Assembly (NCBI GenBank): GCA_049287005.1 | Contig: JBAQEZ010000003.1 | Coordinates: 393,745 to 457,744, forward strand | Length of the DNA stretch: 64,000 bases | Direction: 5' to 3' | From: Candidatus Moraniibacteriota bacterium | Lineage (GTDB): Bacteria > Patescibacteriota > Minisyncoccia > Moranbacterales > UBA1568 | Notes under the pieces: generated by a model | Told to the model about the DNA's origin: nothing | What the model saw: only the letters and a program-made list of their open reading frames with translations | Database searches by the model: none | Shown here: positions 1 to 64,000 of the stretch, one piece after another | Layout: the number at the start of each line of letters is the position of its first letter | Position numbering within the stretch: position 1 is the stretch's first letter | Program-made: the position numbers and the translations under genes

Positions 1-101
1 AGTAATTCTACGATGAACATATCGTGGAATGAACGGGCCTTTTTCTTTTGGTAAAAAAGCTAGTTGGCCTCGCTTAACGCGTTTTGTGGGGTTGACCACC
101 G

Positions 102-115
102 TCGTTCGCGAACGA
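102..115. promoter_or_regulatory. 14-bp perfect palindrome TCGTTCGCGAACGA directly upstream of a TTGACA(121-126)-N18-TATTAT(145-150) promoter for lexA; candidate LexA operator
   Basis: Palindrome and -35/-10 hexamers read directly from the sequence. The operator role is inferred from its position in front of lexA. Confidence 0.35.
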
Positions 116-180
116 TGCGGTTGACAAGTATTCTAGGGATGGTGTATTATTGCGTATGTAAGTAGATTAAACAAAAAATT

Positions 181-831
181 ATGGAAATCTTGACCCAGAA
201 GCAGAAAATTGTTTTGCAGGCGATCAAACAGTACTTCACCGAACACGGCGAGATGCCGACGGTGCGGGAAATCAAGAGCGAGACCGGCAAGCTCGGGCTC
301 AAACTGAAGAGTCTGCGCAGCTTCTTCCTCTATCTCAATGCCCTCGAGGATAAGGGCTACATCGAGCGCACCTCGGAGGATCGGGGGATACTGCTCAAAG
401 GCGTGAACGCGGATACGTTCATCCAGGTGCCGGTGTTCGGCGCCTCGAGCGCGGGAGCAGCGACGATGTTTGCCGATCAGTACATCGAGGGCTATATGCG
501 AGTGTCCAAACGCTTGGTCAAAGACAGGAATGTTTTTGCCGTGCAGGTTTCCGGGACATCGATGAACAAGGCGAAAGTGAATGGCAAGACGATCCAGAGC
601 GGAGATTTCATCCTCGTGGACGCGCAGACCAAAGAGTATCGGAACGGGGATCGCGTCCTGGTGGTGATCGATGGTCTGGCAACGGTCAAGACCTATCGCT
701 CGCTCGATGGCAAAATGATCGCCCTTCTTCCGGAATCGACGGACAAAGTGCACAAGCCGATTTTTCTCACGCCCGAAGACAACTTTGTCATCAACGGTAA
801 AGTGATCGACGTGCTCAAAATGCCGAAGTAA
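181..831 (+). CDS. lexA: LexA repressor (N-terminal wHTH plus C-terminal S24 peptidase with Ser in GTSM and a downstream catalytic Lys)
   Basis: 216-aa ORF. The Ala-Gly cleavage region (SSAGAAT), the S24 Ser motif VSGTSM and the KxYRN-G region are all visible. Confidence 0.85.
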   Translation: MEILTQKQKIVLQAIKQYFTEHGEMPTVREIKSETGKLGLKLKSLRSFFLYLNALEDKGYIERTSEDRGILLKGVNADTFIQVPVFGASSAGAATMFADQYIEGYMRVSKRLVKDRNVFAVQVSGTSMNKAKVNGKTIQSGDFILVDAQTKEYRNGDRVLVVIDGLATVKTYRSLDGKMIALLPESTDKVHKPIFLTPEDNFVINGKVIDVLKMPK

Positions 832-1071
832 CGAGGGGAAATATCCTCTTGGGAGAATGCCTCCGCTCGTCGTTCATTGAGCTTGTCTGAGAGTTTTAAA
901 AGAGTCAGCAGAGAGGGCGAGGGGCGGTGGCTCCAGAAAATGCTGCTGATACGGATCTTGCTTTATTTCAAAAACATGTTTTTTTCGGGTGTATACTGAA
1001 AGCGTAAGAAGAATCGGGTGCGCGGCAAGGTCGATGCGTGCGTATGAGTATTAAAAAAATAATGTAAACAT

Positions 1072-1287
1072 ATGAAATTACACATGGTTACCTTCATCCT
1101 CTTGGTAGCCGGGGGATTGAATTGGTTAGCAGTGGGGTTGTTCCAATGGGATTTGGGGGCTTTATTTGGCGGACAGGAGGCGCTCGTCTCACGCGTGGTG
1201 TATGTATTGGTCGGCGCTTCGGCCGTGTATGAGATCTTCACCCATAAGGCGAACTGCAGAGCGTGTTCGTCGACACCGTCGATGTAG
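1072..1287 (+). CDS. DUF378 family small membrane protein
   Basis: 71-aa ORF MKLHMVTFILLVAGGLNWLAVGLFQWDLGALFGG, typical of the DUF378 two-TM family. Confidence 0.65.
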   Translation: MKLHMVTFILLVAGGLNWLAVGLFQWDLGALFGGQEALVSRVVYVLVGASAVYEIFTHKANCRACSSTPSM

Positions 1288-1373
1288 CGTTGGTGTCTTG
1301 TCGTAGCGGAAATGCCCTCTTTGGGGCGTTTTCTTTTTCTCAGCGCGCGTCCGCTGTTGGCGGAGAAATGATG

Positions 1374-1407
1374 AAAGGCCTGAGCAGATGTTGCTACCAG
1401 GCCTTTC
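1374..1407. terminator. bidirectional stem-loop (gaaaggcctg..caggcctttc) between convergent genes
   Basis: 10-bp perfect inverted repeat seen in the sequence between the 1287 (+) and 1443 (-) gene ends. Confidence 0.45.
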
Positions 1408-1442
1408 AAAAAGTGGACAAGAGAGGAGGGAAACCGGTAGGG

Positions 1443-1868
1443 TTAGGTGAAGAACAGCTTTTTGCTGGCGTACGACACCAAGTAGTATTCCTCGGCGCCC
1501 TGTTTCTTGTAGAGTATGAAACGTTTTATTTTTTTTGGTTTTTCCTCGTAGCGGACTTCCGTACCGAGAACATCCCTGATGAATTGCTCGGCCTCTTTGC
1601 AAGAATACCCTCCGTTTTTTGCGATCAGGACGATCAGATCTTCCCGGGAACGGGAGCGTTTCCATATGCCGAAGCGGTACAGCGGATTCATTCCGGTAAA
1701 AAGCTTCCGGAATCGCTTGGCTCCGTTCATGCCGGCGACATCCAACTTGGTAGACGGAGCGAACCGAAAAAACATGGTTTGCAAACATTCTACGGAGCAT
1801 CCCTTTTGATCTGTCATCGCGATAGGAGGATTTGAAACTACCAACGTAAGCTTTGGACGGGTAGGCAT
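1443..1868 (-). CDS. hypothetical protein (141 aa, basic)
   Basis: Only coherent ORF in this interval. An AGGAG-like RBS lies 10 nt upstream of the ATG. No recognisable family. Confidence 0.4.
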   Translation of the reverse strand: MPTRPKLTLVVSNPPIAMTDQKGCSVECLQTMFFRFAPSTKLDVAGMNGAKRFRKLFTGMNPLYRFGIWKRSRSREDLIVLIAKNGGYSCKEAEQFIRDVLGTEVRYEEKPKKIKRFILYKKQGAEEYYLVSYASKKLFFT

Positions 1869-2044
1869 TCTCTCTTGCTCCTGTTAGAGGTTGTTAAGGT
1901 ATGACTCATATTATAGCACTAAATATGCGATACGTCAACCCCGCACTCATTTTTCTTAAAAAGATGATAGGAGTAGTCAATTCCGCTGTCACTTTGACGA
2001 AAGAGGGGATTTATGGCAGGCTGAAAGCAACAAAGTAAAAAACT

Positions 2045-2572
2045 ATGGCACATCTGACCACTCCTGAGCTCATCTTTCCGCTTGAACAATACCAGGTAAA
2101 CGGGGTGCCTTTCGGGAAACGTTCCGTCTATGAAGGTGTCTTGTGGGGCTTGCACCTCGGCGAAGACTGCGAGATGCCGGCTGGTACCGACGTGCGTGCC
2201 TGCGGCCGTGGCAAAGTCGTCTATGCCGCCCTCCATCCCGGATCCGAAGAAAAAGGCAACTGGGGGCATATCATCATCGTCCGCCACAAACACGCGAAGA
2301 CCCGCAGGGTGTTCTATTCGGTGTATGCTCACCTCGGAGCCTGCTTCAAGTGTATCGGCGATAAAGTGGAGCTGGGCGAACCGTTGGGATTCATCGGTGA
2401 AGGCAATACTGCCGAGAATGGGTTCTGGGAAGCTCATCTGCACTTCGCTATTTATACCGGTCCGTGGAAAGATGAGGTCTTGCCTGGGTATTGGAAGGAA
2501 GGGGAAAAACGCACGCGTCCGGAATGGTGGCAGAGCCCGAGCGAGTTCATCCGCGGCTACAAGAGTTTGTAG
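2045..2572 (+). CDS. M23 family metallopeptidase (peptidoglycan DD-endopeptidase-like), no signal peptide
   Basis: HxxxD (HLGEDC) and the HxH block (AHLHFAIY) typical of LytM/M23 peptidases. Confidence 0.8.
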   Translation: MAHLTTPELIFPLEQYQVNGVPFGKRSVYEGVLWGLHLGEDCEMPAGTDVRACGRGKVVYAALHPGSEEKGNWGHIIIVRHKHAKTRRVFYSVYAHLGACFKCIGDKVELGEPLGFIGEGNTAENGFWEAHLHFAIYTGPWKDEVLPGYWKEGEKRTRPEWWQSPSEFIRGYKSL

Positions 2573-2617
2573 CGGTATCGGCATTCATAGGAGGGGGATG
2601 TATTATAGAAAAGAAAA

Positions 2618-2652
2618 AGGCCTCAACGGCAATCCGGGGAGGCTGTTTTTTT
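2618..2652 (+). terminator. rho-independent terminator after the M23 peptidase gene (GC hairpin plus T7)
   Basis: ggcctc..gaggctg hairpin followed by ttttttt. Confidence 0.5.
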
Positions 2653-2765
2653 ATGTATTCTTTGAAGGGATCGGTCACAAATAAATTTCCTGACGGACAC
2701 TTTTCGCGATCCCCCTCGTGAATGAAACAGTTCGTTTGCTGAGCGGATCACTCACCGTGTTCGTG

Positions 2766-2839
2766 TGCGCTCGGAGGGGATCGAACCCCCGACCCTCTGG
2801 TTCGAAGCCAGATGCTCTAATCCACTGAGCTACGAGCGC
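2766..2839 (-). tRNA. tRNA-Arg (anticodon TCG)
   Basis: Cloverleaf folded by hand: acceptor GCGCTCG/CGAGCGC, anticodon loop CTTCGAA, T-loop TTCGATC. Confidence 0.85.
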
Positions 2840-2931
2840 GAATACAATACTCAACCTACTCTAAAAATCGCTCCACGTCAACAGCGGAATGGTGTATAAT
2901 AGGAGTACTTCTCATTTTTAATTTTTTTCAT

Positions 2932-3705
2932 ATGACAGAGGATCAAATGAAACAGATGAAGAGTGTAGCCATCGTTTTACTGGCGCTCTCAGCGGTCGTG
3001 TATGTCTATCAGTTCGGCCGCTCCGTCGATCAGACCTATCCAAACAAGACATTTACTGTCGATGGCGAGGCCAAGATGGAAACCGCCACCGATATCGCCA
3101 CGTTTACGGCCAGTGTCGTGACGGAGGGTGGGAAAAATGTAGCCGAGATCCAAAAGCAGAACGTGGAAAAGATGAATGCCATCAACGCTTTTTTGCAAGA
3201 ACAAGGGACAGAGAAGAAGGATCTGCAGACCAGCCAGTACACGCTCATCCCGCGTTACAGTTATGCCAACTGTAGCGGAGGAACTGTTTGTCCTCCGCCG
3301 GCTATTTCCGGCTATACGCTCACTCAGACCCTGACGGTCAAGGTACGCGACTTCGAATCGCTCGGTACTATTCTTTCCGGTATCGTGGAGAAGGGAGCGA
3401 ATACGGTTTCCGGCGTCAGTTTTACCGTAGATGATGATACGGACGCGAAACAGGCGGCGCGCACGGAGGCGATCGCGAAAGCAGAGAAGAAGGCAGAGGA
3501 GATTGCCAAGGCCGGGAACTTCCGTGTCGGGAAATTGATTTCCCTGTATGAAGACTCGGGTGTTCCTCAGGGAGATACTATCGGTTATGGTGGGATGGGA
3601 GGCGGTTCTGCAGCGGAAGTGAAAATGGCCGTACCGCCGGTAATCGAACCGGGAACGCAATCCGGTAAACTGCGAGTGAATCTGACGTACGAAATTTTGA
3701 ATTAA
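2932..3705 (+). CDS. SIMPL domain protein (DUF541, periplasmic immunogenic protein-like) with N-terminal TM anchor
   Basis: 257-aa ORF. The TQYTLIPRYSY...GYTLTQTLTVKV and C-terminal LTYEI motifs are characteristic of SIMPL. An extended -10 (TGTATAAT) lies upstream. Confidence 0.7.
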   Translation: MTEDQMKQMKSVAIVLLALSAVVYVYQFGRSVDQTYPNKTFTVDGEAKMETATDIATFTASVVTEGGKNVAEIQKQNVEKMNAINAFLQEQGTEKKDLQTSQYTLIPRYSYANCSGGTVCPPPAISGYTLTQTLTVKVRDFESLGTILSGIVEKGANTVSGVSFTVDDDTDAKQAARTEAIAKAEKKAEEIAKAGNFRVGKLISLYEDSGVPQGDTIGYGGMGGGSAAEVKMAVPPVIEPGTQSGKLRVNLTYEILN

Positions 3706-3782
3706 TCTTTCCCGGGATAAACGAAAAAACCTCCATACGTTGGAGGGTTTTTGTTGGGCAAAAATAAAAAAAGATCCACAGG

Positions 3783-3856
3783 GGTGACCACAGGGAATCG
3801 AACCCTGATTCATGGTACCACAAACCATTGTCCTACCATTGAACGATGGTCACCAC
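3783..3856 (-). tRNA. tRNA-His (anticodon GTG) with the extra 5' G(-1)
   Basis: Acceptor GGTGACC/GGTCACC with G-1, anticodon loop TTGTGGT. Confidence 0.85.
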
Positions 3857-3880
3857 TCTGGATCTTTTTTCGGTATTTGG

Positions 3881-3952
3881 TGCCCCGAGAGGGAATCGGA
3901 CCCCCATCAAGACCTTAGAAGAGTCCTGCTTTATCCATTAAGCTATCGGGGC
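3881..3952 (-). tRNA. tRNA-Arg (anticodon TCT)
   Basis: Acceptor GCCCCGA/TCGGGGC, anticodon loop CTTCTAA. The anticodon stem has two G-U pairs. Confidence 0.75.
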
Positions 3953-3977
3953 AAGGAACTCAAACATGCCGAGGATG

Positions 3978-4050
3978 TGGGCGCAGTAGGAATCGAACCT
4001 ACGACCGTTGGCTTAAGAGGCCACTGCTCTACCAACTGAGCTATGCGCCC
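3978..4050 (-). tRNA. tRNA-Lys (anticodon CTT)
   Basis: Acceptor GGGCGCA/TGCGCCC, anticodon loop CTCTTAA, T-loop TTCGATT. Confidence 0.8.
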
Positions 4051-4194
4051 ATGCAAACAAAAAGCGTTTTTTGTCAAAACAAAACGCACAGCCATCGTAA
4101 CAAAAAACAAGAGAAACGTCAATAAAAAAAAGAATCCCAGGGAACCCAAGCATGGGAAGCGCTTGTCGGGTTCTGATAGGATCAGCGGCCCCGG

Positions 4195-5481
4195 TTACGG
4201 GTGTATTTTCTTGTATGTAGCCCATTCTTTATCGGACCAGCCTTTCGGTTTGGTAGTCAGGACTGGCTCTTGTCCGGGATGCGGGAAGAGGCTGGGGGAT
4301 TTGTAATTGCTCCAGAAACTGTCATTGATGATGCTGGTACCGACAGCGTCGGTGACCAATTGGCTGAAGACGGTTTTCATGCTGCCATCGGGATTGCTCG
4401 CGAGGATATGCGGCCCATCCACCGTGACGGTCCGCCCATCTTTGGTTCCGTAGAAACGGAAAGTCAGCTCGGTGCCTTCGATTGTCGATTGCATCAGGAT
4501 AGCGCCGGGCGTGTTGTTGATGAAATCCATGTCCGGTTTGGGAATATAGACCGTCGCGTCCATACCGTAGGGGGTGTAGTAGCGCACGGGATAGGCGTGG
4601 TTGCGGCGCTGAGTGATCTTCATGCCGCTATAGATGGCAGCGCGGAAGACGGTGGTCGAAACCTGGCAGATGCCGCCACCGAATTCCGGCGTGGTCTGGT
4701 TGTTCTTGATGACCAGCTCTGGCAGATAGCCGTGTTCGCCGTCGACATCGCCGAGGTATTTCACGAAGGAAAATTCCTCGTTGGGAGCGATGATGATATT
4801 TTGGAATTGTTCCAGCGCGCGCTTGATATTGTAAATACGATTTTTGGGAGAGCCGGCGAAATTGGTATGCCCCTCCCCGATGAGCTCCTTCAATCCGAGG
4901 CGCTCGCGATCGCTCGCCACGAGTTTCGGCGCCGTGATTTCCGTTGGGAGGGATATTTTGATGCTTTCCGTGTCGGAATTTTCCAAGACACGCATGAGGA
5001 GGGCGCGGCTTTCTTCTTCTTTCAGTCGCCGGCCCATTTTTTCTGGTGTTGCCACGATGACTCGACCATCGGCAACGGCAAATCTCACATCCACCGGATC
5101 CTGGATTACTTTTTCAGCCAGATCCGCAACGAAGGTTTTGATCGCTTCTGTGTCGGGCGTACTGATGGCGGTCGTATGGAGATGGTGGAGAAAAGAACGG
5201 GAAAGAGAGAAGGCACAGAAAAGTTTGTCGGTGGGGCAGAAAGCGGGATCCTCGATCTCAGATCTGCTTATAGGGGAGTGCCCGATCCGCGTTTTCAGAT
5301 GCATAAAGCTCGAAATTCGGGGCGACGCAATGGTTTCAGCATAATCGCCCGCTTGGAGGACGATGGCGGCTGGAGTCATGGCGGATGCGCTGTGCGGCGA
5401 AAAAAGGGAACCACCAAAAACCACCATGATGAGTACTTGGGGAGCAAAAAGCTTGGAGAGGGAGAAGAAGGGTGTTTTCAT
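4195..5481 (-). CDS. VanW family protein (signal/TM anchor plus VanW domain)
   Basis: GGGICQVSTTVFRAAIYSG is the VanW signature. Start chosen at MKTPFF (the ORF extends to 5562). Confidence 0.8.
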   Translation of the reverse strand: MKTPFFSLSKLFAPQVLIMVVFGGSLFSPHSASAMTPAAIVLQAGDYAETIASPRISSFMHLKTRIGHSPISRSEIEDPAFCPTDKLFCAFSLSRSFLHHLHTTAISTPDTEAIKTFVADLAEKVIQDPVDVRFAVADGRVIVATPEKMGRRLKEEESRALLMRVLENSDTESIKISLPTEITAPKLVASDRERLGLKELIGEGHTNFAGSPKNRIYNIKRALEQFQNIIIAPNEEFSFVKYLGDVDGEHGYLPELVIKNNQTTPEFGGGICQVSTTVFRAAIYSGMKITQRRNHAYPVRYYTPYGMDATVYIPKPDMDFINNTPGAILMQSTIEGTELTFRFYGTKDGRTVTVDGPHILASNPDGSMKTVFSQLVTDAVGTSIINDSFWSNYKSPSLFPHPGQEPVLTTKPKGWSDKEWATYKKIHP

Positions 5482-5604
5482 GGAACAAGGGAGATATGGG
5501 AGATAAACTGCTGCGAGCGCATCTCTCGCTTCGTTTGTGCAGAAGAAAGCCGATTCCATCAAATCGGAATCGGCAATACAGGAGAATATTCCGCACAGGA
5601 TGGA

Positions 5605-6138
5605 TTAGAAGCCGCGCACCTGGATTTTCTTGGTCTTGGTCGTGTCGGCTTTGGGAAGGCGGATCGTGAGGATACCGTTTTTCAGCGACGCGTCCGCTTT
5701 TTCCGGCAGCACATCGACTGGCAGCAGGACGGAGCGGGAAAAGGATCCCCAGTAGCATTCCTGATAGTAGTAGTTTCCGTTCTCGACAATTTCTTCGTTT
5801 TTGCGCTCTCCTTTGACCGTGACCATATCGTTGTTGATCGACACATCGAGATCTTCCGGTTTGACACCGGCGATAGTGGATTTGATGACGATATCGTTTT
5901 CCGTCTGGTACACATCGATGGTGAGTTGTCCCTCGGCACCATCTTCGCTGGATTGGCTCTGCGCGGAAGCTTCCCAGGACTCTTCGTTTCGTGCCGCAAA
6001 AGCAGGAGAAGGTTCGCGCATCGAGATAGTCTCTTCTCTGTCTTCGTTATAGACCGGGACGGAATCGTTATAGCTGCCGCCTTCCATGTTTTTGGCACCG
6101 GTCAGACGTTCGAAAAAAGAGCTTTTTTGTTTTGTCAT
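5605..6138 (-). CDS. Hsp20/alpha-crystallin family small heat-shock protein
   Basis: ACD core (LTIDVYQTENDIVIK...GILTIRLPK), 177 aa. Confidence 0.85.
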   Translation of the reverse strand: MTKQKSSFFERLTGAKNMEGGSYNDSVPVYNEDREETISMREPSPAFAARNEESWEASAQSQSSEDGAEGQLTIDVYQTENDIVIKSTIAGVKPEDLDVSINNDMVTVKGERKNEEIVENGNYYYQECYWGSFSRSVLLPVDVLPEKADASLKNGILTIRLPKADTTKTKKIQVRGF

Positions 6139-6214
6139 AACAATAACCTTAACAAAGTTTAGATAATAATAGCACTTTCAGTATAGAGGATTTTGCGAAT
6201 GCTGACAAGTTCTG

Positions 6215-6730
6215 TTAGGCGGTCAGGAACAGGAGGATATTGTATACGAGATGGAGTGATACCGCGAGCGAGAGGAGCCGGAAGTTCCGTGAAGAAAATG
6301 TCTTGTCGGGTTCAGGGGAGGAGAAGAGGCAATACACGAAGAGTAGGCTGGTGCCGATGTGGAGGAAGAGTATTTTGAATATCGCAACAACAGGAAAGGC
6401 GGCGGTAGCTTGCGTAGAGAACGCGATTTCCAGCGAGGAGAACCCGATGCCGAAGAGCAGGGCCAAAAGAATGAAAATTGGAAACGCGTTTCTGCCGTTG
6501 CGAGGAGCATACGGTCGGTATCGGATCAGAAAAAGGAATTTCGAAAATTCTTCGATGAGAGCGAGGACGAGCAGCGTGATAAACGTCCGCAGCGAGAATA
6601 TGGTATCGAAAGCGAAGAATGGAAGAGTTGACGGGCTGGCAACGAACGGGATGCTGAGCGCCGCGAGCTCGAGGAGGAGCGCGAAACATCCGGCGAGCGC
6701 ACCGAAAATAATGATCGTGATGAATGGCAT
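6215..6730 (-). CDS. polytopic membrane protein, PrsW/CPBP-like intramembrane protease (putative)
   Basis: EExxK (EEFSK) and HxxxN (HLVYN) motifs in TM helices. Family assignment is tentative. Confidence 0.45.
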   Translation of the reverse strand: MPFITIIIFGALAGCFALLLELAALSIPFVASPSTLPFFAFDTIFSLRTFITLLVLALIEEFSKFLFLIRYRPYAPRNGRNAFPIFILLALLFGIGFSSLEIAFSTQATAAFPVVAIFKILFLHIGTSLLFVYCLFSSPEPDKTFSSRNFRLLSLAVSLHLVYNILLFLTA

Positions 6731-6818
6731 AGCGTTGAAATTTCTAATACCTGATATCTAATGTCAATGAATTACCAATCGATATCCCATCCAGCAGCCG
6801 TCGCTGGACGTTCCTTGT

Positions 6819-9800
6819 CTAGAGAAGAGAAGAGAGGTGCTGTTCGAGATTGGCGAGCTGTTTTTTCGCCTCTGCCAATTTCAGTTGTTCCGCCGCGACG
6901 ATGTCCGGCTTAGCACGCTCGATGAAATTCCGGTTTCCGAGTTTCGTTGCGAGAGAGGCGATGTAGGTCGTTTTTTCCTGTTTTTCTTTTGCGAAGCGCG
7001 CGCGTTCTTTTGCGATGTCGACAATACCTTCCAGATGCAGGAATATCTGCAGGAGACCCGCTTGGATGAGGAGAGTGTTTTTGGGAACATCGTTCGCGAC
7101 GGTTCGTACCTCGCCTACGCGCGCGAGGCGTTTGAAAACTTCTTCGTTATCACGGATGGTTTTTTCTGATCCCCCTCGGACGCTGACGATCATTTTTTGG
7201 ACGGGTTCGATATGGTAAGCGGCTCGGGTATTGCGGATGGCAGTGATAAGATTTTTGACGAGTTCGAATCTGTTTTCGTCCGCGATTTCTTGCGGCGTTG
7301 CGGGGAATGCCGGCCAATGTGAAACCATGAGAAATTCGCTCTCATCGAAATGGAACGTCTGATGGATGGCTTCGGTAACGAATGGCATGAACGGATGCCA
7401 GAGCTTGAGAATCGTATCGAAAGCCAGACGGAGCAGAGCATCATTTTTCTCAATCTTGTGGATTTCGACGTACCAGTCGGCGAAATCTCCCCAGGTGAAA
7501 TCGCGGAGTTCTTCGGTTGCGAGCGAGAGTTCATACCGTTCGAGATGGCGCGTGGTATCCCTGACGATGGTATGCAATTTTTGCATCAGGTATCTATCGG
7601 CGTCTGATGTTTCCTCAGGTTCCGCATCCGTTTTTTCGGACATGGTGCCGACATAGCGAGCGAGGTTCCAGAGTTTATTCGTGAAATTGCGCATCGCGAT
7701 GATTTTCTCACCGGAGAGCTTGAGGTCGTTGCCGGGAGTGTTACTGGAAACAAGCGCCATGCGGAGCGCATCAGCCCCGTGCTGCTGGGAAACCGTCAGC
7801 GGATCGATGACATTACCCAGGCTTTTCGACATCTTGCGCCCCTGTTCGTCACGGACGAGACCGTGGAGATAGACCGTATCGAACGGGTGCATGCCGAGGA
7901 GATATTCTGTCATGAGAATCATCCGCGCTACCCAGAAGAATAGGATGTCGTAGCCGGTTTCGAGAAGATTAGTCGGATGATAGGTGGTGAAATCCTCCGT
8001 GCCAGTGTCCGGCCAGCCGAGCGTCGAGAACGTCCACAGTCCGGAAGAGAACCAGGTGTCGAGCGTGTCAGTATCCTGCTCGAAGAGATCGTTTCCGCAG
8101 CGTGGGCAGGGAGCGCCAAGAATATCCAGCGAAATAAGTTGGGCGTTTTTGATACCTGGGCGGGTGACGGCGTCTAGCGGATCAAGATTCTTGATGTGTT
8201 TTATCAGCATGCGAATAGCGCCGCCATGGCTCACGATGACCACGTTTTTATTCTGATGCAGATTGCGGTGTTTGGCGAAAGCCTCGCGGAGACGCTCTTC
8301 GATGGCGCGGTATGTTTCGATGTCATTCCCTTCCGTATCGTATGCTCTGGAGTGAGGGAATTTTGCTTGCGTTTCTTCATACGTGAGCCCTTCTGCTTCG
8401 CCATAGTGCCGTTCTCGAAAGGCGGCGTCAAATTCAACTGGAGCTCCGGTGATTTCTGCGATAATCTGAGCCGTTTCCTGGCAGCGGCCTAGGTCAGAAC
8501 TGATAATCAAGGCGATATGCTGATCGCGGAGTTTTTCAGCTGTCTCCCGTACTTGCTTTTTGCCCTTTTCTGTCAGGGGAGTATTGCTATTACCTTGGGT
8601 GACGCGTTTGACATTGCCCTCCGTCTCTCCGTGGCGGACGACGAACCATTTTGACTGCACCGCCGCATTTATCTGCTCGGACTGGCATGAGAGGCAATAC
8701 CACACCGGGATGCGGTGACCGAACCAGATCTGACGGCTGATGCACCAGTCGCGGAGATTATCGATCCAATGGAAATACGTTCTCGAGAAACGCTCAGGGA
8801 GGATGGTAATGCTCTTGAACGTGACTGCTTCCTGCATAAGCGTCTTGAGTGTCACCTTGCGGCCATCCCGGTTGAATTCCTTGTTAACTGCGACGAACCA
8901 TTGTTTTTTTATTTGCGGTTCGATGATACCCTCGCCACGACTGTTGATCGCAATGTTGTGAATGTAGTTTTCTTCAATTTTGACAAGAAGCCCTTTCTCT
9001 TCCAGTTTTTTTACCATTTTTTTTCGAGCTTCAGCAATCGGCATTCCAGCGAATTCCCGGGCAATAGGGAGGAGCTTGCCATTTTCGTCGATGATCTGTT
9101 CTTTGTCGAGATGGTGGCGTTCGGCAATTTCGAAGTCAGTGTGGTCATGCCATGGAGTGATAGTCATTACCCCGGTGCCGAATTCACGGTCGATAGCGGC
9201 ATCCTTGATAACGGTTGCGGTGATAGGCCCATTGATCCACTCCACATCGATTTTTTGTCCATCGGAATACTCTTTATAGCGTTCATCTTCTGGATGCATC
9301 ACGACGTATTTGTCCCCGAATTTTGTCTCAGGACGTGCGGTAGAAATAACAAATGGGCCGTACTGCATGTAGTAAAAAGGAATCTTTTCTTCTTTCCATT
9401 CAATCTCATCATCAGAAACAGTCGTCTGAAGATTGGGATCCCAGTTCACGATACGATTGCCACGATAGATGAGACCGTCAGCGTACATCTTGTGGAACGC
9501 CGTACGGACGGCCAGACTCCGTTTGCCATCGAGCGTATAGGCTTCGCGCGACCAGTCGAGCGATGATCCCATCTTCTTGCATTGGTTCACGATGGTGTCG
9601 TGACTGTCCTGCGCGAATCGCTCGACGCGCGTGAGAAATGCCTCGCGGCCGAGGTCGTGACGTGTCTTGCCTTCTTCTTGGAGAAGCATCTTTTCCACCT
9701 TACTCTGCGTCGCGATGGCGGCGTGGTCGGTACCGGGAATCCAGAGCGTTCGATCGCCCTTCATCCGATGATAGCGGACAATCGCATCTTCGATGGCGAG

Positions 9801-10007
9801 CATGGCAGCATGGCCGGCATGGAGCGTGCCAGTGACGTTGGGCGGAGGAAGGACGATGGAAAATGGAGGTGCGCTCTTTTTCGTGATGCCTTTCTTGATG
9901 CAGGTGTCGGGGTTGAAAAAACCGCTCTCTTCCCAGAGGGCATAGAGCCTGTCTTCCCATTCCGGGGCATTATATGTTTTGGGAATTGCTTCGTTCATAT
10001 TCTCCAC
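6819..10007 (-). CDS. valS: valine--tRNA ligase carrying an in-frame histidine-phosphatase (PGM-like) domain insertion
   Basis: HIGH (HAGH), KMSKS, the CP1 editing domain and the DWCISRQ motif are present. About 180 aa with RHGE...SHGGAIR is inserted between the two CxxC pairs. Confidence 0.9.
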   Translation of the reverse strand: MENMNEAIPKTYNAPEWEDRLYALWEESGFFNPDTCIKKGITKKSAPPFSIVLPPPNVTGTLHAGHAAMLAIEDAIVRYHRMKGDRTLWIPGTDHAAIATQSKVEKMLLQEEGKTRHDLGREAFLTRVERFAQDSHDTIVNQCKKMGSSLDWSREAYTLDGKRSLAVRTAFHKMYADGLIYRGNRIVNWDPNLQTTVSDDEIEWKEEKIPFYYMQYGPFVISTARPETKFGDKYVVMHPEDERYKEYSDGQKIDVEWINGPITATVIKDAAIDREFGTGVMTITPWHDHTDFEIAERHHLDKEQIIDENGKLLPIAREFAGMPIAEARKKMVKKLEEKGLLVKIEENYIHNIAINSRGEGIIEPQIKKQWFVAVNKEFNRDGRKVTLKTLMQEAVTFKSITILPERFSRTYFHWIDNLRDWCISRQIWFGHRIPVWYCLSCQSEQINAAVQSKWFVVRHGETEGNVKRVTQGNSNTPLTEKGKKQVRETAEKLRDQHIALIISSDLGRCQETAQIIAEITGAPVEFDAAFRERHYGEAEGLTYEETQAKFPHSRAYDTEGNDIETYRAIEERLREAFAKHRNLHQNKNVVIVSHGGAIRMLIKHIKNLDPLDAVTRPGIKNAQLISLDILGAPCPRCGNDLFEQDTDTLDTWFSSGLWTFSTLGWPDTGTEDFTTYHPTNLLETGYDILFFWVARMILMTEYLLGMHPFDTVYLHGLVRDEQGRKMSKSLGNVIDPLTVSQQHGADALRMALVSSNTPGNDLKLSGEKIIAMRNFTNKLWNLARYVGTMSEKTDAEPEETSDADRYLMQKLHTIVRDTTRHLERYELSLATEELRDFTWGDFADWYVEIHKIEKNDALLRLAFDTILKLWHPFMPFVTEAIHQTFHFDESEFLMVSHWPAFPATPQEIADENRFELVKNLITAIRNTRAAYHIEPVQKMIVSVRGGSEKTIRDNEEVFKRLARVGEVRTVANDVPKNTLLIQAGLLQIFLHLEGIVDIAKERARFAKEKQEKTTYIASLATKLGNRNFIERAKPDIVAAEQLKLAEAKKQLANLEQHLSSLL

Positions 10008-10040
10008 GATATCAAGAAAAAGACTTTATTTCAAGGAAAA

Positions 10041-10604
10041 CTATGGTAATTGCGCCAGGATCACTCGGAAAATTTCGTCGCCGGAGGTCTGCCCTGTGAG
10101 GTGTTCGGGATGGAATTGTAGTCCCCAGAGCGGCCGGGTCGTGTGTTTGAAGATCTCGATTCCATCGGCGGACTCCGCCAGCACCCCGAATGCTGCGGGG
10201 AGTTTTTTGATTGCCCAGGCGTGTCCTTCGTAGGCCTGAAAGGGCGAGCGGATGCCGAGGAGTGTCGCTCCCGCTCTTGTCGGGGAGATGGTGAAGAGGC
10301 CTTGCCGCTTCTCTCCGAGGAAGGCGAGTTCTGCGTCGAAGGCGCTCGCGATCACCTGCGCGCCGAAACAGATACCGATGATCGGTTTGTCTGATCCGAG
10401 GACGATGCTCTTCTGAATGAGGAAAAATTCTTCGTATTCCGCGATAGGTGGAATATGCGTGCCACCGGAAAGAATGATGAGGTCGCGGCCGAGTGCATCG
10501 ATGGCGGAAAGTTCTTGCCAGGGTATGATCGTCGGAACATCCGGCAGCAGCTCGCATATTTTTTCGAGATGTGTCGTTTGGTTGTCGACGAGGAGAATGT
10601 TCAT
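10041..10604 (-). CDS. class I glutamine amidotransferase-like protein
   Basis: GICFGAQ nucleophile elbow and a C-terminal HPE block. Start at MNILLVDNQ. Confidence 0.6.
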   Translation of the reverse strand: MNILLVDNQTTHLEKICELLPDVPTIIPWQELSAIDALGRDLIILSGGTHIPPIAEYEEFFLIQKSIVLGSDKPIIGICFGAQVIASAFDAELAFLGEKRQGLFTISPTRAGATLLGIRSPFQAYEGHAWAIKKLPAAFGVLAESADGIEIFKHTTRPLWGLQFHPEHLTGQTSGDEIFRVILAQLP

Positions 10605-10608
10605 ATTT

Positions 10609-11838
10609 TTATGATTGTAGATTTTGTAATGGCAGGTTGGCATCGGGATCGAGGGTGAGGGGAGTGTCCATGAGCGCCGCTCTCTGTTTCTCATCCATGT
10701 GTTCGTAGCGCATGGCGGCGGCGATGCCGATCATGGCGGCATTGTCGAGCGAATAGGCGAACTCCGGCGTGCGGAACCGCGTGATGGGGAAATCACTTTG
10801 GATGAGGGTGGCGAGCCGCTCGCGTAAGCGCACGTTGGCCGATACTCCGCCGGCGATGACAAATGTCGGCGGTGCATAGAGGGCGAGGGCTTTGGCGGTC
10901 TTGGCCACCAGGACATCCACGACGGCTTCCTGAAACTCGTGGCACACCATAGCGATGAATCGTTCATTTTTCATTTCTATTTCGTGCTTTTTCAGAAAAT
11001 AAAGTACGGACGTTTTCAGCCCGGAAAAGGAAAAGTTAAAGTCATCGGAATTGATCATCGGACGCGGGAATTGGAAATTGGTAATTTCTTGGTGATTGGA
11101 TTTTGGTTCTTGGTGATTGTTGTTGCGAAAAGCATCTGCTTTTTCCGCAATAACCGGTCCCCCGGGATAGGGGAGACCCAAGAGCCTCGCCACTTTGTCG
11201 AAGGCTTCGCCGGCGGCATCATCCTGGGTTTCGCCGAGCAGAGTATAGTCGAAATGTTTCTGCATGAGCACGAGCTGTGTGTGTCCGCCGGAGACGATGA
11301 GCGCGATGAGGGGGAAGGTTGAATTTTGAAGTGATAATTCTGAATCAAGCTCTAATGATTGAATTTCAGAATTATGAATTGGAGCATTCGGATTTGTTTG
11401 TATCTTGGAGTTTGGTGCTTGGTGATTGCCAATAAAATTGGCGTAAATATGTCCCTCGAGATGCTGGATGCCGATGAGCGGTTTTTGCCACACCAGGGCC
11501 AAGGTTTTGGCGGCGCTGATGCCGACGATGAGGGCGGGCATCAGCCCCGGTCCTTCCGTCACGGCGATGAGATCGATATCGGCTGCTCGCATATTGGACT
11601 GAGCGAGGGTCTCTTCGATGACCGGGACGATGTTTTTCATATGCTCGCGCGAGGCCAAGGCAGGCACGACGCCGCCCCACTGGGCATGGAGGGCTATCTG
11701 CGAAGAAACCGTATTGGCGAGCACGGTAGCCTGACCGCTTGCCTTGGCGAATCCATCAGCCGATGGTGAAGACGGGTTCCATTCTATAATGGCGGCTGCT
11801 GTGTCATCGCAGGATGTTTCGATACTCAAAATGTGCAT
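10609..11838 (-). CDS. tsaD: tRNA N6-adenosine threonylcarbamoyltransferase TsaD with two low-complexity insertions
   Basis: MHILSIETSCDDT start, HLEGH, SGGHTQL, and the FSFSGLKT motif. Confidence 0.85.
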   Translation of the reverse strand: MHILSIETSCDDTAAAIIEWNPSSPSADGFAKASGQATVLANTVSSQIALHAQWGGVVPALASREHMKNIVPVIEETLAQSNMRAADIDLIAVTEGPGLMPALIVGISAAKTLALVWQKPLIGIQHLEGHIYANFIGNHQAPNSKIQTNPNAPIHNSEIQSLELDSELSLQNSTFPLIALIVSGGHTQLVLMQKHFDYTLLGETQDDAAGEAFDKVARLLGLPYPGGPVIAEKADAFRNNNHQEPKSNHQEITNFQFPRPMINSDDFNFSFSGLKTSVLYFLKKHEIEMKNERFIAMVCHEFQEAVVDVLVAKTAKALALYAPPTFVIAGGVSANVRLRERLATLIQSDFPITRFRTPEFAYSLDNAAMIGIAAAMRYEHMDEKQRAALMDTPLTLDPDANLPLQNLQS

Positions 11839-11844
11839 ATCTGT

Positions 11845-12381
11845 TTAATCGAGTCTTTTTATAATTTCGAGAGCAGTGATGCTTACTCCACGAGAAAGAA
11901 TTTCTTTCGTAGCGACATTGGGGAGCGATTGGGTATAGCGCCAGAGAATTTCTTTTTGTAAAGCGCTTACATTTTGGATATGACGGAATGAGTGAATAAA
12001 ATCTTCTTCTGTGAGCGCCTCGTAGGGAATGCACTCTCTGACGGCGATGCATTGAGCGATAAAACATTGAGAAAAATCAAGCAGGGGGAGCTGCTCATCG
12101 TTAGGACTGACAAAAAATCCATGCGTGATGATTTTCGGGAGAGCATAGATGCAGCCCGGTATATGGCCCGAAAGTTGTAAATTGAAATGGGTAAAAAGCT
12201 TGCCCTCTGGAAATTCGGTATAATCTTTCGTGTCGATGCGGATGACGCCATCAATCTGGAAACGCTTGTAGACGTCTTGCCAGGGGGCATTGACCGTGCG
12301 GCTATTTTCTACAAAAAGGCAGGCAGGGGAATTGGCATCGCGCGGGAGGATAGTCGCCATACGTTTTGGATAAAAAGTCAT
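11845..12381 (-). CDS. hypothetical protein (178 aa)
   Basis: Coherent ORF with a first ATG at 12381 (a TTG sits at 12384). No family recognised. Confidence 0.4.
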   Translation of the reverse strand: MTFYPKRMATILPRDANSPACLFVENSRTVNAPWQDVYKRFQIDGVIRIDTKDYTEFPEGKLFTHFNLQLSGHIPGCIYALPKIITHGFFVSPNDEQLPLLDFSQCFIAQCIAVRECIPYEALTEEDFIHSFRHIQNVSALQKEILWRYTQSLPNVATKEILSRGVSITALEIIKRLD

Positions 12382-12416
12382 CAAAGAAAGGAGTATACTG
12401 TAACTGTATCAAGCCT

Positions 12417-13013
12417 ATGACAAAGCGCAAGTATCACAAGCGAGCGGATGGAGAGAAAGCCGACGAGGAATTGGTCGTTTTGATATTGCACCGGGATCCG
12501 AGCTGCTTCGCGGAAATCGTCGCGCGCTACCAAAAGAAACTGCTGCTCTATCTGTGGCACCTGATCGGGAGGAGTGATGAGGTGGAGGATCTGCTCCAGA
12601 ATGTGTTCGCCAAAGTCTTCGAGCATCTGGCGGATTTCGATACCACGCGCCAGTTTTCCCCTTGGATCTATCGCATCGCGCACAATGAGGCGGTCAATTA
12701 CCTGAAGAAACAGAGTTACCGCCATTTGGTCGATTGGGAGACGCTCGCGGACACCAAGGACAAGCTCGCTCTGGCGGACGAACGGGAAACGCCGTTCGAA
12801 ACACAGATGCGAGACGAAGCGCGTATCGCCGTGCGGAGAGCCCTCAACACACTGCCGAAAAAAGACCGTGATATCCTTCAGCTGCGCTATTATCTGGATA
12901 AGTCATACGCCGAGATGAGTCAGCTCCTCCATAAACCGGAAAACACCATCGCCAGCATGCTCTCTCGCGCCAAGAAAAAGCTGCTGGACGAGCTGAAAAT
13001 CACACAGAAATAA
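12417..13013 (+). CDS. RNA polymerase sigma-70 family (ECF/sigma-24-type) sigma factor
   Basis: Region 2 (LLLYLWHLIGRSDEVEDLLQNVFAKVF...FSPWIYRIAHNEAVNYL) and region 4 (DILQLRYYLDKSYAEMSQLLHKPENTIASMLSRAKKKL). The start is uncertain (TTG at 12366 or ATG at 12417). Confidence 0.8.
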   Translation: MTKRKYHKRADGEKADEELVVLILHRDPSCFAEIVARYQKKLLLYLWHLIGRSDEVEDLLQNVFAKVFEHLADFDTTRQFSPWIYRIAHNEAVNYLKKQSYRHLVDWETLADTKDKLALADERETPFETQMRDEARIAVRRALNTLPKKDRDILQLRYYLDKSYAEMSQLLHKPENTIASMLSRAKKKLLDELKITQK

Positions 13014-13104
13014 TTCTGCATCACAAAGGCTTGCTCTTGCCAGAATGTCTTTTTATGTTACTATACCAAGGCAGTTGAGAAGCTGCTTTTTCTTTTGGCC
13101 TTTT

Positions 13105-13176
13105 GGCCCCATCGTCTATCGGTTAGGACACCAGGTTTTCATCCTGGGAAGAGGGGTTCGACTCCCCTTGGGGCTA
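13105..13176 (+). tRNA. tRNA-Glu (anticodon TTC)
   Basis: Acceptor GGCCCCA/TGGGGCT (G1-U72), anticodon loop TTTTCAT, T-loop TTCGACT. Confidence 0.8.
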
Positions 13177-13299
13177 CAAGTACCAATAAAAACACCCTCC
13201 GAAAGGAGTGGTGTTTTTTGTTGACAAACATTTGCAAGTTTCGCATACTATGAAAGCTATTCCACATGGGTAGCACATTTTTTCTGATAAGGAGAAGTG

Positions 13300-13596
13300 A
13301 TGTCAAACAGTCGCTACGCAAGTATTCTCAATCATCTCGCGACCAATGGTCGCATGGGATTGAGGAAGATCAAGACATTGGTCAACCGGGATTCGGGTGA
13401 CCGGCATCCTATTACGATTTTCCGGCTTGATATGTACCAGCTCATCCACGTGCGTGGAGTGGTGCAGTGTACGCAGGAGAAGGGCCGTGGGTTTTACTCG
13501 CTCACGCGACTCGGGGAATTGGTGACGAGCCTCGCCAAGAGCTCGATGCCTCATAAGAAGAAGCTGGTTTACCGCGAACAGCGAGCGGGCATATAG
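13300..13596 (+). CDS. small putative winged-helix DNA-binding protein (98 aa)
   Basis: Strong RBS AAGGAGAA 5 nt upstream of the ATG. A helix-turn-wing pattern is guessed from the sequence; family unknown. Confidence 0.4.
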   Translation: MSNSRYASILNHLATNGRMGLRKIKTLVNRDSGDRHPITIFRLDMYQLIHVRGVVQCTQEKGRGFYSLTRLGELVTSLAKSSMPHKKKLVYREQRAGI

Positions 13597-13650
13597 CCAA
13601 GCGTTGCAATGCAACGCAATAGAACGAGACCTTCACGGGGGCCTCGTTCT

Positions 13651-14928
13651 TTAACTTTTTATGGAAGTATCGGGAAGTTCGAGAGCATTGGTTTGGCAGA
13701 TTTTCGCATAGGCGAGGGCGCTCTGGCGGACGGTACGTTTCTGGGTAGGGTAATCGATAGCCACTAGGCCGAAGCGCGGCCAGAAACCTTTGTCCCATTC
13801 GAAGTTGTCGAGGAGCGACCAGTAGAAATAGCCGCGCACGTCCGCTCCTTCCTCGATGGCTCGGTGTACCCACCGCAGATGTTCGCGGATAAAGGCCGTG
13901 CGTTTCTCATCGGGCGCATCGGCCAAGCCGTTTTCGGTGATGTAAATCGGGAGATGGAATTTTTCGAGCCATTTCAAGATGTGGTAGAGGCCTTCGGGAT
14001 AGATTTCCCAACCGAGATCGCTTTCCGGATGATCGACGTTGTGCGTGCGAGTGATGAATTTCAATCGGGTATGAAAGTAGTATTGCGCGGTGAGAAAATC
14101 ATGGTGTCCGCGCGTGAGACGAAGCATGTACTTGTCGGTCAAGAAACGTGCGATGTGGACGCTGAGACTGTCGATGAAGAATTTCTTGCGATAGGGGACG
14201 AAAGACTGGAGCACGTTGGCGAAGCCGACCTGGGCTTCGTTGTCGATGGCGTGAATGGCATGGTAAGCGCGTTTATGCGCGGCGGCCAATGTATGGAAAA
14301 CACGATAGGCCGCGAGGAGACTTTTTTTCTGCGGAGGCCATGTGCCGGCCACATAGGCAGCGCCGATGACGGAAGTCGGTTCATTCAAAGTGACCCAAAA
14401 CTTCACTTGGCCGCGCAGACGCGTGACGACAAAGCGCACGTAGCGTTCGAAAAAGACGGCGAATTCCTTTGTTTCCGGCCCGCCTTTTTCTGCCAGCCAC
14501 AGGGGATTGGTCCAGTGCCAGAGCGTCACGAAAGGTTCGATACCGCGTTCTCGGAGTGCCGAGATGACCGTGCGGTAATGCTCGATGGCTTCTTCGTTGA
14601 ACTGCCCTTCCTCCGGTTCGATGCGTGACCATTCGACGGAGAAGCGATGAGCGTTCTGGTGGAGCGACTGGGCAATGTCGAAGTCTTCGCGGAAGCGGTG
14701 GTAGTGGTCGCAGGTCAGCCCGGAAATATAGTTCTGCGGATTCTCGGCCTGGGGCTTGAGTCGTTCCCAGTGAGCGAGGTGGCCGAATTTGCCCGCGGAT
14801 TCTTGGGCGAGGCGTGCGGCGTTCTGTTTCTCCCATTCCGACCAATCGTTGTGGTTGTTGCCTTCCACCTGATGAGCGGAGGTGGCGGCGCCCCAATAGA
14901 ATTTTTCCGGAAATTTGAGAGTGGTCAT
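13651..14928 (-). CDS. GH1 family beta-glucosidase
   Basis: YWGAATSAHQVEG N-terminus, acid/base TLNEP, nucleophile YITENG. Start at MTTLKF. Confidence 0.85.
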   Translation of the reverse strand: MTTLKFPEKFYWGAATSAHQVEGNNHNDWSEWEKQNAARLAQESAGKFGHLAHWERLKPQAENPQNYISGLTCDHYHRFREDFDIAQSLHQNAHRFSVEWSRIEPEEGQFNEEAIEHYRTVISALRERGIEPFVTLWHWTNPLWLAEKGGPETKEFAVFFERYVRFVVTRLRGQVKFWVTLNEPTSVIGAAYVAGTWPPQKKSLLAAYRVFHTLAAAHKRAYHAIHAIDNEAQVGFANVLQSFVPYRKKFFIDSLSVHIARFLTDKYMLRLTRGHHDFLTAQYYFHTRLKFITRTHNVDHPESDLGWEIYPEGLYHILKWLEKFHLPIYITENGLADAPDEKRTAFIREHLRWVHRAIEEGADVRGYFYWSLLDNFEWDKGFWPRFGLVAIDYPTQKRTVRQSALAYAKICQTNALELPDTSIKS

Positions 14929-15031
14929 GGGCGTGTCGTGAAAGATAAAGTGTTGCCAGAATGGCTTGTCTCTGGTATCATACCACATTTGCAAGAACAA
15001 GGGGTTTCCGCAGTGCTATAATGGAACGCAT

Positions 15032-16741
15032 ATGTCGCAAATACTTTCTCAAAATTTTTCTTTTCCTGATCCCAAGACCAGGGAGCCTGCCAAGCGGCGA
15101 GTGCAGCGAGCCATCGAAATGATTCCTGGCCTGATGACGTGGACGACGCTTTTGGGCATGGTGGCGATCTCGTTTCTTATCCCGGTCTGGGCGGCCATTT
15201 TTGTGATCGTTTTCGATATTTACTGGATCTATAAGGCGTTCTATATCTCCATTTTTTCCTTGGCCGGACAGCGTGATGTCGTCGAAGGCAAGCGGATCAA
15301 TTGGTGGGAGCGCTGTCAGAATATCGCTCATCCGGAAAAATACAGCGAAATGCTCAAGGAGCGTACCAAGAGTCTGTATGCCAGCATGAAAGAAATGTCC
15401 TTCTCGGCTGTGCGCAATCGCCACACCGTGAGAAAAGAAATCCAGCGTCTGAAAAAAATCCGCCGAGAGACACGAGCGTTGATTCCTCTCAGAGATCAGA
15501 TCATGGATTGGCGCGACGTGATCCATGTTGTTCTCTTGCCGACAGCGGGAGAGCCGGCCGAGATTATCGAACCGGCCCTCCAGTCGCTTGCAGAGAGCAA
15601 TTTTCCCAAAGAGCAGATGATCATTTTGCTTGCGACGGAAGAGCGAGAGAGTCCGGAAACGCGTTTGCCGAAAGTCGAATATCTGAAGAAAAAGTTTGAT
15701 GGGGTATTCCGAGAGTTTCTCGTGACGACTCATATCGTGGCTGCCGGCGAAATGAAATGCAAAGCCTCGAATGCCGGGTTCGCGGCGCGCGAGCTGATGA
15801 AATATCTGGACGAGCGCAATATTGATTACAAGCGCGTCGTGTTTTCCAATTTCGATTGCGATAGTGTGGCACATCCGGAATATTTCGCGGCACTGACGTA
15901 TGAATACATCATCGATCCCAAACGCTTACAGCGCGCCTATCAGCCGCTTCCCATGTATCACAACAACCTCTGGGACACCAATGCCTTCGTGCGTTTGGTG
16001 GTGACCGGATCCTCTTTTTGGCACCTGTATCAGAGTACGCGGCGGGAGATGGTGACCTTTTCATCGCACTCGGAACCGTTCGACACGCTGGTCAAAGTGG
16101 GCTTTTGGCCGGTCAATATGATCAGCGAGGACTCGGTGATTTATTGGAAATGTCTGGCCTATTTTCATGGCGACTATCGTGTGCAGCCGATTCATCTGCC
16201 TCTTTCCCTGGACGCGGTGCTGGCGGAGACGTATTGGAAAACATTGGTCAATCAGTACAAGCAGAAACGCCGCTGGGCATACGGTATCGAGAATTTTCCC
16301 GTGACGATGCGCGCCATCTGGCCGGACAAGCTGATCGCGTTCCGAACCAAGCTGCGCGTAACGTTCGAGATGTTGGAAGGGCATTATTCATGGGCGACGA
16401 CATCGTTCATCCTGACGTTTCTCGGATGGCTGCCGCTCCTTTTCGGTGGAGCCGCCTTCCGTGAGAGCGTGTTGGCACATAATCTGCCTTTCGTGACCAA
16501 GACGCTCATGACGCTGGGCATGATGGGACTCTTCGTTTCGATCCCGATGTCTCTCCTGTCGCTGCCGCCGCGCCCGAAACGTTATCACTGGTCGCGTCAT
16601 TTTCTCATGCTGTTCCAATGGATTCTGATCCCGCTCGTCGGTTTCCTCTCCGCTTTCCCCGCCATCGATTCGCAGACGCGCATCTTGCTGGGTAAATATT
16701 TCGGTGAATTTTGGGTGACGGAGAAAATGAGGAAGTCATAG
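15032..16741 (+). CDS. membrane-embedded processive family-2 glycosyltransferase (cellulose/chitin/hyaluronan-synthase-like)
   Basis: N-terminal TM helices, DxD (FDCDS), the Q(K)RRWAYG (QxxRW) motif, and C-terminal TM helices. A TATAAT box lies 11 nt upstream of the ATG. Confidence 0.75.
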   Translation: MSQILSQNFSFPDPKTREPAKRRVQRAIEMIPGLMTWTTLLGMVAISFLIPVWAAIFVIVFDIYWIYKAFYISIFSLAGQRDVVEGKRINWWERCQNIAHPEKYSEMLKERTKSLYASMKEMSFSAVRNRHTVRKEIQRLKKIRRETRALIPLRDQIMDWRDVIHVVLLPTAGEPAEIIEPALQSLAESNFPKEQMIILLATEERESPETRLPKVEYLKKKFDGVFREFLVTTHIVAAGEMKCKASNAGFAARELMKYLDERNIDYKRVVFSNFDCDSVAHPEYFAALTYEYIIDPKRLQRAYQPLPMYHNNLWDTNAFVRLVVTGSSFWHLYQSTRREMVTFSSHSEPFDTLVKVGFWPVNMISEDSVIYWKCLAYFHGDYRVQPIHLPLSLDAVLAETYWKTLVNQYKQKRRWAYGIENFPVTMRAIWPDKLIAFRTKLRVTFEMLEGHYSWATTSFILTFLGWLPLLFGGAAFRESVLAHNLPFVTKTLMTLGMMGLFVSIPMSLLSLPPRPKRYHWSRHFLMLFQWILIPLVGFLSAFPAIDSQTRILLGKYFGEFWVTEKMRKS

Positions 16742-16898
16742 GACGGATGCAAGATGCAGGATGTCTGATGCAAGATATCGCTCATCGCTTATCCATGATC
16801 TTGTATCCTCATCGAAGAAAAGATGGTTTTACAAAAAAAATTGAAAGGGCTTCGTCCGAATGGATGGAGCCCTTTCAATTTTTTTAGAAACGCAACTT

Positions 16899-18986
16899 CT
16901 ATTCGAGATGAATCTTTTCCTCGAATTTCTGCAAAGCAGACTTGAGAAGAGGATGACGAGTAAGTTCGGCGTCTTCGGAAAGAATGAGCTTGGCTTCTTC
17001 GCGCGCGATCGTGATGAGTTTGAGGTTGGTGAGGTTTTCCATGGCGATATCAGGCATACCTGACTGGCGCGTGCCGAAGAATGCTCCTGGTCCGCGGAAC
17101 GCGAGGTCGGCTTCGGCGATCTCGAAACCGCTCGTGGTTTTTTCCAGTATTTTCAATCTTTCGTTTATCGAAGCAGCTTGTTCGTGAGGGAAAAGAAAAC
17201 AATATGACTGGTGTTCTGCACGGCCGACACGTCCACGGAATTGATGCAGTTGAGCCAGTCCGAAACGCTCCGCTTCTTCGATGATGATAATACTGGCATT
17301 AGGAACATCGATACCGACTTCCACGACCGCGGTCGCGACGAGGATATCATATTTTTTCTTCTGAAAATCGCGCATCATTTCTTCTTTTTCTTTGGCTTTC
17401 ATTTTTCCGTGGAGTAGGCCGATAGAGAGATGCGGGAATACAGTTTCTGCGAGATGCCGGTGTTCGGCAACAGCGGCTTTGATTTCTTTCAGGGCGAGAG
17501 ATTCTTCGACGAGGGGGAAAATAACGAAGATTTGGCGACCTTTGGCGACCTCACTCTGGACAAAAGCATATATTTTTTCCCGATCTCCCGGTGTTCGAGC
17601 AATTTTGGTAATGATCGGTTTGCGATTTTTTGGTAGTTCGTCGAGAAGTGAGAGGTCGAGATTGCCGAAAAACGCGAGGGTGAGCGTGCGCGGAATAGGC
17701 GTGGCGGTCATGCTCAAAAAGTGAGGCACGACTTCCCTGGATCCATCCAGGCTGTTATACGAAAGCTCCTGTAAGCGGGCTCTTTGCGAGACGCCGAAAC
17801 GATGCTGTTCATCTACGACGATGAGGGCGAGGCTATCGAAAGCCACGTCGTCTTGCAAGAGCGCATGGGTACCGATAATGATTTTCGGAATGCCGGCGCT
17901 TATGGCCTGAAGCAACGTCGGACGTGTCACTGTCTTGTCATCGAGGATACGATAACTGCCCGTGAGCAGGGCGAGGCCATGGTTCGTGGTAGAAAAAATA
18001 TGCGAGAGATTCTCGAAATGTTGGCGAGCCAGCACCTCGGTCGGAGCCAGAATGACGGTTTGCGATCCCTGCTCCGCGGCGACAAAAGCAGCCATCGCGG
18101 CGACGATGGTTTTGCCGCTCCCGACGTCGCCGTTCAAGAGCCGATTCATCGGCCGTTTTTTGCCGAGATCAGCGAGAATTTCCAGGCTGGCTTTCTGTTG
18201 AGCCTTCGTCAGAGTAAAGGGGAAAGAGTCGACGAATTCTTTGAGGGTTGTTTCATCATAAGAAAGAGGATGCCCTCGAGCTGTTTCAAAAAGCGCTTTC
18301 ACTTGGAGGGCTTTGAGTTGTACGAAAAACATCTCGTCGAACGCGAAGCGTTTGCGTGCCAGGAGCTCATGTTTCTGATCCTTGGGAAAATGAATGAAGG
18401 AGAGGGCTTGCTTGAGCGAGGGGAGATGCAGGCGGTTCAGGATCTCTTCCGGCACGGGATCGGGGAAAGACTCCAGTTTTTGGAAGATGCCGGTCAGCTG
18501 CCAGCGAAAAAAACGAGATGTCAGCCCGGCGGTTTCCGGATAGACAGGTACGAGACGTCCGGTGTGCGTAGCATCGCGCGAGGAACGTTCGAAAGCGGGA
18601 TTGGTGAGGAGTAGTCCTTTGCCATTGCGGATCACTTTGCCGCTGACGCGGATTCGCATATTCTGTTGCAACGTTTGTGCGACGAAACGCTGATTGAACC
18701 AGATGAGACGTATCTGTCCGCTCTCATCCTCGAGCGTCGCTTCGGTGAGAAACATTTTTTTCTTCCAGGTACGGCCGGCCTCGATGTGCGTCACCGCTCC
18801 CTCGATGGTACATTTTTCATCGGGCGCGAGAGAGCGGATGAGGCGGATTTCCGAATAATCTTCGTAGCGATGCGGGAAGTGATAGAGCATGTCTCCCACA
18901 GTAAAAATCCCCAGACGTTCCAGTTTCCCGAGCGTCAGTTTTTTGATCGAAGCGATGTGTGAGAGCGGAGTATCGAAAGTGAGCAT
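16899..18986 (-). CDS. recG: ATP-dependent DNA helicase RecG
   Basis: Wedge domain, Walker A GDVGSGKT, DEQHRFG, and the TATPIPRT motif. Start at MLTFDTPL. Confidence 0.9.
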   Translation of the reverse strand: MLTFDTPLSHIASIKKLTLGKLERLGIFTVGDMLYHFPHRYEDYSEIRLIRSLAPDEKCTIEGAVTHIEAGRTWKKKMFLTEATLEDESGQIRLIWFNQRFVAQTLQQNMRIRVSGKVIRNGKGLLLTNPAFERSSRDATHTGRLVPVYPETAGLTSRFFRWQLTGIFQKLESFPDPVPEEILNRLHLPSLKQALSFIHFPKDQKHELLARKRFAFDEMFFVQLKALQVKALFETARGHPLSYDETTLKEFVDSFPFTLTKAQQKASLEILADLGKKRPMNRLLNGDVGSGKTIVAAMAAFVAAEQGSQTVILAPTEVLARQHFENLSHIFSTTNHGLALLTGSYRILDDKTVTRPTLLQAISAGIPKIIIGTHALLQDDVAFDSLALIVVDEQHRFGVSQRARLQELSYNSLDGSREVVPHFLSMTATPIPRTLTLAFFGNLDLSLLDELPKNRKPIITKIARTPGDREKIYAFVQSEVAKGRQIFVIFPLVEESLALKEIKAAVAEHRHLAETVFPHLSIGLLHGKMKAKEKEEMMRDFQKKKYDILVATAVVEVGIDVPNASIIIIEEAERFGLAQLHQFRGRVGRAEHQSYCFLFPHEQAASINERLKILEKTTSGFEIAEADLAFRGPGAFFGTRQSGMPDIAMENLTNLKLITIAREEAKLILSEDAELTRHPLLKSALQKFEEKIHLE

Positions 18987-19144
18987 AATCCCAGTATACC
19001 ACTCCGCTACATTCTGAAAATCGCTTTTTGGATAAAAAAAGTCCGAGCAGGAACGCAACGCGTATACTCGGAAGATCCTCGACCCAGGCTCGGGAGGAGG
19101 CGGGAGGATAAGAGGGGGTGGACGAATGAAATTGGTTGTCCGGT

Positions 19145-19540
19145 TTATTGTCCGGGCACGGCGGGCACGGCACCAGCCTTCAAGCGCTTGGTTGTTGTCT
19201 CTTGCTTTTTCAGTGGCGCCTTAACGACAAGCTCCAGCCGAAGCGCATCCTTGAGAGGTTCGAAATCAATTTCCGTGTCGCCTTTGCCGTTCTTCTGGAT
19301 GGCGGTGATGGAAACATTTCTCTTACCGATGTGTACTGCGCGGCGGAATACTGTTTGGACTTCTTTGTTTTGGAAAAACTGTTTGATGACATTGAGGATT
19401 CGTTGTTTCTCTCCTGGTCCAGGTTCGATTTCCAGTTCGATGAACAATGCTGCATTGGTTGTCTCGTCGATTCTGGTAGCGCTCAGCTTATGATTGCTAC
19501 CAAGGTTTTTGGTTTTTGGTGCTTCTACGAATGATTTCAT
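19145..19540 (-). CDS. hypothetical protein (131 aa)
   Basis: RBS TAGGAG 7 nt upstream of the ATG. Co-directional with recG. No family recognised. Confidence 0.4.
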   Translation of the reverse strand: MKSFVEAPKTKNLGSNHKLSATRIDETTNAALFIELEIEPGPGEKQRILNVIKQFFQNKEVQTVFRRAVHIGKRNVSITAIQKNGKGDTEIDFEPLKDALRLELVVKAPLKKQETTTKRLKAGAVPAVPGQ

Positions 19541-19717
19541 TACTGCTCCTAATTTGTCGTTTTCTAAACAAGCCCAACCCTCTTTTATTGTTAAGTAACC
19601 CTTTCTTTATACCGATAAAGTGCTGTTTTGTCAACAAAATATTTGAGAAAAAGAAAAGGCTCCCGGTGATGATACGTGGTATCCGGGAGCCGTTACGGAG
19701 AGTGCTGGCGAGCAGCG

Positions 19718-20047
19718 TCAACCTTTGTTGATGAGTTCCTTGCGGAGCCTGCGGCGCTCGCTGACCATTTGGAGGGTGATGTTGGGTCCGGCCAAGAATT
19801 TTATCACCTCGCGGAATTTGGTGATAGATGTGGTATGTATTGTCCTGGGCGATGGAATGACATCGAAAATATCTCCATCCGCAGCAAACCCGAAATACTC
19901 GTATGTTTCGCTGAAGTACTGTTCGAGTCGCTGCTTCACCTCTCGCTGCTCGTCTGGCGTGAGTGGCCGGGTGAGCGGTAGGCGGAGCCTGATATCGTCT
20001 GGGGTAATGATGATGACCCCTCGTACTGTTTTCGTTACTGTTTTCAT
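19718..20047 (-). CDS. hypothetical protein (109 aa)
   Basis: ORF start chosen at MKTVTKTV. No family recognised. Confidence 0.35.
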   Translation of the reverse strand: MKTVTKTVRGVIIITPDDIRLRLPLTRPLTPDEQREVKQRLEQYFSETYEYFGFAADGDIFDVIPSPRTIHTTSITKFREVIKFLAGPNITLQMVSERRRLRKELINKG

Positions 20048-20198
20048 GGTGGAGATCCCTTTGCGGTTATTAAAGGACACGTGCTGTTGACACCATGTCT
20101 TTATAGCACAAACATGAGAAATAGTCAATGGGGTAGGCATCGGGATATCGGGAAAATTGGCTTACGAGAGAGTTTCCCGTATAATGAAAAGATAAATC

Positions 20199-21089
20199 AT
20201 GACCGAGCGCCTGTCTATGACTGTTACCCCGTCGTCCGCTTCGCCGCAGCGAGATGAGCCGATAGGCTATTTGAATGGAGCCTTTCTGCCACTTGGTGAT
20301 ATTACGATCAATCCATATGACCTCGGTTTTTTGCGCGGCTATGCTGTCTTTGACGTGATGCCGGTTGTCAACGGCAAACCGTTTGTGTGGGAGCGTTATT
20401 ATGAGCGTCTGTGTCGCTCAGCGGAGGCATTCGGTTTGCGATTGCCGGTGAGCAAAGAGGAGTACAAAAAAATTCTTGATGAGCTGATCGCTCGCAATCA
20501 GGCTTTTGAAAAAATTTCTACACGCACGGTTCTTTCTGGCGGACCCAGCCACGATGCCTTCGTTCCGGAACCGAACCAGGAAACCTTTCTTGTCTTGGCT
20601 GAAGAGGCACATAGTTACCCAGCTCGTATGTATGAAGAAGGCGTGAAGGTAGTGACTCTCCGCTACGAACGACCATTGCCACAGGCCAAACTAGCCAATC
20701 ATGCGATAGCCATCCGTGATTTGCCACGAAGAAGAAAGGCCGGAGCGTTTGAAGCGATATATGTGAGCGGAGGTCAGATATCCGAAGCGACGCAGAGCAA
20801 TCTTTTTATCGTGAAAGACGGCGTGCTTTCTACCACATGGGACAATGTGCTGTGGGGGATTACCCAAGGGTTGGTTTTGGAGCTGGCGGAGGGCCTGGGG
20901 ATCGTGACGGAAAAAAGAGGCATTTCCTTGGAAGAATGTTTGGCTGCCGATGAAATGTTCATCACGGCAAGCAGCAAACATATCATGCCGGTAATAGCGG
21001 TGGATGAACAAACGATCGGTACGGGCATACCGGGAGCAATGACACGGCAGCTGATGACAGCTTTTGAAAACTTCGTCAAAGAATACTGA
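20199..21089 (+). CDS. class IV aminotransferase (branched-chain amino acid / D-amino acid aminotransferase family)
   Basis: Fold-type IV pattern (YDLGFLRGYAVFD...EATQSNLFIVKDGVLST...). The PLP lysine region is present. Confidence 0.75.
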   Translation: MTERLSMTVTPSSASPQRDEPIGYLNGAFLPLGDITINPYDLGFLRGYAVFDVMPVVNGKPFVWERYYERLCRSAEAFGLRLPVSKEEYKKILDELIARNQAFEKISTRTVLSGGPSHDAFVPEPNQETFLVLAEEAHSYPARMYEEGVKVVTLRYERPLPQAKLANHAIAIRDLPRRRKAGAFEAIYVSGGQISEATQSNLFIVKDGVLSTTWDNVLWGITQGLVLELAEGLGIVTEKRGISLEECLAADEMFITASSKHIMPVIAVDEQTIGTGIPGAMTRQLMTAFENFVKEY

Positions 21090-21499
21090 CAAAGAAGTGT
21101 GTAAAAATGAAACGTCCCACCCGAAATGTTTCTCGGGGAGGGACGTAGGCGACTTCAGTCTTCTTGGTCGACGTAGAGCCTTCAACAGGAAGGAGCATCC
21201 ATATATTGCGCGCGATATTTCCGTGGATGTTCCGTTCTGCCGCGCAGAGTACGTCGATATATCCCCGTACATCAGAAGGAGGGACAGAAAACCTAGCTTT
21301 CTCAAGCTTCCCAATTTTTTAGGAGGAGGGATGGCAGATCGCCTCTACTGCCACATAAACGGCTCTGCGTGAAAAACATCAAAAACTGAACTGGTATTAT
21401 TTTTATCAGAGAATGGGGGAAATGTCAATAAGATTCGCTTTCTTCCGGCGTCCGATTCCCGACGCGCGCCAAGCAGTCGGCTCACTCGCTTCGTTCATG

Positions 21500-21571
21500 T
21501 GTCCTCGCGTGGAATCGAACCACGATCTTCTCCTTCGGAGGGAGATGTCCTATCCATTGAACTACGAGGAC
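21500..21571 (-). tRNA. tRNA-Arg (anticodon CCG)
   Basis: Acceptor GTCCTCG/CGAGGAC, anticodon loop CTCCGAA, T-loop TTCGATT. Confidence 0.8.
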
Positions 21572-21929
21572 GTAACTTTCTTATACTAGCAACAAAAGCG
21601 TTTTTAGCAAAAAAGAATCCCGGAAAGATTCTTTTTTATTATCAGTGCGCTTGGCCCTCCTCCGCTCAAGCTTCGGACGGGCAAGCAGGAATCTCCCTCG
21701 ACTAAACCTTTGTCGACACAAAGGTTTGTCTGGGCACCGTAATAGTAGTGATGTGCCTGGCAGGCAGGAATCTGTCACAAGTAAATTTCCTGACGGAAAT
21801 TTCTCGCGACCCCGTCTCGCGGCACTCGCCTTGCCCTTTCGGGCAAACTCGTGCAACGCTCCGACTTTCGATTCCTGACGCACGCCAAGCAGTTGGCGTG
21901 CTCCAAGACAATTTCGCTTTGCTCAATTG

Positions 21930-22002
21930 TGCGCTTGGCAGGAATCGAACCTGCGACCCTCTGGACCGCAACCAGATGCTCTATCCACTGAGCTACAAGC
22001 GC
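21930..22002 (-). tRNA. tRNA-Arg (anticodon GCG; not the usual ACG)
   Basis: Acceptor GCGCTTG/CAAGCGC, perfect anticodon stem TCTGG/CCAGA, loop TTGCGGT. Confidence 0.75.
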
Positions 22003-22047
22003 AAAAACAAAATATGCTTTCCGTATGGATGCGGAAGGAAAGCACTA

Positions 22048-22569
22048 CTAAATATGCAGGAGTTTCTCCAATGTGTCAACTAATCCGGGCTGATGCTTCT
22101 CTTCGGGAATGAATTCATCGAGCGTATCGCGTAAGACATCGATATTGACGCCCATAGCAGGGATATGGACATAGGGGACAAGTTTGCCTTCGGTGCGGAT
22201 GCTTAGGATGTTTTCGAATGGAGGTTCTGTGTAAATGAAGAAAGATTCGAGGGTATCAAATGCGTAGAACTCGTTGCCGGCGATGATGCCTTTGGCCGTC
22301 ACCATGAAGGTAAGGACACGTGGTTCATGATAGAGCGAAAGATAGCCGACGACGCCGATCAAAATAAAAGTAATAGCCATCAGCGGGCTATTGGTATAGA
22401 GAGCATAGGCGATGATAGCGATCAGAAGAAGGGTGACAACAATAGTAGAGCGTGGCCCGAGTTCGAGCGGTTCATGCTCAGGAGCCTGCCAATAGAGAAG
22501 AACCTCACCGTAAGCGGAGGGGATGTTGTGTGGCTGTGGACTGAGTTCAGAAGAAAAATCTTGTTGCAT
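22048..22569 (-). CDS. hypothetical membrane protein (2 TM)
   Basis: ORF with hydrophobic helices (VVTLLLIAIIAYALY, ITFILIGVVGYLSLY). Confidence 0.4.
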   Translation of the reverse strand: MQQDFSSELSPQPHNIPSAYGEVLLYWQAPEHEPLELGPRSTIVVTLLLIAIIAYALYTNSPLMAITFILIGVVGYLSLYHEPRVLTFMVTAKGIIAGNEFYAFDTLESFFIYTEPPFENILSIRTEGKLVPYVHIPAMGVNIDVLRDTLDEFIPEEKHQPGLVDTLEKLLHI

Positions 22570-22706
22570 ATCGTGGAAACATTTATCTTTGTTTACTATA
22601 GCATATTTTTTCAAAAAAGGAGGTCCTTTTGCCCTCATAAAGAGTCTGTACAAAGTTCGCGTGGCTTGCTAGGATGAGATGGCAATAAATACGAATTTAC
22701 GATTAC

Positions 22707-22793
22707 GGAGAGATGGCCGAGCGGTTGAAGGCAACAGTCTTGAAAACTGTCGTACCCGAAAGGGTATCGTGAGTTCGAATCTCACTCTCTCCG
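22707..22793 (+). tRNA. tRNA-Ser (anticodon TGA), long variable arm
   Basis: Acceptor GGAGAGA/TCTCTCC, anticodon loop CTTGAAA, variable arm CGTACCCGAAAGGGTATC. Confidence 0.85.
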
Positions 22794-22852
22794 CAAATGA
22801 GTTTCAATGCGGTTATGAAGAAGAGAATGAATTTCAGCTTGAGGAAAATGTA

Positions 22853-23557
22853 ATGAGAAATTCTAGTGAAACAGTTGAAGTGGTGGTGATGGTTGGATAC
22901 TATGCCTCGGAATTGGGCGTAGAAATTACAAAGAAGGATGGATCTAAAATTCCGTCGCTTTATGGTGATGGGCATCACGTTTGGTGGGGGTCACAAAATT
23001 ATCCAGGTCGAATTCCAACTGGGCTCTGGACCGCCTATCGGACTCAAGCTGCTCAGATTATTTGGGCTTGTTGCGATAGCTATCTTTCGGATGGAATGTG
23101 TGAAGCAGAGTATATGCAAAAGTATGCGATTGATAGATTCGATATTTTACAGACTGATTTTCCGAGGCTGTTCGATAGCGCCGGATGGTTCAGGTCTAAG
23201 AATGATTTCGAGTCGTGGATTCGGGACATATCCGTTTTCGATAAAAAAAGCAGTACGACCCGTACGGTAATGGAGGAGGTAATAAAAATAATAAATGAGA
23301 AATTCGGTGATCGAACCATCAACATACATTTTGTTACATCAGCGAATCACGCGAGTCGTGTTCTTCGAGATGCGGCAGCGGCATTCTATGAGGGAGTTAT
23401 TCTTAACAAGGATGGTACTTCTCGAAATGTAGCAGAGCGGTTGCGAGGTAGCGCTATGGTAAATGTTGTTGTAGCAAAAACTTCTTACGGAGAAGGAAAT
23501 CCTATTCGTACCGTTGTGTACGATAACGGCACAGAAAGTTATCGATCGTGGGTCTAG
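22853..23557 (+). CDS. putative DUF218 (YdcF/SanA/ElyC-like) protein, low-GC
   Basis: IHFVTSANHASRV resembles the DUF218 VTSxxHxxR motif. RBS GAGGAAA before the ATG. About 43% GC against ~52% in the flanks. Confidence 0.4.
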   Translation: MRNSSETVEVVVMVGYYASELGVEITKKDGSKIPSLYGDGHHVWWGSQNYPGRIPTGLWTAYRTQAAQIIWACCDSYLSDGMCEAEYMQKYAIDRFDILQTDFPRLFDSAGWFRSKNDFESWIRDISVFDKKSSTTRTVMEEVIKIINEKFGDRTINIHFVTSANHASRVLRDAAAAFYEGVILNKDGTSRNVAERLRGSAMVNVVVAKTSYGEGNPIRTVVYDNGTESYRSWV

Positions 23558-23566
23558 AGATTTAGT

Positions 23567-24124
23567 TTGTTCAAAAGAGAGTCTATGCAAAAAATAGTTA
23601 TCGCCTCGAAGAATCCGGTGAAAATCAATGCCGCGCTGACTGGTTTTCAGAAGATGTTTCCTAGCGAACAATTTGAGATAGAGGGCATCTCTGTTTTTTC
23701 TGGTGTTTCAGATCAACCCCAGACTGATAGCGAGGCATTTGATGGAGCATTAAACAGGGCAGAGAATGCGAATAGAGAAAAACCAGATGCTGATTTTTGG
23801 GTGGGTATCGAGGGAGGAATTGAAATGAAGAATGGAGAAATGGAATGCTTTGCTTGGGTAGTAATCCGTTCGAAAGACAATAAACATGGAAAGGGAAGAA
23901 CAGGTACTTTTTTCTTACCGCCAGAAATTAGAGAGCTTGTTTTGGCAGGAGAGGAACTTGGCAAGGCCGATGATATTGTTTTCAAACGGAGCAATTCCAA
24001 AGAAAGCAATGGCGCGATCGGTATTTTGACCGGAGATGTGATCGATCGGACCAGTTATTATTTGGCGGCGGTGGTCTTCGCGCTGATTCCTTTCAAAAAT
24101 AGAGAGCTTTTTCCCCATCCATAG
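23567..24124 (+). CDS. yjjX: inosine/xanthosine triphosphatase (YjjX/DUF84 family non-canonical purine NTP phosphatase)
   Basis: Aligns by eye to E. coli YjjX (ASKNPVKINA...DFWVGIEGGIE...CFAWVVI...GAIGILTG). Confidence 0.7.
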   Translation: MFKRESMQKIVIASKNPVKINAALTGFQKMFPSEQFEIEGISVFSGVSDQPQTDSEAFDGALNRAENANREKPDADFWVGIEGGIEMKNGEMECFAWVVIRSKDNKHGKGRTGTFFLPPEIRELVLAGEELGKADDIVFKRSNSKESNGAIGILTGDVIDRTSYYLAAVVFALIPFKNRELFPHP

Positions 24125-24205
24125 CGGTGAGGCTTGTCCCGCCTTCTTTTTCGCGCTATACTGGAAAACCTCAGAGACTCTTAACTTGATATTGAATAAA
24201 AACAT

Positions 24206-24727
24206 ATGCAAAAGATGTCACTCTATACATTGGCGGTACCGATGACCATCAAGTCGCTCCAAAATCTGAAAGCCATGCTGGGCAAAGCCAAAGCTTTTGC
24301 CGATGAGAAAAAGATTGAAGAAACAGTATTACTCGAAGCCCGTTTGACTCTCGATCAGTATCCGTTCGTGAAACAGGTGCAGATCGCTTGCGACAATGCC
24401 AAAGGTACGGCGGCTCGTTTGGCGGGTGTGGAATCGCCAAAAATGGAAGACAATGAAAAAACACTCCTCGAACTGGAAGGGCGGATCGACAAAACCATCA
24501 CCTTCGTGCGCTCCCTCACCGAAGCGCAGTTCGCGGACAGCGAAGAGCGCAAAGTGCCGATTTACTTCATACCGGGAAAATATCTTTTGGGGTTTGAATA
24601 TGTGACAGAGATGGCTTTGCCCAATTTCTATTTTCATCTGACGACGGCCTATAGCATCTTGCGGCATCATGGTTTGGCTCTCGGCAAGGCGGACTTCATT
24701 GGCAGCGTTGATTTCAAAAGCGAATAA
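24206..24727 (+). CDS. DUF1993 domain protein
   Basis: SLYTLAVPMTIKSLQNLKAML...ALPNFYFHLTTAYSILRHHGLALGKADFIG matches the DUF1993 consensus. Confidence 0.65.
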   Translation: MQKMSLYTLAVPMTIKSLQNLKAMLGKAKAFADEKKIEETVLLEARLTLDQYPFVKQVQIACDNAKGTAARLAGVESPKMEDNEKTLLELEGRIDKTITFVRSLTEAQFADSEERKVPIYFIPGKYLLGFEYVTEMALPNFYFHLTTAYSILRHHGLALGKADFIGSVDFKSE

Positions 24728-24730
24728 TTT

Positions 24731-25660
24731 TTGCGTTCTATGGCAGCGGCTCTCTCCGTAAAACAGCTGAAAAAAATATATCCGAATGGAGTCGCGGCGC
24801 TCAAGGGGGTTGATTTGGCAGTGCCGGAAGGGGAATTTTTCGGTCTGCTCGGTCCCAATGGCGCCGGCAAGACGACGCTCATCGGCGTCGCTGTCGGTCT
24901 CGTCAACAAAACGAGCGGGACGGTAGAGATACTGGGGCACGATCTGGATACGGATACCAGCCTGGCCAGAGCGAGCGTGGGAGTCGTGCCGCAAGAATTC
25001 AACTTCAGCATCTTCGAGAAAGTGCAGAATATCGTGGTGGATCAGGCAGGGTATTACGGTATTCCGCGGAGCGTCGCATTGCCACGGGCGGAGAAGTATC
25101 TGAAACAGCTGGGTCTGTGGGAAAAAAGGAATTCTCCGGCGCGGATGCTCTCCGGCGGGATGAAACGGCGCCTTATGATCGTGCGCGCCCTCATTCATGA
25201 ACCGAAGCTGCTTATCTTGGACGAGCCGACAGCGGGCGTGGATATCGAACTGCGCCGTGAGATGTGGGTGTTTCTGAGGGACCTCAACGTGGCCGGTCGG
25301 ACGATTATTCTGACGACACATTATCTGGAAGAAGCGGAGCAGCTCTGCCGGAGCGTGGCCATCATCCATCAGGGGGAGATCGTCGCGCAGGGTCTCGTCA
25401 AAGATCTTTTGAGCCGGATGCACGTCGAGACATTCGTCTTCGATCTGGAAGCGCCGCTCTCTCCCGAGGTGGAAAAACTGCTGGCGAATTTCGGCGTGGA
25501 AAAGATCGATAGCCAAACCGTGGAAATGAGTCTCGGTCAAGGTGAGACGCTCAATGACGCTATCGAGGCGCTCAATCGTCTGGATATCCGGGTGAGGAGT
25601 ATGCGCAACAAAGCCAACCGCCTGGAAGAACTCTTTCTCCATTTAACGAAAAAGGTATGA
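24731..25660 (+). CDS. ABC transporter ATP-binding protein (ABC-2 type)
   Basis: Walker A GPNGAGKTT, signature LSGGMKRRL, Walker B LLILDEPT. Confidence 0.9.
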   Translation: MRSMAAALSVKQLKKIYPNGVAALKGVDLAVPEGEFFGLLGPNGAGKTTLIGVAVGLVNKTSGTVEILGHDLDTDTSLARASVGVVPQEFNFSIFEKVQNIVVDQAGYYGIPRSVALPRAEKYLKQLGLWEKRNSPARMLSGGMKRRLMIVRALIHEPKLLILDEPTAGVDIELRREMWVFLRDLNVAGRTIILTTHYLEEAEQLCRSVAIIHQGEIVAQGLVKDLLSRMHVETFVFDLEAPLSPEVEKLLANFGVEKIDSQTVEMSLGQGETLNDAIEALNRLDIRVRSMRNKANRLEELFLHLTKKV

Positions 25661-26430
25661 CGACCCAAGAGATGTGGATTGCCTATATGACGATCGTGCG
25701 CAAAGAAAGCGTGCGGTTTCTCCGTATCTGGCCGCAGACACTGCTGCCTTCGGTGATGACGACGACGCTCTACTATGTCGTGTTCGGTACCTTCATCGGG
25801 TCGCAGATCAAGGGTTTCGGCGATTTCAGCTATATCCAATTCATCGTGCCGGGTCTCGTCATGATGGCCGTGATCACCAATTCCTTTTCCAACGTCGCGG
25901 GATCGTTCTTCGGCGCCAAGTTTCAGAAGTCGATAGAAGAATTGCTCGTTTCGCCGATCCACCCGTCTCTCGTGGTGGCCGGCTATGTGACCGGAGGAGT
26001 ACTCCGGGGGATTTTCACGGGAGTTCTGGTGTTGGGCGTCTCGCTCTTTTTCACTCATTTGACAGTGCACAGCGTGCTCTTGACGGTGGTATTTATTTTT
26101 CTCACCTCTCTACTTTTTTCTTTGGCCGGACTGCTGAATGGCATCTATGCCAAAGATTTCGACGGAGTTTCCATCGTTCCGACCTTCGTGCTGACCCCGC
26201 TGACGTACCTCGGTGGCGTGTTTTATTCTATCAGTGCCTTGCCGCCCATCTGGCAGAAAGTGTCCGTATGGAACCCCATCCTCTATATGGTCAATGGTTT
26301 CCGTTACGGTTTCTTGGGCGTATCGGATGTCAGCGTCAGCGGCAGCCTCTTCATCCTTACGGGTTTGAGCGCGCTCCTCATTTTTGCCAATGTGTATCTT
26401 TTCCGAACCGGACGCGGTCTACGGACGTAG
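25657..26430 (+). CDS. ABC-2 family transporter permease
   Basis: Six predicted TM helices. Overlaps the ATPase stop by 4 nt (operon). Confidence 0.8.
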   Translation: MTTQEMWIAYMTIVRKESVRFLRIWPQTLLPSVMTTTLYYVVFGTFIGSQIKGFGDFSYIQFIVPGLVMMAVITNSFSNVAGSFFGAKFQKSIEELLVSPIHPSLVVAGYVTGGVLRGIFTGVLVLGVSLFFTHLTVHSVLLTVVFIFLTSLLFSLAGLLNGIYAKDFDGVSIVPTFVLTPLTYLGGVFYSISALPPIWQKVSVWNPILYMVNGFRYGFLGVSDVSVSGSLFILTGLSALLIFANVYLFRTGRGLRT

Positions 26431-26621
26431 ATTTGGCTCTTCTATTGCCCTTTTCTTGATTTCGTGCTACGGTAAGAACGTTGTAAGTTTTTCTTTCTGG
26501 AGTAACGCTCGACAGACAGAGGTTGCCCCTCGAATGTTCGTAGTAGGGCCAGGCAGAACTTACGTAAGTAGGTTCAAAGGAAAGGTCACCTTACACGGTA
26601 ATCAAGTTAGTAGATTCGAAT

Positions 26622-26966
26622 ATGGCAACCAAATTGTATGTTGGTGGCGTTTCCTACGGTACGACCGAGGATTCTTTGCAGGCAGCTTTTGCCCAAGCAG
26701 GGAGTGTCGTTTCTGCCAAGATCATCATCGACAAAATGACGGGTCGCTCACGCGGCTTCGCATTCGTCGAAATGGGTTCAGATGAAGATGCCCAAAAGGC
26801 TATCGCTCTCTGGAATGGCAAGGAACTCGACGGACGTACGCTTACGGTCAACGAAGCTCGTCCTATGGAAGAGCGTGCTCCTCGCACGGGTGGTGCTGCT
26901 GGTGGATTTCGTGGTGGAAACCGCGATTACAACGGTGGTGGCAACCAAGGCGGAAGCCGTTGGTAA
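26622..26966 (+). CDS. RRM-type glycine-rich RNA-binding protein
   Basis: RNP-2 LYVGGV and RNP-1 RGFAFVEM, with a Gly-rich tail. Preceded by a ~190-nt 5' leader. Confidence 0.85.
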   Translation: MATKLYVGGVSYGTTEDSLQAAFAQAGSVVSAKIIIDKMTGRSRGFAFVEMGSDEDAQKAIALWNGKELDGRTLTVNEARPMEERAPRTGGAAGGFRGGNRDYNGGGNQGGSRW

Positions 26967-27012
26967 GTGAACATCACAGACCGCTTGCGGTTTTGTGACG
27001 CAATCAACAAGA

Positions 27013-27040
27013 CAGCCCTGATTACTCAGGGCTGTTTTTT
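27013..27040. terminator. bidirectional rho-independent terminator (cagccctg-attact-cagggctg plus T6) between the RRM gene and tag
   Basis: 8-bp perfect stem with flanking A/T runs between convergent genes. Confidence 0.6.
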
Positions 27041-27631
27041 ATGAGCGTTTTTGTTCTTGATTATGTTTTTTACTTCATCGTATCTGAAACAATCAGTCGT
27101 ATGGTCATTTACCATTCCGGTGGCCTGCATAAAAGCGTAGCCGATAATAGGACCGAAGAATTGAAACCCGCGCGCTTTCAAATCCCGAGCCAAGTTTTCC
27201 GCTTCCTCGGTGTAGGCTGGTACATCCGAAGAAGAACGTCTGGCTTTATCAATAGCCGTGGGGCCAACAAACTGGGAAAGGTATTTGGCAAAGGAACCAT
27301 ACTCTTTTTGAATCTCCAAGAAAAGTCGGGCGTTGCTGATGGCCGCTTCAATCTTGAGCTTGTTTCTTACAATGGAGGAGTCGTGCAAAAGCCGATCGAT
27401 GTCATGCCTGGTGAAGCGCGCCACCTTTTCTGGATCAAAAGAAGCAAAAGCCTTGTGGTATGCCGCACGCTTTTTGAGGATGGTTTCCCAAGAGAGTCCC
27501 GCCTGAGCGCTTTCCAGGACGAGAAATTCGAACAGCCTGCGGTCGTCATAAACACGCACGCCCCATTCTTCATCGTGATATTTTTCGTAGAGCGCATTGT
27601 CCTTGGGCACCCACGCACAGCGTTTTTTCAT
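27026..27631 (-). CDS. tag: DNA-3-methyladenine glycosylase I
   Basis: EWGVPVYDDRRLFEFLVLESAQAGLSWETILKKR plus the C-terminal zinc-binding Cys/His pattern of Tag. Confidence 0.85.
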   Translation of the reverse strand: MKKRCAWVPKDNALYEKYHDEEWGVRVYDDRRLFEFLVLESAQAGLSWETILKKRAAYHKAFASFDPEKVARFTRHDIDRLLHDSSIVRNKLKIEAAISNARLFLEIQKEYGSFAKYLSQFVGPTAIDKARRSSSDVPAYTEEAENLARDLKARGFQFFGPIIGYAFMQATGMVNDHTTDCFRYDEVKNIIKNKNAHKKQP

Positions 27632-27731
27632 AGGCTTTTTTGATGTTGCTCCCATTTTATCATAGATAAAGGAGTCATCCTTGATTTTGCTTTGGAAAAT
27701 TGCTACTCTAAGATACGTGTCATGAAAATAA

Positions 27732-27818
27732 GGAGAGGTGGCCGAGCGGCTTAAGGCACCACACTGCTAACGTGGCGGGGGATAAAACCCCTCGAGAGTT
27801 CGAATCTCTCCCTCTCCG
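27732..27818 (+). tRNA. tRNA-Ser (anticodon GCT), long variable arm
   Basis: Acceptor GGAGAGG/CCTCTCC, anticodon loop CTGCTAA, variable arm CGGGGGATAAAACCCCTC. Confidence 0.85.
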
Positions 27819-27968
27819 CAGTGAACAAAGTGAACGTAGGAGAGGAGGAAGCCAACTGCTTGGCTTCCGAGAGAGATGAGAAAGGCGGAGTGATGTTTCG
27901 CGAGTACGCGAAACCGCGAGCCAGGGTCGTGGAAATTGTCGAGCGACGGCGAGGCAATTATCCCTGAC

Positions 27969-27986
27969 TGAATCTCCCTCTCCGCA
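27969..27986 (+). repeat. direct repeat of the tRNA-Ser(GCT) 3' end (att-like), ~150 nt downstream of the tRNA
   Basis: tgaatctccctctccgca here versus cgaatctctccctctccgca at 27801-27820. Confidence 0.6.
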
Positions 27987-28032
27987 CCAAAAAATACAGG
28001 GCCCCATTTAGGAGTCCTGTATTTTTTGGTGC
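27984..28032. repeat. 17-bp perfect inverted repeat gcaccaaaaaatacagg / cctgtattttttggtgc with a 15-nt loop
   Basis: Seen directly in the sequence. Could act as a bidirectional terminator or a recombination site. Confidence 0.6.
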
Positions 28033-28144
28033 GGCTTTGCCCGTTTTATGGCTCTTGTGATAGAATATATCCAGGAAAGAGACGGGAGGCTCTCTTTTCG
28101 CGTGTTGAATAGTAAACTTTAATTTTTTTTAAGGAGATACGGTT

Positions 28145-28912
28145 ATGGAGAACGAATTGCCTAAAACGGAGGTTGCAGCAACAGAAGCGGTAGGAGGAGA
28201 GAAACAGGAAGCGACAGTAGCGACGGAGCCAAGCGTAGTCGTAGCGATGGGAGAAACGAAAGGAGCCGTGGCAAAGAAAGTTTTTATGGCTCAAGTGAAC
28301 GCGTTGAAAGTATGCGTAGCAAAAATGAGCCAGACGACGAAAAGTTTTATTATTGTGTTCGCCGTGTTCGTTGTCGTGCTGGGGGTTGTGTATTATTACA
28401 AGGGTGTTTTTATCGCTGCCACCATCAATGGCAGTCCCGTGAGCAGACTGAGTGTCGTCAGGGAGCTGGAGAAGAAATCCGGCAAGGAGGTTTTGGATAC
28501 GATCATTACCAAGAAACTCATCGCGGATGAGGTAAAGAAAGCCGGCGTCGTGATCAAAAGTGAGGATATAGATGCGGACATGCAGAAAATAGAAGCCCAA
28601 GTGGTAGCGCAGGGCATGACGCTGGAGACGGCTTTGGCGGGACAGGGAATGACCGTGGACGATTTGCGCGAACAGATCAGGATAAACAAGGAACTGGAGC
28701 AGATTCTCGCGGACAAGCTCGTTGTGAGCGATGATGAGATCAACCAGTATTTGAGCGCCAATAAGACTCTGACACCGAAAGGCACCAACTCAGAGGACAT
28801 GAAGGCTCAAGTGCGGGAGCAGTTGAAAGGACAGAAATTCAACACGGAAGCGGCCAAATGGGTGAGTGACCTCAAGGCAAGTGCAAAAATCGATTATTTC
28901 ACTCAGTACTAG
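28145..28912 (+). CDS. membrane-anchored SurA N-terminal-domain-like chaperone protein (no PPIase domain)
   Basis: TM anchor followed by a helical domain resembling the SurA/PrsA N-terminal region. Family assignment is moderate. Confidence 0.5.
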   Translation: MENELPKTEVAATEAVGGEKQEATVATEPSVVVAMGETKGAVAKKVFMAQVNALKVCVAKMSQTTKSFIIVFAVFVVVLGVVYYYKGVFIAATINGSPVSRLSVVRELEKKSGKEVLDTIITKKLIADEVKKAGVVIKSEDIDADMQKIEAQVVAQGMTLETALAGQGMTVDDLREQIRINKELEQILADKLVVSDDEINQYLSANKTLTPKGTNSEDMKAQVREQLKGQKFNTEAAKWVSDLKASAKIDYFTQY

Positions 28913-28984
28913 CATTCAGTAGGCAATCGCCTTTCTGGGAAAAGAGTTACGCCATCAGTCGCGTAACTCTTTTTCGTCGGGTGT

Positions 28985-29665
28985 TCAGCGTGCTAAGACG
29001 ATACCGAAAACGTTTTTTGCGCCGGAATTTTTGAGAATACGGGCGCATTCCTCGAGCGTAGTACCGGTCGTGGCAACGTCATCGATGAGCCAGACGGATT
29101 TCCCTTGGATGAGGGAAATATTCTTGGGGGCAATGGCAAACGCACCGAGAAGATTGCTGAGGCGCTCTTCTCGGGTACGTGTTTTCATTTGCGGTTTGGT
29201 GTAGCGCGTGCGGATCAGGCAGTCGCTCGCGATTGTCAAATCTAGGCCAGGGATGAGAGCATCGATGCAGGCTTGCGCGAGCAACGCTGATTGATTGAAA
29301 CCGCGGAAACGGAGCCGTCTCGAGTGCAACGGTACGGGGATGCATATATCCGGCAGAGGTACGTCGGCCTCTCTCACTCTGTCTGCCAGCCAGCCGCCGA
29401 GCGGTGTCGCTAGGGCGGGGATGAAGTTGTATTTGAAAGTACGCAGGGCGGCGGAAACCAGCGGGGCGCGATACGTTGCCGCGGCGAAGAGGCCGTCGAG
29501 AGCTCGTATGTGCGCGCAATCAAAACATGTTTCGCCTCGCGGCGTCGTTTTCTTCAGGCACGTCGGGCACCGCTGCCGCTGCCGTCGCGGAAAGTGTTCC
29601 AGGCATTGCTGGCACAAGAATGCTTGCGGCGTGTCGCAGCCGATACAGCGGATGGGAAACAGCAT
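28985..29665 (-). CDS. comFC: ComF family protein (ComFC, phosphoribosyltransferase-type competence protein)
   Basis: N-terminal CxxC...CxxC zinc finger and a C-terminal PRTase motif LIDDVATTGTTL. An alternative start lies at 29734. Confidence 0.8.
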   Translation of the reverse strand: MLFPIRCIGCDTPQAFLCQQCLEHFPRRQRQRCPTCLKKTTPRGETCFDCAHIRALDGLFAAATYRAPLVSAALRTFKYNFIPALATPLGGWLADRVREADVPLPDICIPVPLHSRRLRFRGFNQSALLAQACIDALIPGLDLTIASDCLIRTRYTKPQMKTRTREERLSNLLGAFAIAPKNISLIQGKSVWLIDDVATTGTTLEECARILKNSGAKNVFGIVLAR

Positions 29666-29724
29666 GTCTGCGAGGCAGACGCTGATGTTTCTCAAGACGG
29701 GATAGTGGAAAAATGAGAGGCTGT

Positions 29725-32226
29725 TTACGCACACAAAACAGAGTCTTTTTTAAGAGAAAGGCGGAGAGATTTTTTCTCCGGAGCATCGAGGAGCCTCTCC
29801 GCGATACTTTTTTCAACCAGGTCCTGGATATTCTTTTTGACGAGCCGAGCGCCTTGTTCGGGCGTGAAGCTTTTTTTGGCGATATGCTTCACGAGGGCCA
29901 CGGGGTAGTGCAGCATGATATTTTGCTTTGCGAGTCTTTCTTTCAGTATCTCGAGCTCGAGCCGGGCGATGTTTTCGATCGCTTCTTCCGTGAGAGCGTT
30001 GAAGACGATCGTGTGATCGAGCCGGGCGAGGAGTTCCGGACGCATTTCTTTCTTCAGTTCATTCAACACTTCGCGTTTGATAACCTCGTATTGGTCATGG
30101 AGGTCGGACGCGCCGATATTTTTGGAGAAACCGATACGGGCCGTCTGAGTGAAGGAGGCTGTGCCGATATTGGAAGTGAGGATAACCAGAGCGTTACGGA
30201 AACTGACTTTGCGTCCTTCGGCATCCGTCAGTACGCCTTCGTCGAGAATCTGCAGGAGAATATTGAAGATATCAGGATGTGCCTTCTCGATTTCATCAAA
30301 CAGGATGACGGAGTATGGTTTGCGCCGTACCTGTTCGGTCAATTTTCCTCCTTCGCCGTAGCCGACATAGCCCGCCGGGGCACCCAGAATCTGAGCCACG
30401 CTGTGGCGCTCCATGAATTCGCTCATATCTAGACGAATGAGGGCGCTCGGGTCGCCGAAAAATTCCGTGGCCAGGATTTTGGCAGCCAGCGTCTTGCCGA
30501 CGCCGGTGGGGCCGAGAAACAAGAAAGAGCCAAGGGGGCGATTTGGGTCGCTGATATTCGAGAGCGAACGGGTCAGCGTTTGTTCGAGGGCCGTGCTCGC
30601 TTCCTTCTGTCCGATGAGCAAGCGTTCGAGAGCCGCATGCAGATTGGACAGTTTTTGGCGAGGATTTTCTTTGGAGAGTTTCGTATATGGGACGTGTGCC
30701 ATTTGAGCTACGGTTTTCAGGATGTGTTCCAGCGTGACAACGATACGTTCGCTCTCCGGATATTTCTGTTGCTTTGCTCTGAGAGCCGCGATTTTCTGGT
30801 TGAGAATTTTTTCTCGGGCGTGCCATTTGGAGGCATCGTCATATTTCTCGGTACTGATGAGAGATTCTTTGAGCTCCTGCGTGGTATGGAGCTCCTCTTC
30901 GAGTTCTCGGAGCATCTTTGTCGCTTCGGGAATCTCTCTTTTTTGTTTGGCAAGCGCGGAAGCTTCATCGATGATATCGAGCGCCTTGTCCGGCAAGAAA
31001 CGGTCGGGGATATACCGCACGCTCAAGTCAACGGCCGTATCGATGGCTTCTTGGGAAAGAGCGATGTGATGGAAGTCTTCGTAGCTCTTTTTGATGTGCC
31101 ACAGGATTTCCTTGGTTTCCTCTAGGGTCGGCTCTGCGACGAGAACAGACTGGAAACGTCGCTCGAGAGCCGGATCTTTTTCAAAGTGGCGTTTGTATTC
31201 GGAAAATGTCGTGGCTCCGATGCACTGGATCTCGCCACGGGAGAGAGCCGGCTTGAGGATGTTGGCCGCGTCGAGCCCTCCGCTGGTATTGCCGGCACCC
31301 ACGATCGTGTGAATCTCATCGATGAACAGGATAATATCGCGATTTTGGGTCGCTTCACGGATGATTTCTTTGAGACGCGCCTCGAATTCTCCGCGGAAGT
31401 TGGTACCGGCGACGACCAGGGCGAGATCAAGCGAGAGAATGCGTTTCCCGTGGAGCGTGTGCGGCACCGCATCGCGGGCAATCATTTTGGCGAGAGCGGC
31501 GATGAGGGCTGTCTTTCCGACGCCAGGCTCACCGATGAGCAGCGGATTATTTTTTTGTTTGCGAGTGAGAATCTGGATGATACGGTCGAGCTCTTGGTGT
31601 CTCCCGATAAGCGTTTCGGCCGCATAGGTTGCCCCTCGCGCCATATCGATGGTGTATTGGTTCAGAAAAGGCGTTGTATTGCCTTTGGGAGCGTGGCTCT
31701 TGGTCAGGAGGTTTTCTGGCAGATCCAGCATTTTTGACAGCTGAGGAAAATGATCAAGGCTTAAATGCGATTCCAGCGTTGTCTGTATCTTGCCCTCGCT
31801 GATTTTGAGCGCTATGAATATTTTTGCGAGAGCGGGGCTTTCCGCTTCGAAGAGAGCGTATATCAAATGCTCTGTACCGACATAGGGGTACTGGAACTGA
31901 TTGGCGAGAGCATAGGCGCGGCGGAGCACATCTTTCAATACCGGAGAAAGCGGAATGATAGCGGCCGCGGGCAGCGTTTTGCCGTTCACTTTTTTCTTGA
32001 GACACCATTTCGCGAGGGGTTCTTTTTTGAATCCGATGTTTTCGAGGAGGATGCTGCCCAAGCTGGTATTTTCGAGGAAAATAGCCATGAGCAAATGCTC
32101 CGGCTCAATGGCCTTATGGCGGGTATAGCGAGCGATGTCCCGAGCTTCTTTCAGGCTGTGTCTCGCGTGCAACGTCAATTTTTGGCTGAAGTTCGTTTCA
32201 AGCATATATATTGTATAGGGTACCAT
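29725..32226 (-). CDS. clpC: ATP-dependent Clp protease ATP-binding subunit (ClpC-like, double AAA+)
   Basis: Clp_N repeats, two Walker A motifs (GEPGVGKT and GPTGVGKT), sensor motifs. No long M-domain. Confidence 0.85.
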   Translation of the reverse strand: MVPYTIYMLETNFSQKLTLHARHSLKEARDIARYTRHKAIEPEHLLMAIFLENTSLGSILLENIGFKKEPLAKWCLKKKVNGKTLPAAAIIPLSPVLKDVLRRAYALANQFQYPYVGTEHLIYALFEAESPALAKIFIALKISEGKIQTTLESHLSLDHFPQLSKMLDLPENLLTKSHAPKGNTTPFLNQYTIDMARGATYAAETLIGRHQELDRIIQILTRKQKNNPLLIGEPGVGKTALIAALAKMIARDAVPHTLHGKRILSLDLALVVAGTNFRGEFEARLKEIIREATQNRDIILFIDEIHTIVGAGNTSGGLDAANILKPALSRGEIQCIGATTFSEYKRHFEKDPALERRFQSVLVAEPTLEETKEILWHIKKSYEDFHHIALSQEAIDTAVDLSVRYIPDRFLPDKALDIIDEASALAKQKREIPEATKMLRELEEELHTTQELKESLISTEKYDDASKWHAREKILNQKIAALRAKQQKYPESERIVVTLEHILKTVAQMAHVPYTKLSKENPRQKLSNLHAALERLLIGQKEASTALEQTLTRSLSNISDPNRPLGSFLFLGPTGVGKTLAAKILATEFFGDPSALIRLDMSEFMERHSVAQILGAPAGYVGYGEGGKLTEQVRRKPYSVILFDEIEKAHPDIFNILLQILDEGVLTDAEGRKVSFRNALVILTSNIGTASFTQTARIGFSKNIGASDLHDQYEVIKREVLNELKKEMRPELLARLDHTIVFNALTEEAIENIARLELEILKERLAKQNIMLHYPVALVKHIAKKSFTPEQGARLVKKNIQDLVEKSIAERLLDAPEKKSLRLSLKKDSVLCA

Positions 32227-32383
32227 GTATTCTATTTTTTATATCGAAGAATGTCAATACGAAATGAGCGCCAACGCGCTTTTTGCGCGCTGAGCGTATC
32301 GGTAAATATTGTTTGGAAAATATATAAAGTATGCTATAGTCGAAGTATAAAGAGGGGCAGTATACGATAAATACAAAAAGAGT

Positions 32384-33511
32384 ATGGTATTTGGTTTTGG
32401 GAAACCGCATTTTCTCGGTATAGATTTCGGTACGTCTTCCATCAAAGCGGTGGAGCTTTCTATTGAAGACAATCGACCCGTACTGATAAATTATGGGCGG
32501 GTGATCTTGGAAGACGTGAAGCGCAGGAAGGAATTGGAGGCAGGCGGATCCCATGACGATGAGATCGTGTTATATCTGCGGGAGCTTCTGAAAAGCATGA
32601 AGCCGAAGAGCGATTCTGCTTATGTATCGATGCCTGCTTTTACCGGACTTATTTCGCTGGTAGAATTTCCTCTTATGGAGGAATCGGAACTGCAAGATGC
32701 CGCTCGTTTTGAGGCACATAAATACATTCCATCTTCATTGGACGAGATCGCTCTCAGCTGGGAAGTAGTGAATGTTCATGATACTCCAGGCGATGGACAG
32801 AAGATGGAGGTGCTGCTGGTGGCAGCGCTCAATAAGGAAGTGGCGCGGTACGAAAAGCTGGTTACCGACGGAGGATTGGCGCTCAATTTTCTCGAATTGG
32901 AAACGTTCTCCTTGGCTCGCTCCTTGGTAGGGGATGAGCGAGGACTTTTTTTGATTATCGATATCGGTTCACGAGCGACCAATCTCATACTGATTGATGA
33001 TGGAGCAGTCAGGGTCAGTCGCAATATGGACGATGGAGGAACCGATATCACGCGTGTGCTGGCCGAGAGCCTGGGTATTACACGCGAGCGCGCGAAGCTA
33101 CTGAAGAAAAGCGGAAAAGATTTTCTGTCGTCTCCAGAGTCAGCGCTTTCTTTTCCATCGCTGCAAGCGATCGCGGGCGAAGCCGGCAGGATGCTTGCCT
33201 CTTACCAAGTGCGACATCCTGGTGTACAATGTAAGAGCGTACTGCTCTCGGGAGGTGTCGCGCAATTCACTGGATTGACAGCCTACTATTCGAATATTCT
33301 GAAAGTGCCGGTGACCATCGGAGATCCTTGGAAAAATGTGCAGCATGACCCGATGCTGACACCCACGATTGGAGAACTAGGGACATCTTTTTCTGTCGCT
33401 GTCGGACTCGCGCTTTGCGGTACGGATATGACGCTCAAGAAAAAACAAGCGTTGACAAAAAAAACAAAAAAAGATTTTTCCTTAAAAGAATTCTTGACCA
33501 AACCATTGTAG
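32384..33511 (+). CDS. pilM: type IV pilus assembly protein PilM
   Basis: Actin-like ATPase fold with N-terminal LGIDFGTSSIKAVEL. First gene of the pilMNO block. Confidence 0.85.
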   Translation: MVFGFGKPHFLGIDFGTSSIKAVELSIEDNRPVLINYGRVILEDVKRRKELEAGGSHDDEIVLYLRELLKSMKPKSDSAYVSMPAFTGLISLVEFPLMEESELQDAARFEAHKYIPSSLDEIALSWEVVNVHDTPGDGQKMEVLLVAALNKEVARYEKLVTDGGLALNFLELETFSLARSLVGDERGLFLIIDIGSRATNLILIDDGAVRVSRNMDDGGTDITRVLAESLGITRERAKLLKKSGKDFLSSPESALSFPSLQAIAGEAGRMLASYQVRHPGVQCKSVLLSGGVAQFTGLTAYYSNILKVPVTIGDPWKNVQHDPMLTPTIGELGTSFSVAVGLALCGTDMTLKKKQALTKKTKKDFSLKEFLTKPL

Positions 33512-33541
33512 GCAGCGCTATAAAAATTAAAACATAAAAAA

Positions 33542-34066
33542 ATGACTGGGATGAATCTTTCTTCGTCAACACTGGGGAAAAAACACATAGAGTCAGGGAT
33601 TTTGAGCGGATCCAGTGTCGTAGTGTTCCTCTTCGTCTTGTTGCTGGCTCTGTGGGGCAGCATGCAGTGGTACCTGAAGACGCTTGATGAGCAGCGGGCA
33701 GAAAAACAGGCGGCGCTGGAAGTGAATGCTTCACAGCTCAACGGAGACAGCGTTGACCGCGTGGCATCTTTGGATGCCCGTTTGACGCTGATCAAAAAGC
33801 AGATCAACGAGAATACTGTCGATATGACGAAACTGCTGAATCAACTCGAAAACGTGGTGCTTCCGAGTGTTCGGCTGACGAAATACGAATTTAACCAAAA
33901 GGATAAATCCGTGCTGGTGGACGGAGAAACGGATAATTTCAAGTATGTGGCGCAACAAATAATCAGTTTCAAATCGGAAGCTCTCTTTGCCGGAATCAAG
34001 GTACAGGCCATTACACGTACTCTAGAAGGACGTATCGCATTTTCTCTGAAAGCAGAGTTCAATTAA
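33542..34066 (+). CDS. pilN: type IV pilus assembly protein PilN
   Basis: Single TM plus coiled-coil plus a C-terminal domain. Position after pilM. Confidence 0.6.
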   Translation: MTGMNLSSSTLGKKHIESGILSGSSVVVFLFVLLLALWGSMQWYLKTLDEQRAEKQAALEVNASQLNGDSVDRVASLDARLTLIKKQINENTVDMTKLLNQLENVVLPSVRLTKYEFNQKDKSVLVDGETDNFKYVAQQIISFKSEALFAGIKVQAITRTLEGRIAFSLKAEFN

Positions 34067-34092
34067 TCCCTAATTTTTTTCTTTCAATCGTT

Positions 34093-34830
34093 ATGCGACT
34101 TAAAATACTCATAGTCCCTTTCTTTTTGGTCATGGCACTTATTTTGAGCATCGGATATATCAAGCCGGATTTTGACGCGATACTGGCAAAAAAAGCGGAG
34201 ATTGCCGCCCAGGATGAGATGTTGGCAAATGTGGATTCTGTCTTGAACAATATTCGTACCCTGAACAGCTCTCTCGACAGAGACGCGGCAGCGGAAAATT
34301 TTGTATTGCGCTATCTGCCCTATACTCTCAATCAGGATCAGACTATTGATGCTTTCAATTATCTGGCCGCGCAGTCCGGACTCATTATTACGGGCATGGA
34401 TCTCAAGCAACCGCCAGTGCTTGTCAGCGTTGAGGTCGCTGCGAATGGAAGTCCGTTAGCGGCTGGAGCACCCGAGGCGCAAACCTTTGTCTTTACGGGG
34501 AACGTGACCGGATCGTATGAAAATATCAAAGCGTTTTTTGATCGTCTGGCTCACGTGGATCGCTTTCAAAAGATCCAGTCGTTTTCTCTCCAAAAGAACG
34601 AGGAAACAGTCGCGGCTACAAAAGAATCGGGAAACACAGCAGACCTCAAGGGAACCTTTGTGACCGCGTATGGCTATCTTCCCAAGAAGCCGGTAGCTTC
34701 AGCGCTGCATGTACCTGTTTTTCTTAGTCCCGAGTTACATTTTTCAGACATAGCGGCGCTTCAGGCACAAATAACGAATCTTTCAACTCTCGAAAAAGGT
34801 CCGGCCGGCAAGCCGAATCCTTTTCAATAA
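34093..34830 (+). CDS. pilO: type IV pilus assembly protein PilO
   Basis: Single TM plus coiled-coil. Position within the pilMNO block. Confidence 0.55.
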   Translation: MRLKILIVPFFLVMALILSIGYIKPDFDAILAKKAEIAAQDEMLANVDSVLNNIRTLNSSLDRDAAAENFVLRYLPYTLNQDQTIDAFNYLAAQSGLIITGMDLKQPPVLVSVEVAANGSPLAAGAPEAQTFVFTGNVTGSYENIKAFFDRLAHVDRFQKIQSFSLQKNEETVAATKESGNTADLKGTFVTAYGYLPKKPVASALHVPVFLSPELHFSDIAALQAQITNLSTLEKGPAGKPNPFQ

Positions 34831-34903
34831 ACAGGCGAGGGATTAGCATGATCGGAGGGTCATCGCAGAGACAAGTGGGGAGTGAAAAGATCTGCGGCAT
34901 TTT

Positions 34904-36625
34904 TTGTTGAGTAAAATTAATTCGAAAGTGTTCCACTTCAGTATGCCGGAAGCCGTATCACAACCGACAAAAACCAAGGGAAGCGCAGCTGACGATCAGT
35001 CGGCTCTCATGGAACAAGCCAAGACGCTTGGCATACCGCTCCTTCTTGACGTGCCCCAAAAGATAGACAAATCAGTCCTCGCGATTATACCTGAAGATAC
35101 GGCCAAGAAATATGAAATGGTGTCATTCCGCAAAGAAAAAGACACTCTTTTCGTCGCCATGTTGCATCCAGAGGAGTATGAGGCGCTGAATGTGCTCCGT
35201 TTTTTGGCGGAGAAGGAGCACTTGAACATCGAGATATCTCTCGTGTCGAAGAAGGTTTTATCTGAAATAGCCAAACATTATACTGGGACAGATCTCGCTC
35301 TCAAAGAAGCTATCGTGTCGATGAAGAAGGGCGCTGGCGAAAAGATAGCCGAGTCCAATCTAGAAAAGAAAAAAGATCAGGACGCGGAGCTGTTCCAAGA
35401 CGCGCCTATCGCCAAGCTGGTAGAGGTGATTGTCAAGCATGCTCTTGATGGACGCGCGAGCGATATCCATATCGAGCCGATCGAGGGGAGTTTCCGCGTA
35501 CGTTTCCGTATCGATGGCATCCTGCGTTCCCAGCTCGTTTTTCCGATCGAAATAGGCCGAGCGGTTATTTCACGTATCAAGATCTTGGCGAATCTGAAAA
35601 TTGATGAGAAACGGAAACCGCAAGATGGTCGTTTCCGTTTTGAGGGCGGAGAGGGGAACGCTGTGGATTTGCGCGTTTCGAGCTTGCCGGTGATTGATGG
35701 AGAAAAAATCGTTATGCGCGTGCTCGATAAGAGCGCGAATTCGACGGATGTCGAACAACTGGGATTGTGGGGGAGGAATCGTACCGTGCTGGAGCAGCGT
35801 ATCCGAGAACCGTTCGGCATCATCCTGATGACAGGGCCGACGGGATCAGGGAAAACAACCACGCTCTACGCGTTTCTGCAGATTTTGAACAAAGAAGAGC
35901 GGAACATCGTGACACTGGAAGATCCGGTGGAATATTATGTCGAAGGTATCAACCAGAGTCAGATCAAACCTGAGATCGGCTACACCTTTTCCAGCGGGCT
36001 GCGCTCGATTCTCCGTCAAGACCCGAACGTGATTATGGTCGGTGAAATTCGCGATACTGAAACGGCAGAACTCGCTATCCATGCGGCCCTGACCGGCCAT
36101 TTGGTTTTTTCGACGTTGCACACCAACGATGCCGTCGGCGTCATTCCGCGCTTGGTAGATATGGGTTTGGAGCCATTTTTGCTGGCATCGGCGCTCCAAG
36201 TAGTGGCGGCGCAGCGTCTCGTGAGACGTATTTGCGACCATTGTCGCGAAGAATCTGCTCTGACCGCACTCCAAAAAAGCCGTATCCAGACATTATTTGA
36301 CACTATCCTCCCTGAGGAAATAACAGCGTATGGGCTCGATCCACAACAGAAAATGATTTTTTTCAAGGGTAAGGGTTGTGACAAGTGCGGTCAGTCCGGT
36401 TATACGGGACGGGTCGCTATTTACGAAGTCATCGAGGTGGATGATGAGCTGCGCGCCATTATTTCCGATAAGAAGGGCAATGAAGGAGACGTAAAAAAGG
36501 CGGCGGTGGCACAGGGAATGACGAGTATGAAACAGGGTGGCATCCTGGTGGCGCTCAAAGGCATAACCTCACTAGCGGAGGTCGAGCGTGTGACGGCAGG
36601 AAAAATTCTCGTCGATGAGGAGTAA
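34904..36625 (+). CDS. pilB: type IV pilus assembly ATPase PilB (GspE family)
   Basis: N1 domain, Walker A GPTGSGKTT, Asp box, His box, and the tetracysteine motif CDHC...CDKCG. Confidence 0.9.
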   Translation: MLSKINSKVFHFSMPEAVSQPTKTKGSAADDQSALMEQAKTLGIPLLLDVPQKIDKSVLAIIPEDTAKKYEMVSFRKEKDTLFVAMLHPEEYEALNVLRFLAEKEHLNIEISLVSKKVLSEIAKHYTGTDLALKEAIVSMKKGAGEKIAESNLEKKKDQDAELFQDAPIAKLVEVIVKHALDGRASDIHIEPIEGSFRVRFRIDGILRSQLVFPIEIGRAVISRIKILANLKIDEKRKPQDGRFRFEGGEGNAVDLRVSSLPVIDGEKIVMRVLDKSANSTDVEQLGLWGRNRTVLEQRIREPFGIILMTGPTGSGKTTTLYAFLQILNKEERNIVTLEDPVEYYVEGINQSQIKPEIGYTFSSGLRSILRQDPNVIMVGEIRDTETAELAIHAALTGHLVFSTLHTNDAVGVIPRLVDMGLEPFLLASALQVVAAQRLVRRICDHCREESALTALQKSRIQTLFDTILPEEITAYGLDPQQKMIFFKGKGCDKCGQSGYTGRVAIYEVIEVDDELRAIISDKKGNEGDVKKAAVAQGMTSMKQGGILVALKGITSLAEVERVTAGKILVDEE

Positions 36626-36683
36626 CGAGTGTCGTTTTGTGATATACTAAAAGCGCTACGGGTAAACAAAGAAAAAAAGAAAA

Positions 36684-37763
36684 ATGGAAACATTACATAC
36701 GGAACAACGGTTGAAGAATCTTTTGCTCTTGATGGGGCAGCAAGGAGCTTCCGATTTGCATTTGGTGGTCGGACGGTATCCGACATTTCGTATCGATGGG
36801 AAGCTGCGTCCTATCACGGAAGAAAAGATTCTGACACCCGCTGATACGAAGGCTCTGAGCGATGTTTTGCTCACGGAAGAGAAGAAGGAGGAGCTGATCG
36901 GGATCGGGCAGACCGATTTTTCGTACAGTCTCGAGGACAAAATGCGTTTTCGCATCAATGTTTTTTTGCAGAAGGGTTATGTGAGCGTTACGCTGCGCTT
37001 CGTGATGGATCGTTTGCGCAATTTGGAAGAGCTGAATGTTCCGAATTCTCTCTATGATTTTACAAATTATTCCCAGGGTCTGGTGCTGATTACTGGTCCC
37101 GTCGGGCACGGCAAGTCGACGACATTGGCTGCGATAATAGATTATATCAATCATCACCAAGAAAAACATATCGTTACTATCGAGGATCCGATCGAATTTG
37201 TTTACAATCAGGATAACTGTATCATCAATCAGCGTGAAATCGGGCGTGATGCGAAGAATTTCCCGGATGCTTTGCGGGCGGTATTTCGCGAGGATGCGAA
37301 TGTCGTGTTGCTCGGCGAGTTGCGCGATTTGGAAACCATCAGTACGGCCATGACGGCGGCAGAGACCGGACATCTCATTTTTGCGACACTTCATACCAAT
37401 GATAGCGCGCAGACCATTGATCGTATCATCGATGTGTTTCCGTCTCATCAGCAGAATCAGGTTCGTTCTCAGCTCGCGAGCGTGCTTTTGGGAGTCGTTT
37501 CGCAGCGGTTGCTTCCGCGCGTCGGTGGCGGACGTATTCCGGCAGTAGAAATCATGTTCAAGAACCATGCGGTGGAGAATCTGATCCGCGAAAACAAGAT
37601 TCATCAGTTGAATTCCGTTATCGAAACCGGACTGAAAGAAGGGATGGTATCTTTGGATCGGGTTTTGGCTGACTTGGTGCGCCGAGGCCTTATTTCTGTG
37701 AATGACGCCTTTGTTTTCGCCAAAAATCGTGAGTATTTGCAGATGCTGATGGGCAAGGAATAA
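36684..37763 (+). CDS. pilT: type IV pilus retraction ATPase PilT
   Basis: Walker A GPVGHGKST and the PilT signature AIRAVFREDANVVLLGELRD. Confidence 0.9.
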   Translation: METLHTEQRLKNLLLLMGQQGASDLHLVVGRYPTFRIDGKLRPITEEKILTPADTKALSDVLLTEEKKEELIGIGQTDFSYSLEDKMRFRINVFLQKGYVSVTLRFVMDRLRNLEELNVPNSLYDFTNYSQGLVLITGPVGHGKSTTLAAIIDYINHHQEKHIVTIEDPIEFVYNQDNCIINQREIGRDAKNFPDALRAVFREDANVVLLGELRDLETISTAMTAAETGHLIFATLHTNDSAQTIDRIIDVFPSHQQNQVRSQLASVLLGVVSQRLLPRVGGGRIPAVEIMFKNHAVENLIRENKIHQLNSVIETGLKEGMVSLDRVLADLVRRGLISVNDAFVFAKNREYLQMLMGKE

Positions 37764-37797
37764 GCAGGTTTTTGTTAAAAAGCTAACAGCGCGTAGT

Positions 37798-39006
37798 ATG
37801 AAATTTTTATTCAAAGCCAAGGAGAGCTCCGGACAGGTACGTGAAGGAGTGGTGGAGGCGATGAGCTGGGAAGCAGCAGCTCAAATCCTGGAAAAAAATA
37901 ATCTCACGCCGATTACCATCAACGAAGAGAAGGAGTCCCACGTGCTCATGAAAAGTTTTGAGAAAATCTGGGAGGGTGTGAGCCAGAAAGAGCTGATGAT
38001 TTTTTTCCGTCAATTGGCGACTCTTATCGAGGCACGCGTGGCCATCGTGGCAGCACTGAATACCATCGAGGAACAGGCGGAGAACAAATATTTTCGGATT
38101 ATTATCAAGGAAATATCAGATGATGTCAAAGACGGTATGTCTTTTTCTGATGCGCTCGAGAAGCACGCGGATGTTTTTTCAACGCTGACGATCAATATGG
38201 TTCGTGCCGGGGAAGTTTCTGGGAGTTTGCACAAATCCGTGGCTTTCGTCGCTGAAAGCATTGAGAATAATTATCAGCTGGCAGCGAGGATCAAGGGCGC
38301 TCTCTATTATCCGGTGTTCGTGCTCACGGTGGCATTCGTGGTCGGGTTTTTGGTGGTGACCTTCGTTCTGCCAAGAATCATGGTCATGATCAAAGCGCTC
38401 AATGTGCCCATACCGTGGTATACGGCGGTGTTGGTTGCGCTGGGGGATTTCATGGCGCAGTATTGGTGGGCGGTATTGCTGGCCATTATAGTTGCTGTCG
38501 GAGGCCTGATCCATTATATCCGTTCAGAGTCAGGGCGCCGCGAATGGCAAGTCATCGTCTTGAAGTTGCCTGTCATTGGGACACTGGCTCGCAACATCTA
38601 TATCACGCGCCTTGCCGATAATTTGAGCGCGCTCCTCAATGGTGGTATCCCGGTCGTGCATGCGCTTTTGATTGCCAGTGAAGTGGTCGGCAATCAAGTA
38701 TTTAAAAAAATTATCGTACAAGCTGCGGAAACGGTGAAAGCCGGCGGAGCGATGAGCGTGGTGTTTCTCGAGTCGCGAGAGATTCCGCCGATCGTTTCGC
38801 AGATGGTGCGCATCGGCGAAGAGACGGGGACGCTCTCACAAGTGTTGAAAAGCGTCGCGTCATTTTATAGTCAAGAAGTCGATTCGACAACCAAAAATCT
38901 GACAGCGCTCATGGAGCCAGTACTGATCGTGATACTGGGTATCGGTGTCGGTATTTTGGTGGTAGGTGTGTTGATGCCGATATATAATATCGCGGGGCAG
39001 ATGTAA
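37798..39006 (+). CDS. pilC: type IV pilus platform protein PilC (GspF family)
   Basis: Two GspF repeats with TM helices. Confidence 0.85.
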   Translation: MKFLFKAKESSGQVREGVVEAMSWEAAAQILEKNNLTPITINEEKESHVLMKSFEKIWEGVSQKELMIFFRQLATLIEARVAIVAALNTIEEQAENKYFRIIIKEISDDVKDGMSFSDALEKHADVFSTLTINMVRAGEVSGSLHKSVAFVAESIENNYQLAARIKGALYYPVFVLTVAFVVGFLVVTFVLPRIMVMIKALNVPIPWYTAVLVALGDFMAQYWWAVLLAIIVAVGGLIHYIRSESGRREWQVIVLKLPVIGTLARNIYITRLADNLSALLNGGIPVVHALLIASEVVGNQVFKKIIVQAAETVKAGGAMSVVFLESREIPPIVSQMVRIGEETGTLSQVLKSVASFYSQEVDSTTKNLTALMEPVLIVILGIGVGILVVGVLMPIYNIAGQM

Positions 39007-39131
39007 GTATTGACAGATTGCGTATTTACAGTTGCTGAAGAGGGGTGTAAAATAAAGTCAGGTTCGAGAGGTTTTTTGCAAACTTCCGAATAATTAAAAA
39101 ACAAAAACAAAAACATGAAGGAGGTGAGCAT

Positions 39132-39530
39132 ATGAAAAAAATGTTGAAGGGGTTTACCCTGATTGAACTCTTGATCGTCATTGCCATTATTGGTATCTTG
39201 GCCTCTATCGTATTGGTGAGTTTGAGTAGTGCTCGTACCAAAGCTCAGCAAGCAGCTTTCAAAAGTGAAGTGGCTGGCGCGGTATCCGCGTTGATCACTC
39301 AGTGCGACAGCTCGTTGGACACGACGCTTGGTGTCTTGCCTGTTACTACGAATACCACGAATTGGGGAGCGGCTGTGGTGGCAGGAGAAGATTGCGGAGC
39401 GACCGGCTCCGGAGCTTTTTCAGTCACGGGGATCGCGCCTGCGGCAGATCTCTCCAGTATCGGATGTGTCTCGGCGGGTATTCTCGTGGATGCGGCGGGA
39501 AGCGGTGCCGATTTTACCAGTTGTCCATAA
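39132..39530 (+). CDS. type IV major pilin (prepilin N-terminal cleavage/methylation domain), copy 1
   Basis: KG|[17 protein letters not shown] class-III signal and a C-terminal Cys pair. Strong RBS GAAGGAGG. Confidence 0.85.
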   Translation: MKKMLKGFTLIELLIVIAIIGILASIVLVSLSSARTKAQQAAFKSEVAGAVSALITQCDSSLDTTLGVLPVTTNTTNWGAAVVAGEDCGATGSGAFSVTGIAPAADLSSIGCVSAGILVDAAGSGADFTSCP

Positions 39531-39573
39531 AAAATAAGCAGAGATTAATAAGTTAAAGAAGCAGCATAAATAT

Positions 39574-39963
39574 ATGAAAAAGGTATTGAAGGGTTTTACC
39601 CTCATCGAACTCTTGATCGTTATTGCGATCATTGGTATTTTGGCGTCTATTGTGTTGGTCAGCTTGTCCAGCGCCCGTGATAAGGCGCAAGCAGCGGCTT
39701 TCAAGGCGGAGGTGCAAGCGTCTTTGCCGAGCTTGCTCATCGCTTGTGATACGGACGCGGCAGCTCTGACCGCGGCAGTGGCTGTGGCGAATGCTGCGAG
39801 CGCGAAATATACGCTGCCCGCACCTGCGAGTGTGAGCTGTGGCCCAACGGGTTCAGGCTCGTTCACCATCTCTCCTATCACAGCGGATGTGACGGGTGCT
39901 CCTGCCGCATGCGATACCACGTCTATGACTGCAGCGGGTGTCGTATATCCAGCAGGTTGCTAG
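39574..39963 (+). CDS. type IV major pilin, copy 2 (identical 36-aa N-terminus, divergent C-terminal domain)
   Basis: Same KG|[29 protein letters not shown]-terminus, with a different head domain that has 3 Cys. Confidence 0.85.
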
Positions 39964-40014
39964 TAAGGACCGTTGTCCTGGGAAGGAAAAAAGCAGATGT
40001 TTTTTCAACAAGAA

Positions 40015-40040
40015 GCAGCCCCGATAGGGGCTGTTTTTTT
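40015..40040 (+). terminator. rho-independent terminator after the pilin genes (cagcccc-gata-ggggctg plus T7)
   Basis: Perfect 7-bp GC stem followed by ttttttt. Confidence 0.65.
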
Positions 40041-40068
40041 GTTCTTATGCCGAAAATCCTCCTGATCT

Positions 40069-40088
40069 TGTCTGTCTGTCTGTCTGTC
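40069..40088. repeat. (TGTC)5 tetranucleotide microsatellite upstream of pilD
   Basis: tgtctgtctgtctgtctgtc seen in the sequence, between the pilin terminator and the pilD start. Confidence 0.9.
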
Positions 40089-40211
40089 TTCGTTCGGATT
40101 CAGAGGCAACGGAGCAGTCCTGAAAATTTTTTCTCCTGATCGCATATGCCGAGGTCACGTTGGCCGGCTGTGAGTTTTTGTTTTCGGTCCGTTTTGCGGT
40201 ATAATAGGAAT

Positions 40212-41006
40212 ATGTTTTTACCTACGGTTTCCTTTTTTTTGTTGGGTCTGATCATTGGGAGTTTTCTCAATGTTTTGGTGTATCGTCTGAAGGATGCCGA
40301 GACGCTCTTGGGGCGTTCTTTTTGCCGTCGCTGCAAGCATCAGATACGTTTTTATGACAATGTGCCGCTCGTGAGTTTCGTGTTGCTGCGGGGGGCATGT
40401 CGGGATTGCGGCGCGAAGATTTCTTGGCAATATCCGGCTTTGGAATTCTGTACGGCGATCCTGTTTGCTTTGGTAGGTTATTTTTTCTTCTCTCCCGCAG
40501 TCATGTTTTCTTGGGTAGAAACCGCATGGTTGCTTGGTATCGTGAGCTGCCTCTTGGTGATTGGGGTGTATGACGTGCGGCATATGGAGATACCGCTGTC
40601 TCTCCTGATTGTGAGCGCACTGTTCACGTTTCTTTTTTTGGCGAGTTCATTCTTCTTTTTTGCGGAACCCTTTTTCGTTTCGCGGTTATGGTACGGACTG
40701 TTGGGAGGAGCGGTGGTGTGCGGATTTTTCTTTCTTTTGGTGTGGATGTCGAAAGAAACTTGGATGGGCTGGGGGGATGTGTGGCTCGGATTTGTGGCGG
40801 GATCGATCGTCGGACTGCCGCTGGTGCTGCCGATGCTGACGCTGTCTTTCGGACTGGGTGCGTCGGTCGGTCTTCTGGCCATAGCCTTCAAAAAAAAGGG
40901 TTTGAAAAGTCAGATACCCTTCGCGCCATTCTTGGTCGCTGGCGTGATACTGATTCTGTTCCTGCCGAAAGCTTTTCCATTGTTTTCGCGATCCTTTCTT
41001 CTGTAG
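40212..41006 (+). CDS. pilD: prepilin peptidase PilD (A24 family)
   Basis: N-terminal CxxC...CxxC zinc-binding region. The polytopic membrane core carries the catalytic Asp residues. Confidence 0.85.
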   Translation: MFLPTVSFFLLGLIIGSFLNVLVYRLKDAETLLGRSFCRRCKHQIRFYDNVPLVSFVLLRGACRDCGAKISWQYPALEFCTAILFALVGYFFFSPAVMFSWVETAWLLGIVSCLLVIGVYDVRHMEIPLSLLIVSALFTFLFLASSFFFFAEPFFVSRLWYGLLGGAVVCGFFFLLVWMSKETWMGWGDVWLGFVAGSIVGLPLVLPMLTLSFGLGASVGLLAIAFKKKGLKSQIPFAPFLVAGVILILFLPKAFPLFSRSFLL

Positions 41007-41131
41007 TTTCTGAGTAGAATATATCGGGAAATGATGTTAAGATGTGAGTAGGGATTGTATGTGGCCGACGCTGCGTTCGGAAAAAAGTACACCCTTGTTT
41101 GTCTCACTCCGTTTGGTAATAAAAAATAAAA

Positions 41132-41644
41132 ATGTCCTATCGGATTCAATCGCCGACAATTCAAAAAAGAAATCTGAAGGGCTTGACGTTGGTCGAGCTG
41201 GTGATCGTGATATCGATTGTCGGCATCTTGGCCTCAATCGTTTCGATTTCATTGGGCGATCAGCGTACGAAAAAAGAGCTCGAAGCGAATGCGCGTGAAT
41301 TTGCGAGCGTTTTGAAGGAGGCTCAAAATTACGCCTTGACCGGCAAGCAGGCAGGCAGCGGAGTGACGTGTCAGTTTGATGTGGTTTGGCCTACTGTGTC
41401 CGCTTATAGAATTGAAGCTCAAGCGAAAAGCGGGGATACTTGCACGGGTGCTTCCACGACTATTGCGGATTATTCTCTCAAGCAGGGGGTGGTGTTCTCA
41501 ACAACGAGCGGTGTGAGTTTTGCGTTGCCATGGGCAGAATCATCAAGCGCGACTATTCAATTTGATAAGTTAGATATCCATCATACTGTTTGTCTGAATG
41601 CCAGCGGCGCTATCACTGATCACGCCGGAAGCGGTTGTCCGTAG
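41132..41644 (+). CDS. minor pilin / pseudopilin (prepilin-type N-terminal domain)
   Basis: KG|LTLVELVIVISIVGILA signal with Glu at +5. Confidence 0.7.
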   Translation: MSYRIQSPTIQKRNLKGLTLVELVIVISIVGILASIVSISLGDQRTKKELEANAREFASVLKEAQNYALTGKQAGSGVTCQFDVVWPTVSAYRIEAQAKSGDTCTGASTTIADYSLKQGVVFSTTSGVSFALPWAESSSATIQFDKLDIHHTVCLNASGAITDHAGSGCP

Positions 41645-41675
41645 GAATCATTGACAAGATCACACAACGTACACG

Positions 41676-42269
41676 ATGTTTATCTGCACACAAAAAATAT
41701 TGCAACAGGGACGAAGGGGCTTCTTGATGACAGAGGCGATTTTGTCTTTGTTCGTGTTGACGGTGGGCCTGATGACTGTCTTGGCACTCATCTCCAGCAG
41801 TCTGCGACAATCTTATGAAACTCGCGATACCATCATCGCCGTCGAATTGGCCCAAGAAGGCGTAGAGCTCGTGCGCAACGTGAGGGATAATGGTTTTATC
41901 AGCGATCCTACGGATCCGTTCAAGCGGTTTCTGAGTCAAAAACACTGTCGCATCGATTATACCGTCGATAGCAACGCAGACCTGAACTGCAGAGGCAGCG
42001 TCGATACTTTGGATTACCTCCTCCAGTACAAAGATGGTTTCTATCAGTATGATGCCACCGGCACGGGCAGCCGATTCTCTCGTTATGTATACATAGATTA
42101 TAGCAATGCCAATCAGACTGCGATAGTCAGGAGTTTTGTGTATTGGGGCAGAGGAGCGAGCGGGATGTTTGTTTTGGGAGACGCCGGCAGTACCGGTGAT
42201 ACCGCATATTGCACCGTTGCCAAAAAATGTGTTTTTACGGAAATACTTCTCACTCGTTGGAAGGGATGA
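41676..42269 (+). CDS. minor pilin-like protein (PilV/PilX-like)
   Basis: RRGF|LMTEAILSLFVLTVGL N-terminal hydrophobic segment with Glu at +5. Confidence 0.5.
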   Translation: MFICTQKILQQGRRGFLMTEAILSLFVLTVGLMTVLALISSSLRQSYETRDTIIAVELAQEGVELVRNVRDNGFISDPTDPFKRFLSQKHCRIDYTVDSNADLNCRGSVDTLDYLLQYKDGFYQYDATGTGSRFSRYVYIDYSNANQTAIVRSFVYWGRGASGMFVLGDAGSTGDTAYCTVAKKCVFTEILLTRWKG

Positions 42270-42276
42270 TCGTTTT

Positions 42277-42822
42277 ATGATGATACAAGCCGCAGGAAAA
42301 CAGTATCAGGGTTTCACTCTTATCGAAACGGTTGTTGCGATGTTCATTTTCGTATTGGTCATGGCAGCGGTGTCGAGTGTTTTTACGCAGACTTTTTCCG
42401 GGTATCGAAATGAGAAAATCGTACAGGGGGATTTGGAGGCGGCTCAATTTTCTCTCAATACTATGGCGAAAGAGTTGCGCACGGCATCCGTAGTAAAATT
42501 CGGCGTTGATTATATACAGTTTTATGATCATTCTCAGGCTAGTGTCAAGTGTTTCCGGTATCGAATCGATGGCGCGAGTCTCGAGGTGGCGCGAGCAGAC
42601 GTGGCAGATGTCGGTGCTTGCAATAGTGCTTCTTTCGCCGGTTATACGATAGTTGCCAGCGGCATTGTCGGAGGAAAATTTGCGGTTATCAAATCTTCCG
42701 ATTCTGCGCCGCAAAAAATAGGGAGAGTCACGGTGGCTTTGCGGATCCAGACTGGGACAGTTACTCCTGCCAATATCCAAACTACCGTTTCTCTCAGGGA
42801 TTATGGCAATGCCGGCCTTTGA
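42277..42822 (+). CDS. minor pilin (PilW/GspJ-like)
   Basis: QG|FTLIETVVAMFIFVLVM class-III signal. RBS GGAAGGG. Confidence 0.65.
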   Translation: MMIQAAGKQYQGFTLIETVVAMFIFVLVMAAVSSVFTQTFSGYRNEKIVQGDLEAAQFSLNTMAKELRTASVVKFGVDYIQFYDHSQASVKCFRYRIDGASLEVARADVADVGACNSASFAGYTIVASGIVGGKFAVIKSSDSAPQKIGRVTVALRIQTGTVTPANIQTTVSLRDYGNAGL

Positions 42823-42912
42823 TGGCAGCAGGCGGTCTGTATTTGCAACACATTGTACAGGAGATAGTGCGGGCTATATCCTTTTTTTTTGGGTGAAAAT
42901 GAGGTACTATAG

Positions 42913-45090
<2,178 letters not shown>

Positions 45091-45165
45091 AATTCAAAGT
45101 TCGAAAGGTTCCAATTTTTTTGATTTTGTATTTATTTGGATTCTGTAATTTGAGATTTATATACT

Positions 45166-45453
45166 ATGCTTTCAGTTGACGAAGTAAAACACATCGCGCT
45201 CCTCGCTCGGATCGGTTTGCGTGAAGAAGAAATCGGCAAGTATCAGCAAGACCTTTCGACGGTCCTTGATTTTTTTCATGAGTTGGAAGCGGTGACTACG
45301 GATGGCATTGTCCCTATCGGGCACATCACCGGAACGATGAATAGAGCGCGCGCGGATCGAGCGGTCGATTGCGGGCAGGCAGAGAAATCCGGTATTATCA
45401 AAAATGTTCCGGAAACGAAAGATGGCTTTATAAAGGTAAAATCAGTATTTTGA
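45166..45453 (+). CDS. gatC: Asp-tRNA(Asn)/Glu-tRNA(Gln) amidotransferase subunit C
   Basis: 95-aa helical protein at the head of gatA. GatC pattern ARIGL..EE....Q.L..VL.F. Confidence 0.85.
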   Translation: MLSVDEVKHIALLARIGLREEEIGKYQQDLSTVLDFFHELEAVTTDGIVPIGHITGTMNRARADRAVDCGQAEKSGIIKNVPETKDGFIKVKSVF

Positions 45454-45463
45454 TTTGTAACCT

Positions 45464-46927
45464 ATGATTCGCGCTTTGCATGACAAATTGGTGGCGGGCG
45501 AGATGAAGGCAGTAGATCTCGCCAAGCAGTATCTCCGGACTATCAAGGAAAAAGATGGCGAGATAGGAGCGTATTTGACTGTGCTTGGCGAGCAAGCGCT
45601 TCGAGAGGCGGCCTTCGTCGATGAACAGCTGGCACGGGGCGAAACGATAGATCTGCTGGCTGGTATTCCTGGTGCCATCAAAGACAACATGTGCACAGAG
45701 GGAGTGCGGACCACGGCTGGTTCGAAGATTCTCGACAACTATATCGCGCCGTATGACGCGACTGCTGTCAGAAAACTCAAAGAAATAGGTGCTGTCATAT
45801 TGGGGAAAACCAATATGGATGAATTTGCCATGGGCTCTTCAACAGAAAACAGCGCTTATCAGAAGACAAAAAATCCTACTGATACGACGCGCGTACCCGG
45901 AGGGTCTTCCGGCGGATCGGCAGCGGCCGTTGCGGCAGGGGAGGCAGTGTGGGCGTTGGGATCAGATACGGGCGGATCTATCCGCCAGCCAGCATCGTTT
46001 TGCGGTATTGTCGGATTGAAGCCTACTTATGGGCGTGTATCACGCTCCGGACTCATCGCCATGGCATCCAGTTTGGATCAAATTGGGCCGTTTGGCGTCA
46101 GCGTGGAAGACGTAGCCATCGTTTTTTCTCGTCTGGTTGGTGTGGATGGGTTGGACGCCACGACGGCGGACAGCGGGAGCGGCAAGCCCTTTGAAGACTA
46201 TCTGACAGGCGATATCCGAGGCCTCTCTATCGGCATACCCAGAGAATACTTTTCAGAGGCTTTGGATCCGCGCGTGCGTGCGGTGTCTGAACAAGCCATC
46301 GAGCGTTTCAAGTCTCTCGGCGCGACTATCAAAGAAATCTCTCTTCCGCACAGTCAGTACGCGCTGCCCGTGTATTATATCCTGATGCCATCAGAAGTGA
46401 GTTCCAATCTGGCTCGTTTCGACGGTATCAAATACGGGCTCTCTATCAATGACGAAAAAGATTCTCTCCAAAAAACGAACGGACTTTTGGAAACATATCT
46501 GGACACGCGGCGGATCGGTTTCGGCAGGGAGGTGAAGCGGCGCATCATGCTCGGTACCTATGTGCTCTCCGCAGGATATTATGATGCATATTATCTCAAG
46601 GCGCAAAAAGTGCGCTCTCTCATCAAGCAGGATTTCGTAGATGCATTCGAACAGGTTGATGTGATTTTTTCACCGACCACCCCTGAGCCGGCCTTCCGGT
46701 TCGGCGAAAAAGGCGACAATCCGCTCAAGATGTATCTTTCGGACGTCTATACCGTTACTGCGAATCTAGCGGGTGTTCCAGCCATCTCTTTCCCTATGGG
46801 GACGATTGATGAAGGCGGGAAAGCCTTATCGATCGGCGGACAATTGATGGGCAAATGGTTTGATGAAGAGACTTTGTTGTGTGCGGCAGATGCTTTTGAA
46901 AAAGTATCCGGAAAAGAAACTGTTTAA
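45464..46927 (+). CDS. gatA: Asp-tRNA(Asn)/Glu-tRNA(Gln) amidotransferase subunit A (amidase)
   Basis: Amidase signature [12 protein letters not shown] and the Ser-cisSer-Lys triad region. Confidence 0.9.
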
Positions 46928-46937
46928 TGATGCTTCT

Positions 46938-47471
46938 ATGAATATCGATACTCTTCTAGGTATGGCGTATGGGCTATGGAGCACCATCGTCTCTTTCGGC
47001 TCGACGTCGGTGTTCGTGCTGGCCGTCAAGTTTTTCCTTTTCGTGTATGTAGTAGTGTTGATGGCCGATATCGTGATGCTCCTGATGGTGCGCGGTCTCT
47101 CTGGAGACCTGAAGACAACGCTCTATGGCGCCAGACGTCCGCTCGTGTCGAAATCCGGTGCCACAATCCGTTTCGAGAAGATTCTCGCGCGTCTCAAGGA
47201 GAGTAATCCATCGCAGTACAAAGTGGCGATTCTGGAGGCGGATGCCTTCGCGGAAGAAATTTTTGTCGGTATGGGGTACAAGGGAGATACCATGGCAGAA
47301 AAACTGGATAGCACACATGAGGGACAGATTGAAACGAAAGAGTTGCTGATGGAAGCCCATCGGATTCGCAATCGTATCGTTCATGAGGCTGACTTCTCGC
47401 TTTCTCGCGAAGAAGCAGAGAAGTGGCTGGATGCGTACCGTGCCTTTTTTGATGAAATGGAACTGTTTTAA
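46938..47471 (+). CDS. membrane-anchored protein with a C-terminal DUF4145/HEPN-like domain (putative)
   Basis: Two N-terminal TM helices. The C-terminal helical domain has HRIRNRIVHEAD, i.e. the R-x2-RN-x2-H (Rx4-6H) HEPN-type motif. Confidence 0.45.
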   Translation: MNIDTLLGMAYGLWSTIVSFGSTSVFVLAVKFFLFVYVVVLMADIVMLLMVRGLSGDLKTTLYGARRPLVSKSGATIRFEKILARLKESNPSQYKVAILEADAFAEEIFVGMGYKGDTMAEKLDSTHEGQIETKELLMEAHRIRNRIVHEADFSLSREEAEKWLDAYRAFFDEMELF

Positions 47472-47558
47472 ACGCGTTGACAAAGAATGCGTTTCCTGAT
47501 AATATGTCTGCATAAAGCCCTCGGGGCTTTTTTTAAGAGGAAAAGTTTTCAGTAACTT

Positions 47559-47744
47559 ATGAACAAGATATTTGAATTCCTGCTCGAGGCAAAAGTCGAA
47601 CTTTCGCGCGTCAATTGGCCGACACGCAAACAAATCACGCAGTACACTCTTTTGGTCATAGCTATCAGTCTCGCTGTCTCGCTGTTTCTGGGTAGTTTGG
47701 ATTTCCTCTTCAGTTCTCTCGTCGAGCGCTTTCTGATTAAATAA
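47559..47744 (+). CDS. secE: preprotein translocase subunit SecE
   Basis: 61 aa with a single C-terminal TM. Position before nusG. Confidence 0.8.
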   Translation: MNKIFEFLLEAKVELSRVNWPTRKQITQYTLLVIAISLAVSLFLGSLDFLFSSLVERFLIK

Positions 47745-47765
47745 TTTTTCGTTAATTTTTTCGTT

Positions 47766-48311
47766 ATGGCAAAGCAGACGCAGCATCATGGACGCGCTTG
47801 GTATGTGCTTCATACGTACTCAGGGTACGAGGACAATGTCGCTCGGAATCTGAAGCAGAGAATCGATTCCATGGATATGCAGGAGCTCATCTTTGACGTT
47901 CTTGTCCCCAAGGAAAAGAAAATCAAGATCAAAGGCGGGAAGCGCGTCGTCGTCGAAGAGCGCATTTATCCCGGGTATGTCTTGGTGGACATGATGGTGA
48001 CCGATGCTTCGTGGTATGTGGTACGGAATACGCCCAATGTGACCGGTTTCATCGGTTTGGGCACCACTCCCACCCCGATCGATCTCAAAGAAATCGAAGC
48101 CCTGAAGAAACGGATGGGGGTTGCTGAGCCGAAATACAAGATCGATGTGCGTATCGGTGATGCGATCAAGATCATCGACGGACCGTTCAAAGATTTCGAT
48201 GGCAAGATTCAGGAAATCGATGAAGAAAAAGGCAAGGTCAAGGTGTTTGTCTCCATTTTCGGACGCGAGACGCCGGTAGAGTTGGATTTCCTCCAAGTAC
48301 GGAAGGCATAA
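47766..48311 (+). CDS. nusG: transcription termination/antitermination protein NusG
   Basis: NGN domain (WYVLHTYSGYE) plus a C-terminal KOW (GDAIKIIDGPFKDFDGKI). Confidence 0.9.
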   Translation: MAKQTQHHGRAWYVLHTYSGYEDNVARNLKQRIDSMDMQELIFDVLVPKEKKIKIKGGKRVVVEERIYPGYVLVDMMVTDASWYVVRNTPNVTGFIGLGTTPTPIDLKEIEALKKRMGVAEPKYKIDVRIGDAIKIIDGPFKDFDGKIQEIDEEKGKVKVFVSIFGRETPVELDFLQVRKA

Positions 48312-48450
48312 TTAAAGAATAACCAATAACCAAGTTCCCAATGACCAAATAATTTCCAATAACTAAGAACGCTTCTTTCTCGTTTTGGACATTGAGGGTT
48401 AAGATTTATTTGTATCTCGGATTTTGGTAATTGGCGATTAATAACATTTT

Positions 48451-48879
48451 ATGGCAAAGACAATCAAGACAGTTATCAAATTGCAAATCGCTGCCGGCAA
48501 AGCGAATCCCGCCCCTCCGGTCGGTCCGGCGCTCGGCCAGCACGGCTTGAACATTCAGGATTTTTGCAGCAAATTCAATGCTGCGACGCAGGATCGCATG
48601 GGCGATGTCGTACCGGCCGAAATCACCGTGTACGAAGACCGCACGTTTACGTTCGCCCTGAAGACTTCTCCGGCTTCTGATCTTCTCAAAAAAGCCGCCG
48701 GTGTCGCGAAGGGAGCCTCCAATCCGCTCAAGGATAAGGCGGGCACCGTGACGCAAGCGCAAGTGCGTGAAATCGCCGAGAAGAAGATGACCGATCTCAA
48801 TGCCAACGATGTGGAGGCCGCGATGAAGATTGTCGCCGGTTCCGCCCGTTCCATGGGAATCAAAGTGATTGAAGGTTAG
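48451..48879 (+). CDS. rplK: 50S ribosomal protein L11
   Basis: [23 protein letters not shown] and the [13 protein letters not shown]11 core. Confidence 0.9.
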
Positions 48880-48940
48880 ATTTCCATCATCTTGAGCAGC
48901 GTCGAAGGATATTGAATATAATTTACTAAAAAAGAAATAT

Positions 48941-49279
48941 ATGTTCGAGATTCCGAAGATCGTTCCAGACCAGGAGCAGGCTCAGGTTTGGGCGAAGGTG
49001 AAAGGATATTTTGAATCAGTTCTCGAAGGCGAAGAGGAAAGTCCGCTCTGGGAAGAAGAGACTCTTGTCGGACTCCATGATGTGCTTAATGCCATAGACG
49101 AGAGTGATTGGTCCAAGGCATATGAGTACTTCGAGCGCGAAATCGGTCAGCTTGAGGCAAGGTATGAAATGGTTCGTGAAAATGATCTGGCGAAGAAGAT
49201 CGGAACCCCAGAACTTCTCAAGGGGGAAATCGCGAGATTGGAGGATTTGAAGAGCAGCCTGCTTTTGGAAGAAAAATAA
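48941..49279 (+). CDS. hypothetical acidic protein (112 aa) inserted between rplK and rplA
   Basis: Clean ORF exactly filling the L11-L1 gap. Coiled-coil-like and Glu-rich. Family unknown. Confidence 0.4.
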   Translation: MFEIPKIVPDQEQAQVWAKVKGYFESVLEGEEESPLWEEETLVGLHDVLNAIDESDWSKAYEYFEREIGQLEARYEMVRENDLAKKIGTPELLKGEIARLEDLKSSLLLEEK

Positions 49280-49343
49280 TTATCATTAATGTGTGGGAGC
49301 CCGTCCGTATGACGGCCGAGGCGTTCGTACCACGTATAATACT

Positions 49344-50033
49344 ATGTCACGAGGAAAAAACTACAGCGCGGTGCTGGCCAAAGTAGAGGCCAATAAAGAA
49401 TATACGCCGGAAGAGGCATTCGCCTTTCTCAAGGAGAACAAGCTGGCGAAATTCGATGAGTCTATCGAAGTGCATATGCGCCTCGGAACCAATCCGAAGA
49501 AATCGGACGAAATGGTACGTGCGACGGTCATATTGCCCCAAGGAACCGGGCGCTCCCAGAAGGTGGCGGTGATCACCAGCACGAAAGAAAAAGAAGCCGA
49601 GGAAGCGCAGGCGGATCTGATCGGCGGAGAGGAACTCATCGCTGATATCAAGAGCGGAAAAGTCATTCCTGGCCAAGCTTTCGACGTGCTTTTGGCGACG
49701 CCGGAAATGATGCCGAAACTCGCCTTGGTCGCGAAAATCCTGGGGCCGAAAGGGATGATGCCTTCACCCAAGACAGAAACCGTCACTCCGAAAATCAAGG
49801 AAGCCGTCGAGATGCTCAAGAAAGGAAAAAAGGTGAGTTTCAAGAACGATGATACGAGCAATGTGCATCAGATCATCGGCAAACTTTCTTTTGCTCCTGA
49901 AGCACTGCTGGAAAACTATCAGACACTGCGTGAAGCGATCAACAAGGCCAAGCCGGAAAATATGAAGGGGAAACTCATCAAGTCGATTTCTATTTGTTCG
50001 ACTATGGGGCCGAGCCTGACCATCAAGATGTAG
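49344..50033 (+). CDS. rplA: 50S ribosomal protein L1
   Basis: Aligns to E. coli L1 (KFDESIEVHMRLG...VILPQGTGRS...KILGPKGMMPSPK). Confidence 0.9.
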   Translation: MSRGKNYSAVLAKVEANKEYTPEEAFAFLKENKLAKFDESIEVHMRLGTNPKKSDEMVRATVILPQGTGRSQKVAVITSTKEKEAEEAQADLIGGEELIADIKSGKVIPGQAFDVLLATPEMMPKLALVAKILGPKGMMPSPKTETVTPKIKEAVEMLKKGKKVSFKNDDTSNVHQIIGKLSFAPEALLENYQTLREAINKAKPENMKGKLIKSISICSTMGPSLTIKM

Positions 50034-50187
50034 TGCGAGCGGGCTGCGGGGCGTAGCCCGCTTTCTTTCGGTCAGAGAAGCCGCAATCCATAACGGGTAT
50101 GCGCCCGATTTTACAGGCACTCGCTCGGAAACGGAAGGAAACGTTCACTTCATCGTTTCGTTTGGTAACAAGCTATAAGCTGAATAT

Positions 50188-50766
50188 ATGGTTCTCTCAG
50201 ATCGCGATATTGTCAAAGAAATCAAGGCGGGGGAAATCACTCTCAAGCCTTTCAACAAGGAGTACGTGCAACCGGCGAGCATCGATTTGCACTTGGATCG
50301 ACATTTTTTGGTCTTTGATACGACCAAGAATTTTGTCATTGATCCGAAAGTTCCGACGAAAGATCTTATGAAGTCGGTAGAAATCAAGGGGGATGAACCG
50401 TTTATCCTTCATCCCCAGGAATTCGCCTTGGGACTCATCTGCGAAGAGACGGGCGTGTCGGACAAGCTGGTGGGTCGTTTGGAAGGCAAAAGTTCACTGG
50501 GACGCCTGGGACTTATCATCCATACGACGGCCGGGTATCTCGATCCCGGCAATTCGCTCAAAATGACACTCGAGCTCTACAACGCCGGCAAGATACCGAT
50601 CAAGCTTTATTACAAGATGCCGATCGGTCAGATGGCTTTCGAATACCTCTCCTCGCCGTGTGAGGTTCCCTATGGTCCGAAAAGAAAGAGTAAGTATTAC
50701 GGTGATACCAAGCCTACGGCTTCCAAAATGCACCTCAATTTCACTAAAAAAAGCCTCTCCAAATGA
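50188..50766 (+). CDS. dcd: dCTP deaminase
   Basis: LSDRDI N-terminus, and the QPASIDLHL, GxxxLGRLG and IHTTAG motifs of the dUTPase-fold Dcd. Confidence 0.85.
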   Translation: MVLSDRDIVKEIKAGEITLKPFNKEYVQPASIDLHLDRHFLVFDTTKNFVIDPKVPTKDLMKSVEIKGDEPFILHPQEFALGLICEETGVSDKLVGRLEGKSSLGRLGLIIHTTAGYLDPGNSLKMTLELYNAGKIPIKLYYKMPIGQMAFEYLSSPCEVPYGPKRKSKYYGDTKPTASKMHLNFTKKSLSK

Positions 50767-50848
50767 GAGGTTTTTGTTTGCGGAAGTTGTTTTTGTATGA
50801 GAACATGAGATGTAAGGAGGCTACTTATCCATTTATCATAATGATTCT

Positions 50849-51766
50849 ATGCGTCAATACTTGGATCTTTTGTGTCATATTCAGGAGAGGGGAGCAGTGA
50901 AGACCGATCGTACCGGGACGGGAACGAAAAGCGTTTTCGGGTATCAGATGCGTTTCGATCTGGCTCTTGGTTTTCCTCTTTTGACGACGAAGAAGATGGC
51001 GCTCCGTCCCATCATTCACGAACTTCTCTGGTTTCTCGCCGGTGATTCGAATCTGAAATATCTCGCGGACAATAGCGTGCATATCTGGGACGAATGGCCA
51101 TTCAAGGCCTATCTCGAGAGAACGCACCGAACGATTCCTGAACCCGGCTCTGATGCATGGAAGACGCAACTGAGCGCATTCGTAGAACAGGTGAAGACAG
51201 ATGAAGCATTCGCGAAAGAATATGGAGAACTCGGACCGATCTATGGATATCAGTGGCGCAATTGGCCGGCTCCGGATGGTCGGCATATCGACCAGATCGC
51301 GCAGGTTATCGGGCAACTCAAAAAGAGTCCTGATTCCAGGCGTATGATCGTCTCAGCCTGGAATGTGGCGGATATCGAAGAAATGGCCAAAGCCGGATTG
51401 CCGCCTTGTCATTGTCTTTTCCAATTTTATGTGGCAGAGGGAAAATTATCCTGTCAGCTCTATCAGCGCAGCTGCGACACGTTTTTGGGCGTGCCGTTCA
51501 ATATCGCTTCGTATGCGCTGCTGACCATGATGGTAGCGCAGGTGTGCGATTTGCGGCTTGGCGAATTCGTCTGGACAGGTGGAGATGTGCATATTTATAG
51601 CAATCATTTCGAGCAGGTCAACTTGCAACTGTCTCGCGATCCGTTTCCGCTCGCCAGGATGACGCTCAATCCTGACGTGAAGGATATTTTCGCGTTCCGG
51701 TTCGAGGACTTCACTCTGGAAGGGTATCAGTCGCACGAGGCTATCAAAGCGCCGATCGCCGTGTAA
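50849..51766 (+). CDS. thyA: thymidylate synthase (ThyA, long form)
   Basis: [18 protein letters not shown], the catalytic PPCH region ([12 protein letters not shown]), and [13 protein letters not shown]. Confidence 0.9.
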
Positions 51767-51865
51767 AGAGTGCTTTCTCTGCTGTCCGTGAAGAGGAAGG
51801 TTCTCTGAGAACCCTGTGTGGTTTTTGGTTTGAAAGAAAGCGGGAAAAGAGGTAAAATAAGGAGT

Positions 51866-52363
51866 ATGAACGTATTAAAATCGCGTCTCAGTATCATTTC
51901 CGCCATCGCTCGCCAGGACCGCGCTATTGGCAAAAACAACGCGCTGCTTTGGCATATTCCGGAAGATTTCAAGCATTTCAAAGATCTGACCAGCGGGCAC
52001 GCGATCATCATGGGAGAAAATACGTATGTATCGATCGGCAGGCCGCTTCCCAACCGTACCAATATCGTGTTATCGCTCACGCCGGAGTTCGCGCCGGAGG
52101 GCTGTCTCGTAGTTCGTTCGATCGAAGAGGCACTCGAGATGGCGCGGCGATGCGAGACGAAAGAGATATTCGTCATCGGCGGAGCCAGCATTTACAAGCA
52201 ATTCATTCCGTTTGCTGACCGGCTCTATCTGACTCTGGTGGAAGGGAGCTTCGAAGCGGATACTTTTTTCCCCGAATATGCTGAATTTACGCATGTTGTG
52301 AGCGAAGAAAAAATGGACAATGGTACGCATCAGTTTTCATTCGTAATATTGGAAAAGCAATGA
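51866..52363 (+). CDS. folA: dihydrofolate reductase
   Basis: ISAIARQDRAIGKNNALLWHIPEDFKHFK, GRKTYESI-like region, VIGGASIY. RBS AAGGAG. Confidence 0.85.
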   Translation: MNVLKSRLSIISAIARQDRAIGKNNALLWHIPEDFKHFKDLTSGHAIIMGENTYVSIGRPLPNRTNIVLSLTPEFAPEGCLVVRSIEEALEMARRCETKEIFVIGGASIYKQFIPFADRLYLTLVEGSFEADTFFPEYAEFTHVVSEEKMDNGTHQFSFVILEKQ

Positions 52364-52923
52364 GTAAGAAAATAATCTTGGGTATCACAGGAGAAATGGC
52401 TTCGGGCAAAGATACGGCAACGAAATATCTTATCGAGCAGTATGCTGCCAAGCAATTCCGTTTTTCGGATCCGCTCCGCGATATTTTGGATCGACTGCAT
52501 TTGCCTCAGATACGGAAAAATATGGCGAGCCTTTCTCATGCCGTCCGGCAGGCATTCGGAGAAAGCATTCTCGCTCATGTCATCGAAAACGATGCCAAGA
52601 AAGATACGCACGCATTGGTGGTGATCGACGGCATCCGGCGCCTGTCGGATATCGATCTGGTGAGGAAGCTGTCAGGATTCACGCTCATCTATGTCGAGGC
52701 GGATATGGAGCGGCGCTATAAGCGTCTTACAGCGCGTCGTCAGAATGCCGACGATCAGACCAAGACATTCGATGAATTCAAACAAGACCATCTGCTCGAG
52801 ACGGAAATCAGTGTTCCGCCGCTTCGTGTCGATGCGAAATATATAGTGAACAATGACGGGACGCTCAAAGAATTGCATAAGCAGCTGGACGATATATTGG
52901 CTGTACTCAAAAAAGCATCATAG
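52360..52923 (+). CDS. deoxynucleoside monophosphate kinase (phage T4 gp1-like dNMP kinase family, P-loop)
   Basis: GITGEMASGKDT P-loop and C-terminal IVNNDGTLKEL, closely resembling T4 dNMP kinase (LSGVKRSGKDT...ITNDGSLEEL). ATGA overlap with folA. Confidence 0.6.
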   Translation: MSKKIILGITGEMASGKDTATKYLIEQYAAKQFRFSDPLRDILDRLHLPQIRKNMASLSHAVRQAFGESILAHVIENDAKKDTHALVVIDGIRRLSDIDLVRKLSGFTLIYVEADMERRYKRLTARRQNADDQTKTFDEFKQDHLLETEISVPPLRVDAKYIVNNDGTLKELHKQLDDILAVLKKAS

Positions 52924-52930
52924 ACACGCT

Positions 52931-53524
52931 ATGTCAGGAAAAATGATCACGCTCTATGGTATCAACGGTATCGGGAAAACGACCCAGGTAGAGTTTTTGG
53001 TAACCTTTCTTCAGTCAGCGGGAAAACAGGCGAGTCGTCTGAAATATCCGGTCTATGATCTGGAACCGGAAGGGCCATTCATCTACAAGTATCTGCGCGA
53101 CGCGGAATTCCGCGCGACTAACGAACTCTCGACAGAGGCATTGCAGCAAAAGTACGCTGACAATCGAAAACGGTATGAACCGGAGCTGAGGAAAAGACTC
53201 TCGGCAGGGGAATGGATCATAGCGGAAGACTATACCGGTACGGGCATCGCGTGGGGACTGACATGGGGCGCGGATCTGGAATATCTCGAACGGATCAATC
53301 AGGATTTGCTGCAGCCAGACCTCTCTATCCTGATGCACGGTGAGCGCTTCGATACGGCGATCGAGACCGGGCATCGCAATGAAATGGCGGATGAGCGGAT
53401 CCGCATCTGCAAGAATTTCCATGTGCTGCTCGGGGAACGGTATGGATGGGAAAGAGTGTCAGCCAATCAGAGTATCGAGAAAGTATCCATGGATATTATA
53501 AGCATTGTAAAAAATATCGTATGA
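52931..53524 (+). CDS. tmk: thymidylate kinase family protein
   Basis: P-loop LYGINGIGKTTQ, a DRY-like region, and the lid of the dTMP kinase fold. Confidence 0.7.
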   Translation: MSGKMITLYGINGIGKTTQVEFLVTFLQSAGKQASRLKYPVYDLEPEGPFIYKYLRDAEFRATNELSTEALQQKYADNRKRYEPELRKRLSAGEWIIAEDYTGTGIAWGLTWGADLEYLERINQDLLQPDLSILMHGERFDTAIETGHRNEMADERIRICKNFHVLLGERYGWERVSANQSIEKVSMDIISIVKNIV

Positions 53525-53850
53525 ATTTTTCAGAGTATCAAGAGAAATCACGAAAGACAGCTCAATATCCGGATGCTGGAAAGAATTTTATTTATCCGAC
53601 ATTAGGCTTGTCGGGGGAGGCGGGAGAAGTGGCAGAAAAAATAAAGAAGGTCATACGGGATAAAGGCGGAATAGCGGATGACGCGACACGCGAAGATATC
53701 AAAAAAGAATTGGGAGATGTGCTTTGGTATGTCACTCAATTGGCTACGGAACTCGGTTTGACTCTCGATGATGTGGCTGAGAGCAATATCAAAAAGCTGT
53801 ATGATAGAATGGAAAGAGGAGTATTGGGAGGAAATGGAGACAATCGATAA
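53521..53850 (+). CDS. MazG-like nucleotide pyrophosphohydrolase (all-alpha NTP-PPase)
   Basis: EEAGEVAE...LGDVLWY, i.e. the EExxE...ExxD MazG metal-binding motifs. ATGA overlap with tmk. Confidence 0.75.
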   Translation: MNFSEYQEKSRKTAQYPDAGKNFIYPTLGLSGEAGEVAEKIKKVIRDKGGIADDATREDIKKELGDVLWYVTQLATELGLTLDDVAESNIKKLYDRMERGVLGGNGDNR

Positions 53851-55341
53851 ATGAAATCTCGTATGAAATACCAGGTCACTATCGGGATGGAAGTGCACGC
53901 GGAGCTGAAAACCGACTCCAAAATGTTTTGCGCGTGTAAAAACGGACTCGGCCTGGAGAAAGAACCGAACGTGCATATCTGTCCCGTCTGTACGGCTCAG
54001 CCAGGGTCGCTGCCCGTGCCGAATCGTCAGGCGATAGAGGCGGTACAGCGTGTCGGCCTGGCTCTCGGGTGCGAGCTTCGTTTGCAATCGAAATTCGATC
54101 GCAAGAATTATTTTTATCCGGATATCCCCAAGGGCTACCAGATCTCCCAGTACGATGAGCCGTTCTGCGAAAAGGGCGTGATGGAGGTGGGCGGAAAACA
54201 GTTCCATATTACCCGGATTCATTTGGAAGAGGACACGGGAAAATCGATGCACCCGGCTGGCGCGGACTATACGCTGGTTGATTTCAATCGTGCCGGCGTG
54301 CCACTCATGGAGCTTGTGACCGAGCCGGATCTTTCCACCGGCAAGGAAGCGAGTTTATTCTGTCAGACACTGCGTCAGACGCTGCGCTATCTGGATGTGT
54401 CGAACGCTGATATGGAAAAAGGCCAGATGCGCTGCGAGGTGAATATTTCGCTGTATCCGGAAGGAGCGGAACGTTTATCCGGAACGAAGGTAGAGGTGAA
54501 GAATATCAATTCTTTTCGTTCTGTCGAACGGGCGATCGAATATGAAATTACTCGACAAACAGGAATACTGGAAGCCGGAGAAAAGGTAGTGCAGGAAACG
54601 AGAGGTTGGGATGAAGTGAAGAATGTGACGGTTTCTCAGCGTAAGAAGGAATCCGCTCATGATTATCGTTATTTTCCGGAACCGGATATCCCGCCGTTTG
54701 AATTCACTCCGGAATATGTGGAAAAACTGCGTTCTTCAATACCGGAGCTCCCGGCCGCGAAGCTGAAGCGTTTTGTTTCAGAATACCTTTTGCCAGAAGC
54801 GGATGCGGTGATCCTCACGGAGGATCATAGATCGGCGGCGTACTTCGAAAATGTCGCGAGCGAACTGGCAGAGAAAATCGAATCTCAGGAAACCGCAGTG
54901 GAATTCGCGCGCCTGGTGAAACTGGCGGCGAACTATTTTCTCACGGAAGTAAAGAAACATCTCAAAGAAACGGAAGGGAATATCCTAGAGCTGGCTGTCA
55001 CGCCGGAAAATTTCGCGGAATTCATCACGCTGGTGGCGGAGGGAAAAATCAACTCGAGCGCGGCGCAGACTGTGCTGTCCGAGATGTACCAGGGCGGCGA
55101 CAACGATCCCTCACATATCATTGAACGTCTCAATTTGGCTCAGTTGAGCGATATTTCAGAAATGGAAAGCATCGTCGCAAACGTCCTTTCTGCCAATGAA
55201 AAATCCGTAGCCGATTATCGCTCCGGCAAGCAGAACGCTTTCCAGTTTCTCATCGGGCAAATTATGAAAGAAACGAAAGGCAAGGCCAATCCGCAGGTTG
55301 TTTCTGAAATCTTGGAAAAGAAGCTTGTTCTCGAGAAGTAG
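53851..55341 (+). CDS. gatB: Asp-tRNA(Asn)/Glu-tRNA(Gln) amidotransferase subunit B
   Basis: YQVTIGMEVHAEL, CxxC...CPVC, and the C-terminal YqeY/GatB domain. Confidence 0.9.
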   Translation: MKSRMKYQVTIGMEVHAELKTDSKMFCACKNGLGLEKEPNVHICPVCTAQPGSLPVPNRQAIEAVQRVGLALGCELRLQSKFDRKNYFYPDIPKGYQISQYDEPFCEKGVMEVGGKQFHITRIHLEEDTGKSMHPAGADYTLVDFNRAGVPLMELVTEPDLSTGKEASLFCQTLRQTLRYLDVSNADMEKGQMRCEVNISLYPEGAERLSGTKVEVKNINSFRSVERAIEYEITRQTGILEAGEKVVQETRGWDEVKNVTVSQRKKESAHDYRYFPEPDIPPFEFTPEYVEKLRSSIPELPAAKLKRFVSEYLLPEADAVILTEDHRSAAYFENVASELAEKIESQETAVEFARLVKLAANYFLTEVKKHLKETEGNILELAVTPENFAEFITLVAEGKINSSAAQTVLSEMYQGGDNDPSHIIERLNLAQLSDISEMESIVANVLSANEKSVADYRSGKQNAFQFLIGQIMKETKGKANPQVVSEILEKKLVLEK

Positions 55342-55493
55342 TTGTTCAACGAAAAAGATTCCAAAAGTTTTTTAGGCCAGTCTCGACGTCTAGGCGGAGA
55401 ACCGCCTATCAAAATTGTTTTGATATGGTTCATCTAAAATTTTTTGGAATCTTTTATTATTCTTCCTTTTAGGACTCGAAGCATTTTTATCAC

Positions 55494-55615
55494 AAGCAAC
55501 CTCCCTGAAGGTCGTTCGTTCGCCCAGCGGCGAACTTCTCTTATGAACTTTTTTCGATCCGTCGAAGACGACGGCACCATGCTCGAAAAAACTTCAACTC
55601 CTCCAGGAAGATTCT
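55494..55615 (+). repeat. intergenic ~122-nt repeat module, copy 1 (hairpin GTTCGCC-CAGC-GGCGAAC plus T6-hairpin-A6 bidirectional terminator-like stem)
   Basis: About 85% identical to 61193..61317. The second stem differs in sequence but stays paired (ccgtcg/cgacgg here versus ccgtcccgcc/ggcgggacgg in copy 2). Confidence 0.8.
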
Positions 55616-55629
55616 TGTGAAAAAATGCT

Positions 55630-56544
55630 TTAGATATCTTTTTCAATAATTTCGGAAGCTTTCCGTGGATCAGTGATCCAGTGAATTGTGGCGCCTATTT
55701 TTTCGAAACGTTTGAGCCACGTGATCTGCCGTTTGGCGTAATGGCGGATTTCAAAATTGAGGCGTTCTTTCATTTCTTCCTCGGTGATTTTTTTCTGGAG
55801 AACGAGAGCGGCGTATTTGTATTCCAACCCGAAGCTCTCCAGTCTTTTCCAGCTGATACTGCTTGCGCGTAATCTTGCTACTTCGGCAAGCATACCTTGC
55901 TTCAGTCGTTTCTCCAGGCGGACCTCGATATTTTTATGCAGCGTCTCTTTCTCTGGATTGAGGGCAATTATCAAGAATGAGTTTTGAATTTTGAATTTTG
56001 AATTTTGAATCGTTGGAATCGTAGGGACCGTTCCAACCGTCTCGCAGATTTCCAGGGCGCGGATGAGGCGGATCTTATTTTTCGCATCGATCGTCTTCGC
56101 GCGTGTCGGATCTTTTTTCTCAAGCATCGCAAAAAGTTTTTCAGCTGAGAGTTTGCCGAGTTTTTCTCGTAATTTCGCATCAGGCTTTACGGCCGGGAAG
56201 GGATTGTCTTCAATGAGCGCCTGCACCCAGAAGCCCGTGCCTCCGCAGAGAATAGGAACTTTTCCGCGCTTCTTTATATCTCGGATGACTTTTTTGGCAT
56301 CCCGAACGAAATGAGTCACGTTGTAGGCGCGTTTCGGGCTGGCGATGTCAAGGAGCCAGTGTTTGGCGAGTTTCTGCTCGGCGCTGGTTACTTTCCCGGT
56401 ACCGATGTCCATGCCGCGATACACTTGTCTGCTATCGGCCGATATGATTTCGCCGTTGTATTTGCGCGCGAGCATAATAGCCAAATCAGACTTCCCGGAA
56501 GCCGTCGGACCGACGATCACGATAATCTTTGCTATTTTCTTCAT
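55630..56544 (-). CDS. miaA: tRNA dimethylallyltransferase MiaA (contains in-frame TTTTGAA heptamer repeats)
   Basis: P-loop GPTASGKS and the DSRQVYRGMDIGT motif. The repeat encodes IQNSKFKIQNS. Confidence 0.85.
   Translation of the reverse strand: MKKIAKIIVIVGPTASGKSDLAIMLARKYNGEIISADSRQVYRGMDIGTGKVTSAEQKLAKHWLLDIASPKRAYNVTHFVRDAKKVIRDIKKRGKVPILCGGTGFWVQALIEDNPFPAVKPDAKLREKLGKLSAEKLFAMLEKKDPTRAKTIDAKNKIRLIRALEICETVGTVPTIPTIQNSKFKIQNSFLIIALNPEKETLHKNIEVRLEKRLKQGMLAEVARLRASSISWKRLESFGLEYKYAALVLQKKITEEEMKERLNFEIRHYAKRQITWLKRFEKIGATIHWITDPRKASEIIEKDI
55982..56009. repeat. (TTTTGAA)4 tandem heptamer inside the miaA coding sequence
   Basis: ttttgaattttgaattttgaattttgaa seen directly. Related TTGAAAA repeats recur at 56575..56630. 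Confidence 0.9.
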
Positions 56545-56626
56545 AATCTAAAATATAGGGGTACGAAACTTCTCATTTTGAAATTGTGGCATTGTTTGAA
56601 AATTGAAAATTAGAAATTGAAAATTT

Positions 56627-59600
56627 TTAGCCAACGGATCCCACGCCATCGAGGCTCCTTATCTGGACGAGGTGTTCTTCGGTAGGGGCGACGGCGAAGG
56701 TGGTATCGATGACCGTGCCCTGGATTTTTACCGCGATTTTTTGCGGACCGGGTGGGATCGTTTTGAGGAGCTGAGAGAGCAGCTCGATGGTTTTTTCCGG
56801 AGCGTCATTTGTGATCGTGATGAGGAGGCGATCGTTCCTCTCTTCGGCAGGCGTTCCGTGCGTAATGCTTTTCGCTCGCGTGGCTTCAGCTCTGGCAAAT
56901 TGGTGGAGCGTATTTGAGGAAATACGATCGACACCCTCGGCAATACATTTGAGCGTCCCGTCTTTTTGTGAGACGCGCGCGTCCACGATCACTACTTCAT
57001 CCTCGATCCACGAGCTGCCAGTGCGTTCGGCTGTTTTTCCGAAGACCAAGAGCTCCACGCGGCCAGTCATATCCTCAAGTCCGATGAAATACATCGTATT
57101 CTGTTTTTTGGTGAGAATTTTTCTGACATCGGTGATGACACCGCCGATGCGCACGCGGCTGTCATCGGGTTGTTTTTCGAGATCGCGGAGCGGGGTGGCA
57201 GTCCTATCGAAATAGGCCTGGTATTCGTTGACGGGATGATCGCTGACATAGAGGCCGAGGAGTTCTTTCTCCCAGCCGAGGGTCATTTTCTTGGTCGCGA
57301 GCAGGGCGGGGGAGAGCTGGATCTTGCTTGTCGGCATAGTCATGCCGCCGAACAGGCTGCTGGCATGGGTATCAGCGATGGACTTGAGATTTCTGCCGTA
57401 TTGCAGGATGACGTCGATGCTTTCCAGGAGTTGATTGCGTTCCCCGAAACCTTCCAAGGCACCCACTTTGATTAGGGCTTCGACGGATTTCTTGTTGAGA
57501 TCTTTGGTCTTGACGCGCTCGACGAAATTTTCGAGAGAGGCATACTTCCCTCCGCGCTTGCGTTCCTCGACGATTTCTTCGGCGACCACGGTGCCGACAT
57601 TTTTGATCGCGTTCAGTCCGAAGCGTACGCGTTCGACCTTGCCCGCCTCGCCGAGACGAGTCGAGGCTGGGTCATAGCCGACGATGACCGCGAACTCCCC
57701 GAAACTTTCATTGATATGGGGTGGCATCACCTGGATACCGAGCTCTTTGGCTTCACGGACTTCGATGGCGATGCGATCAATATTATCCTGGTCCGAGGTG
57801 AGAAGGGCTGCCATGAATTCGGATGGGTAATGGGCTTTGAGATAGGCCGTTTGATAGCCGATGAGGGCATAACAGGCCGCGTGCGAACGGTTGAATCCAT
57901 ATCCGGCGAATGGTTCGATGAAAGAAAAGACTTTTTCAGCGACAGTTTTCCGCACGCCTTTTTCGATACAGCCATCGATGAATTTTTCCCGTTGTTCGAC
58001 GACGAGCTCTTTGATTTTCTTTCCGACTGCTTTACGCAGCACGTCGGCTTCTCCATAACTGAAACCGGCCAGATCGCGGGCAATCTGCATCAGCTGCTCT
58101 TGGTAGACAGCTACGCCGTAAGTGTTTTGGAGAATCGGTTCGAGCGAAGGGTGGAGGTATTCGATTTTTTTCGTGCCGTGTTTGCCGCCGATGAAATCCG
58201 GGATGTAGTCCATCGGCCCCGGACGATACAGCGCTACCATGGCGATGATGTCTTCGAATACGGTCGGTTTCAATTGCTTCAGGTAGCGTTTCATACCGGA
58301 GCTTTCCAGCTGGAAGACGCCGGTCGTATGCGCTTCTTGGAGGAGTTTGAACGTCAACTCATCATCGATGGGAATCTTTTCTATATCGATATCGACGTTT
58401 TTTATTTTTCGAATGATGCGCAGCGTGTCTTGTATAATGGTCAAGTTTTTCAATCCCAAGAAGTCCATCTTGAGTAAGCCGATTTTTTCAACAGCGGCAC
58501 ATTTGGTTGAGTTGGCATACTGTGTCACGACGCCCACGCGGGTGCCGGAAACACGCTGGAGCGGGGTATATTCGGTCACCGGATCCTTGGTAATGACGAC
58601 GCCGCAGGCGTGCATCGAGGCGTGGCGTACGAGTCCCTCGACTTGCGTGGCGGCATCGATGAGCTTCTTCGCGTCGGCGTTTTCCACGTACCATTGTTTG
58701 AACTCCGGTACCTCCGCCAGCGCTTTGGCGATAGAGGTGAACATGGGAATCATCTTGGATGTCTTGTCGCAGATATCATAAGGAAATCCGAGCGCCCGTC
58801 CCACGTCGCGGATGGCGGCCCGGGCAGCCATCGTTCCGAACGTGATGATTTGGGCGACGTGATCGTTGCCGTATTTTTCGCGCACATAATTGAGCACGTT
58901 ATCGCGGCGGTTGTCAGCGAAGTCCATATCGATATCTGGCATCGAAATACGTTCTGGGTTGAGAAACCGTTCGAAGAGCAGATTGTACTCAATCGGGTCG
59001 AGGTCTGTGATACTGGTGAGATAGGCCACGAAACTACCGGCAGCGGATCCGCGGCCGGGACCGACTACGACTCCGTTATTCTTTGCCCAGTTGACGAAAT
59101 CCTGCACGATAAGGAAATATGATGCAAAGCCGGTTTTCTCAATGACGCTCAGTTCATAATCCATGCGGGCACGCTGTTCTTCAGTAATGCTCTTTCCGGT
59201 GTAGCGTTTGGTGAGACCGATCTCGCAGAGTTCGCGCAAAAAAGCATCAGCCGTTTTCCCTTCTGGCAACGGAAATTCGGGGAGATGGTTTTCGCCGAGA
59301 TGAATTTTGAAATCACAAGCATCGGCGATTTTTTGTGTATTCGTAATGGCTTCCGGGAAATCTGCGAAAATCTTGGTCATCTCTGCTTCCGAGCGCATCG
59401 AAAGGTCGAGAGACATCATGCTGGCACGCTCTTTGTCAGTGACCTTCTTGTTATCGCGGATGCAGAGGAGAATGTCTTGGATGGCGGCGTGCTCTCTTTT
59501 GACATAGTGCACATCGGACGCAGCGACGATCGGGATGCCGGTTTCGCGGCTGATTTGGATCAGGCCTTGGTTGGCGATCAGCTGGTTTTCGTATTCGAAA

Positions 59601-60127
59601 TTCGGCCCCAGTTCGAGATAGAAATTCTCCACGCCGAAAATGTCCTGGTATTCCAGGGCAGCCATCTTTGCACGTTCGTGGTTGCCGTAGATTATTTCCG
59701 AAGGCACTTCGCCCTGGAGCGATCCGGACAAGGCGATGAGTCCTTCATGATATTGGCGGAGGAGTTTCTTGTCCGCGCGAGCCTTGTAATAGAAACCATC
59801 GAGTTGAGCGACAGAAATGAGTTTCATGAGATTCTTGTAGCCGGTCTCGTTTTTGACCAAGAGCACCAGTTGATGACGGCGGCGATCCTCAGCCGTGTTG
59901 TTTTTGCTCAAGTGATTTTCGCAGATATGCATTTCCGCTCCGAAAATCGGTTTGATACTGAGGTCTTTGGCCTTGCTGTAGAATTCTACGGCTCCGTAGA
60001 GCGCTGACGTGTCGGTGAGGGCGAGAGAGGTCATGCCGAATTCTTTGGCTTGCGCCAAAAGCTCCTCAAGCTTCGGGAGGGCGGTGAGGAGGCTGTAGTG
60101 CGAGTGAACGTGGAGATGAGTGAACAT
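56627..60127 (-). CDS. dnaE: DNA polymerase III subunit alpha DnaE
   Basis: PHP domain (HLHVHSHYSLL), the polymerase core, and an OB domain. About 1166 aa. Confidence 0.9.
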   Translation of the reverse strand: MFTHLHVHSHYSLLTALPKLEELLAQAKEFGMTSLALTDTSALYGAVEFYSKAKDLSIKPIFGAEMHICENHLSKNNTAEDRRRHQLVLLVKNETGYKNLMKLISVAQLDGFYYKARADKKLLRQYHEGLIALSGSLQGEVPSEIIYGNHERAKMAALEYQDIFGVENFYLELGPNFEYENQLIANQGLIQISRETGIPIVAASDVHYVKREHAAIQDILLCIRDNKKVTDKERASMMSLDLSMRSEAEMTKIFADFPEAITNTQKIADACDFKIHLGENHLPEFPLPEGKTADAFLRELCEIGLTKRYTGKSITEEQRARMDYELSVIEKTGFASYFLIVQDFVNWAKNNGVVVGPGRGSAAGSFVAYLTSITDLDPIEYNLLFERFLNPERISMPDIDMDFADNRRDNVLNYVREKYGNDHVAQIITFGTMAARAAIRDVGRALGFPYDICDKTSKMIPMFTSIAKALAEVPEFKQWYVENADAKKLIDAATQVEGLVRHASMHACGVVITKDPVTEYTPLQRVSGTRVGVVTQYANSTKCAAVEKIGLLKMDFLGLKNLTIIQDTLRIIRKIKNVDIDIEKIPIDDELTFKLLQEAHTTGVFQLESSGMKRYLKQLKPTVFEDIIAMVALYRPGPMDYIPDFIGGKHGTKKIEYLHPSLEPILQNTYGVAVYQEQLMQIARDLAGFSYGEADVLRKAVGKKIKELVVEQREKFIDGCIEKGVRKTVAEKVFSFIEPFAGYGFNRSHAACYALIGYQTAYLKAHYPSEFMAALLTSDQDNIDRIAIEVREAKELGIQVMPPHINESFGEFAVIVGYDPASTRLGEAGKVERVRFGLNAIKNVGTVVAEEIVEERKRGGKYASLENFVERVKTKDLNKKSVEALIKVGALEGFGERNQLLESIDVILQYGRNLKSIADTHASSLFGGMTMPTSKIQLSPALLATKKMTLGWEKELLGLYVSDHPVNEYQAYFDRTATPLRDLEKQPDDSRVRIGGVITDVRKILTKKQNTMYFIGLEDMTGRVELLVFGKTAERTGSSWIEDEVVIVDARVSQKDGTLKCIAEGVDRISSNTLHQFARAEATRAKSITHGTPAEERNDRLLITITNDAPEKTIELLSQLLKTIPPGPQKIAVKIQGTVIDTTFAVAPTEEHLVQIRSLDGVGSVG

Positions 60128-60461
60128 GGTATTCCGTATCGCGTATTCTGTATGGTGTATCAAGTTTGCTTGATACTTGCTACTTTATACGTGATACTTT
60201 TAAAATAAAAAACGCCAATCAAAATGAAGGGCGAAATATATAAATATAAGAATATATAGACATAGAATTGAGTTCTCTCATAGCCCGGATAACTCCAAGG
60301 GTTTTGCAGAGAAGTTGATAGTGCTTTCAGTATACTCGGTAGCGCAACTTTGAACAAGCGTGTCGGGAGGAATTGCGTATATATTTTTTTTCATGCAAAT
60401 TTATCCTTTTATAGAGCCTTAAATTAGTTATAATCATACATGGATGTGATATACTTCGAAC

Positions 60462-61169
60462 ATGCAAGAAATAACCTTTGAACAAGAGAAGGAGCGGAGC
60501 CTTTTGGGGCACGCTTTTGTTATTGGTGTCGATGAGGCGGGGAGAGGACCGCTCGCCGGGCCGGTCGTAGCGGCAGCGGTGTGCTACAAGGATCCGAGCT
60601 TTCGGATTCCAGAGGGGCTGGGAAAAGAATTCGCGCTCATCCGTGATTCCAAAAAACTCTCCGAAAAACAGCGTGAAAAGATGTTTGATTTCATCCACGA
60701 ACACTTTCACGTCGGCGTCGGCATCGTGAATGCGGAGACGATCGATCGGGTGAATATTCTGCAGGCGACGTTTCTGGCGATGAAAAGTGCCGTATCGCAA
60801 CTTATGAAAAAGCTGCCGCGTGAAGCAGAGGAGCGGGGTCATTTGCTCATTGATGGTAATCAGTTGCTCCCGAGTTATTCTGCTTCGCAAGAAGCGATCA
60901 TCTCAGGAGATAACATCGTGAAATCTATTGCCGCGGCATCTATCGTGGCCAAGGTCACGCGTGACCGCATGATGCTAGAGTATGACACCTTGTATCCCGG
61001 TTACGGTTTCACGGCGCATAAAGGCTACGGGACGCAGGTCCACATGGATGCTTTGCGGCATCTCGGGCCGTGTCCGATGCATCGGATGTCATTCAAGCCC
61101 GTGCTTTTGGCATTGCCAGAAAACGTCAATAAACGATTCGCCAATGTCTTGAAGCCGAAGAAGAGGTAA
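60462..61169 (+). CDS. rnhB: ribonuclease HII
   Basis: GVDEAGRGPLAGPVV, the DSK motif, and the catalytic Asp/Glu pattern of the RNase HII family. Confidence 0.85.
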   Translation: MQEITFEQEKERSLLGHAFVIGVDEAGRGPLAGPVVAAAVCYKDPSFRIPEGLGKEFALIRDSKKLSEKQREKMFDFIHEHFHVGVGIVNAETIDRVNILQATFLAMKSAVSQLMKKLPREAEERGHLLIDGNQLLPSYSASQEAIISGDNIVKSIAAASIVAKVTRDRMMLEYDTLYPGYGFTAHKGYGTQVHMDALRHLGPCPMHRMSFKPVLLALPENVNKRFANVLKPKKR

Positions 61170-61192
61170 ATATTTTTTTGTATCTGACAGCT

Positions 61193-61317
61193 AACAACCT
61201 CCCCGGAGGCCGTTCGTTCGCCCAGCGGCGAACTTCTCTTATGAACTTTTTTTGATCCGTCCCGCCATGGCGGGACGGCACCGTGCTCAAAAAAACTTCA
61301 ACTCCTCCGGAAAGATT
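61193..61317 (+). repeat. intergenic ~122-nt repeat module, copy 2
   Basis: See copy 1. Lies downstream of rnhB in the same orientation. Confidence 0.8.
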
Positions 61318-61457
61318 TTAGCTGCAGATACGCACTCCGCTAATACTGTGCTCGGGCATTTGGGGGAGTCTTGGCAGTACACCTTTGTAGAGGCGCGGTG
61401 CCTTGTCAAAAGTGAAAAGGGATGTTACAGTAAGAACGTTAATAATTTTTTACCGTT

Positions 61458-61670
61458 ATGGCCAATCCCAAACAGAGACATACCCATCATCGCCGCGATC
61501 GCGCGCGTAAGCAATATGATGTCGAGCTGGTGAATACTCAGGAGTGCCCCAAGTGTCAGGCTCGCGTCCTTTCGCATCGTATTTGTCCGAAGTGCGGAAC
61601 CTACAAAGGGAGAGAGATGGTTAATACCGCTCCAAAACTGAAATCTGAGAAAGTGAAAAAAGCTGCTTAA
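61458..61670 (+). CDS. rpmF: 50S ribosomal protein L32 (zinc-ribbon form)
   Basis: [17 protein letters not shown] with CPKCQ....CPKCG. Confidence 0.85.
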
Positions 61671-61737
61671 AACGTCAACACCTTTCCTCTTTTTCGATGG
61701 GAATGTGCGTGAGCTCCTAGAGGACTTCCAAACAAAA

Positions 61738-62268
61738 ATGGCAAACCGGCACCTTCAAAGATCAGTAGCGATGCAATCCCTCTTCGAGTGGGATTTTCAA
61801 GGCAACCATGATGAAAAATCGCGGGATGTTTTGAGACGCAATATTTCTGAATTCGCGCCCGGTTTGGAAGATTCGATTTTTGCGGAACACCTGATGGAAG
61901 GCACACTTAAGGAACGCACTACCATCGACAAACTGATCGAGAAGTGCGCCCCGGAATGGCCGCTCGAACAGGTGACCGTCATTGATAGGAATATCCTGCG
62001 CCTCGGGATTTATGAGCTGATGTTCGGCAATTATGATGAAGTCCCTCCGAAAGTGGCGATCAACGAGGCTATAGAATTGGCCAAAACGTTCGGCAGTGAT
62101 GCCAGCCCGCGGTTTGTCAACGGGGTGCTTGGAACGATTTATCGTGAGATGGGAGAACCGATGAAGGATGATATTTCCGAAAACCATAAGCGGAATCTTG
62201 CCGAGGCAGCAAAAAAAGAAACAACCAAGAAGCCACACGAAGTCGTTTCAAAAAAAGCAGCCGAATGA
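61738..62268 (+). CDS. nusB: transcription antitermination factor NusB
   Basis: [17 protein letters not shown]...[12 protein letters not shown]...[14 protein letters not shown]...KFVNGVL is the NusB pattern. An alternative GTG start lies at 61705. Confidence 0.8.
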
Positions 62269-62317
62269 AGCGTTAGATGACGCTTTTTTTCTTAAGAATA
62301 CACGCAAGCATATATAC

Positions 62318-63019
62318 ATGGCTATGGACACCAGGGTAGATCTCGAACAATTGAAGAAAAAACTGGTTATCGATATCCAGAATCCTGATCTGTTTCAGGA
62401 AGCTTTGACGCATCGTTCGTATCTCAACGAGCATAAGGGATACAAACATCCGCATAATGAGCGCCTGGAATTCTTGGGTGACGCGGTATTGGAGTTGGTG
62501 GTCACAAGATATCTCTTTGATAATTTCAAGAATCCGGAAGGTGAACTGACCAGTTTTCGTGCGGCGCTCGTTAATGGCGATATGTTGGGGAGGATCGGTC
62601 ACGAGCTGGGTTTGCAGGATTTCCTTCTCATGAGTCGCGGCGAAACCAAGGATACCGGTCGCGCTCGGAGTTATCTGGTGGCGAACGCAATGGAATCCGT
62701 CATCGGCGCGTTGTATATGGATCAGGGGTATGACGCGGCCAAACAGTTTATCGAGAAATATATCATGGTGCACCTTGATGAGGTGCTCGCCCAGGGCCTC
62801 TACACCGATCCCAAAAGCCGTTTTCAGGAATTGGCTCAAGAAAAAACCGGCATCACGCCGGGTTACCGCGTGCTGAAAGAGTGGGGACCGGATCATGACC
62901 GTCATTTCGTCGCGGGCGTATTCCTCGCTGATGAATTGGTGGCAGAAGGCGAGGGCATTTCCAAACAAGATGCCCAGCGTGAGGCAGCCCGCCAAGGATT
63001 GATAACCAAAGGGTGGTAG
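62318..63019 (+). CDS. rnc: ribonuclease III
   Basis: RNase III signature ERLEFLGDAVL and a C-terminal dsRBD. Confidence 0.85.
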   Translation: MAMDTRVDLEQLKKKLVIDIQNPDLFQEALTHRSYLNEHKGYKHPHNERLEFLGDAVLELVVTRYLFDNFKNPEGELTSFRAALVNGDMLGRIGHELGLQDFLLMSRGETKDTGRARSYLVANAMESVIGALYMDQGYDAAKQFIEKYIMVHLDEVLAQGLYTDPKSRFQELAQEKTGITPGYRVLKEWGPDHDRHFVAGVFLADELVAEGEGISKQDAQREAARQGLITKGW

Positions 63020-63138
63020 TAGTCTTACAATGGCTTGTCGGAGCGGATAGTGTAGATAAGCTATTGCAATGAGTTTGTTTTCGTGTTATAATGGTGATTG
63101 CACATTTTAATCATTGTTTTTTTGACGAGGAGACAAAG

Positions 63139-63384
63139 ATGAGGAAGCAACAGCTGTATCATGAACCACAAGTCGGCTCAGAGTTGGTGTATCCAGTAAA
63201 GGATGTGCCGACGTATGGAGGCAGTGGTATGGCCGGACAGCCTCCATTGCGCAGTCCTGTTCCGTCGATTGGGTCGGAACAGATTCACAGGGACGACAGC
63301 AACATGCTCTATGCCGTCGTTGTGTCGGAACCGCCAGACCCTTTCGCCCATGGCAAGGGTCAAGGGGACGACGATGAGCAGTAG
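63139..63384 (+). CDS. hypothetical small protein (81 aa, Pro-rich, acidic C-terminus)
   Basis: Extended -10 TGTTATAAT, RBS GAGGAG 7 nt before the ATG, and a terminator downstream. No family recognised. Confidence 0.4.
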   Translation: MRKQQLYHEPQVGSELVYPVKDVPTYGGSGMAGQPPLRSPVPSIGSEQIHRDDSNMLYAVVVSEPPDPFAHGKGQGDDDEQ

Positions 63385-63398
63385 ACGAAGGAGTAGGT

Positions 63399-63442
63399 GG
63401 GCGGGTGACGTGCTGATTCTAACACGCCCCCGCTTTTTTTTT
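63399..63442 (+). terminator. rho-independent terminator (GC-rich hairpin plus T10)
   Basis: ggcgggtg...cacgcccccgc followed by tttttttttt. Confidence 0.6.
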
Positions 63443-63575
63443 GGCTCAAAATAGGATATACTGGTGGGGAATGAGGCAGTATGTATAAGGTATTATGTAT
63501 CAGGCAAGAGGTCTGAGCATTTTCTTTGTATTCATACATGATACATGATTCTTGATCCCTGATACTTTTGCAAAA

Positions 63576-64000
63576 ATGTATTTAAAGAAACTCGAAATCA
63601 GCGGATTCAAGTCCTTCGCCAATAAGACGATATTGGATTTTTTTCCTGACTGCGATGTGGCTGGTAATAGTAAATGTGGTATTACGGCTATCGTGGGTCC
63701 CAATGGTTCCGGCAAGTCCAATGTCGCCGATGCCATTCGCTGGGCGATCGGCGAGCAATCACTGAAGAATTTGCGCGGGAAAAAATCCGAAGACGTCATT
63801 TTCGCGGGTACGGACAAGAAGGCGCGCTTGGGGACGGCCTCAGTGACTTTGTATTTTGATAATTCTGACAAGCGCATCCCGATCGAATTCGCGGAGGTAT
63901 CCATCACACGCAAAATTTATCGGAGCGGGGAAAGCGAATACCTGATCAATGGCGCCCGGGTCCGTTTGCTCGACATCGTGGATCTTCTGGCCAAAGCGGG
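63576..64000 (+). CDS. smc: chromosome segregation protein SMC, N-terminal fragment (continues beyond the window)
   Basis: [18 protein letters not shown]...[27 protein letters not shown] is the SMC head Walker A region. No stop is reached. Confidence 0.8.

Follow-up and report, generated by a model that had tools for sequence, protein, structure and literature searches.

The window (the whole 64-kb stretch of DNA analysed here) comes from a member of the Moranbacteria (candidate phyla radiation) and carries valS as one uninterrupted ORF on the reverse strand, which encodes 1062 aa when read from a GTG (Table 1). The start annotated by NCBI is an ATG at 9998, three codons downstream of the GTG. 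A 1059-aa protein that is 100% identical to the window valS product (P0121; NCBI MFZ2187576.1) is encoded on a 767-kb contig of a Candidatus Moraniibacteriota MAG. An initial annotation of this DNA had described a single in-frame ORF with a domain insertion rather than an adjacent gene, and both the unbroken frame and the identity to P0121 bear this out. Each of the motifs that it quoted is found in the product where it had been placed, and the segment that it delimited (8112-8654) corresponds to residues 452-632.

According to profile and structure comparisons, the gene product is the organism's housekeeping valine-tRNA ligase (ValRS), with a predicted charging function. It scores 942 bits against the NCBIfam equivalog NF004349 (cutoff 704) and 876 bits against TIGR00422 (cutoff 612). 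The class I signatures HAGH (residues 63-66) and KMSKS (725-729) are present, as are the ValRS motifs DWCISRQ (420-426) and TLDTWFSSG (648-656), the CP1 editing motifs TARPET (at 223) and GTGVMTITPWHD (at 277), an anticodon-binding domain (PF08264, residues 804-938), and a C-terminal coiled coil (PF10458, residues 997-1061). The synthetase had been considered otherwise intact, and the equivalog scores, signatures, editing motifs and C-terminal domains uphold that view. The tRNA-synt_1 Pfam match is broken into two halves around His_Phos_1. The AF2 model of the protein has a pLDDT of 88.5, and its best PDB match is the ValRS structure 1GAX, with a target-normalised TM of 0.81. The gene order, TsaD-valS-PrsW-HSP20-VanW, is orthologous to that of module-free valS loci, and no second valS was found in the 64-kb window; together, these observations lend indirect support to the predicted charging of tRNA-Val.

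Table 1. Features of the valS gene, with window coordinates (-, reverse strand).
Feature	Coordinates	Strand	Evidence
valS, valine-tRNA ligase with nested phosphatase module	6819..10007	-	ORF, NCBIfam, identity to P0121, AF2/1GAX
ValRS N-terminal part, residues 1-437: Rossmann first half, HAGH (9810-9821), CP1 editing, CP2, WCISRQ...RIPVWY	8697..10007	-	
Swappable cassette, residues 438-642: CxxC - His_Phos - CxxC-GNDLF, in CP3 loop	8082..8696	-	junction comparisons
First cysteine pair, C438-L-S-C441 (CLSC 438-441)	8685..8696	-	invariant in alignment A3
His_Phos_1 domain, residues 455-629; R458, H459 (predicted nucleophile), N465, R508, E532, H594	8121..8645	-	PF00300, conservation, PhoE structures, pLDDT
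Second cysteine pair, C634-P-R-C637 (CPRC 634-637)	8097..8108	-	invariant in alignment A3
ValRS C-terminal part, residues 643-1062: EQDTDTLDTWFSSGLW amino-acid-pocket strand, Rossmann second half, KMSKS (7821-7835), anticodon domain, coiled coil	6819..8081	-	

The idea of an artefactual or functionless insertion, be it a chimera, a decaying insertion or a spliced-out element, could be argued from the patchy occurrence of the module among close relatives and from a related contig (L001) in which valS is split into three called genes. It is effectively refuted by the identical protein on the 767-kb MAG contig, by the same architecture in dozens of independent assemblies from at least 13 GTDB species, by the in-frame position of the module and its core-like composition (GC content 0.518 vs 0.517 in the core), and by strong purifying selection on the catalytic residues. 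In particular, an assembly chimera is rejected by the identical NCBI protein, the recurrence across species and the matching composition, and a frameshifted neighbour gene by the placement of the module in frame inside an unbroken ORF. An intein is rejected as well, since no HINT or intein Pfam match was found in the valS product and the cassette junctions are not intein-like, with E643 after the cassette and no His-Asn before it.

A histidine-phosphatase domain within the CP3 loop

A search against His_Phos_1 (PF00300), which the initial annotation had suggested, returned a significant match on residues 455-629, covering profile positions 2-181 of 194 with 164 bits (cutoff 21.7; E=3.5e-48), far above chance level. 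The phosphatase motifs are VVRHGETEGN (456-465) and SHGGAIR (593-599); the domain is complete and contains both catalytic histidines (H459 and H594), as had been claimed. Over 116 copies of the module, divergent down to ~25% identity, the catalytic residues are conserved at 97% (R458), 100% (H459), 97% (N465), 99% (R508), 91% (E532), and 97% (H594). Full-length structure prediction, likewise suggested beforehand, models the module confidently (AF2 pLDDT 90-97).

The closest solved structures by sequence are those of PhoE (1EBB/1H2E; E about 1e-18), along with GpgP, CobC, and PspA, all of which are phosphatases. CobC (TIGR03162) is the best-scoring named subfamily, at 111.4 bits against a membership cutoff of 162.9, and GpmB (96 vs 261) and PspA (70 vs 350) also remain below theirs. 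Mutases are defined by an HGNS motif, which is absent from the module and has SHGGAIR in its place. The match to dPGM (TIGR01258) is limited to residues 455-553 and scores 54.9 bits (cutoff 81.7), and all other dPGM equivalogs fall far below cutoff for the module. Membership among the cofactor-dependent phosphoglycerate mutases was rejected on the basis of the TIGR01258 score and the missing HGNS motif, so that of the earlier label 'phosphoglycerate-mutase-like' the superfamily assignment stands and the mutase does not. Judged from its sequence, the module is of the phosphatase type, not a mutase, and falls within the PhoE/CobC branch of the histidine-phosphatase superfamily. Because it lies below the cutoff of every named subfamily, its substrate is not transferable by homology.

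No active-site signature peculiar to the modules borne by aminoacyl-tRNA synthetases (aaRS) was found, the conserved positions being those of generic free-standing His_Phos proteins. An RNA-binding surface was rejected as not obvious, given a net charge that is about neutral (median -2). A link to defence systems was rejected, as the PADLOC-DB profiles gave only one insignificant match for the module (E=0.0055) and none for its free-standing forms. A link to phages was rejected as well, since a scan of viral contigs recovered only distant generic His_Phos genes (at most 38% identity) without CxxC flanks.

The CP3 zinc-finger module of class Ia synthetases has been defined previously (PMC10810186; PMC7191050). 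By sequence position, the insertion is in CP3, and native short knuckles are found at the same place in L006, P0266, and P0267. An insertion between two CxxC pairs, as first described, is retained, and its site, originally termed a 'zinc knuckle', is refined to the CP3 zinc finger of class Ia synthetases. Where the cassette sits, module-free alleles have a 17-aa linker ('RGEETYCGIEAPEGDDW') and the closest module-free ValRS a Cys-free linker of 18 aa, and the window protein contains no cysteine cluster other than the two CxxC pairs, which indicates that the four cysteines and the phosphatase travel as one cassette in this lineage. The four-cysteine staple at the base of the module (C438, C441, C634, and C637) probably binds zinc. 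The stalk is modelled with a pLDDT of 86-93 around residues 431-450 and 621-640 (AF2), and the cassette junction falls ~10 residues before the DTW652FSSGLW strand, which we take to be homologous to the amino-acid-pocket strand of MetRS.

Distribution and exchange of the module

The survey of valS orthologues that had been proposed for this insertion found it in 37 of the 120 closest ValRS, with a patchy distribution among close relatives. Module-bearing ValRS form at least 40 clusters at 50% identity and come from at least 13 GTDB species. Within ValRS, the module occupies three loops (CP3, the ZF/CP2 junction, and a site after LGWP), and tandem modules of 2-4 copies occur. IleRS of related bacteria also bear it, in CP3 and, in one IleRS, in the anticodon-binding region; unlike the window module, those of the IleRS attain the CobC cutoff. 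All hosts found are class Ia synthetases, in searches that were seeded with ValRS flanks and are biased to such hosts, and all module relatives above 40% identity in the GTDB scan are within valS.

The CxxC-His_Phos-CxxC unit is also found free-standing (P0269, P0384, P0276, and P0348), and in two genomes such a gene lies directly upstream of valS. The two valS-adjacent copies are 54% identical to each other and 48% identical to the internal copy of the same locus; judging by these identities, the free-standing copies are old. They end in a ValRS-derived flank ('PC..CG.DLYEDP') and adjoin valS, and for this reason an origin of the insert from free-standing copies appears less likely than the reverse direction.

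Comparison of closely related alleles points to exchange of the module. The valS genes of P0133 and P0163 differ only by the module, with DNA that is 97-99% identical on either side of a 567-bp replacement. A simple insertion or deletion was rejected in favor of cassette replacement, since the short allele contains, at this place, a conserved 17-aa linker of its own. P0125 and P0132 have cores that are ~100% identical and modules that are 57% identical (26-73% inside the module), and the window protein and P0123 share 80% identity in their cores and 41% in their modules. On these comparisons, the module behaves as a swappable accessory cassette. Homologous recombination through the conserved flanks RIPVWY and EQDPDTLDTWF would exchange the cassette, such that the module could be gained, lost, or replaced with the ValRS core unchanged.

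Proposed function and relation to known systems

The reading that we prefer, with a probability of roughly 55%, is that one gene encodes a bifunctional protein, namely ValRS and a structurally autonomous, apparently active phosphomonoesterase nested in CP3 that is mechanically uncoupled from aminoacylation. The established mechanism of the superfamily would have H459 accept the phosphoryl group of a phosphomonoester, with the phosphate held by R458, R508, N465, and H594 and the proton donated by E532, after which the phosphate would be freed by water. The module would also act as a separate gene next to valS. Its substrate is most likely a diffusible, perhaps nucleotide-like, phosphomonoester, and the synthetase could serve as a constitutively expressed carrier or as a loose tether to the translation apparatus. 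Exchange of the module without change in the core, together with the free-standing form, suggests that it has its own substrate and no mechanical coupling to the synthetic or editing site, and the fact that its position varies among other synthetases speaks against a tight mechanical link with the active site. There are two counterpoints to the view of the synthetase as a carrier: the restriction of hosts to class Ia synthetases, in searches biased to them, hints at a functional tie that a pure carrier does not explain, and the junction is only ~10 residues from the DTW652FSSGLW strand.

A tentative alternative is that the phosphatase is coupled to translation and works on a substrate that the synthetase offers to it. 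This could be a 2'-/3'-phosphate or pyrophosphate at the CCA end of a tRNA, removed to heal or de-block the tRNA before charging, or a nucleotide that is made or bound at the active site, such as AMP, Ap4A, or an alarmone, the last already suggested in the initial annotation. The repeated class Ia hosts (ValRS and IleRS), the independent insertions and the conserved valS-adjacent free-standing copy are consistent with such a role, as is a patchy, fast-turnover distribution of the kind seen in accessory stress or conflict functions; moreover, CobC, the best-scoring named subfamily and the one whose cutoff the IleRS modules reach, is a phosphatase for a nucleotide-like substrate. However, placement in three ValRS loops and in the anticodon-binding region of an IleRS is hard to fit to one fixed site such as A76, the module is about neutral with no obvious RNA-binding surface, and the aaRS-borne modules have no active-site signature of their own. 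No member of the histidine-phosphatase family is known to act on tRNA ends. It is unlikely, though conceivable, that CxxC-His_Phos-CxxC is a recombination-mobilised in-frame cassette that spreads among the valS and ileS genes of Patescibacteria and is kept because the phosphatase protects or repairs charging, e.g., by clearing tRNA CCA ends or the synthetase itself of blocking phosphates in toxin or phage conflict. If so, a protective or repair cassette of this sort would represent a new kind of 'armed' aminoacyl-tRNA synthetase.

Two further readings place the function of the module on the synthetase itself. In one, which we regard as improbable, the module serves as a regulator or sensor that binds, and maybe slowly turns over, a phospho-metabolite and signals via the CP3 stalk to the amino-acid-pocket strand, thereby tuning ValRS. 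A confidently modelled stalk (pLDDT 86-93) and a cassette anchored ~10 residues upstream of DTWFSSGLW would suit such a relay, but cores show no compensating change where the interior of the module is swapped between lineages, an allosteric relay is at odds with the other insertion sites and with the free-standing form, and the full catalytic set is kept, including a proton donor that mere binding would not need. In the other, which is about as improbable, the module guards the synthetase as a protein phosphatase by stripping inhibitory phosphates (e.g., from the KMSKS loop) that have been set by HipA/HipT-like or other kinases. The histidine-phosphatase superfamily includes the protein phosphatases SixA, PGAM5, and Sts-1, kinase toxins are known to target class I synthetases, and an accessory, fast-turnover distribution fits a conflict role; against this, SixA-type and other protein-phosphatase subfamilies are missing from the best matches, no defence-system profile matches, and no kinase gene adjoins valS in the loci examined.

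Few proteins are as conserved as the aminoacyl-tRNA synthetases, and extra catalytic domains in the bacterial enzymes are rare and usually informative with respect to quality control, resistance, or signalling. Here, the catalytic domain of an essential synthetase houses a whole second enzyme domain, in a bacterial radiation that is large and poorly understood. Independent insertions have placed this module at several loops and in two synthetases, in up to four copies, with exchange between alleles so fast that nearly identical valS genes differ by the module alone. The initial annotation did not recognise the architecture as a described one, and no description of an aaRS with a histidine-phosphatase domain was found in a full-text collection in which subscription journals are thinly covered; databases label such proteins generically. 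An action of the phosphatase on tRNA, nucleotides, or the synthetase would add a new layer of control or repair to tRNA charging in minimal-genome organisms. Should it be an unrelated metabolic enzyme, it would provide a clear natural case of nested insertion and cassette recombination building multifunctional proteins. A putative zinc-stapled hairpin that serves as a docking port would amount to a natural design rule. In practice, because of the insertion, annotation pipelines give these essential genes only the label 'hypothetical protein' or 'class I tRNA ligase family protein'.

The window protein shares all defining motifs and domains with bacterial ValRS (NF004349/TIGR00422; 1GAX, T. thermophilus), on which its fold superposes. 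In contrast to these enzymes, it has a ~190-residue enzyme domain in CP3 and is without the cysteines of the first zinc finger (ZF), and these two differences account for its being named only 'class I tRNA ligase family protein' by the NCBI pipeline. With PhoE (Geobacillus stearothermophilus, 1EBB/1H2E), CobC, GpgP, and PspA of branch 1, the module shares the fold family and the catalytic RHG, Arg, Glu, and His; it differs in being nested in another enzyme and in having two flanking CxxC pairs. Fusion of a CobC-like histidine phosphatase to a nucleic-acid enzyme is found in the RNase H/acid phosphatase family (NF005567, PRK07238; Rv2228c type), although that fusion is terminal and has another partner, and NF005567 scores 96 bits against the module, below its cutoff of 326. 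Among the NCBIfam matches there is no curated family for ValRS or IleRS with His_Phos. IleRS with an N-acetyltransferase (NF040702, ileS_w_GNAT) sets a curated precedent for an extra enzyme domain in a class Ia synthetase, and its accessory domain is a different one. In class Ia synthetases, the CP1 editing domain is nested in the ZF zinc finger (PMC10810186). The construction is the same, in that a globular hydrolytic domain sits within a cysteine-rich zinc finger protruding from the class Ia catalytic domain. The module, on the other hand, lies in CP3, has another fold and chemistry (a predicted phosphomonoesterase rather than an aminoacyl-ester hydrolase), and is accessory and swappable instead of universal.

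Reading frame, locus and integrity of the insertion

The valS gene of the window is a single unbroken ORF on the minus strand (6819..10007), encoding 1062 aa when counted from GTG. Read from the GTG at 10007 the ORF is at its longest; the deposited protein (1059 aa) begins at the ATG at 9998 (window 9996-10007). The initial annotation had proposed that a complete histidine-phosphatase domain lies in frame within this ORF, and this is borne out: every quoted motif is in place, its interval 8112-8654 corresponds to residues 452-632, and residues 455-629 match His_Phos_1 (PF00300), the profile it had suggested searching, at E = 3.5e-48 and over positions 2-181 of a profile of 194. Pfam further finds Anticodon_1, the C-terminal arm of ValRS and a tRNA-synt_1 match that is broken into two parts (E = 4e-129). 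The remainder of the synthetase is intact, as had also been claimed, since the protein exceeds the cutoffs of the ValRS equivalogs NF004349 (942 bits vs. 704) and TIGR00422 (876 bits vs. 612) (NCBIfam) and retains HAGH, KMSKS and the editing-domain motifs TARPET and GTGVMTITPWHD.

Features of the window ValRS and of related loci
Feature	Residues (window ValRS)	Position	Strand
HAGH	63-66		
DWCISRQ	420-426		
Cassette, CxxC-His_Phos-CxxC	438-642	window 8082-8696	-
First Cys pair, C438-LS-C441		window 8685-8696	
VVRHGETEGN (module)	456-465		
SHGGAIR (module)	593-599		
Second Cys pair, C634-PR-C637		window 8097-8108	
TLDTWFSSG	648-656		
KMSKS	725-729		
Nine tRNA genes		window 2765-4050, 13105-13177, 21499-22794, 27732-27819	
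tRNA cluster His-Arg-Lys		window 3781-4050	
Free-standing copies P0269, P0384		L005 8001-8708; L006 8001-8735	
valS loci of P0133/P0163		L002 8001-11201; L004 2396-5029	
Module-bearing IleRS of related bacteria (P0278, P0284, P0337, P0380, P0383, P0312, P0277)		L059, L072, L077	

The gene order TsaD - GATase - valS - PrsW-like - HSP20 - VanW is shared by the valS loci of relatives whether or not these carry the insert, which marks the gene as the orthologous housekeeping valS; neither a second valS nor another His_Phos domain occurs within the window. An artefactual origin of the insertion is among the less likely explanations. An assembly chimera is excluded by a 100% identical protein (P0121, MFZ2187576.1; 1059 aa) on a 767-kb contig (NCBI), by the wide recurrence of the architecture and by the equal GC content of module and core (0.518 and 0.517); a frameshifted neighbouring gene is excluded by the uninterrupted ORF. 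An intein was likewise rejected as an account of the insert. On an ENA contig with the same synteny (L001 4181-6900), a valS with the module is split by gene calling into three genes in a row (307/213/384 aa), probably through frameshift errors or as a pseudogene. The window tRNA genes include no tRNA-Val, and their tight His-Arg-Lys cluster lies just downstream of the VanW gene.

Insertion site and type of phosphatase

CP3 is defined in two papers (PMC10810186, PMC7191050). The first of these counts it among the insertion modules of class Ia synthetases, as a zinc finger rich in cysteines, and points out that the other finger, ZF, has the editing domain nested within it. Judged from sequence, the insertion site, between 'WCISRQ...RIPVWY' and 'EQDTDTLDTWFSSGLW', is CP3. 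Short native CP3 knuckles are present in the valS product of locus L006 ('ICGTCGEGIADLDNSITACTKCGG') and in P0266 and P0267. The Moranbacteria ValRS nearest to that of the window (core identity 79-83%) lack the knuckle altogether and instead have a Cys-free 18-aa linker ('WYR..EAPEGDGWEQD'). The window ValRS has only eight cysteines, none at ZF positions, those of the first ZF having been lost at residues 188-195 and 356-365 (NWDPNLQT; NSRGEGIIEPQ). Therefore, the four cysteines in this lineage belong to the cassette; the site named a zinc knuckle in the initial annotation is CP3, with cysteines that come with the phosphatase. These four are the sole candidate zinc site of the protein, and zinc bound there could staple the base of the module. 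In an AF2 model, as the annotation had advised (pLDDT 88.5, pTM 0.79), the module (pLDDT 90-97) and its stalk (86-93) are confidently predicted, and among PDB entries T. thermophilus ValRS matches the model best (1GAX; target-normalised TM 0.81).

Other inserts were also observed. P0210, a close Moranbacteria ValRS, carries a different 164-residue insert at CP3, with neither a Pfam match nor CxxC pairs, so that CP3 in these ValRS is a hot spot for insertions in general. P0129, with a core among the closest to that of the window, has an insert of ~125 residues after 'LGWP', in the loop before the second Rossmann half, weakly resembling ASCH/DUF3850 (PUA-like) under Pfam cutoffs. In L018 (~3143-3504; Liptonbacteria RIFCSPLOWO2_01_FULL_53_13), ~120 residues are added between the module and the ValRS N-terminal part, perhaps as yet another insert.

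Across 116 module copies, the catalytic residues are conserved (R458 97%, H459 100%, N465 97%, R508 99%, E532 91%, H594 97%) while the copies diverge down to about 25% identity, indicating selection for catalysis; the module would be expected to be an active phosphatase. Its nearest solved relative is the broad-specificity phosphatase PhoE (1EBB/1H2E, E about 1e-18), followed by GpgP, CobC and PspA. The top named NCBIfam subfamily, CobC, scores 111 bits, under its cutoff of 163, and the dPGM models score well under theirs. The second-His motif is 'SHGG', in contrast to the 'HGNS' typical of mutases. These data place the module in the phosphatase branch with no transferable substrate assignment, so that of the earlier description, "phosphatase (phosphoglycerate-mutase-like)", the first term holds and the mutase likeness does not. 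Conserved positions of the module are those of His_Phos proteins in general, and none of them forms a signature specific to aaRS. The module carries roughly no net charge. Among its better matches are seven free-standing proteins of ~410 aa with two tandem His_Phos domains (P0273, P0299, P0324, P0325, P0333, P0336, P0371).

Recurrence and exchange of the cassette

A survey of valS orthologues, also proposed at the outset, took in the 120 closest ValRS and found the same insertion in 37, which come from Moran-, Kaiser- and Colwell-bacteria; at least 13 GTDB species representatives have it as well. In an exhaustive search of representatives clustered at 50% identity, the best 150 include no fewer than 40 ValRS-like ones that bear the module. 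The wider distribution was drawn from local domain mapping, Pfam, NCBIfam and junction inspection. In CP3, modules can stand in tandem, two of them in P0251 (where CP3 is without cysteines), and P0247 shows four His_Phos stretches. Modules also lie at the ZF/CP2 junction (P0247, P0250, P0252 and P0267, the last with its native CP3 knuckle intact) and after 'LGWP' (P0014, P0266, P0281). Bona fide IleRS (TIGR00392 above cutoff) carry one or two modules, which sit in CP3 and, for P0278, also in the region that binds the anticodon.

Two genomes (L005, L006) have, between TsaD and valS, a free-standing gene for the CxxC-His_Phos-CxxC unit, which terminates in flank sequence derived from ValRS ('PC..CG.DLYEDP'). 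Identity is 54% between these two copies and 48% between the L005 copy and the module inside the valS of that locus, and both copies retain the catalytic motifs; the gene is therefore old and has been maintained. The L006 valS has the native knuckle and no internal module; its product is just 724 aa long, lacking the C-terminal coiled coil.

ValRS with and without the module are intermixed on a tree built from the core alone. The valS genes of P0133 (module present) and P0163 (module absent) are 97-99% identical in DNA on either side of a 567-bp difference, whereas the proteins encoded by flanking genes (TsaD, HSP20, VanW, DoxX) are only 61-81% identical; valS itself has therefore passed between diverged Moranbacteria in recent times. 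At the point of difference one segment replaces another: 'RGEETYCGIEAPEGDDW' is encoded by the short allele and the cassette by the long one, bounded by identical flanks, including 33 nt on the right. P0125 and P0132 have cores about 100% identical and module interiors 26-73% identical; they also differ over another short stretch that immediately precedes the anticodon-binding domain, where identity is only 46% (about residues 786-808 in window numbering). Compared with the window module, that of P0125 is 73% identical (cores 68%) and that of P0123 only 41% (cores 80%). Homologous recombination thus moves modules separately from the core, in which no compensating changes occur.

Possible roles and comparison with known synthetases

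Architecture, recurrence, conservation of the catalytic residues and exchange of the cassette are seen directly, and phosphatase activity, the zinc staple and independence from aminoacylation are inferred. The module is dispensable in near-identical alleles, interchangeable without core co-adaptation, and accepted both in several loops and as a gene of its own, all of which argues that it is accessory and structurally autonomous. For this reason a bifunctional protein is favoured (probability roughly 0.55), in which the phosphatase would have a substrate of its own and work independently of aminoacylation, with a diffusible phosphomonoester, possibly resembling a nucleotide, as the most likely candidate, and the synthetase would supply constitutive expression or a loose tether. 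The main rival, a role coupled to translation, on the ends of tRNA or on nucleotides associated with the synthetase, would account for the exclusively class Ia hosts and the conserved adjacency to valS, but it sits poorly with the unconserved module geometry and neutral module surface, and is considered rather improbable. A sensor role, or that of a protein-phosphatase guard, is also less likely than a bifunctional protein.

A literature search found no description of a synthetase with a His_Phos architecture, and no curated family for it appeared in NCBIfam matches, in keeping with the initial view that this is not a described ValRS architecture. Public records name these proteins 'class I tRNA ligase family protein' (for P0121, 'class I tRNA ligase family protein [Candidatus Moraniibacteriota bacterium]'), 'hypothetical protein' or 'valine--tRNA ligase'. 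As a synthetase with an accreted accessory domain, the arrangement is of a known type; IleRS with a GNAT domain has a curated family (NF040702), unlike the His_Phos-bearing synthetases. What sets the latter apart is their recurrence across two synthetases, the rapid exchange of the cassette, and a building principle shared with the synthetase editing domain, that of a hydrolase nested in a zinc finger.

Follow-up and report, generated by a model that had tools for sequence, protein, structure and literature searches.

The hairpin with a CUGC loop that recurs behind tRNA genes in the window (the whole stretch of DNA analyzed, 64,000 nt) appears from its sequence to be one stem, P2, of a previously undescribed structured RNA module of approximately 165 nt that lies directly behind tRNA genes. 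The module is restricted mainly to CPR (Patescibacteria) bacteria. Our best explanation, held tentatively at a probability of about 0.35, is an intron-like RNA insert that is gained and lost and that may dock on the 3' strand of the tRNA and direct its release.

Exact matches to GCCRACTGCTTGGC were found three times in the window, at 21468-21481 (-), 21884-21897 (-), and 27851-27864 (+), with none expected and none present in 100 dinucleotide-preserving shuffles of the window. The coordinates and strands given for the three hairpins in the initial annotation were all confirmed. Each hairpin shares the strand of its tRNA and lies 17 nt [Arg(CCG)], 27 nt [Arg(GCG)], or 28 nt [Ser(GCT)] past it; therefore, the true spacing is 17 to 28 nt and not the 20 to 40 nt first claimed. 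The element had been described as a hairpin of 14 to 22 nt with different stem extensions, a view now replaced by that of an RNA of ~165 nt with five covarying helices, tRNA-specific arms, and a duplicated tRNA 3' end.

Comparison across copies established this predicted architecture, including covariation in RNA of the tRNA-sense strand and the host-specific arms. The module begins with an 11-nt 5' box (GARC-RAA-GYGA), a mini-hairpin with tandem G.A, 2 bp, and an RAA triloop, followed by a left arm that is complementary to the 3' strand of the tRNA acceptor. P2 comes next, its CUGC loop invariant even in copies whose entire stem differs, and then a right arm complementary to the T-stem 3' strand. 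The conserved core contains two hairpins and consists of GAAAG, Pa/Pb with a GGAG/GAG internal loop, a variable hairpin (P4), GGG, and helix P5, which terminates in UGAC. Usually the tRNA segment between the T-loop and the 3' end is then repeated (copy 2), ahead of the real terminator. The sequence G(T/C)GCGTC(A/G)GGAATCG, first reported as a flank common to copies, is in fact the right arm, which is specific to each tRNA and complements the T-loop and the 3' strand of the T-stem, and does not represent a conserved flank. The right arms of the two Arg copies are alike only because their T-arms are alike, and the Ser copy has its own version. No match to the module was found among Rfam families or in the literature, with ribozyme models (HDV-like and other), or with a group I intron model; tRNA finders and the Rfam tRNA model did not recognize it, and no dedicated gene was found among the neighboring protein genes.

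The window, which derives from a Moranbacteria-like CPR bacterium, carries four copies, two of them intact (B and C) and two decayed (A and D), with the following features.

27732..27819, + strand: tRNA-Ser(GCT), host of copy C (ARAGORN; Rfam tRNA, 52 bits)
27823..27990, + strand: copy C, complete (covariance model R1, 138.5 bits, E = 3e-47, model positions 1-165)
27823..27833, + strand: copy C 5' box, GAACAAAGTGA (mini-hairpin; box positions 3 and 9 covary)
27839..27845, + strand: copy C left arm, GGAGAGG, complement of the tRNA-Ser acceptor 3' strand CCTCTCC (read from the sequence; cognate/noncognate duplex test)
27847..27868, + strand: copy C P2, 9 bp, CUGC loop at 27856-27859 (the hairpin first annotated)
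27869..27877, + strand: copy C right arm, GAGAGAGAT, complement of T-loop positions 59-60 and the T-stem 3' strand
27878..27969, + strand: copy C conserved core, GAAAG to P5/UGAC (covariation, mutual information)
27970..27986, + strand: copy 2 of copy C, GAATCTCCCTCTCCGCA, tRNA-Ser from T-loop to 3' end, 2 nt shorter than copy 1
27982..28034, + strand: terminator-like A-tract/hairpin/T-tract after copy C (inverted repeat, 24-nt arms, 92% complementary)
21929..22002, - strand: tRNA-Arg(GCG), host of copy B (ARAGORN; Rfam tRNA)
21752..21924, - strand: copy B, complete (R1, 131.3 bits, E = 1e-44)
Parts of copy B, - strand: box 21914-21924, left-arm region 21902-21913, P2 21880-21901, right arm 21867-21879, copy 2 ~21755-21772
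21640..21751, - strand: older partial remnants behind copy B (direct repeat family D2, 21680-21706 / 21759-21785; sequence reading)
21609..21637, - strand: terminator-like A6-GAATC/GATTC-T6 hairpin closing the Arg(GCG) unit (perfect 11-nt inverted repeat)
21499..21571, - strand: tRNA-Arg(CCG), host of copy A (ARAGORN; Rfam tRNA)
21403..21496, - strand: copy A, degenerate (R1, 28.7 bits, E = 6e-9)
2652..2762, - strand: copy D, decayed, behind tRNA-Arg(TCG) at 2765-2839 (R1, 18.3 bits, E = 2.5e-5; absent from the initial annotation)

The final ~20 nt of tRNA-Ser(GCT), from the T-loop to the 3' end, constitute copy 1 of the repeat, and an exact 14-nt direct repeat links 27807-27820 to 27973-27986. 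The 5' arm of the hairpin at 27982..28034 takes in the end of copy 2; this hairpin was not picked up in a stricter terminator consensus scan. Compared with shuffles, the folds of copies C and B gave z values of -4.3 and -5.8, respectively. A promoter-like TTGACA-17-CATATT (22079-22051) precedes tRNA-Arg(GCG), and the right arm of copy B forms a perfect 11-nt inverted repeat with the tRNA T-arm (21867-77 / 21939-49). The remnants behind copy B comprise a second P5-like hairpin and AGATTCCTGC (21680-21706), then an acceptor 3' end, GCCAAGCGCAC (21646-21656). Copy A retains the box, P2, and right arm, with the left arm and most of the core deleted, and shares a 38-nt block (84% identical) with copy B. 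At L056, a Moranbacteria locus, the tRNA orthologous to the host of copy D has an intact copy scoring 144 bits.

Using pattern and covariance-model searches, more than 180 further copies were identified beyond the window. Their hosts are about 30 tRNA species (anticodons), and nearly all of the copies come from CPR genomes or from metagenomes of groundwater or sediment. In the genome collection, 67 of 104 model matches begin at most 25 nt past a same-strand tRNA, with a mode of 2 to 4 nt, and 8 more come after another module copy. This placement was replicated in independent metagenome loci (80 of 112 assessable copies), and together the two sets support the original proposal of a dedicated tRNA-trailer element as opposed to a chance motif. 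A check was in effect made of whether random intergenic DNA has the motif just as often, or other tRNA trailers lack it, and the finding survived.

In the first set of copies, 92.8% of cells were paired, compared with 70.5% when shuffled and 33 to 41% when slid, and 25 of 28 pairs had changed on both sides; the independent set gave 93.9% versus 72.4%, with changes on both sides in 26 of 28 pairs. Helix 2 of the five covarying helices is the right arm. P2 was paired in 99.2% of cells, with seven to eight of its nine pairs changed on both sides. Box positions 3 and 9 were A-U in 47 copies, G-C in 25, and A-C in 2 (71 and 43 in the independent set, with 4 G.U and 2 A.C), and this pair was recovered blind by mutual information as 100% canonical. 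G.U exceeded A.C (64 versus 24; p = 2e-5), and therefore it is RNA of the sense strand that folds. A gene for a small peptide, in which GGAG...AUG would supply the ribosome-binding site and start codon and UGAC the stop codon, was also tested and is not supported, its likelihood being negligible: a 24-codon frame is common to copy C, L016, L021, and L056, but ATG occupies that site in only 32 of 57 copies, frames range from 1 to 33 codons or run off the end, UGAC is the first stop in only 5, and hairpin length does not vary in multiples of three.

The arms match the tRNA they follow. Duplexes of the arms with cognate versus noncognate tRNAs gave -13.0 versus -7.8 and -14.3 versus -9.9 kcal/mol, and in 37 copies the cognate tRNA was among the best 3 of 71 (p = 7e-32). 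At G.U positions of the tRNA, the arm strictly complements the 3' strand in six instances and copies the 5' strand in two. The spare tRNA 3' end starts at T-loop position ~57 and is an exact repeat of at least 10 nt in 43 of 74 copies and at least 12 nt in 54 of 120; in the window, the functional 3' end is copy 1, not copy 2. Folds of full transcripts favored pairing of the arms with the 3' strand of the tRNA in 29 of 36 cases; minimum-energy folds can also join the 5' half of the tRNA to copy 2, in which case the module becomes an insert in the T-loop. The arms apparently prefer copy 1 to copy 2, a preference also expected under neutral decay because selection on the tRNA keeps copy 1 constant. 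The discriminator region is typically unpaired with purines opposite, in an internal loop that varies in size and sequence, and the helix is uninterrupted in 18% of copies; such a variable loop is unlike a fixed ribozyme active site and counts against our best explanation. CCA is encoded in 7 of 118 tRNAs with the element and 41 of 221 without it (p = 0.001); this depletion, the unpaired discriminator region, and the full-transcript folds hint at a role in processing. In some variants a terminator-like hairpin replaces the box, so the body may often escape cotranscription.

Among near-identical genomes, presence or absence was unit-precise and bounded by the tRNA 3'-end repeat. Exactly one unit of 172 nt, with a 21-nt repeat at its boundaries, separates L101 and L118 from L125 and L077, within flanks that are 97 to 100% identical; loss rather than gain could explain the L101/L125 polymorphism. 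L125 also contains a decayed copy, E2. Intact copies stand in front of older, decayed ones, tandem arrays and chimeras occur (for example, L001), and at L034 the same site is used by an unrelated 900-nt insert. The element is dispensable for processing, since decayed copies are tolerated and numerous tRNAs of these genomes mature with no copy behind them.

These patterns bear on whether the module instead benefits its host, as a vertically inherited and ancient CPR system for 3'-end maturation or quality control of CCA-less tRNAs that coevolves with each tRNA, the cores of paralogous copies being homogenized by gene conversion. We regard this as possible but unlikely. Distant lineages do carry the element on the same tRNA species (e.g., Arg-TCG, Leu-GAG, Ser-GGA, and Trp), copy B shares its core subtype with L017, likewise Arg-GCG, and there is orthology and synteny with L056; the depletion of encoded CCA, purifying selection on the structure across phyla, and the absence of a mobility gene agree with it too. 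However, only a minority of tRNAs bear the element, copies A, D, and E2 decayed without apparent harm, and neither intact copies ahead of decayed ones nor arrays such as L001 fit such inheritance, nor does the core of copy C (Ser-GCT), which is nearly identical to Arg-TCG cores in relatives. Rather doubtful is a separate small RNA gene, its body cut out by RNase P and RNase Z like a downstream operon tRNA and acting in trans as a mini-tRNA mimic with the acceptor and T-stem identity of the parent tRNA. The arms together with copy 2 would make up a minihelix of acceptor and T-stem, P2 standing where a tRNA has its D and anticodon arms, the T-like helix covaries, and the left arm pairs with copy 2 at 7 of 7 positions in 18 of 67 copies (4.1 expected), a perfect acceptor-like stem four times commoner than expected; box-less variants place a terminator-like hairpin between tRNA and body and a second terminator after copy 2, an arrangement that would suit an independent gene. 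That stem is nevertheless perfect in only about a quarter, many copies that otherwise score highly, both intact window copies among them, have a degenerate copy 2 or none, tRNA detection tools miss the body, and a trans-acting RNA has no obvious need to match its neighbor.

Integrative elements that target tRNA genes leave att repeats, including cis-mobilizable remnants, and the module resembles these: its insert lies between direct repeats of the 3' part of the tRNA, the tRNA is restored, and successive remnants pile up behind a single tRNA. It is improbable, however, that the copies are attL/attR relics or a cis-mobilizable mini-element from phages or integrative elements that insert at tRNA 3' ends and bring a replacement 3' end. 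An original-looking terminator past the distal repeat, the remnants behind copy B, and the insert at L034 are in keeping with that origin, but the unit is only about 170 nt, one conserved core at about 30 tRNA species is beyond any single integrase specificity, selected RNA structure with strong covariation and a G.U bias is not expected of att DNA, no integrase was found nearby, and no matches were found in the viral contigs searched. A terminator or attenuator of the tRNA unit is still less probable; a stable GC-rich hairpin does come right after the tRNA, and some variants exchange the box for a terminator-like hairpin, but P2 has no U-tract, as first noted, and the earlier statement that the hairpin is not an intrinsic terminator is supported; the terminator-like hairpins sit past the duplicated tRNA 3' end, and termination needs neither 165 nt of conserved covarying structure nor tRNA-matched arms.

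Several known systems share parts of this arrangement. Downstream tRNAs of bacterial operons direct processing, as do mascRNA at the MALAT1 3' end and tRNAs in the mitochondrial "tRNA punctuation" model; similarly, a downstream acceptor/T-stem mimic could recruit RNase P or RNase Z to the precursor, but the mimic here is made of complements to the neighboring tRNA's own 3' strand, with a large conserved domain for the T-loop and the invariant CUGC hairpin for the D/anticodon arms. As in group I introns, with their P1/internal guide, a guide close to where the insert starts would base-pair with the last part of the upstream "exon", the loop of the resulting hairpin would hold the insert 5' end, and copies invade, decay, and reinvade; the module differs in size and core, in lying in the trailer and not the anticodon loop, and in its hairpin-split guide spanning about 20 nt. 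Archaea have noncanonical tRNA introns at T-loop positions and circularly permuted tRNA genes, and the tRNA 3' strand, box, and arms resemble a circularly permuted mini-tRNA, but the hosts here are bacteria, copy 1 is the functional one in the window, and no bulge-helix-bulge motif was seen in the module. The H/ACA pocket is similar in topology only, two hairpin-separated guides on one continuous target strand giving a three-way junction; the module is without an ACA or H box and an unpaired target uridine, and we know of no Cbf5-type partner in bacteria. Theta ribozymes, minimal HDV-like double pseudoknots of about 50 to 70 nt from gut Caudoviricetes, adjoin phage tRNAs, CCA being encoded in 4.5% of these, and were postulated to process tRNA 3' trailers (PMC10879173). 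Both are structured RNAs directly 3' of tRNA genes that rarely encode CCA (6% for the CPR module), but the latter is ~165 nt and chromosomal, and has tRNA-specific arms and a duplicated tRNA 3' end.

Under the intron-like reading, a largely selfish insert would be lodged between tRNA gene and terminator and transcribed together with the tRNA. At the DNA level, units would enter and leave by recombination across the 17- to 21-nt tRNA 3'-end repeat, regenerating an intact tRNA. At the RNA level, the arms split by P2 would mimic the topology of the tRNA 5' side (acceptor 5' strand, A, a G...C-closed helix, G, and T-stem 5' strand) and pair with the tRNA 3' strand or its spare copy in a tRNA-shaped three-way junction, the discriminator and first trailer bases usually lying in a small purine-lined internal loop. 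The precursor would be cut at this junction, either with the core as ribozyme or by RNase P/Z-type enzymes reading the tRNA mimic, freeing the tRNA for CCA addition, and with the spare copy the module could close on itself. While a copy is resident, selection for harmless self-removal would then keep its fold intact, and the two roles first proposed, a 3'-processing signal and the footprint of a repeat targeting tRNA 3' flanks, may both hold at once.

ARAGORN identified nine tRNA genes in the window, and the hairpins that the initial annotation had placed behind three of them were found at the same coordinates and on the same strands. The motif GCCRACTGCTTGGC has three exact matches in the window, whereas none of 100 dinucleotide-preserving shuffles contained an exact match, ruling out a chance motif. 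Each hairpin, designated P2, lies on the strand of its own tRNA, 17, 27, or 28 nt past the tRNA end. As had been claimed, P2 is not a canonical intrinsic terminator: no U-tract follows it in any window copy, and a consensus terminator scan did not call it. Hairpins with A/T tracts occur farther downstream, past a spare copy of the tRNA 3' end (designated copy 2, with the host tRNA's own 3' portion as copy 1).

All three trailers open, a few bases from the tRNA and on the tRNA strand, with GARCRAAGYGA. Those of tRNA-Arg(CCG) (copy A) and tRNA-Arg(GCG) (copy B) have a 38-nt block in common, and CCGCGAG.C.GGGTCG is found further into the trailers of copy B and of the copy behind tRNA-Ser(GCT) (copy C). 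The copy B trailer also contains an 11-nt perfect inverted copy of the T-arm of its own tRNA, and an exact repeat of the last 14 nt of tRNA-Ser(GCT) lies 166 nt downstream of it, directly followed by an A-tract/hairpin/T-tract structure with 24-nt arms. Copies B and C fold into the same architecture (z = -5.8 and -4.3, respectively, against shuffled sequence) and are intact; copy A is decayed, as is a fourth copy, which was absent from the initial annotation:

2652-2762 (-): copy D, decayed, behind tRNA-Arg(TCG) (2765-2839)

Behind copy B, older partial 3' pieces are followed by an original-looking acceptor end and a terminator. A promoter-like sequence, TTGACA-18-AAAAAT, is located within decayed copy A at 21399-21428 (-) and may drive the downstream region or be a chance match.

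On the RNA, the module starts from the tRNA, a 2- to 6-nt linker, and the box GARC-RAA-GYGA, followed by the complement of the linker, a left arm complementary to the 3' strand of the acceptor stem, and an A. P2, a 9-bp stem closed by G-C and carrying a CUGC loop, is succeeded by a G and by a right arm complementary to the 3' strand of the T-stem and to T-loop positions 59-60, often to the whole T-loop. GAA-AG then leads into helices Pa and Pb around a GGAG/GAG internal loop and a variable hairpin, P4, and the distal part consists of GGG and a helix, P5, with an inner hairpin and UGAC at the end. Approximately half of the module copies carry copy 2, which extends from T-loop position ~57 to the tRNA 3' end (43/74 in the first set; 54/120 among the metagenome matches listed). 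The succession of arm, A, helix (closed by G...C), G, and arm has the topology of the 5' side of a tRNA, with P2 replacing the D and anticodon arms and the core at the place of the T-loop. A minority of copies have an ordinary hairpin, often terminator-like, instead of the box. In diverged copies the P2 stem can be wholly altered (e.g., GGAAUGUGC/GCACAUUCC or CCCCUCAA/UUGAGGGG) with the CUGC loop unchanged. A kissing interaction of this loop with GCAG in the P4 loop was ruled out, as GCAG is present in just 8 of 57 copies.

Using RNAalifold on 30 units, 28 pairs were predicted, 21 of which show compensatory changes. In a 57-copy alignment, which was fitted to the covariance model of the module and is therefore biased towards it, 92.8% of cells were paired, compared with 70.5% in shuffles and 33 to 41% when partners were slid; both sides had changed in 25 of the 28 pairs, with a covariation score of 0.60 versus 0.19 in shuffles and at most 0.13 in slid controls. 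An independent alignment of 80 metagenome copies, fitted and biased in the same way, gave 93.9% versus 72.4% paired, 26 of 28 pairs changed on both sides, and a score of 0.49 (0.15 in shuffles, at most 0.09 when slid). A structure-blind mutual-information scan ranked the same pairs at the top and added a pair within the box, the P4 stem, and extra P5 pairs. By the test of compensatory changes beyond shuffled and shifted controls, the module is a structured noncoding RNA under purifying selection. G.U combinations exceed A.C combinations (64 versus 24; p = 2e-5); thus, the folding strand is the tRNA-sense strand, i.e., a transcript and not a DNA cruciform. Noncanonical covariation (A/G, G/G, C/U) was also seen between columns 70 and 219 of alignment A5, the base preceding Pa and the base following its 3' strand, and could reflect a junction contact or a subfamily signal.

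To identify relatives, a composite pattern of P2 and the box separated by a variable gap was used, for which fewer than one chance match is expected. Seventy loci were found in a 185,579-species genome collection, nearly all in metagenome-assembled genomes (MAGs) of Patescibacteria/CPR, including Saccharibacteria, Parcubacteria, Moranbacteria, Vogelbacteria, Falkowbacteria, Paceibacteria, and others. Viral contigs gave 0 matches to the pattern, ruling out a phage origin, and the metagenomes yielded at least 120, from groundwater and sediment; these sit on ordinary contigs of 1 to 550 kb, which rules out a small circular or multimeric replicon. Locus L056 of a Candidatus Moranbacteria genome shares synteny with the window, with flanking genes 74 to 85% identical and tRNA-Arg(TCG) identical, which places the window in a CPR bacterium. 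Flanking genes of two loci labelled Bdellovibrionales, L016 and L034, also align to the Moranbacteria-like window, at 70 to 76% identity, so mis-binning or mislabelling of CPR contigs is probable for both. In a third locus with this label, L062, the match to the window is limited to the element itself. The module was additionally observed on MAG contigs labelled Gammaproteobacteria (L014) and Enterobacteriaceae (L040), and the taxonomic labels of all five loci look doubtful. A shorter copy (69 bits) at 3298-3397 of L002, on a 100-kb contig labelled Betaproteobacteria (JAJDOG010000040.1), has arms matching the tRNA-SeC that precedes it and represents either true spread beyond CPR or a binning or labelling problem.

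The module is a conserved, co-linear RNA associated with tRNA 3' ends. In the first set, 67 of 104 model matches start no more than 25 nt past a same-strand tRNA, with a mode of 2 to 4 nt; the remainder includes 8 directly behind another copy and 3 at locus edges, and is otherwise mostly 30 to 300 nt downstream of a same-strand tRNA, with small unrelated ORFs in the gap between the tRNA and the displaced element. Among the matches listed for the independent metagenome set, 80 of 112 assessable copies start within the same 25 nt. Host tRNAs comprise approximately 30 anticodon species.

Comparisons of related loci revealed gain or loss of the module as a unit. Between L101 and L118 on one side and L125 and L077 on the other, whose background is 97 to 100% identical, the difference amounts to exactly one 172-nt unit with the 21-nt repeat GAATCCCACCCTCTCCGCAAC as its boundary. 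This extra unit is intact and, being only ~90% identical to the resident truncated copy and carrying a compensatory change in P2, did not arise as a fresh duplication. Behind tRNA-Arg(TCG), which is orthologous between the two, L056 has an intact copy and the window a decayed one. Near-identical cores occur at different tRNAs, as in copy C, at tRNA-Ser(GCT), and L021 and L056, at tRNA-Arg(TCG). In a chimera at L001 (91-280), the left arm fits the upstream tRNA-Thr and copy 2 is the 3' end of a tRNA-Leu, which implies that elements at different tRNAs recombined. In L034, ~900 nt (5808-6720), including a 166-amino-acid ORF (6006-6506), separate tRNA-Arg(TCG) from the element, with one more decayed tRNA 3'-end copy ahead of the element, so inserts other than the module also use this tRNA 3'-end site. 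Clean indels of 82 to 212 nt were also observed between CPR contigs that are >99% identical: 1950-2136 and 2137-2348 of L098 (versus L009, L165, and L143), and 827-967 of L123, 2317-2398 of L029, and 8055-8136 of L145 (each versus L109). None of these matches the model, so they are not this element and may represent small units of another kind, mobile or repeated.

The arms are complementary to the target tRNA 3' end, of which copy 2 is a spare copy. Duplexes of the arms with the 3' end of their own tRNA average -13.0 and -14.3 kcal/mol, compared with -7.8 and -9.9 with other tRNAs, and for 37 copies the cognate tRNA was among the three best of 71 (p = 7e-32). At acceptor G.U positions the arm is strictly Watson-Crick to the 3' strand in 6 cases versus 2, a small sample that only leans against an origin of the arms as copies of the tRNA 5' strand by tandem duplication. 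Of 36 minimum-energy folds of transcripts containing tRNA and element, 29 have the left arm paired with the 3' strand of the tRNA itself. Closure of the arms on copy 2 is possible as well: a perfect 7-bp acceptor-like stem was found in 18/67 copies versus 4.1 expected and in 15/55 versus 3.7. A better fit of the arms to copy 1 than to copy 2 was withdrawn as proof of selection for tRNA pairing, since neutral decay of copy 2 yields the same asymmetry. The helix beside the box is usually just 2 bp long; a small internal loop, which is purine-lined on the arm side and contains the discriminator and the first trailer bases, separates it from the arm helix. As just 18% of copies have an uninterrupted helix of at least 10 pairs here, a universal long "toehold" helix running from the box into the acceptor strand was ruled out. 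CCA is encoded in 6% of host tRNAs versus 19% of tRNAs without the element (p = 0.001). In approximately half of the tRNAs of these genomes, the discriminator is directly followed by CA (CAA or CAG) instead of CCA (62% with and 49% without the element, across all loci and the window tRNAs), a regularity of CPR tRNA trailers.

Known kinds of element were then compared with the module. A cmscan search of 21200-28100 with the 4,227 families of Rfam 15, using permissive filters and E values up to 5, identified no family matching the element, nor did a search at gathering thresholds. ARAGORN and RF00005 called just the nine true tRNAs and nothing over the element at E values up to 5, arguing against a tRNA or tRNA pseudogene. 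HDV-like/theta, hammerhead, twister, twister-sister, pistol, hatchet, and hairpin ribozymes had no Rfam match at E values up to 5, and the junction nucleotides (A, G), as read from the sequence, do not match a hammerhead core. A group I intron was rejected, as RF00028 did not match, five helices in ~165 nt are unlike its core, and the element sits in the trailer. MITE or REP-type repeats do not fit: REP-type palindromes are dispersed between genes with no locus specificity, whereas these copies are tied to tRNA 3' ends, and in a MITE the inverted repeat is between its own ends and the target duplication is short and of fixed length, whereas here the insert forms its inverted repeat with the target tRNA and the duplication comprises 17 to 21 nt or more of tRNA sequence. 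A direct repeat of the tRNA 3' portion does flank the insert (14 nt, exact, in copy C), as in att remnants and cis-mobilizable elements, but an integrase att remnant is contradicted by the lack of a recombinase near the copies, the lack of viral-contig matches, and the presence of one core at ~30 anticodon species. The copies share no conserved start, frame, and stop, as a small protein gene would. Att relics, a terminator, and a peptide gene, three separate explanations, were considered very improbable even when taken together. No description of the module was found in the searchable full-text literature, including by its literal sequence. As each known kind tested failed on a defining feature, the module was filed as a new kind within Rfam 15 and this literature, its kind being judged from sequence features.

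The window neighbours of the element are housekeeping genes (an aminotransferase, a Tag glycosylase, a SurA-like protein, and an ABC transporter). Clustering of 788 flanking ORFs revealed just ordinary tRNA-neighbourhood genes and no associated recombinase, reverse transcriptase, or nuclease. An ORF family resembling LAGLIDADG-type endonucleases was observed ~500 nt or less from the element at 5 of 70 loci (e.g., 5036-5950 of L057); as rRNA and other introns are common in CPR, these ORFs may be unrelated to it.

The most economical reading, to which we assign a probability of roughly 0.35, is that the module is an intron-like insert. The tRNA 3'-end repeat would mediate its turnover at the DNA level, and the RNA fold would be kept because, through it, the module's own core or RNase P/Z reading the tRNA mimic could resolve the precursor where tRNA and trailer meet. 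Resolution at this point is suggested by the depletion of encoded CCA, the exposed discriminator, and the precedent of theta ribozymes, which are located behind phage tRNAs (PMC10879173). Against an intron-like insert, cleavage at the junction is a deduction from sequence, the junction loop is not fixed, many tRNAs manage without the module, and a terminator-like hairpin precedes the body in some variants. A purely host-beneficial version of the module is unlikely, and a separate tRNA-like small RNA, which the arrangement of the arms around P2 calls to mind, is more doubtful still. It is similarly improbable that the module belongs to a new RNA class, catalytic or guide-bearing, in the form of a selfish element lacking any protein, which would find a specific tRNA 3' end via its CUGC-split arms, cut and perhaps rejoin the tRNA/trailer junction, and spread among CPR tRNA genes. 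The tRNA and a unit-length RNA would then be released, the ends of the latter drawn close to each other by the box hairpin, and spread would run through the tRNA 3'-end repeat. Such an RNA would correspond, in bacteria and anchored at tRNAs, to mobile introns or to retrozyme or viroid-like units that bear ribozymes.

A large part of bacterial diversity belongs to CPR/Patescibacteria, whose RNA biology is, to our knowledge, nearly unexplored. The module is an abundant, deeply conserved, multicopy structured RNA at their tRNA genes with no counterpart in Rfam or the searchable literature. It provides a sharp sequence marker for CPR contigs, as for L016 and L034, labelled Bdellovibrionales and syntenic with Moranbacteria, and the duplicated tRNA 3' ends call for caution in annotating genomes that carry it. 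Should the module prove to be a selfish insert, it would be a mobile element that has no protein and needs its target-matching arms rewritten for each tRNA. If it directs tRNA 3'-end release, minimal genomes would have a new route to mature tRNAs, and the module might also define a new ribozyme class.

Follow-up and report, generated by a model that had tools for sequence, protein, structure and literature searches.

The rnhB, dnaE and miaA genes of this bacterium are bracketed by two 152-nt copies, A and B, of what comparison with homologous sequences indicates is a real structured RNA element of Moranbacteria, which belong to the candidate phyla radiation. This conclusion follows from the fold, which is kept in relatives through dozens of compensatory changes. 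The element represents a structured RNA family without a match in Rfam, present in a subclade of Candidatus Moraniibacteriota. It may act as an RNase III-processed cis element or as the precursor of a stable RNA, a role that is proposed here with low confidence.

Both copies in the window (the whole stretch of 64,000 nucleotides that was analysed) are minus-strand structures built on the same plan: a closing helix P1 of 31–34 bp, a long arm P2, a 9-nt joining strand and a short GC hairpin P3 (Table 1). The long arm bears a conserved 8-nt bulge, GCAYGGUG, and all unpaired or branched sequence of the element lies on the 3′ side. P1 is 34 bp long in A and 31 bp in B, and its extension consists of inverted-repeat flanks which differ between the copies. 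The first-pass annotation had described two copies of a unit of about 122 nt. Such a unit is indeed present at both places as the core of the element (55497–55613 and 61195–61317; 86–87% identical over 123 nt), while the whole structure extends to 152 nt per copy. The cores share an identical block of 41 nt, for which 0 matches are expected by chance. The gene table places gatB, miaA and rnhB as had been claimed, and hairpin 1 of that annotation, GTTCGCC-cagc-GGCGAAC, occurs in both copies. Element A begins with the final base of the miaA stop codon; it occupies much of the spacer between the convergent miaA and gatB, and element B lies in the rnhB/rpmF spacer, antisense to both neighbours. 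Folding tests on both copies gave z-scores from -5.5 to -8.0.

Table 1. Parts of the two copies of the element and the genes that they bracket (positions within the window)
Feature	Position	Strand	Remarks
Element A, whole 152-nt structure	55479..55630	-	MFE -74.7 kcal/mol, z = -7.1; covariance-model score 146–166 bits
A, P1 outer 5′ arm (AAGCAUUUUU + UCACAAG)	55614..55630	-	site-specific; partner is 55479–55496
A, P1 outer 3′ arm (CUUGUGA-u-AAAAAUGCUU)	55479..55496	-	predicted fold
A, P1 inner conserved 5′ strand (AAUCUUCCUGGAGGaGUU)	55596..55613	-	pairs with 55498–55516 via conserved U-G wobbles
A, long arm P2	55545..55595	-	lower stem GAA.UUUUUUCGA / UCGAAAAAA.UUC, bulge, variable tip hairpin
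A, P2 bulge GCAUGGUG (8 nt, conserved)	55575–55582	-	
A, P2 tip hairpin CCGUCG-ucuu-CGACGG (hairpin 2 of the first-pass annotation)	55559–55574	-	
A, joining strand J2/3 (AUAAGAGAA) of the three-way junction	55536..55544	-	loosely conserved in the family
A, short arm P3, GUUCGCC-gcug-GGCGAAC (hairpin 1 of the same annotation)	55518..55535	-	
Element B, whole 152-nt structure	61180..61331	-	MFE -85.3 kcal/mol, z = -8.0; covariance-model score 140–171 bits
B, P1 5′ strand: outer GUAUCUG+CAGCUAA, inner conserved AAUCUUUCCGGAGGaGUU	61300..61331	-	pairs with 61180–61214
B, arm P2	61243..61299	-	bulge GCACGGUG (61279–61286), 9-bp tip hairpin (61257–61278)
B, arm P3, GUUCGCC-gcug-GGCGAAC	61216..61233	-	
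miaA	55630–56544	-	ORF and Pfam label; same strand as A and B
dnaE	56627–60163	-	ORF and Pfam label; same strand as A and B
rnhB	60462–61169	+	between A and B, with miaA and dnaE

Across the 49 pairs of the fold, copies A and B differ by eight double changes and two changes to G-U, and no pair is disrupted, which means that all the stem differences are compensated. The arms of hairpin 2 had been said to differ completely in sequence and to remain complementary. The complementarity is confirmed, but five pairs (ccgtc/gacgg) are identical, one is flipped from G-C to C-G, and the tip of B is longer by three pairs. The short repeats noticed at the outer ends do covary (one compensatory change from U-A to C-G plus G-U wobbles), yet they are the two strands of helix P1 and not direct repeats. 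The comparison was extended to 10–13 homologues from relatives. In a covariance-model alignment of 10 distinct sequences, compensatory double-sided changes occur in 44 of the 49 pairs and 95% of the cells are paired, compared with 42–53% in slid controls, and 0 of 500 shuffles were as good. MAFFT with RNAalifold, which is independent of the covariance model, recovers the same four helices with compensatory changes in 34 of 45 pairs, the outer arms included. P1 is nearly perfect in each copy although the outer sequence varies. The internal arms P2, P2 tip and P3 all covary (six of the seven pairs in P3), and the bulge consensus GCAYGG(U) is present in nearly all copies.

The fold is also biased to one strand. 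There are 29 G-U pairs but only 8 A-C pairs, an imbalance in favour of the miaA-sense strand. In 12 of 13 copies the modelled strand folds more stably than the complementary one, with a difference of up to 22 kcal/mol. Its covariance-model score is 140–147 bits, versus 11–14 bits for the opposite strand. Such a bias favours the strand carrying dnaE and miaA as the probable functional strand. The element has no coding potential: no open frame is kept across the homologues, and a search with the translation of its only open frame gave no match among 5.8 billion proteins. A small protein gene was rejected because stops occur in all six frames of B, L009a and L090a (L-numbers denote loci of relatives, and the suffix a one individual copy) and the AUG of the bulge is replaced by ACG in B, L009 and L015.

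Of the identities first suggested for the unit, only that of a small structured RNA family holds up, and further copies with a fold kept by compensatory changes do exist. A covariance-model search identified at least 12 more full copies on contigs of related Moranbacteria, which gives 14 in total (the window and nine loci of relatives). All of them lie between rpmF and gatB and occupy four or five different intergenic sites of the rpmF-rnhB-dnaE-miaA-gatB locus (8 kb), in which the synteny of miaA, dnaE and rnhB is kept. Most copies are found inside or at the ends of the dnaE-miaA unit, i.e., 5′ of dnaE, in the dnaE/miaA spacer or directly after the miaA stop. Their length is about 150–190 nt, P1 comprises 24–41 pairs in all 13 copies measured, and each genome has one or two paralogues. 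One orientation is common to 12 of the 14 copies, and the site-B copy of L090 and one L018 copy (L018a) are inverted. The positional orthologues persist across lineages in which MiaA is 70–75% identical. Those of A have 66–73% DNA identity, about the same as the flanking genes (62–75%), and in L090 the outer arms of A are identical although MiaA is only 75% identical. Copy B has site-B orthologues in L015, L019 and L028, likewise antisense to rnhB and rpmF.

Outside this locus no copies were found in the other 56 kb of the window searched with filters off (leaving two in 64 kb) or in about 65 kb of flanks at element-bearing loci, together about 120 kb of element-carrying genomes, nor in 102 kb around clpC of relatives. 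Within the window, the locus flanks and this one other region (clpC) of the relatives, the element is thus restricted to one locus, a statement that rests on limited data because one other region was sampled. The element is absent from 80 more distant miaA loci, and a MiaA-based locus search of a genome contig collection yielded only three distant loci. Exact-pattern scans of genome, metagenome and viral contigs for conserved core blocks gave no match, so the family is either rare or too diverged for exact words, and no solo copies of the conserved P1 block occur outside the elements. The close relatives L007, L011, L013 and L100 lack the element across the whole locus, which indicates that it is dispensable. 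In otherwise syntenic relatives the empty sites are as short as 11–66 nt, and the miaA/gatB spacer of relatives without the element holds an ordinary terminator or a long palindrome. Contigs end inside the element in L086, L089, L090 and L102–104; near-identical multiple copies or graph breaks at the inverted repeat would each explain this, and these ends were left out of the copy-number evidence. Several of the related contigs originate from groundwater wells at Hainich.

The relationships between copies depend on the part of the element considered. The cores cluster by subfamily or genome and not by site, and two old subfamilies coexist in L009 and L018. The best-conserved sequence block across subfamily 1 and subfamily 3 (L019, L085, L088 and L099) is the inner P1, AGAAUCUUCC / GGAAGGUUGCU. 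The outer 5′ arm of A is identical in its positional orthologue L090a and 74% identical in L009a, versus 39% in copy B, and that of B shows 83% identity with its positional orthologue L015 and also agrees with the inverted copy of L090. The copies would evolve in three ways: they are duplicated or lost locally, they invert between their own arms, and their cores undergo gene conversion. The last process would explain why the cores of A and B are alike (92%) yet their outer arms are unrelated. Insertion into a pre-existing palindrome was considered and rejected, as the empty B sites (L011, L013) have no palindrome and the alignment of the copies extends to the outer arms, which covary. For the same two reasons, old paralogues combined with gene conversion of the core are preferred.

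Under the scheme that we infer for transcription, RNase III cleavage and any downstream role, the element would be transcribed together with the dnaE and miaA genes. The long double-stranded P1 would then be bound and cut by RNase III, whose gene rnc is present in the locus, three genes away. Such cutting would set the mRNA ends and stability and would release a capped three-way-junction RNA of about 100–120 nt, in which the bulge and the wobble-containing mid-helix may form a protein-binding surface. The RNase III processing signal is a near-continuous helix of at least 20 bp (about two turns), and P1 has this length in all 13 copies. Upstream of the B-site copies no sigma-70-like promoter is predicted or conserved on their strand, and at site B the complement is the RNA most likely made. 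The inverted copies of L090 (site B) and L018 would be hard to tolerate for a strictly strand-specific cis function. Moreover, part of the anatomy is left unexplained by this mechanism, since a plain RNase III site does not require a conserved three-way junction. The complement of the bulge, AACCATGC, occurs at chance frequency and at none of the nearby start codons, and no pairing target was found.

The conserved junction could instead belong to an independently transcribed, trans-acting small RNA gene family, i.e., a protein-sequestering or RNP RNA in synteny with dnaE and miaA whose ends pair as the closing helix. A covarying three-way junction, a single-stranded GCAYGG bulge and a wobble/bulge helix are typical of protein-binding stable RNAs, and one or two paralogues per genome, with two old subfamilies together in L009 and L018, agree with such a gene family. 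The site-B copies, antisense to both neighbours, would need a promoter of their own; however, no conserved promoter lies upstream and no terminator downstream of any copy, and the site-A copies start on the miaA stop codon, so that any promoter of their own would have to lie within the gene. No target complementary to the bulge was found, several close relatives manage without the element, and Rfam offers no match, with 6S, Y RNA, SRP RNA, ribozymes and riboswitches included, all of which makes this gene family unlikely. The Rfam 15 search gave no hit at the gathering threshold in the window (best chance hits of at most 16 bits, E > 2) and nothing at E ≤ 1 in the loci of five relatives, and no match even at E up to 10. 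6S RNA was rejected as well, since it is a rod with a large central bubble unpaired on both strands and the 5′ strand of the element runs from P1 to P2 with 0–1 unpaired nucleotides. Inspection by eye revealed no signature sequences of a hammerhead, K-turn, group II domain 5, SRP helix 8, 5S rRNA, retron or attC in the element.

A mobile origin is somewhat less probable still. The element would then be a non-autonomous MITE or Correia/ERIC-type element, with the inner P1 strands as terminal inverted repeats for a transposase encoded elsewhere, the fold as a by-product of the repeats or as an aid to a single-stranded DNA transposition intermediate, and the different sites as local hops between intergenic positions. 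Occupied and empty sites in syntenic relatives at four to five intergenic positions, the shortness of the empty ones, the flipped copies (L090 B, L018a) and the grouping of cores by subfamily or genome instead of site are all compatible with mobility. The size of about 150 nt and the plan of an inverted repeat plus core resemble Correia elements (PMC2649163), and the shared orientation of 12 of 14 copies is like that of single-strand transposons. However, target-site duplications are absent: the flanks of A (UAUCUA/CGAGUC) and B (GAGUGC/AAAAAA) share no direct repeat. The inner P1 block is conserved in subfamilies 1 and 3, but the true termini, the outer 7–17 bp of each arm, vary by site. There is no transposase in the neighbourhood, and about 220 kb of related DNA contains no copy beyond the single locus of 8 kb. 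Positional orthologues persist at gene-like conservation, P2, P2 tip and P3 covary where terminal repeats need none of them, and the excess of G-U over A-C pairs points to RNA. The REP/MITE-like spread that had been suggested for the unit is therefore a weak reading. REP/BIME sequences, which are GC-rich palindromes of 20–40 nt present in hundreds of copies with a RAYT transposase, were rejected because the element is branched, 152 nt long and in few copies, with no transposase in the gene tables. Integron attC sites carry R″/R′ core sites (RYYYAAC … GTTRRRY) at their ends and have an integrase and a cassette array nearby. The element ends in AAGCAUUUUU… / …AAAAAUGCUU in A and in GUAUCUG… / …CAGAUAC in B, among housekeeping genes and without an integrase, and attC was rejected.

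Two more specific proposals are together improbable. In the first, the element would be the gene or precursor of a lineage-specific stable RNA that acts together with the replication and tRNA-modification genes beside it, for instance a three-way-junction RNA released by RNase III and binding a protein via the GCAYGG bulge. In the second, the conserved core would be a new kind of selfish cassette, which needs no transposase and spreads by gene conversion between pre-existing long-hairpin “landing pads”.

A transcription terminator cassette ending the gatB/miaA and rnhB transcripts, as the first-pass annotation had considered, is very unlikely. Each of the two window copies lies just past the end of a gene. 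In the sense direction of gatB and rnhB, the plus strand carries TTCTCTTATG after GTTCGCC-cagc-GGCGAAC, a hairpin that was flagged as terminator-like, and in L009 and L090 the element is the sole structure between convergent miaA and gatB. Intrinsic bidirectional terminators likewise lie between convergent genes and consist of a GC hairpin flanked by A- and T-runs. Runs do flank hairpin 2, as had been noticed, but their order is reversed: whichever strand is read, the T-run comes before the GC-rich tip hairpin and the A-run after it, and they pair together to form the lower part of the long arm. In genuine terminators of the window (16829–16890, 27978–28038) the A-run lies on the 5′ side and the T-run on the 3′ side. 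The runs around hairpin 2 are not kept throughout the family, G-C pairs taking their place in subfamily 3. P1 is followed by no U-tract on either strand, and TTCTCTTATG after P3′ is a weak tail, U-rich sequence being unconserved there and J2/3 variable. Copies also lie 5′ of dnaE and in the dnaE/miaA spacer, within the operon. A last reading takes the two copies for a plain segmental duplication or a chance palindrome whose structure is not under selection. The presence of only two copies in the window and a core identity of 92% could mean recent copying, but homologues in at least nine other contigs keep the fold via compensatory changes in all four helices and orthologous copies are conserved like coding genes, so this reading is scarcely credible and the earlier argument for selection on structure stands. 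A replication origin or terminus was rejected, with GC skew uniformly positive over the window.

Almost nothing is known of the non-coding RNAs of candidate-phyla-radiation bacteria, whose genomes are tiny and contain very little intergenic DNA, and nothing relevant was found in the literature on structured RNAs or MITEs in these bacteria. In such genomes a non-coding structure of 150–190 nt with gene-like conservation is unlikely to be junk. The comparative support is unusually clean, and the element has a fixed address beside the genes for DNA polymerase III alpha, RNase HII, MiaA and RNase III. The very long perfect helix and the conserved junction predict RNase III processing, and the copies would illustrate evolution by gene conversion of a core, inversion between an element's own arms and clean loss. 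If true, the stable-RNA or the gene-conversion-cassette reading would represent a bacterial RNA or DNA element class not described before; if the element is only a stability or processing hairpin, it would be a modest addition to the transcribed hairpin elements.

Besides the intrinsic bidirectional terminators, three known systems come close to the element. The Correia elements of Neisseria (CREE/NEMIS), and also ERIC, are intergenic inverted repeats of about 105–157 bp around a core. The transcribed CREE repeats fold into a hairpin that RNase III binds and cuts or protects, altering mRNA stability, and their presence differs between related genomes, as it does here (PMC2649163). CREE occur in more than 100–250 dispersed copies, have conserved terminal repeats of 26 bp and duplicate their target (PMC2649163), whereas the element has one or two copies at one locus, site-specific outer arms, no duplication, a covarying junction and a strand bias. 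The orphan motifs of Rfam are similarly intergenic, with a multi-stem covarying fold, a narrow taxonomy and a recurring gene neighbourhood; unlike them, the element has no match in Rfam 15, an unusually long closing helix and positions 5′ of, within and 3′ of an operon. RNase III processing stems, such as the rRNA precursor stems and the intercistronic signals of phage T7 early mRNA, share a helix of more than 20 bp, formed by the flanks of a structured RNA or between cistrons, whose sequence is free as long as the pairing is kept. In these systems the stem surrounds rRNA or belongs to a simple hairpin that has an internal loop, whereas the helix of the element encloses a conserved junction of about 90 nt.

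Two copies of one structured element lie in the window, between miaA and gatB (element A) and between rnhB and rpmF (element B). The first-pass annotation had described two similar stretches at these places, and they are present as described, with cores 86-87% identical over 123 nt and sharing an exact 41-mer, for which the chance expectation is none. The proposed copy count by BLAST, run in sensitive mode on the 64-kb window, gave these two only, and a third copy was likewise not found there by a covariance-model scan with filters off. The gene order, taken from a 99.99% identical NCBI contig (GCA_049304235.1, JBAQNY010000003.1), is gatB(+), A, miaA(-), dnaE(-), rnhB(+), B, rpmF(+), nusB, rnc. 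The MiaA protein carries the taxon name Candidatus Moraniibacteriota, which places the host in the candidate phyla radiation. Outside the shared core, the flanks of A (AAGCATTTTTaTCACAAG and CTTGTGAAAAAATGCTT) and of B (GTATCTGaCAGCTAA and TTAGCTGCAGATAC) differ, yet they form inverted repeats within each copy, which is why each copy folds as a single structure. The element therefore exceeds the core first reported, reaching 152 nt in each copy.

Coordinates of the elements and of other features in the window and in loci of relatives around miaA (L numbers)
Feature	Sequence	Position	Strand	Remark
Element A	window	55479-55630	minus	core 55497-55613
Element B	window	61180-61331	minus	core 61195-61317
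Hairpin	window	55391-55408	plus	TAGGCGG-agaa-CCGCCTA, then tcaaaattgttttg
Bidirectional terminator	window	16829-16890		A-run 5', T-run 3', extended stem
Bidirectional terminator	window	27978-28038		A-run 5', T-run 3', extended stem; ~160 nt downstream of tRNA-Ser
48-nt stretches	window	2666-2713, 21766-21813		inverted repeat GGGATCG...CGATCCC
tRNA-Arg genes	window	2765-2839, 21929-22002	minus
133-nt direct repeats	window	39130-39262, 39572-39704, 41160-41292
Perfect palindrome	L013	10267-10409		TCTAATATCCCATAATTTCGCG-GC-CGCGAAATTATGGGATATTAGA
Perfect palindrome	L007	10880-10930		AGTTACGTATGGAGTTAC-GTAACTCCATACGTAACT
dnaE-miaA insert	L009	4897-6235		292-aa ORF and small ORF
Accessory ORF	L018	275-1069		264 aa
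rnhB-dnaE insert	L015	5389-6105		238-aa ORF
Contig ends within element	L086; L089; L090; L102-L104	1-76; 1-71; 1-50; 1-39

The window also has other repeats. The 48-nt stretches, 85% identical between the two places, lie 50-115 nt from the two tRNA-Arg genes and are probably a shared flank or terminator left by tRNA gene duplication. The three copies of the 133-nt repeat (60-78% identical) are probably paralogous gene segments, because in relatives the matching region carries genes for type IV pilus and pilin-like proteins.

The best fold of both elements is on the minus strand, at -74.7 kcal/mol (z = -7.1) for A and -85.3 kcal/mol (z = -8.0) for B. It is a three-way junction made up of the closing helix P1 (34 bp in A, 31 bp in B), a long arm, P2, a 9-nt joining strand and a 7-bp hairpin, P3 (GUUCGCC-gcug-GGCGAAC). 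P2 has a lower stem in which U6-7 pairs with A6-7, a bulge of 8 nt (GCAYGGUG) and, at its tip, a hairpin that is variable. The plus strand gives the same fold, weaker by 15 kcal/mol, as a number of the minus-strand pairs are G-U. Among the 49 pairs shared by A and B there are eight double, compensatory changes, two changes to G-U and no disrupted pair. The covarying direct repeats previously placed at the outer ends turn out to be the two strands of P1. In the P2 tip, complementarity is kept as had been claimed; the arms are not wholly different, since five pairs are common, one is flipped and three are gained in B.

Exact-word scans of public sequence collections for the element gave no match, and Rfam 15 gave none up to E = 10. 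Relatives were sampled through miaA neighbourhoods in 80 metagenome loci and contigs encoding the closest MiaA homologues, and searched with covariance models, the first built on A and B and the later ones on the matches. Twelve further full-length copies (E 1e-10 to 1e-35) and several cut by contig ends were obtained, all in relatives sharing at least 65% MiaA identity with the window; more distant loci yielded no copy by covariance-model search. In the model-guided family alignment, pairing is kept in 95% of cells, and both sides change in 44 of the 49 pairs; none of 500 shuffles was as good, and sliding the partner lowered pairing to 42-53%. A model-independent alignment (MAFFT with RNAalifold) returned the same four helices, with compensatory change in 34 of 45 pairs, outer arms included. 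The earlier suggestion that covariation points to structural selection is thus correct, and the homologues make the case much stronger. G-U pairs outnumber A-C pairs across the family (29 vs 8), and the modelled strand is more stable than its complement in 12 of 13 copies. A coding frame is not kept: in three copies every one of the six frames is interrupted by stops, and ACG often takes the place of AUG in the bulge. Orthologous copies of A retain 66-73% DNA identity, like the flanking genes (62-75%), which in intergenic DNA at such divergence implies purifying selection. The element represents a new family of structured RNAs in the Moranbacteria, a poorly known phylum; its fold is non-coding, strand-biased, conserved to the degree of genes and linked to the dnaE-miaA unit.

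Relatives keep the synteny rnc-nusB-rpmF-rnhB-dnaE-miaA-gatB, and copies occupy four of its spacers: miaA-gatB (A, L008/L009, L090), rpmF-rnhB (B, L015/L016, L019, L028 and an inverted copy in L090), dnaE-miaA (L085, L086, L088, L089, L099, L102-104, and two copies in L018) and rnhB-dnaE (L009). Copies at the first site begin on the miaA stop codon; those between dnaE and miaA lie 36-174 nt upstream of miaA, and the rnhB-dnaE copy of L009 lies 280 nt upstream of dnaE. The orientation is that of dnaE and miaA in 12 of 14 full copies. In other relatives the sites are vacant (11-86 nt) or hold either an ordinary terminator or a long palindrome unrelated to the element, and L007, L011, L013 and L100 lack the element over the entire locus. 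No copy was found in the remaining 56 kb of the window (filters off), in ~65 kb of flanks in element-bearing relatives or in 102 kb around clpC of relatives. Within the stretches scanned, the family has few copies, all in one 8-kb locus, and is not a dispersed repeat.

Several features accompany these sites. The element-free miaA-gatB spacers of L013 and L007 hold long perfect palindromes unrelated to the element, and this spacer always seems to hold some long hairpin. A palindromic motif, ACGTAATTNNTTACGTAA (core TTACGTAA), directly follows the miaA stop codon in L007, L010, L011, L014 and L019; it is absent from the window and may be a protein-binding site. Otherwise syntenic loci carry variable accessory gene inserts, which elements adjoin; the 292-aa ORF of L009 is, by eye, a putative glutamate racemase MurI. 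Six short-read contigs break off within the element; this is to be expected either where a genome has several near-identical copies or where the assembly graph breaks at the inverted repeat.

The outer arms track position: L090 has the arms of A unchanged, L009 has them at 74% identity, and those of B are 83% identical to those of L015. The cores track genome or subfamily, those of A and B being 92% identical to each other and each only 57-79% identical to full-length same-site cores of other genomes. In both L009 and L018, two old subfamilies are represented by one copy each, and the L090 rpmF-rnhB copy has arms as in B and an inverted core. The simplest account of these patterns is that the paralogues are old and vertically inherited, diverging as compensatory changes accumulate. 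To this would be added, now and then, a local duplication or a clean loss, as well as inversion by recombination between an element's own arms and, in the window's lineage, gene conversion homogenising the A and B cores. Insertion into pre-existing palindromes was rejected, because vacant B sites lack any palindrome and the outer arms can be aligned and covary.

As to function, the element would be transcribed along with the dnaE-miaA unit, and P1, uniformly long in all copies (24-41 bp), free in sequence and kept in pairing, is a putative RNase III substrate. Its cleavage would fix the ends and the stability of the mRNA and free the junction RNA, whose conserved bulge and wobble-containing mid-helix may form a protein-binding surface. 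Taken as one statement, co-transcription, cleavage, release and such a surface are proposed tentatively, at somewhat less than even chances. Weighing against this whole reading, copies between rpmF and rnhB are antisense to both neighbours and without a conserved promoter, two copies are inverted, several relatives manage without the element, and the junction is superfluous for a plain RNase III site. An independently transcribed RNA acting in trans is rather unlikely. A non-autonomous mobile element hopping locally is a little more doubtful still; the REP/MITE-like spread envisaged before is weakened in that the copies found are few and confined to the one locus. The bidirectional terminator first suggested is rejected, its probability being very low. 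A terminator scan flagged a weak plus-strand tail after P3', and no other part, but this tail is not conserved; read on either strand, the GC hairpin has the T-run on its 5' side and the A-run on its 3' side, the mirror image of a terminator, the runs pair with each other, and one homologue subfamily has G-C pairs in place of the U/A stem. Genuine bidirectional terminators of this genome are exemplified by two of textbook type, which match the covariance model weakly, in P1 only and on both strands. The hairpin at 55391-55408 is likely the terminator of gatB, and distinct from element A. A meaningless duplication can be practically dismissed. The element would be of greater interest if the released junction RNA has a partner, or if the core spreads by conversion.

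The RNase III processing stems of rRNA and T7 are long helices free to vary in sequence. The element has such a helix in common with them, whereas they enclose no junction of its kind. In its proposed mode of working, the element most resembles the Correia repeat enclosed element of Neisseria, in which inverted repeats surround a core, the transcript binds RNase III as a hairpin and presence varies between genomes (PMC2649163). The Moranbacteria element likewise surrounds a core with inverted repeats and is present in some relatives and not in others. The Correia element, however, occurs in >100 dispersed copies with fixed terminal repeats and a duplicated target (PMC2649163), and the Moranbacteria element, which displays none of these here, falls outside that family. 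Otherwise it counts as an orphan structured RNA motif, set apart by the great length of its closing helix and by its positions 5' of, within and 3' of the operon it accompanies.
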